This document shows positions 1 to 64,000 of a stretch of DNA of 64,000 nt, piece by piece. The DNA lies in contig NC_043000.1 of the NCBI RefSeq assembly GCF_006345805.1, forward strand, positions 18,724,001 to 18,788,000, in the 5' to 3' direction. Positions within the stretch are counted from its first letter, which is position 1. Each line of letters starts with the position of its first letter. The DNA is from Octopus sinensis (lineage: Eukaryota). A program made the translations under genes and the position numbers. The notes below the pieces were generated by a model. The model did no database searches. It was not told where the DNA came from and saw only the letters and a program-made list of their open reading frames with translations.

Positions 1-525
1 GTCACGGTACTACTTCCCTATGCGGCATGATGTTGTCGCTAAAACAATTTACAATGCCATCCGCAAGAAAGACTGCCCTAAAATAAACTTAGAAAGTCCC
101 TCCGTTATGGAATACATTCATAAACATCAACTCAAGGAATACTGGTGGAATATTCCCATCAAAACTTCTGTCAAATGTAAACATAACAGACCGGATATTG
201 TCGTTTGGGATAGAGGGGCAAAGATATGTATCGTCATAGAGGTCAGCTGCCCTGTCGATATAAATATCTCTTTGAAAATCAAAGAAAAAGAGGATATCTA
301 TGGACAACTGCTTCGAAACCTCGAGCTTCTATATCCAGACTATGAATTCATATTCATACCAATAATTGGAGCACTAGGTTTTTTGGTAAATGCTTAAAGG
401 AGAATCTGGATAAAGTGGGGTTTTCAGAAAGAGAAACTGACCGCATCATTCGTACATTACAAATGCAATCTGTGAGTGGAACAGTAAAAATATGCAAGAC
501 TTTTCTCAAGTTCCAAATGTGAATT
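1..525 (+). mobile_element. REL-endonuclease non-LTR retrotransposon 3' fragment (R4/NeSL-like)
   Basis: RHD...KHNRPDIVVWD...IVIEVSCP...KEKEDIY...IIGALG restriction-like endonuclease motifs; frameshifted near 397. Confidence 0.85.
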
Positions 526-873
526 TGTCTGTGTTAACTACATTCCAAAGATGGGACCTTGTATCTTTGTAGGAAACCGCCTCCTCCTCAGTGAGGGTTT
601 ATAATAATTATAAAATATCCGAAAAAAAAAGCACACTTTAAAATATTAGAACAGTAAATATATTTAGATGGTTGTTGGCTATGGTCGGTCAGAGAGTGAC
701 CATTGGTTTCGTTTAACTGTGTGGACGATTAGTCGAACACAGCTGGAACCGATGTAAGGGGGATGATCCCGTGTCGCCCGAGACCTTACCAGTCGGGTTT
801 CATTCTGGATATTTTTGCTTACAAAACTGACCATGACGGTTTCCTCCTCCAGTGGTTGAGAAGTTACGTGTCT

Positions 874-944
874 CCGGTCATTTAAGCCTGACGACTCGCC
901 TAAGCGTTTTATAGGTGCAAAACCAATGATCACTTTCTGACTGG
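874..944 (+). ncRNA. Decayed hammerhead-like motif inside an element bounded by inverted repeats (661-968)
   Basis: CUGACGA at 888-894, GAAA degraded to AAAA, distal stem I CCGGUCA/UGACUGG. The inverted copy at ~661-712 retains GAAAC-CAAU-GGUC. Confidence 0.35.
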
Positions 945-1445
945 CCATAACAAACAGTCTTCTAAACGTATGTATGAAAGTATATACATGCATACACACA
1001 CGCACGCACACATATATATACACGTATAAACAATGTATGTATGTATGTATGTATGTATGTATGTATGTATGTATGTATGTATGTATGTATGTATGTATGT
1101 ATCTATCTATCTATCTAAATGTGTGTGCGTATATATATATATATGTAAGTCAACCATCAATATATATATATATATATTATATATATATATATCACCTTGT
1201 TTTCGTCTCTTGTATTTATATTCGTCTCTGTTGCGTTTACATTCTTTCCTTCTACCAAGAAATCTAATGCCCACAGCTTAGTTTTTTCCTTGGGGCTGGC
1301 CAATTTGGAGCAAATCTCAGAATTAAACAGCCGAAATTTGCCATGATGATTCGGTTTCTGACTGAAGATTGAAGGCTTCGAATGACTTGTCTGTTTTCCG
1401 TGTTCGTCCTTTCGTGTATTTCACATTCCTTATATATAAATTTTT

Positions 1446-1486
<41 letters not shown>

Positions 1487-1873
1487 TAAATATTGATGGT
1501 TGACTTACTACGGTGTTTGGGAACCGCCTATAAGCAGTGATTGATTTTGAATAAAGTGCGTCGAAATTAATAAAAACATTAATGAACAAATAGAAAAAAA
1601 AAATGAAAAAGAAAAGTCAAAACATATGAATACGAAAAAATGTAATAATAGAATAAAAACAAATAAAGGGATCTCTGTCAGGATACTCAGAATACTTTAC
1701 CATTAAATTACAGTTATTCAAACATCTGAACTATTAACCGCATTAATTAAACTGCAAGTGGCTGAATTTGCCCACGACACGGGTACTGTTAAAGTTATGT
1801 TCTGGTGGAATCAGTGGGATACATCGTGTGGCAAAACTGGATCTTTTAATTACTGGTATAATCCATTCGACGG

Positions 1874-2105
1874 AAGGCGGCGAGCTGGCAGAAACGTTAG
1901 CGCGCCGGGCAAAATGCTTAGCGATATTTCGTCTGCCGCTACGTTCTGAGTTCAAATTCCGCCGAGGTCGACTTTGCCTTTCATCCTTCGGGGTTGATTA
2001 AATACGTACCAGTTACACACTGGGGTCGATATAATCAACTTAATCCATTTGTCTGTCCTTGTTCGTCCCCTCTGTGTTTAGCCCCTTGTGAGTAGTAAAG
2101 AAATA
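1874..2105 (+). mobile_element. tRNA-derived SINE 'A' (~230 bp)
   Basis: A/B-box-like head (AGCTGGCAGAA...GAGTTCAAATTCC); 19-bp TSD GGTATAATCCATTCGACGG. Other copies at ~9290-9520(-), ~33215-33385(-), ~41095-41240(+) and 59395-59613(-). Confidence 0.9.
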
Positions 2106-2240
2106 GGTATAATCCATTCGACGGGCTTCCATATAGTTTTTGTCTACCCAGTTTTACCCTCGGGGCATGATTCGACCTGAAGCATTTGTAAAAGACATTT
2201 GTTCAAGATGCCGTACACTGGGTGTGCTGAAAAGTTCATA

Positions 2241-2624
2241 TGGAAGCACTCTGTCGGTTACGACGACGAGGGTTCCGGTTGATCCGAATCAACGGAACAG
2301 CCTGCTCGTGAAATTAACGTGTAAGTGGCTGAGCACTCTACAGACACGTGTACCCTTAACGTAGTTCTCGGGGATATTCAGCGTGACACAGAGAGTGACA
2401 AGGCCGGCCCTTTGAAATACAGGTACAACAGAAACAGGAAGTAAGAGTGAGAGAAAGTTGTGGTGAAAGAGTACAGCAGGGATCACCACCATCCCTGCCG
2501 GAGCCTCGTGGAGCTTTAGGTGTTTTCGCTCAATAAACACTCACAACGCCCGGTCTGGGAATCGAAACCGCGATCCTATGACCGCGAGTCCGCTGCCCTA
2601 ACCACTGGGCCATTGCGCCTCCAT
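2241..2624 (-). mobile_element. SINE B
   Basis: Full length; TSD GAAAAGTTCATA. Confidence 0.92.
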
Positions 2625-2925
2625 GAAAAGTTCATAGGCTGACTATGAAGGAGTGATGTAAGAGCTGTGAAAACTTGCATGCATTGATTTCAACTCTTCT
2701 TATTTATAACTGTGTTGTTTTTTTCCAGGTGAACCGACATCTGACTGTTCAAAGACTTCAAATGTTATACTTTGGCGGAATCAGTGGAATACACTGCGTG
2801 ACAAGGCTGGACCTTTTAATTATGGGTGTAGTCCATTGGACGGGCTTCTATATTATTTCTATTTACCCAATTTTACACTCGGGGGATGATTCGACTTCAA
2901 AAGTAACTAGTAGCGACTTCTCTTG

Positions 2926-3780
2926 AAAATGGACAAAATTTGGCATCGTGCTGTTATCTAGCACTTGCAGAAAAAGGGTTTAGCCCTCAAAGGTATTCAT
3001 GCTGACATGCTTCCCACATTAGGTGATGACGCTTCGACTTTATCAATAGTACAAAAGTGGGCAGCTGAATTTAAGAGGGGAACGGAGAGTCTTGAAGATG
3101 CCCTTTCGTTCTGGACGTCCTGCAGTGGCCATCACCGAAGAAAACATTAATCGTGTTCACCATATGCTGATGGATGAGAAGTGATTGACTATAATTCAAA
3201 TAGCAATTGTTATTAGCATATCCCGTGCGTGAGTTGAGAATATACGGCATAATGAACTCCGTATAACGAAGGTTTCAGCTCGGAGGGTACCAAGTCTTCC
3301 GACACCCGTCCAAAAGCGTAACAAGCTGATCACATCACGGGAAAACTCTGACATCCTTTGTGGTAGATTCAGCTGTTTTCTTTGAGCGTTTCTTATGGCA
3401 AGATGCATGGTGAGTCCATCAGTTTGAGCTAGAGACAAAGAGACAATCCATGCAGTGGAAACCCCCATTCTCACCCGCTTCAAAGAAGGCCAAGGTCATT
3501 TCATCTGCAGGGTACGTGATGGGCTCAGGGTTTTTGAGATGCAAAGGGTATTGCGTTTATTGACTATTTTCAAAAGGGCCATGCCATCAATGAAGAGTAC
3601 TATGCCAACTTGCTGAGGCAGCTACAAAAGGCTATCAAGACTAAACGCCCAGGAAAACTGACGAAAGGGGTCTTGTTTCATTAGGACTTGGCCCTATATA
3701 TATGGCGATCATCTGTTCCCAAACATGAAAAATACTTGACTGGAAACCAGTATCGCAGTGATGATCACGCCATATCTGCT
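2926..3780 (+). pseudogene. Mariner transposase fossil
   Basis: MDKIWHRAVI*HLQKKGL...IVQKWAAEFKRGTESLED matches the mariner N-terminal HTH; C-terminal KYLTGNQYRSDD; many stops and frameshifts. Confidence 0.88.
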
Positions 3781-4009
3781 CTATTACTCTTTTACTATTT
3801 TAATCGTTTCAGTCATTTGAATGTATCCACGGAGCAAATCGACTCCATGACTTATTCTTTGGAAGCCTAGTACTTATTCTATCGGTCTCTTTGCCGAACC
3901 GCTAAGTTACGGGAACGTGAACACACCAGCATCGGTTGTCAAGCTATGTTGGGGGAAAAAACACAGACACCGACACACACACACACACACACACACACCG
4001 ACACACACA

Positions 4010-4065
<56 letters not shown>

Positions 4066-4221
4066 AAACACACACACACGCACACACATACACACACATA
4101 CATATATACGTCGGGCTTCTTTCAATTTCCGTCCACCAAATCCACTCACAAGGCTTTGGTCACTTTTTATGAGAGCATCTTGGTCAGCTTATGAACTTTC
4201 ATACACACACACACACACACA

Positions 4222-4263
<42 letters not shown>

Positions 4264-4718
4264 ACACACACAGATCTATTTGAATACACACACATATGTA
4301 TGTTTAATATGCGCACAAACTTCACTAGCTCGCACGTTCCATTTATATGTAAACTAACCTGTCTTAACATTACCAATACAGCTGCGTCTTATTACTAAAT
4401 TCCCAGCCATTAGTCAGCAATAACCCGGATATATCCCCCTAGGTCGAGCTGGGTCACGCACAATGGCAGACTAACTATATAATTCCTACTGCCAGTAGAG
4501 ATTACAAATTCATGTCGGTCATACAAAGTTTGAACCGCCTGGTATCCTGACAGCACTGATCCACATTGTAACTGTTGTCGCTAAAATATCACATTCTACA
4601 AAATGATGACTAGCTGACGCTGTACCCATATGTGTGTGTACCCAAGTAAGCACATAAATGTGAAACAAGGTGGGGAAAATAGTACAAGAATACCGGATCT
4701 AGAGTAATATGCTTTGTC

Positions 4719-5244
4719 ATTGAGTGAGAGAGCAGTGCATGCCATCAAAGTGACACTGGGATAAAATATACGAAGCCCAGTATACCCATCATGACTACCC
4801 GTCTGATAAGGGTACACCAAGCACATGCATCACAACCATATGTGCGCGACATGGTGATCTCATATCAAGATAAACAGCGCATGACCTTGCAGGTGGGGCT
4901 CAGTTAGAATTTTCTTCTGGTCGAGTAACCCATCCCGCTCAAAAGGTCCCTGAATAAGGATTGTTTAAGGATGTAGAACGAATCACCCATGTTTCCAGAG
5001 GTGAATTATCCAAACCTCCAAGAATTCTTTTCACACACACGGCTATGATGTTCCCCCACTACTCCTGCCCGTGATCAGAGATGCACATATCGTCAGCCAC
5101 TAAGGGACATGCTCAACTGGTTAAGGTCAAACAACTGACAAGCAAATCTGTGGTATTGAGCAGAATATTTGCTGTAGCCCATCTTTTATACCAAGACAAA
5201 ACAATGTACATGATAACACTTCCAATCAATTAAGATGAGAAGCC
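4719..5244. mobile_element. Repeat E copy followed by (ATT)n
   Basis: Aligns by eye with 61963-62478. An older inverted piece lies at ~43280-43390. Confidence 0.75.
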
Positions 5245-5278
<34 letters not shown>

Positions 5279-5279
5279 A

Positions 5280-5315
<36 letters not shown>

Positions 5316-5346
5316 AGAAGCAAAAACATCACAGAAGCATCTCAGT

Positions 5347-5394
5347 CTAAACTGTCCGACGAACGGGAACGTGAAACTCTGAATAGCAGTTTAG
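5347..5394 (+). ncRNA. Decayed type I hammerhead-like motif
   Basis: 9-bp stem I (CUAAACUGU/GCAGUUUAG), core CCGACGA (U4C), stem II ACG-GGAA-CGU, then GAAA, and stem III with one mismatch. Confidence 0.45.
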
Positions 5395-5834
5395 TTTTTT
5401 GTGACATCTTTGTGATGTTTTTGCAGCTTTTGTAAAATTCGACACTGCTTACCAAATAATCGACATATGTGTGTGTATGTATGTATGTATGTATGTATGT
5501 ATGTATGTATGTATGTATGTATGTATGGATGGATGGATGGATGGATGGATGGATGCATGTATGTATGTACATATGTATGGATGGATGGATGGAGGAATTG
5601 ATGGATGGATGGATGGAGGGATTGATGGATGGATGGATGGATGGATGGATGGATGGACTGCTTTTTTGCAAAATCAGCGACTGTGTGCTCGCTAGAAATA
5701 TATAAATATATATATATTTAACAATTAAGGATAACTTCTTGATAAGGAATCTTAACAAGAAATTATCAGGTAGTTAGCGTGAAAAACCTCATAAGAGAAA
5801 AAATTCCAAAATAATTTTTTTCTTTTGAAAATAT

Positions 5835-5968
5835 TAATTTATATTGTATAGAGGGCATTATTACACATAAATGCCTCACGCTAAGAGGGACATAAGTCAT
5901 TTTGGTAGTAATGACTTATGTCCCTCTTAGCGTGAGGCATTTATGTGTAATAATGCCCTCTATACAAT

Positions 5969-5976
<8 letters not shown>
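5835..5976. repeat. Perfect hairpin: 67-bp arms, 8-nt loop
   Basis: 5835-5901 is the reverse complement of 5910-5976. Confidence 0.95.
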
Positions 5977-5999
<23 letters not shown>

Positions 6000-6204
6000 A
6001 AGCAAAAATGCTAGTTCTAAGATCTCTCTAAGAGACCAACGCAGTAGCTGTACTAACAATTTTCGTAGCCACTTCAACATGGCTGTCCTTTCGAACGGAC
6101 TCTACTGTGCTTTTTTAACCCCAAGAGAACATCTGCTCTAGCTGGCTAACGATGCAGAGATGCAGCCGATGAATTGCAAGCAAGGGAGCGAACCCCTACC
6201 AGTT

Positions 6205-6285
6205 TCTAGCGACGGGACCAGCAGACCAGTTCTGGTTTCGGGCTATTTCTGCCACTCTTCAGTACTGGACACCTCGTCTGCTAGA
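6205..6285 (-). ncRNA. Type I hammerhead ribozyme, intact core
   Basis: Minus strand: UCUAGC-A-GACG-AGGUGU-CCAGUA-CUGAAGA-GUGGC-AGAAAUA-GCCC-GAAA-CCAG-AA-CUGG-U-C|UGCUGG-UCC-CGUC-GCUAGA. Stems I, II and III all pair. The GUC cleavage triplet predicts a cut between 6224 and 6223. Folded by hand. Confidence 0.85.
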
Positions 6286-6396
6286 GATGGCAGTAGCTCG
6301 CTTCTGCTCGCAATTTATATATTTCAAGCGAGCACTCATTCGCTGATTTTGCAACAAGCAATCCATACATACATACATACCTACCTACCTACCTAC

Positions 6397-6442
<46 letters not shown>

Positions 6443-6792
6443 TTCGATTATTTGGTAAGCAATGTCGAATTTTACAATCTGTAAATAGTAATATTTTATA
6501 AACTTAAAGCTTAAAAAAGATCACCGTGCATTGACTAAGGCAAATAGTCTAATATTGAAGAATATAAGCTCCCGACGGTAGAAAGTAGGGGTTCTCGGAC
6601 GTGTGGGTACGGCAAACCCTTCTTTTTGAAGTCAGAATTATGTGGATATGTTCATATTTATCTTGTGCGTGTATGCATATAGGTGTGTGCGTTAGGTGTA
6701 TATCCACCTTTAGGAGTTAAATCTTCTGTTTATATAGCAGGTTGTATGTATGTGCATGCGTATATATACATACATACACACATACATATACG

Positions 6793-6823
<31 letters not shown>

Positions 6824-6854
6824 TATATACGTTGCCATGTTAGATCGGTAGCCA

Positions 6855-7025
6855 CTACACACATTTTTTCTCTCCTTGTTTTTTTTTTTCTCTGTGTCCC
6901 TTTCTGTAGAAGAGCGTAGGCTCGAAACGTAAAAGACTTTCAATTCCTGAGCGTTATACTAATACATCTGTTTGTTTTGTACGCCACCTGTCTTCGTCTT
7001 TTGTTTTTTCGTGAACTCTCCCTAT
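6855..7025 (+). mobile_element. Short (TA)n-flanked repeat 'F' with a minimal hammerhead-like motif (6900-6935); Penelope pLTR-like
   Basis: CUUU-CUGUAGA-A-GAGC-GUAG-GCUC-GAAACGUA-AAAG. Homologous copies at ~18785, ~33895 and ~49560. Confidence 0.6.
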
Positions 7026-10000
7026 ATATATATATATATATATACTCTCTTTTACTCTTTTACTTGTTTCAGTCATTTGACTGCGGCCATGCTGGAGCAC
7101 CGCCTTTAGTCGAGCAAATCGACCCCAGGACTTATTCTTTGTAAGCCCAGTACTTATTCTATCGGTCTCTTTTGCCGAACCGCAAAGTGACGGGGGACGT
7201 AAACATACCAGCATCAGTTGTCAAGCAATGCTATGGGGGACAAACACACACACACACATATATATATATATACATATATACGACAGGCTTCTTTCAGTTT
7301 CCGTCTACCAAATCCACTCACAAGGCATTGGTCGGCCCGGGGCTATAGCAGAAGACACTTGCCCAAGATGCCACGCAGTGGGACTGAACCCGGAACCATG
7401 TGGTTGGTTAGCAAGCTACTTACCACACAGCCACAAGCGATAAGAATTTGAAGTGTCATTTTATGAGTGATCAACCTAATCTACTTGACACAGTTGTTGT
7501 CCTGGAAATTGAAAAGAATAGAAATATAAAATTCTTTAATAAAATGATGAAGTTGAATGATTTCATATTGATTTTAGTCGAGCCTCTGCAAAAAAAAAAA
7601 AACAGTATCAAGTAACGTCTCTATTTATAGCATAACGCTTACCTTTGGCACAATTTGTGGTAGTTTTTTTTTATCACTGCTACTGCTGCAATGATGACTG
7701 CTACTTCTATTACTACTATTACTACTACCACTGGTGCTACTTTTACTACTACGACTATTATTACAGCTACAACTACCACTTCTATGCAACTATTATTACT
7801 TTTACTATTACTATTACTACTTACCACACGTGATGTGTATGTGTGTGAGAGTGTGTGCGTATGTATACGTACGTGAGCCTTTTTATGCGTATATGCATTC
7901 TGCATGCACTTTATTACCGTAAGAATTGTATATAACTGGTAATTATTTTACTGAGCTCGAAGGCAGGAAATACAATATCAGGCAAAATGAAGGAGTAACG
8001 CTAACATGAATCAAAGCATCTTGAAGGGGTAAGGCGTGTAGCCTGTAGCTCTTTATAACCCTTTCTATTATTATAATAAGTAAGACAAACGTCATATCTG
8101 TAACCGCGGTGTTTCTGTTATCATATATGTTCCTATAATTGTAAACAAGTAGGTTACAGTAGTTGCCAAGACATCCTCTTAATTGGTTTACCATATTTGA
8201 AATGAATAGAAAACATGGCCAGTATTTTATCGATTTTTTTAAAATATATATTTATTTGAAAGTCTGATACTGTTTTGTGGTTATTCTCAGTGTATTCGGC
8301 GAAGTTCTTTGTTATTTAGACATGAACATTCAGGTGAAGCATATTCTTGAGAAAAAAAAGAAAAAGAATAAAGAACGTTATAAGCTAAGTACTAGAGCAT
8401 CCTGCGCGCGCAAGAGAATGAAACGAAAAACAACGCCACCTACACGTAGCTGATGAATGGAATCAAGTGATTTACTTGTAGTTCACCTTCAACAAAGAAC
8501 ATAGTAACTGTATATCAACTGGATGTCTTGAACGTAAACAAGGACAAGAGCAACAACAACAGCAAAAAACAAAACAAAAAATAAAAAACGCAATATTCAG
8601 ACAACTTTTGTTGCATATTTTAAAGAAAAGAAATTATTAATCTATATATCAGGCATGGACAAACTTTTTTCAAGAAGCGGGTCGCATGAGACAGGGTTCA
8701 CCATGTGAGCCGCACTACTAGAAAAATTCAAGGTACTTATCGACCCTGAAAAGATAAAAGGCATAGTCGGTCACGGCGGAATTTGAACCCACCGTAAAGA
8801 TGGACGAAATGCCACTAAGCACTTTGTCCTAACGATTCTGCCAACTCGACGTCTTATAATAATAATAATAATAATAATAATGGTTTCAAATTTTGGCAGA
8901 GGGCCAGCAATTTTGAGAGAGGGGGATTAAGTCGATCATATCGACCCTAGTGCTCAATTGGTACTTATTTTATCGAACTCGAAAGGACGAAATGAAAAAC
9001 TGATCTCAGCGAAATATTAACCCAGAACATAAAGACGGGCGAAATGCTGCTAAGCATTTCGACCAGTGACCTGTCGATTCAGCCAGTCCGACAACTTAAC
9101 AATAGTAATAATTCCAAACTGCTAAATTACGGAGACGGAAGCAAATCAGCATCGGTTGTCAAGCGATGGTGGTGGACAAACACAAATTCACACTCATGTA
9201 CACACTCTCTCACACATACGCACATGTGCACTCTCTCTCTCTCTCTGACAAACACACATATATACGATCGGCTTCCGCTCAGTTTCCCATTTCTTTATTA
9301 CCTACAAGGGGCTAAACATAGAAGGGACAAACAAGGACAGACATAGGTATTAAGTCGATTACATCGACCCCAGTGCGTAACTGGTACTTAATTTATCGAC
9401 CCCGAAAGGATGAAAGGTAAAGTCGACCTCGGCGGAATTTGAACTCACAACGTAACGGCAGACGAAATACCGCTAAGCATTTCGCCCGACGTGCTAACGT
9501 TTCTGCTAGCTCGCCGCCTTTCCGTCTTTCAAATGCACTCACCTGGTTATTGGTCGGACCAAAGTTATAGTATGAGATACTTGCCCAAGGCACTGCGCAG
9601 TGGGACTGAACACAGAACCACGCTGTTGCAAAGTAAGCTTCTTAATCATACAGCCATATTTGCGCCATATCATTATTCAATTTACCTTTACACATGGGAA
9701 ATACCAATTTACCTTTACACATGGGAATTACCAATTTATATTATCTTTTGTGTTAACAAATCTGGGTCAACTCTGACGTGTTTTGTAAGAGTTGATAATA
9801 CTTGGTTGTCAATACAAAATATTTTCACTTTTACTGTGTGGCATTTTGGGCGGGTGCCTTCTACTATAGCGCCGAGTCGTCCAACGCCTTTGTGAATGAA
9901 TTTGGTGAACGAAACTGTGTGGTAGCCGTCGTCTGTGTGTGTGTGTGTATGTGTGTGTGTGCCTTTCTCTCTGTTTGTCCTCCTCAGACCGCTTGGCAAC

Positions 10001-10312
10001 AAGTGTTAGTTTGTTTACATTTCGTAAAGAGAGACCGATGGGATTAGAACCAGACTTAAAAAATAAGAGCTGTGGGAAATTTGCTCGACTTAGACCCTTC
10101 AAGGTGGTGACGCAGCATCGACGAAATCTAATTATTGAAACATGTAGAAAAAAAAATAAAGGATGAATGAACTAAATAACAAAATGAATCCAATAATGAA
10201 TCCAATAATGAGAAAATTTCAGTCTCAAAGAGATTTCGCAAGCATTTCGGAATAGTTATTTCCACACGAGAGACTGTCTCTCTTATCACCTAACAGCGCC
10301 CCGCTCCGATTT

Positions 10313-10360
10313 CTGTAACTGAGGAGGAGACAACCACTCTGAAATGCTTGTATCTCACAG
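10313..10360 (+). ncRNA. Type I hammerhead-like motif, near intact
   Basis: CUGUAA-CUGAGGA-GGAG-ACAACCA-CUCU-GAAA-UGC-UU-GUA-U-C|UCACAG. The core is intact with an AUC triplet, a G10.1-U11.1 wobble and one mismatch in stem I. Confidence 0.6.
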
Positions 10361-10784
10361 TCTGGATAGGTGGCACTGCGAACTGTTTTAAATGTATGTA
10401 CACAATTTGTCTACAGCGAGAAATTTTCTCCATGGCAAAACACAGTAAATGGCTTGTTTACGAGTTCGAACTTGCCACTGGCATATTCGAACTGATAACA
10501 ACGTTGCATCCCAAAATGTCTGTTGCGTGTATATATATATAATATATTATTTCAAAAAGAGAAAAACAAACTTAGAATGCTTACATATATGCCACTTTAT
10601 TTAATCAATATAAATTTTTGGGACCGAGGTCACACATCACATCCTTTTATATAATATATTCATTTAATGAACACCATCACTGGAGATTGTCTATAAAATT
10701 TCGCTTATCAGAAGAGTCTCGAGTTCAGAGAAACATTTATAATTTCATATAATATATTTATCTATTTAGTTATTTTGTAATCCA

Positions 10785-10819
<35 letters not shown>

Positions 10820-11291
10820 CTACATATGTAGGAAATTCTATCTGTGGGTGTGTTTATTTGCGGAGTCTTTAGCTAACTCCTCCTACATCGTTTTATCGAT
10901 TTTGATGAAACTTGATATGTGAGTAGAACTCTTGTCTGGAAACATCATGGCATACTCAGATTGTTGAAATCGATAAAAGGGCCCCTGGAAGGGATCCTTA
11001 TATATTACTAATATATTTTATTTTAACAGCCAAGGGAAATAACCGATTCATTTTCCTATATTATTTGGTATAAAACGAGTATGCTTATTTCTTAGTATTT
11101 GAACTGTTTTTAACACACACACACACGCACACACATTTAACAGTTTCATTCGGATTCCGTGCTACTTCATGCTAAGAAGGCCCTTTCTCATCAGGCTAAT
11201 AATCCGAATCTGTTCTGAATAATACATGTAATTCCCAATAAATGCGTTGAGTGACCTTTGGTTCGTTTGCCCACTCATTCATATGTGTGTG

Positions 11292-11348
<57 letters not shown>

Positions 11349-38517: not shown

Positions 38518-39768
38518 CTACGAAATATTTAATACTATTAATTTAATTATGTTAAAGAATCTCAAGCAACAAATAAATACATGTGTGCCTCTCTGATTAA
38601 AATATTTACACAGCAGTTTTGAGGAGAGGGGTCTAGTCGATATCATCAATACTAGTCTTCGACAAGTTTCTTATTTTCATCAACTTCGAAAGAATGAAAA
38701 CCAAAGTTGACCTCGGCGTGATTTGAACTCAGATTGTAAAGATCCGGAAGAAATACTGCGAAACATTTTTTGGCCAGTTTTATACGTTATGATAAAAGCT
38801 AGCAGCAACATCTCGTTGCAACAACCAGTGACTGAGATCTTAATAAATCACAATAGATATGATCCTTTGACTAGGAAATGGGAGACATTGATTAGCAGAG
38901 AATGAGGTAATCCAAGCAGTAAATATAGAATTTCATGGATTTTGACTGATGAATTCAGTCAATGGAACGGATCTTAATTTACATGCTTACTTTACTTGTC
39001 AAGTTAATTCCACGCTCAAGTACTTGTAATTTTATAGCTTTGATGGGTTGACTGACTGAATGGCAAATCCAATCTTTCTTGGCAGCTAAATAAATGGTAT
39101 GCACGCATAAAAAAAAACCCAGTTATATACATTCAGTGCATTTCAAATTACTTTATATAAAACTTGGTAAAACAACACAACCAACAGCAAATAATAAAAC
39201 TTTAATGATTTTTAAAATCAGGTTACTTAAAAATAATTCGAATATTAATTAGTTAAATCTTATTCAGAATGCACACACACACACACACACACACTGAAAT
39301 CGACTCTATTCTTAGCTAAATATCTTCTACTACAACATTGGGCTGAGTGAATTTGCTAAATGGAAACTGTGCGGAAAATCGTCGTATGTATACATATAAC
39401 TGAAATATTGAATGATTATATAATTAAAAAATGTTATCAACATGATAAATAGTCAAGTTTGATCTACCATATTAATGCATAGGAGAAGAAAATGAAAATG
39501 ATATTGGTAACTGACTAATATGTATCTTTTTCTCCGCAAATTATTTCAGGTTATTTATTGTATCACGGTGGAAAATTTACGCCAATAATATGTGAACATT
39601 AGTTCACATCAAGAATCATGCAAACCAAATAAAAAACGAAATATTTCTAGTTAGCTTTTAATTTGTTATGCATAGGCACCTTGGGCAAGTGTCTTCTACT
39701 ATAGCCTCGAGCCGACCAAAGCCTAGTGAATGGATTTGGTAGACGGAAACTGAAAGAATCCCGTCGTA

Positions 39769-39799
<31 letters not shown>

Positions 39800-39806
<7 letters not shown>

Positions 39807-39894
39807 AAGAAGTAAATATATGGCACAACGAAGTACCGATATTTCCAGTAAATATCGGTACTTCGTTGTGCCATATATTTACTTCTTTGTATAT
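39800..39894. repeat. Perfect hairpin: 45-bp arms, 5-nt loop
   Basis: 39800-39844 is the reverse complement of 39850-39894. Confidence 0.95.
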
Positions 39895-39948
39895 TTTTCC
39901 CTCAAGGGCTATTCTTTACTGGAAAGCAATACTCTAGTATTGCATTAC

Positions 39949-40025
<77 letters not shown>

Positions 40026-40384
40026 GCTTGTGTGTCTGTGTTTGTCCCCCCAACATCACTTGACAACCGATGGTGGTGTGTTTACGTCCCTGTAACTTAG
40101 CGGTTCAGCAAAAGAGACCGATAGAATACTAGGCTTCCAAAGAATAAGTCTTGGGGTCGATTTTCTCGACTAAAGGCGGTGCTTCAGCAGGGCCGCAGTC
40201 AAATGACCGAAACAAGTAAAAGAGTAAAAGAGTATAGGTTCTTTCTTCTTTTTGCAGTGTAAGATGTGAACAAAGATCAACTAGTTTTGTTGCTTCTAAC
40301 AGCTCATTAGAATTTCAATTCGTCTTTCCGAGATACCAGAGATAGTTGTAGAAGACCAATTATTCAAATGTGGACAAGACATGA

Positions 40385-41490
40385 GGAAAATTCTTATCTT
40401 TCCCAAGAAACCGACGCGCAAACGCTCCTCCAGTCTGATCAGATTTTAACTGCGATAACGGCGGCAATGTGGGCGTCTGCGTCATCTACCCCGTCTTCCA
40501 GGGATAATTCCACTCAGGTAAGATTGGCCACCTTGCTCATTACCACGTCTCAGTTCCGGTCCACTCGGAAGTCGATACCGAACTGTACTCTGAACAGTTT
40601 AAGCGTAGAGGGGTCCAGCGCCTCACTATGGAATGAATTTGTTTCTTTAGGTGTCGAACTGCTTATCAACATGTCTGTGATGACTATTTTTCTCCTGCCA
40701 ACCCTTCCGTATTCCTTCGGAATGGTGCGGACCACCTCTGTCTCGGTGACGTCTGGGACCATGAAGATGACATCATCTGCGTACCCTGACGTAGCATTCT
40801 TGCGTTTAATTCGAAAAGATGCCTTTCAACTATTACAGCTTCGAGGTCCAGCACGTACAGAAGAGGTAAGATGGGACAACCTTGATAGACTGAGTCCGTG
40901 ATGCAAAAATGCTTTCCAGAAGTGAATGTTTGCCCTGACCACCCTAACAAATGCTGCTGGGCCTTGCTATATAGCCTCCGAAAACAGCAGTAAACGGTGG
41001 CTTTCAAAACGGTTATCAAGTTAAAATTATCGAGCTTATAAAAAGATTTTAACCAAACCAAATTCATTAGGTCCCTTTGAAAGCAGTTTTATTTTAAACT
41101 CTGCCTTTCATCCTTTTGGGGTCAATTAAATAAGTATCAGTTACGCACTGGGTCGATGTAATCGACTTAATCCCTTTGTCTGTCCTTGTTTGTCCCCTCT
41201 ATGTTTAGCCCCCACCACCTGTGGGCAATAAAGAAATAAAAAACTCTATGTAGTAACACATGAGCTGAGGTCGTCTGGAATAGATTTGTTCGGAATCGCT
41301 CATGTTTGCAGTTCTCTGATTTGACCGCCACGACAAGAACCAAACTGCTAACATCCTGGATAAAATCTTCAACTCTCCATTCAATAGAGTTATGGATCGA
41401 AATTTATCTACATCCCTTTTGTTGGTGTTCTTTCTCAGCATCGTTACTACTCCTTGTTTCACAACACTAGCAATTCTATCGTTTTCTGTC
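40385..41490 (-). mobile_element. Tx1/L1-type reverse transcriptase remnant, interrupted by a SINE fragment
   Basis: FRSITLLNGELKILSRMLA, QGCPILPLLY and YADD (40783-40772). A related ~130-bp piece lies at ~37510-37640. Confidence 0.8.
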
Positions 41491-41508
41491 AGTTGTGGTA
41501 TTGCAAGT

Positions 41509-41877
41509 GGAGGCGCAATGGCTCAGTGGTTAGGGCAGCGGACTCGCGGTTTCGATTCCCAGACCGGGCGTTGTGAGTGTTTATTGAGCGAAAACACCTA
41601 AAGCTCCTCGAGGCTCCGGCAGGGGATGGTGGTGATCCCTGCTGTACTCTTTCACCACAACTTTCTCTCACTCTTACTTCCTGTGTCTGTTGTACCTGTA
41701 TTTCAAGGGGCCGGCCTTGTCACTCTCTGTGTCACGCTGAATATCCCGAGAACTGCGTTAAGGGTACACGTGTCTGTGGAGTGCTCAGCCACTTACACGT
41801 TAATTTCACGAGCAGGCTGTTCCGTTGATTGGGATCAACCGGAACCCTCATCGTCGTAACCGACGGAGTGCTTCCAA
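41509..41877 (+). mobile_element. SINE B with a small deletion in the head
   Basis: TSD GGTATTGCAA. Confidence 0.9.
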
Positions 41878-43546
41878 GGTATTGCAAACAGATAGAAACA
41901 GAAAGTACACACCATAATAGAATGTTACTTTAATTTGCTGAGTTAAACTAAAATCAGTCAATAAATATATCTTATAGGACAGGCTCCAGCAAATTAGCTT
42001 TCTCTAGATACATGATAAGTCGACATGAACCATCACAATCACCAGCGATCAATGAAATAGCCTTAAAACTGTTAGATCTGATTATGGCAGAAATCTTCAT
42101 CAATCACACCTTGTCATCTGAGAAAAATGAGGCTGTATAAGGCGGGATACTATTGGTCATAAGTTTATTCGAACAACGCCAACATGTGACTTAAATCCTC
42201 AGTTAATTTACATTTTATCGTCGAATAGTTTTGAGTTATAAATTTGGAACTTAATTTGTTGAAGTATTTTATCCTCTAGGCCACAATTCACAATATCACA
42301 ATATTATTTGTTTGTCAAAAGTTAAAGTAGCATATGAAAATATAGTTGTATAAAATACTTCGATACGAAATCCATAATGAACTTAATTATTCCCGAGACA
42401 ATGTTGGTTAAATCTATGTGAACACCATCTTTAATTTTCTGTTTGTGTCACCATGAGGCCAATTGTCAATAATAGACACTGTCTTTATCCTTGTCACGAT
42501 ATTTTCCAAGACGTAAACAATCTATCTTTTTCTTTAAAGTAATTCAGTATAAAATATCTAAAATTTCAAAAGTATAATGATCATTATATACAATATTTAG
42601 CAATTCAATAATTAAATAGTACATTCATTGTGATGATTTCTCTTCCTGCTGGTCTTTACAAAATGTTTTTAAGTCAAAGAGGACATTTCATGACTTAATA
42701 CAATATCTATTTCTTATATAAGAACATGTGAAAACATGAAATTTTGTAACGTTCAGGTTTTCTATAAATAGTGACTTGTATGAAATATAAGCTACAACCA
42801 GAAATCAAAGACCAAATCATAGGCTAGGTTTACTGTATGTTTATCTCTGTCTTTTGCTTGACTCTCAATGGTATACCATTTTTAATACAGAAGTATTGTA
42901 GAGTAAAAAGGCGGCTCCTTGTGAGTTAATTCTCGTTGATACAAGTTCATTTTACTTACGTCCACAATGATCTCGGAACATACAGAGGGATTTTCTGCCT
43001 TGTCATAAAGAAACCCTTATAGAGATCGGTGCCTAACGTACAATAAAAATTTACTTCTCCGGAAAACTGAAACCATGAAATGGTTTGGTTCTCGTTTAAA
43101 GCTATGCAACTTCGCTTCTGCTCCGATTGCATATTTAAAAGAGTATAAGCAAAGATTTCTAGACGTGGTGTGTCAAAAATACTAAGCATTTGTCTTTGGA
43201 ACCCCGTCCCCCAAAAATCAAACAAAAACAAAACAAAAAACATAAAACAATGGATAATTGATTGGAGATATATCCAAGTAAGATGTGCATCTCAGATCAT
43301 GAGCAAGAGTAGTGGGGGAGAATCATAGCCTTGTATTCAAAGGGATTTTTGGGGGTTTGAATAAATTTAACAAAAGCAAAGTTTGAAGGCAATGTTAGCT
43401 ATTTTTCATACTCTCTAGTGGTAAGCAAAAAATAGGAAATAACAGCTGCTACCAAAGGACAAAAATCATGTTACACATTGTAATATATTCAATTCAACAA
43501 GATTTTGTACAATTAGTTCTGAAATTAAGATAAAAATATTACTTAC

Positions 43547-45033
43547 TGAATTTCTTTACCAATCTCTCAAAGACGTAAGAATATATAGCACAAGACAGCG
43601 AATATAATGACATTGCAAAGGATCCCAGGCGCACCCCTTTATCATATCGTTCATGTTTTATGCTACCTCTGGGAGCACTTGGGTCCCCATGATATACCGC
43701 CTGGCCCACAAAGTCTGTAAAATACAAGGAGTAGCAAACCAAAGACATCCAACAGAACAAATTGGTCAAACACAGAATTGATAAAGATTTAGGCATATGT
43801 ATTATTGAACGAAGATATGTTTTCAATGTGACGTCTGTTGAGATTTGTATAGCTTCGTTCTGTTTGATATCCATTTTTGCATCAACGGGTTCTTTTATTT
43901 GTTCGTAAGTCATTTCCTTATCTTCATGTTTTTCAGTCTCTGTTCTCTCATTGGAATCGTGTCTCTGCTCATTATTTTGAGCTGTTTTTTTTTCGGTTTC
44001 AGAACTTCCAAGAGAGTCATACGATGGAATATGATCACTTTCTTTTTCATCGCTGGTATCGCTTTCATTATCAAATTTCTCATATTTCGATTTTCCTACT
44101 TTTTTCTTTTTCTTCTGATATTTTTCAACATCGATATCTAATTCTTCCAAAGGTATTTCTTTGCTGCTGGTTACCGTTAATAAAACACATGGAATGAAAA
44201 TGCCTAAAACAACCATGAAAACGGTTCTAACGTGTCCTTCGAATGCACTTCCTAATGATTGATTATTCCAGTCTATACCACCCATGATGTATCCAACACT
44301 ACCCCCGAGTCCGGCCATAATGGTAAAAGTTGTTATACCGGTATTGTGTTCTTCCGGAATAGTAACATCGAGTAAGTATGACCGAGAAGGTGATTGACAT
44401 GCGTCGCAGTTAAAATCTAATAATATAACACCGATTATAGTTAAGATTATACCTCGGTATGCTATATGTTGTTTCGGAAATGAAGCTATAGACACAACCG
44501 TCGAATTGCTTGCATAGTTCGTATACAATAACGTTCCATTTATGTTATCTCTGTAATCACTGAGAGGCGGTTTGTCACCAGCTAATATTCCAAAGTATTC
44601 GCCGTTCGGAATTAAGACCAAACCAACGATTATGCCAGCAGACATCATAAGAATAAACGGTCGTCTTCTACCAAGACGCAATTTACATCTATCACTCATT
44701 GATCCGAAAATTGGTACCAAAAAGAAACCTAAAAGAGGACTGAGGCACCAGACCCAGGTCATGTATGTAACTGGCACACCCAGCTTCAGAAGAACGGGAC
44801 TTACAAAAGCGGTTTCGGCAGCATAGCAAAGTTCTATTCCGCAAACAGCGGCCGTAATTTGTAGCATTTCAAGTCGCGATTTCTTCTCTCGCACCTTAGT
44901 ATATCCAGGAGGTAGTTTAGATATGTTTGCAAGGTTAATACCAATGTACTGGACGTAAAGGTTCTCTTTAACATTTTTTAGTGCCTGAAGTGTTGATAAA
45001 AATAAAGCCCGTGACATAGTGAGCGATGAAAAT
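43547..45033 (-). CDS. SLC45: SLC45-family MFS transporter (proton-associated sugar transporter/MATP-like), large first coding exon; ATG at 45017
   Basis: The ORF has the SLC45 N-terminal signature (GIELCYAAETAFVSP, WCLSPLLGF, SDRCKLRLGRRRPFI, LLDFNCDACQSPSRSYLLD, LTNLFCWMSLVCYSLYFTDFVGQAVY). A polypyrimidine tract and AG (45035-45034) precede the exon. It ends at the donor TTCA|GTAAGT (phase 1). The paralog cannot be assigned without a search. Confidence 0.93.
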
Positions 45034-45294
45034 CTAAAAATAAAAGAAAAAAGAAATATAGAAAGTATGAAATCAAAATTCAATGAAATACAATATAATA
45101 ACTCATATGCGTTTAAATTCACATTTATAGTTATCGAAATACTGTCAGAATTGTATAATTTGATACTTTATTTTTAAGGGTCTTGAAAAGTCATAAATAT
45201 CAATAAAGATGAACATTGTTAACAATGTGTTATATTATAAGCGTTAAACCTTTCAATCAAATGTTTTCTCATCCAGTATTTTATTTATTAAACA

Positions 45295-45684
45295 CTAGCA
45301 GTATCGCCCGGCGTTGCTCGGATTTGTAAGGGAAATAACTATATAAGTATTTTTAGAGAGTTACAGCAAAAAAAAGCATTAAAAATGGAATAAAAAATTA
45401 TGGTAAATTTTTTAAAAATCATTGACTCATCGTAGACATTTTTAGAGAGTTACTTCCCTTATATAATAGCGAAAAAATGCATTAAAATGGAAAAAATGAT
45501 GGTAAATTTCTTTTTAAATCGTAGACTCATCGTAGACGCGCGCTAATACCTAGAAGGGCTCGATATGAATCACGACTATAAGATACCCGAATTTGGTTAA
45601 ACTGCACCGCAAAATGTGGGAGTAGTTAGGAATCTAAATCGTAGGAGACAGACACTCACACAACTTCACTTTTATATATATAGA
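45295..45684 (-). mobile_element. Non-autonomous Helitron, same family
   Basis: Reverse-complement copy of 53259-53655 with the same termini. Confidence 0.8.
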
Positions 45685-45996
45685 TAAAGCATCTAAATTT
45701 TAAAAAATTAAAAAATCTGACACCATCAAACCATTCTCTTATTTAGTAAGTTATTATTTTCGTTCCCAGGTCAGCCTTGGCTGAGCAGACTTTTAATAAA
45801 AAATGCTCCAGATGTGATCATACCAACTTTTTCCAGGTTCAGTATACCTAAACCTACATTAGATAAGTCATACAAAACTATCTTTTTATAAACATTAGGA
45901 TGTAACTTAAGGTGTTAGTTTCTATTAATTGGTGTCAATAGAAACGCTAGTGATACTAATAATATATATTGTGTGGTCATAATTTCTGATACTTGA

Positions 45997-46075
<79 letters not shown>

Positions 46076-46115
46076 ATATATATATATAATATATATTATA
46101 TATATATATATATAT

Positions 46116-47348
46116 ATTGTAATGTTTGTCGCCACTTCAGTATGGCTGTTCCGTTCGAACGAACATTACAACTCACCCAACAAGAACTCACTACTTGAAC
46201 AAAACTTGACTTAAACAGGATTCGAATAATCCTATCAGGTGGTGCTATTAAGTTAGACATGGCCTGGACCAATCTTTGGTCGAAACATATCTAAGTTTAA
46301 CTAAGTTTCTCGCCGTTGCTAAACATTTTAGATTATCTTTTTCTGTGAAAAAACTAAATCAGTTACGATATGCCATATCAACTCTTTATGGAGATTTTAA
46401 CGTCAGTGTTTAGAATTAGTTTGAATAGCTGAATTATTAAAGTAGTTGAATTTGTAACATAATACTTAAGCTTCTTACTGAGATCTGACATATTATTCAA
46501 AATGTAGTAGAAATGTTTCTAGTCAAATGTAAGCAGTTTAAATCATTTGTTGCTTATATTGAAATCAAACAGCAATTATTATTCCGAAGATTTCTTAGAC
46601 ATATTCAATAATTTCTTCTGATTTAAAATTAATGATCTTAGAGCAACATAGTAATAATTAAAATTTTTCTATAGACAGACGAAAATTTGATAATTACACA
46701 AATAAAGCAAAAATCATTTCGAAACGTTCACTCTCTCAGTGGATTGCATCAACCAAAGGAGGTAAGAAGTTGCTGCTTAACCGAATTTCAATGAACTTTA
46801 TACCACCATCTAGCTTGCAATCGATATATTGGTAAAAGTTAACTATTGGGGATTCATAAGACCACTTATAAAAATGATTAGATTTTGTGGAAATTGTTAA
46901 GGTGATAGATTTAGAAACTTAGTTTCATATACTTATTAGTTTCATATTAGTTTCATATCATATTATTTTTATTCATAGACTTCACATAAAGTAGACATAA
47001 TGTTAAGGTTGTCAAGGGATACAATGTTAATAAGATAACATGGCATGTAGCCATAACTATTATATTTAAAGACAATTAGCTCGCTTGTTTTAGCCGTCAG
47101 TGCTTTTTCAAAACAGCAAACAGTTCTGCATAACAAGGATCTGATAAAAAATATATTGCTACTTTAAATCATCGTTTAAATACATTTTTCCTGATTTTGT
47201 TTTGATTTTTTCTAACGAAATTTGTCACGTATTAAGCAAAGTGGTTAGATTTTGTACAATTCTCGAAAAATATATTCCGTGGATTCGACATCATGCAACA
47301 ATTGCTGTAGAAAAAGAAAATCATTACACATTTAAGTACAGACCGCGC

Positions 47349-47425
<77 letters not shown>

Positions 47426-47428
47426 ATA

Positions 47429-47459
<31 letters not shown>

Positions 47460-48708
47460 GATATATATATATATATTGTAATGTTTGTCGCCACTTCAGT
47501 ATGGCTGTTCCGTTCGAACGAACATTACAACTCACCCAACAAGAACTCACTACTTGAACAAAACTTGACTTAAACAGGATTCGAATAATCCTATCAGGTG
47601 GTGCTATTAAGTTAGACATGGCCTGGACCAATCTTTGGTCGAAACATATCTAAGTTTAACTAAGTTTCTCGCCGTTGCTAAACATTTTAGATTATCTTTT
47701 TCTGTGAAAAAACTAAATCAGTTACGATATGCCATATCAACTCTTTATGGAGATTTTAACGTCAGTGTTTAGAATTAGTTTGAATAGCTGAATTATTAAA
47801 GTAGTTGAATTTGTAACATAATACTTAAGCTTCTTACTGAGATCTGACATATTATTCAAAATGTAGTAGAAATGTTTCTAGTCAAATGTAAGCAGTTTAA
47901 ATCATTTGTTGCTTATATTGAAATCAAACAGCAATTATTATTCCGAAGATTTCTTAGACATATTCAATAATTTCTTCTGATTTAAAATTAATGATCTTAG
48001 AGCAACATAGTAATAATTAAAATTTTTCTATAGACAGACGAAAATTTGATAATTACACAAATAAAGCAAAAATCATTTCGAAACGTTCACTCTCTCAGTG
48101 GATTGCATCAACCAAAGGAGGTAAGAAGTTGCTGCTTAACCGAATTTCAATGAACTTTATACCACCATCTAGCTTGCAATCGATATATTGGTAAAAGTTA
48201 ACTATTGGGGATTCATAAGACCACTTATAAAAATGATTAGATTTTGTGGAAATTGTTAAGGTGATAGATTTAGAAACTTAGTTTCATATACTTATTAGTT
48301 TCATATTAGTTTCATATCATATTATTTTTATTCATAGACTTCACATAAAGTAGACATAATGTTAAGGTTGTCAAGGGATACAATGTTAATAAGATAACAT
48401 GGCATGTAGCCATAACTATTATATTTAAAGACAATTAGCTCGCTTGTTTTAGCCGTCAGTGCTTTTTCAAAACAGCAAACAGTTCTGCATAACAAAGGAT
48501 CTGATAAAAAATATATTGCTACTTTAAATCATCGTTTAAATACATTTTTCCTGATTTTGTTTTGATTTTTTCTAACGAAATTTGTCACGTATTAAGCAAA
48601 GTGGTTAGATTTTGTACAATTCTCGAAAAATATATTCCGTGGATTCGACATCATGCAACAATTGCTGTAGAAAAAGAAAATCATTACACATTTAAGTACA
48701 GACCGCGC

Positions 48709-48712
<4 letters not shown>
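46116..48712. repeat. ~1.36-kb near-perfect tandem duplication with (TA)n junctions
   Basis: Unit offset is 1359 at the start and 1360 at the end, from a 1-nt indel (ATAACAAGG vs ATAACAAAGG). Confidence 0.95.
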
Positions 48713-48777
<65 letters not shown>

Positions 48778-48809
48778 GAGGCGCGGTCTGTACTTAAATG
48801 TGTAATGAT
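48680..48809. repeat. Hairpin: 33-bp arms around a (TA)n centre
   Basis: 48680-48712 is the reverse complement of 48777-48809. Confidence 0.93.
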
Positions 48810-48906
48810 ATATATATATATATATACTCTTTTACTTGTTTCAGTCATTTGACTGTGGCCATGCTGGAGTACTGCCTTTAGTCGAGCAAATCGACCCCAG
48901 GACTTA

Positions 48907-48952
48907 TTCTGATGAAGTGATAACCCAAATATCCCAGAAACAGCTGTAAGAC
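48907..48952 (+). ncRNA. Minimal Penelope-type hammerhead-like motif with palindromic stem III
   Basis: CUGAUGA-A-GUGAUA-ACCCAAA-UAUCCC-A-GAAA-CAGCUG-U-A|AGAC. ACAGCUGU is self-complementary. The 5' side of stem I abuts a SINE fragment. Confidence 0.4.
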
Positions 48953-49173
48953 TAGCTTTCTCTTTATAAATGTCCTGAAAATTCCACACAGCCTTAGCTT
49001 TGTTGTCTCATTTTATTTAACATATGCATGCTCATACAAGATCCACAGTAGAATCCTCACTCGCATCATTATCGAACCGAGAGTTTAACTGCGGTCCTTC
49101 CATTGCACTTACATAACGTTACCTGTCACCTTGGGTCTTCTGGATACCTATACCTCTCATACACACACACACA

Positions 49174-49230
<57 letters not shown>

Positions 49231-49261
49231 CATATACAGAGAGAGAGAGAGAGAGAGAGAG

Positions 49262-49482
49262 GAGAAATGGAAAGAAAAGAAGAGACGTCAACAAGAGACT
49301 ATGGCATTACAACCAGCCAGGAACAGTCTTCGCTACATTTGCGGTACCTGCCAGAGGGAGTGTTTGTCCAGGATAGGACTACACAGCCACAGCAGGAAAT
49401 GTATCAGGACATGAAATATAAAAGCCGGACTAGACTACTTCATGCGCAACTCCATTGTCTCCCGAGACAGAAAGGATGCCAA

Positions 49483-49485
<3 letters not shown>
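49262..49485 (+). mobile_element. RTE-clade LINE 3' fragment
   Basis: YICGTCQRECLSRIGLHSHSRKC C-terminal motif and an RTE-like 3' end. Confidence 0.82.
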
Positions 49486-49559
<74 letters not shown>

Positions 49560-49562
<3 letters not shown>

Positions 49563-49704
49563 GAGAATTCACAAAAAAAAGACGAAGACAGGTGGTGTAG
49601 ACAACAAACAGATGTATTAGTATAACGCTTGGGAAGTGAAAAAGTCTTTAACGTTTCGAGCCTACACTCTTCCATAGAAAGGAACACAGGAAGAAACAAG
49701 GAGA

Positions 49705-49710
<6 letters not shown>
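49560..49710 (-). mobile_element. Repeat F copy, degenerate hammerhead core (49681-49646)
   Basis: Homologous to the other F copies; core reads CUAUGGA; (TA)n on both sides. Confidence 0.55.
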
Positions 49711-49771
<61 letters not shown>

Positions 49772-50394
49772 GCGGGATCGACATCAGATGTGTGGCACAC
49801 CGTGTACCTGTACAGGTAATATCGACTTGATGGAAGGAATGGTCTAATGTGCAGCACAAAAGTTTGATTACTACAAATAAATTATCTGTGCAGGTTGTTC
49901 ACCAAGAAATTGCAGAACTGTCTTTCCCGAACTCGTGACACAACCCAAAAAATACGCACACACGCGCGCGCGCGCGCGCGCACTCACACACACACGTTAA
50001 AGAGAATTTTCAGAAAAGAATTTTCTAGATACAGTTAGCATTTGAAAAAACAAAAAAAGAGAAGGAAAATTTTCTTACATTAAGAATTATTATTTGCATA
50101 AAAATATAGAAGATTAACGCACATTTTGAAAGATGGAACTCTTTGGATCAACCAGATGAACGCAGACCTGATATCTGATGCTTTGTATTAATCAGCTTTT
50201 TGAAAAATCTCTTATAAGTATAATTAATAATTTTAGATTTAGCATGATCTTATTTTCAAAGATATATGTGTGTTTGTGTGTGCATATATACGTACATATA
50301 TACATACATGTATGTATGTATGTATGTATGTATGTATGTATGTATGTATATATATATGTAATATATATATATGCATATAGATAGTTAATCCAAA

Positions 50395-50590
50395 CATGAA
50401 CAAAGAGTAAACACAACAACGCGAGGACGTGGAACAAGTATAGTGTTATTGGACGCTCGGGAAAGGAAAGAAAGAAGAAGGATTTAACGTTTCGAGCGGA
50501 GCTCTTCGTCAGAAACTTAGAAAAAGGAAAGGTCCAAGGAAGGGAAGACGGAGAAAGAAAATCGCCTACGATACACACGCGGTCACAGTT
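50395..50590 (-). mobile_element. F-related repeat with a canonical-core minimal hammerhead (50516-50482)
   Basis: GUUU-CUGACGA-A-GAGC-UCC-GCUC-GAAACGUU-AAAU. Stem II is the same as in F but with a different loop. Confidence 0.55.
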
Positions 50591-50647
50591 AGATGCATAC
50601 ATACATACGTACATAGATAGATAGATTGATAGATAAATAGATACATT

Positions 50648-50681
<34 letters not shown>

Positions 50682-52075
50682 TATTCTTTTCTTTCATTCT
50701 TTCACTTGCTTCAGTCATTTGACTGCGGCCATGCTGGAGCACCGCCTTTAGTCGAGAAAATCGACCCCGGGACTTATTCTTTGTAAGCCCAGTACTTATT
50801 CTATCGGTCTCTTTTTGCCGAACCGCGAAGTGACGGGGACGTAAACACACCAGCATCGGTTGTCAAGCAATGCTAGGGGGACAAACACAGACACACAAAC
50901 ACACAAATACATATATATATATACATATATACGACAGGCTTCTTTCAGTTTCCGTCTACCAAATCCACTCACAAGGCTTTGGTCGGCCCGAGGCTATAGT
51001 AGAAGACACTTGCCCAAGATGCCACGCAGTGGGACTGAACCCGGAACAATGTGGTTGGTAAACAAGCTACTTACCACACAGCCACTCCTGCGCCTATATA
51101 TATTAGAGCGATAGATGTGTATGTTTGTGTGTGAAAATTAAACATTTTTCATCTATTTTTCTTTTACCTTATTGTTTAAAATTAATTTCTTTGTTATTCT
51201 TTTATTTTTGCTTTTTGTTCTTAAAAAGTTTTGGTTACAAAATTTATGGTTTTTGAAATTAACGTACTTCACAGAATCTGGCTTATACCCACGCAGTTTT
51301 GGTAATGATGTGCAACGTGAAGAATTACCACGAAATAAAAGATTAGAGTTTTACATCAGCACAAGTCGATAGGGAAGGCAGCATAACGGTTTTCGTTTTC
51401 CTCTTTTTGATAGAGCCGCACTGTGTCCTTGGAAAGAATCACATATCCACTTGGTGCCTAAAACACCAAGCTGTAAATAAACAGCATGTTATTGTGAAAT
51501 TCAGTTTTGTAGGAGCATTGATTCATATTTTGGCACAAGGCCAGCAATTTCAGGGGTGGGAGACAAGTCGATAACATCTATTCCAGCGCTTGGCTTGTAC
51601 TTATTTTACTGACCTTGAAGGGCAAAGTCGACGTCGACAGAATTTGAGACTGTCAGAGTGTAGTTGGTAACTAATAAGTTAACTTCACGGAACAGAGGCC
51701 ACTGTAATAGCAATATAAAAGGCAGCAAGGGAAGCGTGTTGATGAATAACTTCGTGCGACCCAGTGAAATGTGCTCCCTTTTGATGTATGTTAGTGTTAT
51801 AACGAAAAAGAAACCGATTACTAAATAATTGTAATGAAGTGAATTTTGAAAATGTATTACAATCTAATTCTTCTTCCTGATTTCATAGAGTGACTCAACG
51901 GAACAAATTTGTAGGAATTACGTATAATCGATTGTATGGACATTTCATTATTGGGACATTGTAGAAGCCAAAGAAGAAACTACGTACATGAAATAGCTAC
52001 CACATTCCCCTCAAACCGCGTATACTATATTCAAAAGACAGAAAGTTGTGTTAGATAATGTAGTACTAAATGTGT

Positions 52076-52465
52076 GGAGGCGCAATGGCCCAGTGGTTAG
52101 GGCAGCGGACTCGCGGTCATAGGATCGCGGTTTCGATTCCCATACCGGGCGTTGTGAGTGTTTATTGAGCGAAAACACCTAAAGCTCCACGAGGCTCCGG
52201 CAGGGATGGTGGTGATCCCTGCTGTACTCTTTCACCACAACTTTCTCTCACTCTTACTTCCTGTTTCTGTTGTATCTGTATTTCAAGGGGCCGGCCTTGT
52301 CACTCTCTGTGTCACGCTGAATATCCCCGAGAACTACGTTAAGGGTACACGTGTCTGTGGAGTGCTCAGCCACTTACACGTTAATTTCACGAGCAGGCTG
52401 TTCCGTTGATTCGGATCAACCGGAACCCTCATCGTCGTAACCGACGGAGTGCTTCCATCCATCCG
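52076..52465 (+). mobile_element. SINE B
   Basis: TSD GTACTAAATG. Confidence 0.92.
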
Positions 52466-52798
52466 GTACTAAATGCATTATCTGTTTGTGATATTCGCAA
52501 CTAGAACACTTTTGATCATTGGTATGTCCGGTTAAGGAAGACTAGGGTTGAAAAAGTTTCAGTCATTAGACTGCGGCCAAGCTGGGGGCGGGTGGATCGT
52601 CTTGAAAATTTTTTTAGTTGAGAGAATCAACCCCAGTACGTTCTTTTTACATCCTAGTACTTATTCTATCAATATCTTTTGTCGAACCGCTTGGTTACGG
52701 GAACGTAAATACACCAGCACCTGTTGTAAATCGGTGGTGGTGGACAAACAGAGACACAAACATACACACACACACACACACATGCACGCACGCACACA

Positions 52799-52845
<47 letters not shown>

Positions 52846-53258
52846 CGGGCTTCTTTCACTTTCCGTCTACCACATCTACTCACAAGGCTTCAGTTGACTC
52901 GAAGCTATTGTAGAAGGCACTTGCCCAAGCTGTCACACAGTGGGACCGAACTTAGAACCATGTGGTTGGGAAGCAAGCCTTTTACCACACATCCATGCCT
53001 GCGCCTATCATTATTTTGTTCTAATAACTGCAAACTTGCAGAATCATTAGAGCAGCAGAAAAGAGAAAAAGTACATTGAGGCATTTCTCCCGACTTCTTT
53101 TGCTTTAAGTTCAAATCCTTACGCGGCCAACTTTATCATTCAGCCCTTCGGGTTCGGTAAGCTAAAGTACTAGCCCATACTGGGGTTGATATTATCGAAT
53201 AACTTCCATCTCTCAAATTTGTTGGCATTGTGTGTTAAATTACAAGCTTTATTTCTAA

Positions 53259-53655
53259 TCTTTATATATAAAAGAGAGGTTGTGTGTCTGTCTCCTACGA
53301 TTTAGATTCCTAACTACTCCCAAATTTTGCGGTGCAGTTTAACCAAAACAGGGTATCTTATAGTCGTGATTCATATCGAGCCCTTCTGGGTATTAGCGCG
53401 CGTCTACGATGAGTCTACGATTTAAAAAAAAATTTACCATAATTTTTTTTCCATTTTTATGCATTTTTGTCGCTATTATATAAGGGAAGTAACTCTCTAA
53501 AAATGTCTACGATGAGTCAACGATTTAAAAAAATTTACCATCATTTTTTTTTCCATTTTTAATGCATTTTTTGCTATTTTTTGGCTATAACTCTCTAAAA
53601 ATGCTTATATAGTTATTTCCCTTACAATCCGAGCAACGCCGGGCGATACTGCTAG
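53259..53655 (+). mobile_element. Non-autonomous Helitron
   Basis: A|TC 5' end, subterminal hairpin (CCGAGCAACGCCGGG), CTAG|T 3' end, no TSD. Confidence 0.8.
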
Positions 53656-54939
53656 TTATTAACAAAGTAAAATTAGCAGACGAGCTGTGATTTTACAACT
53701 GGTTACGTTGTCCAACAATTATCTTTATATTTTCACGAAGTACTTATAAAATGGTGAAACAACAAATGATCTAATGTTTTCTGAAAACTGTTCCAGTTGT
53801 GATATAAATGTACAAAACGAAGTGTTATAAAAGAAACAATATTTTATAACTCGTTCACACATTTTGAAAGATTTATAGGATATTTACAGACTACAATAAA
53901 ACAAACATTCATAGAGCAAAAGGACGTTGTTTCACCTCATACTTTGTAAAGAATTTTTATATCGCATCAGGTGTTATAGAAGTAAGTCTCTGCTCAGCAG
54001 AATACGATTCAGTTTCAACATTACTCCGGTAATGATCATGAGAGAATGGAAGTTACGCTACTCTATTTCTATATATAATGGTTGCAAATTTTGGCACAAG
54101 GCCAGCAATTTCAGGGGTGGGAGACAAGTCGATAACATCTATTCCAGCGCTTGGCTTGTACTTATTTTACTGACCTTGAAGGGCAAAGTCGACGTCGACA
54201 GAATTTGAGACTGTCAGAGTGTAGTTGGTAACTAATAAGTTAACTTCACGGAACAGAGGCCACTGTAATAGCAATATAAAAGGCAGCAAGGGAAGCGTGT
54301 TGATGAATAACTTCGTGCGACCCAGTGAAATGTGCTCCCTTTTGATGTATGTTAGTGTTATAACGAAAAAGAAACCGATTACTAAATAATTGTAATGAAG
54401 TGAATTTTGAAAATGTATTACAATCTAATTCTTCTTTCTGCATTATTTTTAAAAGTGATATCTTTAACCAAATACTAAGTGATATATTCAATTTAAAACA
54501 CAAAATTAAGTTTGAAATGCCTAATTTCTCTTTTATAATAATTTACAAATATATATTGAAGTAGCCCAAGGCCGTTCATTTCAGAAAAGCGGAATGAAAT
54601 TGTGTAGCGTTTATAACAGTGTGTTTGGAACTTGGCTGCCTGGAAGCTTCATCATTTTTGTATATGCAACATATTTCGGTATCTTGAAATATGTGAAATA
54701 TCGATTTATTTTAACTTGGTACCATGTAAATTGTTTAAGCTGGGAGAAGCAAAATAGAATGAATTGACTTCGATACATTAGCAGCATTTATTTTATGAGC
54801 CAGAGGGTTAAAATATGACATCAGCGAAATGAGAGTTCAACCTAGAAAATAGAAGTACGCAGTTAAATTTTATAAGGCACTTAATTCCTATACTTTGTCG
54901 TTTCTTGCACTCAGCTTCTTGAAATATATTATATATCGA

Positions 54940-55332
54940 CTAGCAGTATCGCCCGGCGTTGCTCGGGTTTGTAAGGGAAATAACTATAAAGCATTTTTAG
55001 AGAGTTATAGCCAAAAAAATAGCAAAAAATGCATTAAAAATGAAAAAAAAATTATGGTAAATTTTTTAAAAATCGTTGACTCATCGTAGACATTTTTAGC
55101 GAGTTACTTCCCTTATATTTAAAAAATATGCATTAAAGTGGAAAAAAATGATGGTAAATTATTTTTAGAATCGTAGACTCATCGTAGACGTGCGCTAATA
55201 CCCAGAAGGGCTCGATATGAATCACGACTATAAGATACCCGGTTTTGGTTAAACTACACCGCAAAATGTGGGAGTAGTTAGGAATCTAAATCGGAGTAGA
55301 CAGACACACAACCTTTCTTTTATATATAAAGA
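54940..55332 (-). mobile_element. Non-autonomous Helitron, same family
   Basis: Reverse-complement copy with the same termini. Confidence 0.8.
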
Positions 55333-55696
55333 TATCGATTTTCCGTATTAAGACGGAAGACCGAAAATATGTGCTAAGTAATGTTCCCCTTCTCTTTTTC
55401 TCAACATAGAACGACTAAGGTAGAACCGCTGTGTTAATGATACCAATTGAAGCATCATCGGAACTTGTCCACAAATGTCGTCTTGTTGCCAGGTAATCAG
55501 TCTCCTTAAAAGCATGTCAGTTTTTGAGTAGCCTAAATGCTCGAGATTATCTCCCTTTCTCATCTGGAGATGATCCCAATAGCTACCAAACGATTGTTCT
55601 ACCATTTCTGGATGGTATTTAACAAATCATTATTCTTCTTTGTTGCCACTGGCCAATCTGAATTAATTCCCTTAACTCATATTCGTGTTTTACACA

Positions 55697-55754
<58 letters not shown>

Positions 55755-55765
55755 CTCTCTCTCTT

Positions 55766-56145
55766 AGCACTCCGTCGGTTACGACGACGAGGGTTCCGGT
55801 TGATCCGAATCAACGGAACAGCCTGCTCGTGAAATTAACGTGTAAGTGGCTGAGCACTCCACAGACACGCGTACCCTTAACGTAGTTCTCGGGGATATTC
55901 AGCGTGACACAGAGAGTGACAAGGCCAGCCCTTTGAAATACAGGTACAACAGAAACAGGAAGTAAGAGTGAGAGAAAGTTGTGATGAAAGAGTACAGCAG
56001 GGATCACCACCATCCCCTGCCGGAGCATCGTGGAGCTTTTAGGTGTTTTCGCTCAATAAACACTCACAACGCCCGGTCTGGGAATCGAAACCGCGATCCT
56101 ATGACCGCGAGTCCGCTGCCCTAACCACTGGGCCATTGCGCCTCC
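55766..56145 (-). mobile_element. SINE B inside a (CA)n microsatellite
   Basis: Homologous to the other B copies; (CA)n on both sides. Confidence 0.9.
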
Positions 56146-59100
56146 ACACACACACACACACACACACACACTTCAACAAAGCAAAGAAAAATGTTTGCTC
56201 TATTTTCGTAGAGTTATCAAACAAAGTAAAAGAGAATATTATAATGTGAACAGAATCGTTCCTTTACACGCTGAAGTAAGCTTTTCTTTGTTTCCATACA
56301 TGTGGAGTCGATAAACTGAGCCAATTGATTGTTATTGTTATCAAAAATCGTAACCTTGTGCTAACTGAAATCATTATCACATTTGTTATCAGTCAGAATT
56401 TCATATCGGCCACCTCACAGAATAGTAAGCACGCCGACAAATGCTTTACAGTATTTCTTCCGGCAGTTTACATTCGGAGTTCAAATGCCGTTGTGGTCCA
56501 GTACCCCCCCCCCTTTCGGGATCGGTAAAATAAGAAACATTGAAGTACTGGGGTCGATGTAACCGAATTCCCCTTCCATCAAAAACTGCTGGCTCTGTTT
56601 CTAAATTTGAAACCATTATGAAGGCGGAGAGCTGGCAGAATCGTTAGCACGGTCAAAATGCCACGCTGTATTTCTTTCGGCTTTATGTTCTAAGTTCAAA
56701 TTTCGTTGAGGTCGACTTGGCCTTTTACCCTTTGAGGGAGATAAAATAAGCACCAGTTGAACAGTGGGGTCGCTGTAATCGACTCGCCTTCTCCCTCAAC
56801 ATTTCAGCCCTTGTGCCTATAATAGAAAGGATTATTATAACTACTCTTAGTCTGAATCCTAATGGATAGACGTAATTATTTCACTTCAAAGTGAAATAAA
56901 AAGAATTGATGCAGAAGCTATAAAGAAACGCTTTAAATAACGCTGACAGTTAACTTATGATAAATTGTAAGTGCTGAATTTAAACACTGTAGTTGGTTAT
57001 CTAATTGTCTGCTATGTAAAAGGACATTAATATTTAAAGCTAATTTTTAAGAAACTTCAAACAATTTTATCTACGTAGAACTTTACTCAAAAATATGTCG
57101 AGCCATCAAATTAAAAACTGTCTTCAATAGAAATCAAATAACAAGGCGGAAATTGTTCAGTTTTTATACCAACAGATTGAGATGAAATTTCACCTCTGAA
57201 AATAACATTCGTTGTTTTCGTTTTATTCAGATTAAACTGGTTTATTTTTCCTGTCAGGTCTACAAAAATTCCTTTCCAAAATTAAATGGAGTAAATTTTG
57301 TATGGAGCTAGATTATCTTTATCATCGTTTTCAACTGAAGTAAAACAATCCACCTGTTTTGATTTGATATCTTCGTTTTAAGTCTTAGTAAAATATACAA
57401 AAACCGGCATGTTTATTGGAATTTCATATTTTGATCTCATGGCAAATTCAGGAAAGATTAAACATAAAAGACCTGCGTTCTTAAACTAATAGTAATTTAT
57501 TTCTGCTTTATTGTTCATATGTATATTTTTACAAAAATATTTTACTTTCAGTGAAATACAATACATGAAATAAACAATAACACAGAAGTTATCCCAATTC
57601 AAGACAATTCAGTTGAATAGAGATTTGTAACTAATAAGGGTTAACTACTAAGTTGAGAACTTAAGCGTAATACAAGCACCAGATTTTGTTTTACTACCGA
57701 AAATCTAAAGATATATTTGTTGTTTATACCTAATGAGTTTTTTCGCATAATCATCGAGAGCATAAGAAATTTCATCTTGGAATCCAACAAAACAATGGAC
57801 TCAATTCAACAGGAATTTGCTGCATGGATTGTTTAAGATTAAACTAGACTGATGTATGAAATTTATTAAGTTTGGTTTTTTACTTAGCAAACAGATCTTT
57901 AAACATTAGTTGGATTGTATTGATATTAGATTGATTGAAAATTTTGGATGTTTTTTCACCTCTGAAATTAACGTTTGTAAGTTATGATGGTAATATTAAC
58001 ATAAGAGATTAAGATAGAAATTCACACGAAGAGATTATTCTCAAATCATCCGAAACAGGATTAAAACTTTTGATTCCTCCACGATAAATCATAATTAATT
58101 AAAGACATAGAGAAACAGACGAATCCTACTCTGTTTGATAATTAAAGGAGACACGTAAGAGGCCAATTACTAGAGATATGTGAAATTATATAGACTAAAT
58201 CAACGAATTAGTAATTATCGTTCACTATTATAAAATTTTCATATATTTATACGACGTATTTTTGGATGTGTATCATCTCATATACAGAATTGTTGTAAAC
58301 ATAACAGTTTTAATAAGTTCCGATATTTTACCGATATTCATTATGTCAAATAAGAAGGTGCCAAAGGAAAAATTAACCCAAGTGATTTCTGAATTAAGAA
58401 ACATTAAGTCCTAAAATAGAGGTCTGAAAGCATCAATAATATGAAGTAGTCGCAATGTCCATAATAATTAGTTATCGAACTCTAATTTGAAGTGTCGTTG
58501 ATTTGTATTCTGTTAATGAAACTGTGATGCGTCATTGGCAAGACACTTAAAATTTAATATCCACACCTATCTGACAGCAGAAAAGAAAGTGCATTATTGG
58601 TTGAAGCAATCGAAGAACAATTAAAATTTGAGGTATTTACATTGCCAAGATCAAATCATCTAACAACGTCAACAACTAAAAATAGTTTTTAATTTAGGTG
58701 CGAAGGAAGAATTGTTGAGAAGAGGGTTAAGTCGATACCATTGATCGTACTATTTGACAGGTACTTTATTTTATCGACCCTGAAAGGATGAAAGACAAAG
58801 TTAGTCCTGACAGGATTTGAACTCAGAACAAAGAATCGGAAGAAATACTGTAAAGCATTTTCTCCGACGCTCTAATGATTCTGCCAGCTCGCCGGTTTTA
58901 ACAATTAAAAATCATATTACGAATTACATGTAAGGCTTATAAAAATTTTACATTTAATGACGAATAATAAACTGATGACCCAAGCTTATTTAACAAGTCA
59001 TAGCTACAAATGAAATGTTTTGTATAGGTTATGTAATTGCTCAATATATATTTAGTTTAAATGTTTTGCATCCACGCTGACAGCAGGATAAGTAGAGACG

Positions 59101-59339
59101 TGTATACCTTGTATGAAGTGTTTTAATTACTAGTGTTCCTTTGCAGATTTGTAGTGGAACAACAGTGATAGAAGCAGTTGCGATTTTGGTGTTAAATGCT
59201 ATTAGGTTTTCTGATACTTATAGTTGATAGCATGAGATCGTTGCTAATAGAGATGGGAGTAAGTGGAGGGAGTTGTGCATAAGAAAACTGATAGAGAGAG
59301 AGAGAGAGAGAGAGTGAGAGAGAGCAGTGGAGAATGAAT

Positions 59340-60800
59340 GCTGCATTGCTGTCCAAAAATACCTTCTCTACGTACGATATTGTCATTGTATATTTATTTC
59401 ACTACTGCCCACAAGGGGCTAAACACAGAGAGGACAAACGGATTATGTCGATTACATCGACCCCAGGGCGTAACTGGTACTTAATTTATCGACCCCCAAA
59501 GGATGAAAGGCAAAGTCGACCTCGGCGGAATTTGATCTCAGAACGTAACGGCAGACGAAATACGGCTACGCATTTCGCCCGGCGTGCTAACCTTTCTGCC
59601 AGCTCGCCGCCTTTCATTGTATATTGTATATTGTCATTGTATATTGGCTGGTCTTGTTATTCAACAAAAGAGTTCTTCATGATCGTTCGACCTGCTCGAA
59701 ATGGCACCGAAATGTACTTCAGATCACATCCTGCTGTCTTCAATAGAGAATAGATAGGAAAATGTAATTCCTGCCAAGATATACAAAGACTGAACGGTCG
59801 CGCTTTGAACAGTGTCCATTACTTTCTAATTTTAATGTTAAGGTTCAAATATTTCACTTATGAAAGAAACTAATCTGTATGGAATTCTACTCGTCAACTG
59901 AAACAGTTTGCTCGTGGGTTTGATTCCATCGTCATCATACTTATTTAATAATAATATAATAATTGCGCCCTTTAAAGCCTAGCCAGGTTCATGGGCCCGG
60001 TTTCTCGGTTTCAATGGCGTATGTGTTCCCCAGCTGGACGGGACGACAGTCCATCGCAGCGTTACTCATTTTTAGGATAGGTTTTAGGTGCAACAGTCAG
60101 TGTCATAGAGGTGTTGGTTTGTTTATTTTGGAATAAGATAGAGATATTTCGATAAAAGTAGAAGTAAATAAGTATGATGGTGGAGGCGCGTGGCTTAGTG
60201 GTTAGGGTGCCAGCATCATGATCGTAAGATTGTGGTTTCGATTCCTGGACCGGGCAACGCGTTGTGTTCTTGAGCAAAACACTTCATTTCACGTTACACC
60301 AGTCCACTCAGCTGGCAAAAATGAGTAATCCTGCGACGGACTGGCGTCCCGTCCAGCTGGGGAACACATACACCACAGAACCCGAGAAACCGGGCCCATG
60401 AACCTGGCTAGGCTTTAAAAGGGCGCATTTATTATATTATTATTAAATAAGTATGATGAGGATGGAATCGAACCCACGAGCAAACTGTTTCAGTTGACGA
60501 GTAGAATTCCATACAGATTAGTTTCTTCTTAAAGTGAAATATTTGAACCTTAACTTTAAAATTAGAAAGTAATGGACACTGTTCAAAGCGCGACCGTTCA
60601 GTCTTTGTATATCTTGGCAGGAATTACATTTTCCTATCTATTCTCTATTGAAGACAGCAGGATGTGATCTGAAGTACATTTCGGTGCCATTTCGAGCAGG
60701 TCGAACGATCATGAAGAACTCTTTTGTTGAATAACAAGACCAGCCAATATACAATGACACCATCGTACGTAGAGAAGATATTTTGGGACAGCGATGCAGC
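59340..60800. repeat. Large inverted duplication (arms 59340-60073 and 60317-60800)
   Basis: The arms are reverse complements once the SINE A insertion at 59395-59613 is removed. Confidence 0.92.
60180..60443 (+). mobile_element. tRNA-derived SINE 'D'
   Basis: tRNA-like head, central CCTGCGACGGACTGGCGTCCCGTCCAG motif, 15-bp TSD TAAATAAGTATGATG. Confidence 0.85.
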
Positions 60801-60819
60801 AGGCTGAGTAGATCAGATC

Positions 60820-61035
60820 AAACCAGCTCCAACCAGACCAGACCAGACCGGGAAAACACAGACCAAACCAGACTAGATCAGATCAAACCAAACTAGACCA
60901 GACCAAAGCCAAACCAGACCAGACCAGAACCGAGCAAACCAGACTATAATAAATCAGACCAGATAAGCCCAGACTATACCAGACCAGACCAGACCACACC
61001 AAACTAGATGGTATTAGACCTGACTAGACCAGACC
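60820..61035. repeat. Degenerate (CCAGA)n pentanucleotide array
   Basis: Seen directly. Confidence 0.9.
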
Positions 61036-61922
61036 ATGATGATACTCTCTTGGCCAGAAAACAACTCTCGTTCTCTGATTCTTTTTCTTTCTTTCCTTCA
61101 GAGAAGTGGTTGGTATAAGGGCTGGTGTGATGTACGTGTTAATTCAGTAATTCAGATAAAAGGTTGATATAAGAGGCGGAGTTAGGTATGAGTTACTTCT
61201 AGTTCATTGCTTCGGAGAGGTGTTTAGTGTAACTGATGATGTGAGGTATGCGTTACTTCAGAGAGGTCTGATAGATAAAGTAAACTAAAGGCTAGCAGTG
61301 TTTTGCTTATATATATGGATATATTTACACTAGCTTCATTATAAAAATGAATTAGGTCAATGTACCTTTTAAAACTGTTTTTATATGAATAAACTTCTCG
61401 TTAATGTTATTATCGCTGTGAAAAAAATACTTGATAACCGACAACCCTTTTGAGTTTTTTCTTGGTTTTTATCACGAATATTTTGACAAAAACCTCCAGC
61501 CTGCCAGATCAAATATTAATGTGATACTATGAAATATTAAATTCAATATTTTTTGGTATAATCATATTTTTTGAATTTAATGATGGCAGCGATATTATCT
61601 GTTACTCCTGTGACGTACTATAGTGGAAGTATTTAATAAAATGTTTAAAAATAGTTTTCCTTTTCTCGTTTGATATTTGTTTTCTATATATATATGTACT
61701 TTTTAAAATAAATATTTGGTTTTTGCATTGGAATAAATGTAAACAAGCATATTAAATAATTAATTTAATACATCTCCTTTATCATGCAAAGGGAAACAAA
61801 ACAAATCAATATATTTACAAAGGGGTGAACTTCTTTATTCGACCTTGTCTTTATTGAATAAAAGAGAGCACCATTATCATTGTGATCGTCATTGTCGTCG
61901 TCATCCTCGTCATCATCACCGC

Positions 61923-61962
<40 letters not shown>

Positions 61963-62510
61963 GAGTGAGAGAGCAGTTCATGCCATCAAAGTGACACTGG
62001 GTTAAAATATACGAAGCCCAGTATACCCATCATGACTACCTGATAAGGGTACACTAGGCACATGCATCATAACCATATGTGCGCGACATGGTGATCTCAT
62101 ATGAATATAAACAGCACATGACCTTGCAGATGGGGCCCAGTTAGAATTTTCTTCAGGTTGAGTAGCCCATGCCGCTCAAAAGTCCCTGAATAAGGGTTGT
62201 TTAAAGATGTTGAACGAAACACCCATGTTTCCAGAGGTGAATTATTCAAACCCCAAAGAATCCCTCTCAACACACGGCTATGATGTTCCCCCACTACTTC
62301 TGTTCATCATCAGAGATGCACATATCGTCAGCCACTAAGGGACAGGCTCAACTGGTTAAGGTCAAACAACTGACAAGCAAATCTGTGGTATTGAGCAGAA
62401 TATTTGCTGTAGCCCATCTTTTATACCAAGACATAACAACGTACATGATAATACTTCCAATCAGTTAAGATCAGAAGCCATGAGAGTCACTGCCTGGTAC
62501 TGCATCAGGG

Positions 62511-62511
<1 letters not shown>
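61963..62511. mobile_element. Unclassified ~550-bp interspersed repeat 'E' inside (ATT)n
   Basis: Highly similar to 4719-5244; (ATT)n on both sides; no convincing ORF. Confidence 0.75.
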
Positions 62512-62559
<48 letters not shown>

Positions 62560-64000
62560 TAGTATATTTTTTATATCGTGCTTTCACTTCACTACCGAGC
62601 ATAGCTCTGTGTGCCTTGGGTATGTGCTGTGATTTGTTGTGATGCTCTGATGGTTATTGTATGGAAAGTGTTCTGCGTAGGATGTGTGCAGTGCCTAGTA
62701 GTGCAATTTTCTTCTTATTATTACTATTATCGTAGTTGCAGTAAAAGTAATAGTAATAGTAAAAGTAATAATAGTTGCATAGAAGTGGTAGTTGTAGCTG
62801 TAATAATAGTCGTAGTAGAAGTAGCAGTCATCATTGCAGCAGTAGCAGTGATAAAAAAAAACTACCACAAATTGTGCCAAAGGTAAGCGTTATGCTATAA
62901 ATAGAGACGTTACTTGATACTGTTTTTTTTTTTGCAGAGGCTCGACTAAAATCAGTATGAAATCATTCAACTTCATCATTTTATTAAAGAATTTTATATT
63001 TCTATTCTTTTCAATTTCCAGGACAACAACTGTGTCAAGTAGATTAGGTTGATCACTCATAAAATGACACTTCAAATTCTTATCGCTTGTGGCTGTGTGG
63101 TAAGTAGCTTGCTAACCAACCACATGGTTCCGGGTTCAGTCCCACTGCATGGCATCTTGGGCAAGTGTCTTCTGCTATAGCCCCGGGCCGACCAATGCCT
63201 TGTGAGTGGATTTGGTAGACGGAAACTGAAAGAAGCCTGTCGTATATATTTATATATATATGTATGTGTGTGTGTGTTTGTGTTTGTCCCCCTAGCATTG
63301 CTTGACAACCAATGCTGGTGTGTATACGTCACCGTCACTTAGCGGTTCGGCAAAAAGAGACTGATAAAATAAGTACTGGGCTTACAAAGAATAAGTCCCG
63401 GGGTCGATTTGCTCGACTAAAGGCGGTGCTCCAGCATGGCCGCTGTCAAATGACTGAAACAAGTAAAAGAGTATACTAAAAATATATTGACAATTACGTT
63501 AATAACATACACTTTGCAAATTGTTGTTTACCAACTATTTCTGATTCGCTGCTGCTATTGCTAATGATATTGTTTATACCAGGGATGTCAATGTTTAGTC
63601 CGTGGCAATGTTTAATCCGGCTCCTGGCTCAAATTTATATGAAAAAGTTTATAATTTTTAAGTCTTAAAATATTCTTAAAAATGTACATCACTAGCATGC
63701 GTTCAGTGTCGGGACCTTACCAGATTTGTCCTTAACACCGGTTCTGGTGAGTCAACTTAGTGAATCTTACGGAATTTTTAAAAGATCTCAGTCATTGAAA
63801 TGAAGTCTATAAGTCCATGTACTTAAACATGTGACCTACTCCCCTTTACTTTTTCTATACATGCTGCATTAAACGGAAGTTTTTTCATTTTTATAAGTTT
63901 ACACACGATTTCGACCGAATTGATTCTAGTGGTATGAATGATATTGAACGGTTTTGTATATGAGATATTGCAAGTAGTCGTCTTTCAAGAACTGTATTGG

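What the first reader, a model, noticed from the sequence alone, without database searches (positions are those of the whole stretch)
6205..6285. Complete type I hammerhead ribozyme in the sense orientation of the SLC45 transcript
Seen in sequence: the minus strand has an exact hammerhead core (CUGAAGA ... GAAA ... GUC). Stem I is 6 bp (CCAGUA/UGCUGG), extended past an internal loop by GACG/CGUC and UCUAGC/GCUAGA. Stem II has a bulged U and a 7-nt AGAAAUA loop; stem III is ACCAG/CUGGU. Established knowledge: natural type I hammerheads use a stem I bulge-loop II contact to cleave at low Mg2+, and they occur in Penelope-like elements, retrozymes and some amniote introns. Inference: it lies ~5.4 kb downstream of the last visible SLC45 exon, and the terminal exon is still missing, so it would sit in the pre-mRNA intron and could cut it co-transcriptionally between 6224 and 6223. 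I know of no description of such a ribozyme in a cephalopod gene, but cannot search to confirm novelty.
Basis: partly seen in the sequence, partly recalled or inferred. Interest (0 to 1): 0.88.

Follow-up and report, generated by a model that had tools for sequence, protein, structure and literature searches.

The report
Transposon-borne hammerhead ribozyme in octopus intron
A complete, probably cleavage-competent hammerhead ribozyme does sit in the sense strand of an intron of the Octopus sinensis SLC45A4 gene, but it belongs to a repeated mobile element that is missing from the same intron in related octopods, so it looks like a transposon passenger and not a conserved gene regulator.

Summary
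The minus strand of 6285-6205 carries a full type I hammerhead: CUGAAGA, GAAA, GUC, three helices, and cleavage between 6224 and 6223. A strict descriptor hits shuffled windows 0.0025 times per 64 kb. Rfam does not call it (HH9, 16 bits against a cut-off of 52).

The window is Octopus sinensis chromosome CM016862.1. The ribozyme lies in the sense strand of SLC45A4 intron 2, 5.4 kb after exon 2. The last coding exon lies about 7 kb beyond the window start.

It is not a conserved intronic element:
- Intron 2 of O. bimaculoides and of Argonauta hians lacks it. The flanks align, but the 1.9-kb block holding it is replaced.
- Two paralogous copies lie elsewhere. One is upstream of O. bimaculoides SLC45A4, with an intact core and one compensatory stem II change. 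One is downstream of O. sinensis SLC45A4, with a dead core.

The fullest copy folds into a rod of about 300 nt with the hammerhead at its tip, and the arms end at (AT)n. The window copy is 5'-truncated.

Best reading: a solo copy of an undescribed octopus hammerhead retroelement, like a retrozyme or Sm-alpha. It may nick the pre-mRNA only as a by-product. It is a new member of a known kind, of modest interest.

The parts
6205..6285 (-). Type I hammerhead ribozyme with its extended stem I. Core CUGAAGA 6262-6256, stem II with loop 6255-6240, GAAA 6239-6236, stem III 6236-6225, C17 at 6224. Predicted cleavage between 6224 and 6223.
   Evidence: Sequence read, descriptor hit, fold, shuffles.
6165..6320 (-). 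Hairpin of about 155 nt. Stem I continues as an imperfect helix of about 50 bp (6320-6269 against 6217-6165), with the hammerhead three-way junction at the tip.
   Evidence: Minimum-free-energy fold of 6330-5976, z = -4.1. The same arrangement appears in the other copies.
6000..6164 (-). 3' arm (A') of the element. It includes a near-palindrome at 6085-6100 (GTCCTTTCGAACGGAC on the + strand) and ends in ...GCATTTTTGCTT next to (AT)n. The matching 5' arm is missing here, so this copy is 5'-truncated.
   Evidence: Homology to L001 8956-9100 (81%) and to both arms of L003 87800-87500.
5976..5999 (.). (AT)12 microsatellite abutting the 3' end of the element; likely insertion target.
   Evidence: The L001 copy also starts directly after (AT)n.
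4612..6483 (.). Block specific to the O. sinensis lineage that contains the element. It is replaced by 312 bp of unrelated sequence at the orthologous place in O. bimaculoides intron 2.
   Evidence: Collinear BLAST: window 6809-6484 matches L001 34944-35278, and window 4611-4256 matches L001 35591-35931. 4612-5244 is a separate repeat.
11695..11871 (-). SLC45A4 exon 2 (aa 491-549), the last exon inside the window.
   Evidence: tblastn with O. sinensis XP_029635343.1 and O. bimaculoides XP_014768744.1.
43548..45017 (-). SLC45A4 exon 1 (aa 1-490).
   Evidence: tblastn, 100% identity to the O. sinensis protein.

Best explanation
The hammerhead is part of a solo, 5'-truncated copy of a repeated, non-coding mobile element of Octopus.

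In its fuller form the element transcribes into a rod-shaped RNA of about 300-500 nt. The hammerhead sits at the tip, stem I continues into the rod, and the arms end at (AT)n microsatellites.

I infer that the ribozyme serves the element's own life cycle, by self-processing element transcripts. This is what is proposed for metazoan non-LTR retrozymes, Penelope-like elements and the schistosome Sm-alpha retroposon.

This copy landed in intron 2 of SLC45A4 in the O. sinensis lineage, or was lost from the O. bimaculoides lineage. In either case it is not kept across octopods.

Because its core and helices are intact and it lies in sense, it would probably cut some fraction of nascent SLC45A4 pre-mRNA between 6224 and 6223. 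That would be a by-product. The full-length mRNA is still made.

Shown: the motif, the gene context, the absence from the orthologous introns, and the paralogous copies.

Inferred: mobility by retrotransposition, catalytic activity, and any effect on the host transcript.
For: Motif: complete and above chance.

Gene context:
- The window is 100% identical to O. sinensis CM016862.1.
- Exon 2 is at 11871-11695. The last coding exon is at L003 62040-62282, about 7 kb beyond the window start.

Not conserved in the orthologous intron:
- Flanks align collinearly with O. bimaculoides at 85-88%, but the 1.9-kb block holding the hammerhead is replaced by 312 unrelated bp.
- A profile of the element finds no copy in intron 2 of O. 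bimaculoides or anywhere in the A. hians locus.

Paralogous copies:
- L001 9097-9217 lies about 0.8 kb upstream of O. bimaculoides SLC45A4 and is 78% identical. Its core is intact (CUGAGGA...GAAA...GUC) and it passes the descriptor on its own.
- L003 87800-87500 is 85% identical and has a dead core, UCGAAGA.
- That makes three copies in about 153 kb of Octopus DNA.

Structure kept across copies:
- 88% of pair cells form standard pairs, against 22-46% when partners are slid.
- 10.1/11.1 changes G:C to A:U.
- GACG/CGUC becomes GGUG/CGUU, still fully paired.

Element architecture:
- The L003 copy folds as a rod, -140.5 kcal/mol, z = -12.7.
- The arms end at (AT)n.
- A 51-nt hairpin module of the arm is shared with another repeat next to (AT)n at window 46119-46169 and 47478-47528. 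This is what one would expect of a shared 3' tail.

Literature:
- Type I hammerheads in animals mostly sit in retroelements (PMC7229834, PMC6155905).
- In Xenopus, monomeric copies are dispersed and about 44% of retrozyme sequences overlap introns (bioRxiv 10.64898/2026.07.22.740005).
- Penelope-like elements show microsatellite insertion bias and inverted arrangements (PMC8557442).
Against: - Only three copies could be examined, because no octopus genome was searchable. Copy number, consensus, target-site duplications and the autonomous partner are therefore unknown.
- No tandem array, which defines a retrozyme, was seen.
- No RT/endonuclease ORF lies nearby.
- The orthologous comparison shows replacement of a block, not a clean empty site. 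Loss in O. bimaculoides cannot be formally excluded.
- Covariation support is not statistically significant with three sequences: 155 of 500 shuffles reach the observed value.
- Activity is untested, and stem II has a bulge or mismatch next to the core.
Confidence: 0.8

Rival explanations
1. Co-opted intronic ribozyme. The hammerhead has been domesticated to regulate SLC45A4 pre-mRNA processing, like the amniote intronic HH9/HH10 ribozymes in RECK, CTCL and DTNB.
For: Sense orientation, an intact core and stable helices inside an 18.7-kb intron. An alternative short isoform X2 of the gene exists.
Against: Absent from intron 2 of O. bimaculoides and A. hians. Paralogous copies lie outside the gene. 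The extra exon of isoform X2 lies at L003 81399, about 32 kb downstream of the ribozyme, so it is not explained by cleavage here.
Confidence: 0.04
2. A DNA-level palindromic element that merely carries a hammerhead. This could be a MITE or foldback transposon with about 145-bp inverted arms inserting at TA, or a Penelope-style head-to-head double insertion. In that case the rod would reflect DNA architecture and not a functional RNA shape.
For: Long inverted arms and (AT)n at both outer ends. Penelope-like elements often carry an inverted 5'-truncated copy upstream (PMC8557442). The window locus has further inverted structure: 5430-5707 against 6313-6477, and a perfect palindrome at 5835-5976.
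Against: The window copy keeps the 3' arm and the inner hairpin but lacks the 5' arm, which is the pattern of 5' truncation in retroposition. The inner 155-nt hairpin is present in all copies regardless of the outer arms. Part of the arm is shared as a terminal module with an unrelated repeat.
Confidence: 0.13
3. Chance occurrence of the hammerhead consensus in AT-rich, repeat-rich DNA.
For: Rfam does not reach threshold. A strict descriptor would still give roughly 100 chance hits per 2.7-Gb genome, extrapolating.
Against: A copy 78% identical in another species keeps the core and all helices with a compensatory change. In about 300 kb of held cephalopod DNA the only descriptor hits are members of this family.
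Confidence: 0.01

Closest known systems
Metazoan non-LTR retrozymes (Cervera & de la Pena 2020, PMC7229834; Li et al. 2026 preprint, 10.64898/2026.07.22.740005)
   Same: - Canonical type I hammerhead with real helices I-III and a loop II / stem I internal loop.
- Non-coding unit of a few hundred nt predicted to fold into a highly paired RNA.
- GC around 45%.
- Multi-copy.
- Monomeric copies scattered through the genome, including introns.
   Different: No tandem repeat was seen at any of the three loci. The arms end in (AT)n and one copy is 5'-truncated, more like a SINE. The sequence is unrelated to published families as far as the tools could tell. circRNA production is unknown.
Sm-alpha / Sj-alpha hammerhead-bearing non-autonomous retroposons of Schistosoma (Ferbeyre 1998, cited in PMC6155905)
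   Same: A short non-autonomous retroelement carrying an efficient type I hammerhead. From my memory of the Sm-alpha sequence, loop II also carries an AAAUA-type motif.
   Different: No Pol III A/B boxes were tested here. The long inverted arms are not a described feature of Sm-alpha.
Hammerheads in the pseudo-LTRs of Penelope-like elements (PMC8557442, PMC6155905)
   Same: Association with microsatellite targets, inverted and truncated insertion architecture, and a hammerhead near the element's end.
   Different: Hammerheads in Penelope-like elements are minimal, with a helix III of 1-2 bp, lack the tertiary-contact loops and usually occur in tandem. This one has a 4-5 bp helix III and canonical loops. 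No RT/GIY-YIG ORF is nearby.
Amniote intronic hammerheads HH9/HH10 (RECK, CTCL, DTNB; de la Pena & Garcia-Robles 2010, cited in PMC6155905)
   Same: A type I hammerhead in the sense strand of an intron. HH9 is the best Rfam match, though weak.
   Different: Those are conserved at orthologous positions across classes. This one is absent from the orthologous intron of a congener.

Membership tests
Hammerhead ribozyme, type I | Conserved core C3-U4-G5-A6-N7-G8-A9, G12-A13-A14, A15.1:U16.1, and H17 at the cleavage site | tested here: met
   CUGAAGA 6262-6256, GAAA 6239-6236, and U6225/C6224.
Hammerhead ribozyme, type I | Three helices around the core, with the 5' and 3' ends in helix I | tested here: met
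   Stem I is 6 bp, stem II is 4 bp plus a bulge, and stem III is 4-5 bp. All are found by the descriptor and by the minimum-free-energy fold.
Hammerhead ribozyme, type I | Loop II / stem I internal-loop tertiary contact | tested here: inconclusive
   A 7-nt loop II (AGAAAUA) and an internal loop AGGUGU/UCC six bp from the core are present, and loop II is conserved in the intact paralogue. The contact itself cannot be shown from sequence.
Hammerhead ribozyme, type I | Score at or above the Rfam gathering threshold (RF00163 or clan CL00010) | tested here: not met
   No gathering hit. HH9 scores 16 bits against 52. The L001 copy gives no hammerhead match at E up to 10.
Hammerhead ribozyme, type I | Site-specific self-cleavage | not testable with these tools
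   Needs in vitro transcription.
Metazoan non-LTR retrozyme | Type I hammerhead inside short head-to-tail tandem repeats (about 150-450 bp) | tested here: not met
   A single unit at each of three loci, with no second copy within the loci.
Metazoan non-LTR retrozyme | Non-coding, multi-copy, low GC | tested here: met
   No ORF is conserved between copies. There are three copies in about 153 kb. GC is 44-46%.
Metazoan non-LTR retrozyme | [quoted passage not shown] | not testable with these tools
   No transcriptome access.
Penelope-like element (pLTR hammerhead) | Linked RT plus GIY-YIG ORF, or homology to a pLTR | tested here: inconclusive
   No long RT/EN ORF was seen by eye among the ORFs of at least 110 aa in the window, L001 or L003 (no family search was run on them). 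No octopus Penelope-like element sequence was available to compare termini.
Penelope-like element (pLTR hammerhead) | Minimal hammerhead with a 1-2 bp helix III, usually in tandem | tested here: not met
   Helix III is 4-5 bp, and the motif is single.
Conserved (domesticated) intronic hammerhead | Presence at the orthologous intron position in related species | tested here: not met
   Absent from intron 2 of O. bimaculoides and A. hians.

The most novel reading that the evidence does not exclude
Octopus genomes may harbour an undescribed, abundant family of hairpin-shaped hammerhead retroelements. They would disperse as solo units and not as tandem arrays, carry a LINE- or Penelope-type stem-loop tail, and be invisible to the Rfam models. 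Intact sense copies in introns, such as this one in SLC45A4, would cleave host pre-mRNAs co-transcriptionally. That would give a transposon-driven, lineage-specific layer of transcript control in cephalopods.
Probability: 0.15. Interest if true: 0.55.

Novelty: new member of a known kind. Interest (0 to 1): 0.3.

Why it matters
The case shows that a well-formed ribozyme in the sense strand of an intron is not evidence of domestication by itself. One orthologous comparison and two paralogues were enough to reassign it to a mobile element.

The family seems undescribed, and the Rfam hammerhead models miss it, so cephalopod annotations based on Rfam probably under-count such ribozymes.

If the family proves abundant and active, it would add cephalopods to the animals with hammerhead retroelements. 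It would also offer natural test cases, namely intact sense copies in introns, for how co-transcriptional ribozyme cleavage affects splicing.

Tried and rejected
- Rfam at gathering score on the window: nothing. In permissive mode only a weak HH9 match appeared, and the paralogue gave nothing.
- A protein search with the antisense ORF through the hammerhead, hoping to pull ORFs called on other copies in public assemblies: no hit.
- A protein search with a LINE ORF from the window, to harvest more octopus loci: the hits came almost entirely from other animals and gave no usable octopus DNA.
- Exact-pattern scans of JGI metagenomes (two) and IMG/VR: empty.
- O. vulgaris locus: the gene range was too long, so no DNA was returned.
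- Logan contigs of another Octopus species (L004-L007) and an ENA cephalopod-like contig (L008): no copy.
- ARAGORN: no tRNA-like head in the window.
- Covariation statistics on three sequences are uninformative.
- I considered that the terminal exon might lie between 11695 and 6285, which would make the ribozyme post-genic. I rejected this because tblastn finds it only at L003 62040-62282.

Full report
**Observation.**
On the minus strand of 6285-6205 the sequence reads UCUAGC-A-GACG-AGGUGU-CCAGUA-CUGAAGA-GUGGC-AGAAAUA-GCCC-GAAA-CCAG-AA-CUGG-UC|UGCUGG-UCC-CGUC-GCUAGA. Every core position of a hammerhead is there: C3-A9 is CUGAAGA at 6262-6256, G12-A14 plus A15.1 is GAAA at 6239-6236, U16.1 is 6225 and C17 is 6224.

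The one correction concerns stem III. Its fifth pair would close a 2-nt loop, so it is effectively ACCA/UGGU closed by GAAC. The predicted cleavage site between 6224 and 6223 is right. RNAfold recovers the three-way junction.

A descriptor of my own (exact core, stem I of at least 5 bp, stems II and III of at least 4 bp) finds only this site in the window. It hits dinucleotide shuffles 0.0025 times per 64 kb, and 0 of 400 when stem I must be 6 bp.

Rfam does not call it. There is nothing at gathering score, and the best permissive match is HH9 at 16 bits against a cut-off of 52.

**Where it is.**
The large ORF at 45017-43548 (minus) is SLC45A4 exon 1. The best database match was O. bimaculoides SLC45A4 at 97%, and the same cluster holds the O. 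sinensis and O. vulgaris proteins. The window is 100% identical over 55 kb to O. sinensis chromosome CM016862.1, with L003 coordinate = 55018 minus window coordinate.

Exon 2 is at 11871-11695. The last coding exon (aa 546-626) is at L003 62040-62282, about 7 kb beyond the window start. The hammerhead is therefore in the sense strand of intron 2, which spans about 18.7 kb, and lies 5.4 kb after exon 2.

The short isoform X2 ends in an extra exon at L003 81399, far downstream, so cleavage at the ribozyme does not explain it.

**Orthologous comparison.**
I fetched the O. bimaculoides (L001) and Argonauta hians (L002) loci. Intron 2 of O. sinensis and O. bimaculoides aligns collinearly at 85-88%:
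- window 9296-7834 with L001 33457-34915
- window 6809-6484 with L001 34944-35278
- window 4611-4256 with L001 35591-35931
- window 1023-3 with L001 36337-37385

Between 6484 and 4611 the window has 1,872 bp, where O. bimaculoides has 312 unrelated bp. Part of the window block (4612-5244) is a separate dispersed repeat.

A profile built from the element finds nothing in intron 2 of O. bimaculoides and nothing in the Argonauta locus. This is a replaced block and not a clean empty site, so strictly it shows non-conservation, with insertion in the O. sinensis lineage the simplest reading.

**Paralogues.**
The same profile and BLAST find two other copies.
- L001 9097-9217 (+) lies about 0.8 kb upstream of the O. 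bimaculoides SLC45A4 start codon and is 78% identical. It keeps CUGAGGA...GAAA...GUC and passes the descriptor independently.
- L003 87800-87500 (-) lies about 6 kb past the end of the O. sinensis gene model and is 85% identical. Its core is dead, with CUGAAGA changed to UCGAAGA.

That is three copies in about 153 kb of Octopus DNA. None was found in 52 kb of Argonauta or in about 27 kb of other cephalopod contigs.

Across the three copies 88% of pair cells are standard pairs, against 22-46% when the partners are slid. Pair 10.1/11.1 changes G:C to A:U, stem I U-G becomes U-A, and GACG/CGUC becomes GGUG/CGUU, still fully paired. With three sequences this is consistent with the structure but not statistically significant (155 of 500 shuffles reach it).

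**Anatomy of the element.**
In the window copy, stem I continues as an imperfect helix of about 50 bp (6320-6269 against 6217-6165), with the hammerhead at the tip of a 155-nt hairpin.

In the L003 copy a further left arm (87800-87700) pairs with a right arm (87590-87500). The whole 300 nt folds as a rod (-140.5 kcal/mol, z = -12.7).

In L001 the left arm is 145 nt long and starts directly after (AT)n. Its right side is lost in an assembly gap.

In the window the right arm (6164-6000) is complete and ends ...GCATTTTTGCTT next to (AT)12 at 5999-5976, but the left arm is missing. That is the pattern expected of a 5'-truncated retroposed copy.

Each arm contains a near-palindrome, GTCCGTTCGAACGGAC. 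A 51-nt hairpin module of the arm also occurs, next to (AT)n, at the end of an unrelated repeat at window 46119-46169 and 47478-47528. This looks like a shared 3' tail.

GC is 44-46%, against 37% for the window. No ORF is conserved between copies, and no RT/endonuclease ORF was seen by eye among the ORFs of at least 110 aa in the loci.

**Interpretation.**
The evidence fits a non-autonomous hammerhead retroelement. In animals, canonical type I hammerheads are mostly carried by non-LTR retrozymes, Penelope-like elements and the Sm-alpha retroposon (PMC7229834, PMC6155905).
- Retrozyme families leave dispersed monomers, and about 44% of retrozyme sequences overlap introns in Xenopus (bioRxiv 10.64898/2026.07.22.740005).
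- Penelope-like elements show microsatellite target bias and inverted or truncated insertion structures (PMC8557442).
- Penelope-like elements are present in Octopus (PMC13282606).

The element here differs from a textbook retrozyme because no tandem array was seen. It differs from Penelope-like element hammerheads because helix III and the loops are canonical and not minimal. I therefore file it as working like a retrozyme or Sm-alpha-type element, without claiming membership.

A DNA-level palindromic transposon (a MITE or foldback) is the main rival and cannot be excluded with three copies.

The domestication reading fails its defining test, which is orthologous conservation.

I judge activity likely, because the core is intact, helices I and III are stable, and the loop II / internal loop geometry is canonical. 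It is untested, and the bulge or mismatch at the base of stem II is a caveat. If the ribozyme is active, some pre-mRNA would be cut in intron 2. From memory of ribozyme-in-intron experiments (Fong, Ohman & Bentley 2009, not checked here), only fast cleavage aborts splicing. The annotated full-length isoform shows that the intron is normally spliced.

**Novelty.**
I found no paper describing a hammerhead element in Octopus. The giant squid genome paper lists 235 Rfam Hammerhead_1 hits without analysis (PMC6962438). This is a new member of a known kind and not a new mechanism.

**What led nowhere.**
- The ORF-based search for more copies.
- A LINE-based attempt to harvest octopus loci.
- Metagenome and viral pattern scans.
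- The O. vulgaris locus, whose range was too long.

Noticed in passing
window 50481-50512 (minus); second copy in L003 64189-64426: A second hammerhead-like motif, GUUUCUGACGAAGAGCUCCGCUCGAAACGUUAAA. It has a CUGACGA...GAAAC core, a 4-bp stem II, an ACGU mini-helix III and a weak stem I, in the style of the minimal hammerheads of Penelope-like elements. It lies in a 240-bp repeat flanked by microsatellites. The 34-nt motif is identical in two copies that are otherwise about 85% identical.
   Followed up: partly
window 5835-5976: A perfect palindrome (67-nt arms, 100% complementary, 8-nt spacer) directly beside the (AT)n at the end of the element. It is unique in all held sequence. It could be a very recent foldback or a long-read assembly artefact.
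   Followed up: partly
window 5430-5707 and 6313-6477: An inverted duplication, 82-91% complementary, brackets the hammerhead element. Each arm carries unique sequence plus a compound microsatellite (TG/TAGG/TATG against CCAT/CATA). In the pre-mRNA the arms could form a long duplex, which might be an ADAR substrate.
   Followed up: no
window 45996-47421 and 47354-48777: A tandem duplication of about 1.36 kb (98% identical) just upstream of SLC45A4 exon 1. Each unit carries the 51-nt hairpin tail module next to (AT)n. O. bimaculoides has its hammerhead copy at the corresponding place (L001 8956-9226, then an assembly gap).
   Followed up: partly
L003 81399 (about 26 kb beyond the window start): O. 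sinensis SLC45A4 isoform X2 (557 aa) skips the normal last coding exon and ends in a distant 8-codon exon (HSAYSSLN). It would lack the last two transmembrane helices.
   Followed up: no
window 12518-13114, 13197-13778 and 23725-24567 (plus): Three fragments of a LINE C-terminal ORF. PF13966 (zf-RVT) is recorded for five of the 120 listed relatives, and one source names a relative 'Reverse transcriptase zinc-b...'. Two of the fragments are 97% identical at the DNA level. They sit in introns 1 and 2, antisense to the gene.
   Followed up: partly
window 11872-43547 against L001 11492-31024: Intron 1 is 31.7 kb in O. sinensis but 19.5 kb in O. bimaculoides. Intron 2 is 18.7 kb in O. sinensis, 11.1 kb in O. 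bimaculoides and 2.4 kb in Argonauta. The difference probably comes largely from repeat insertions, which I did not measure.
   Followed up: no
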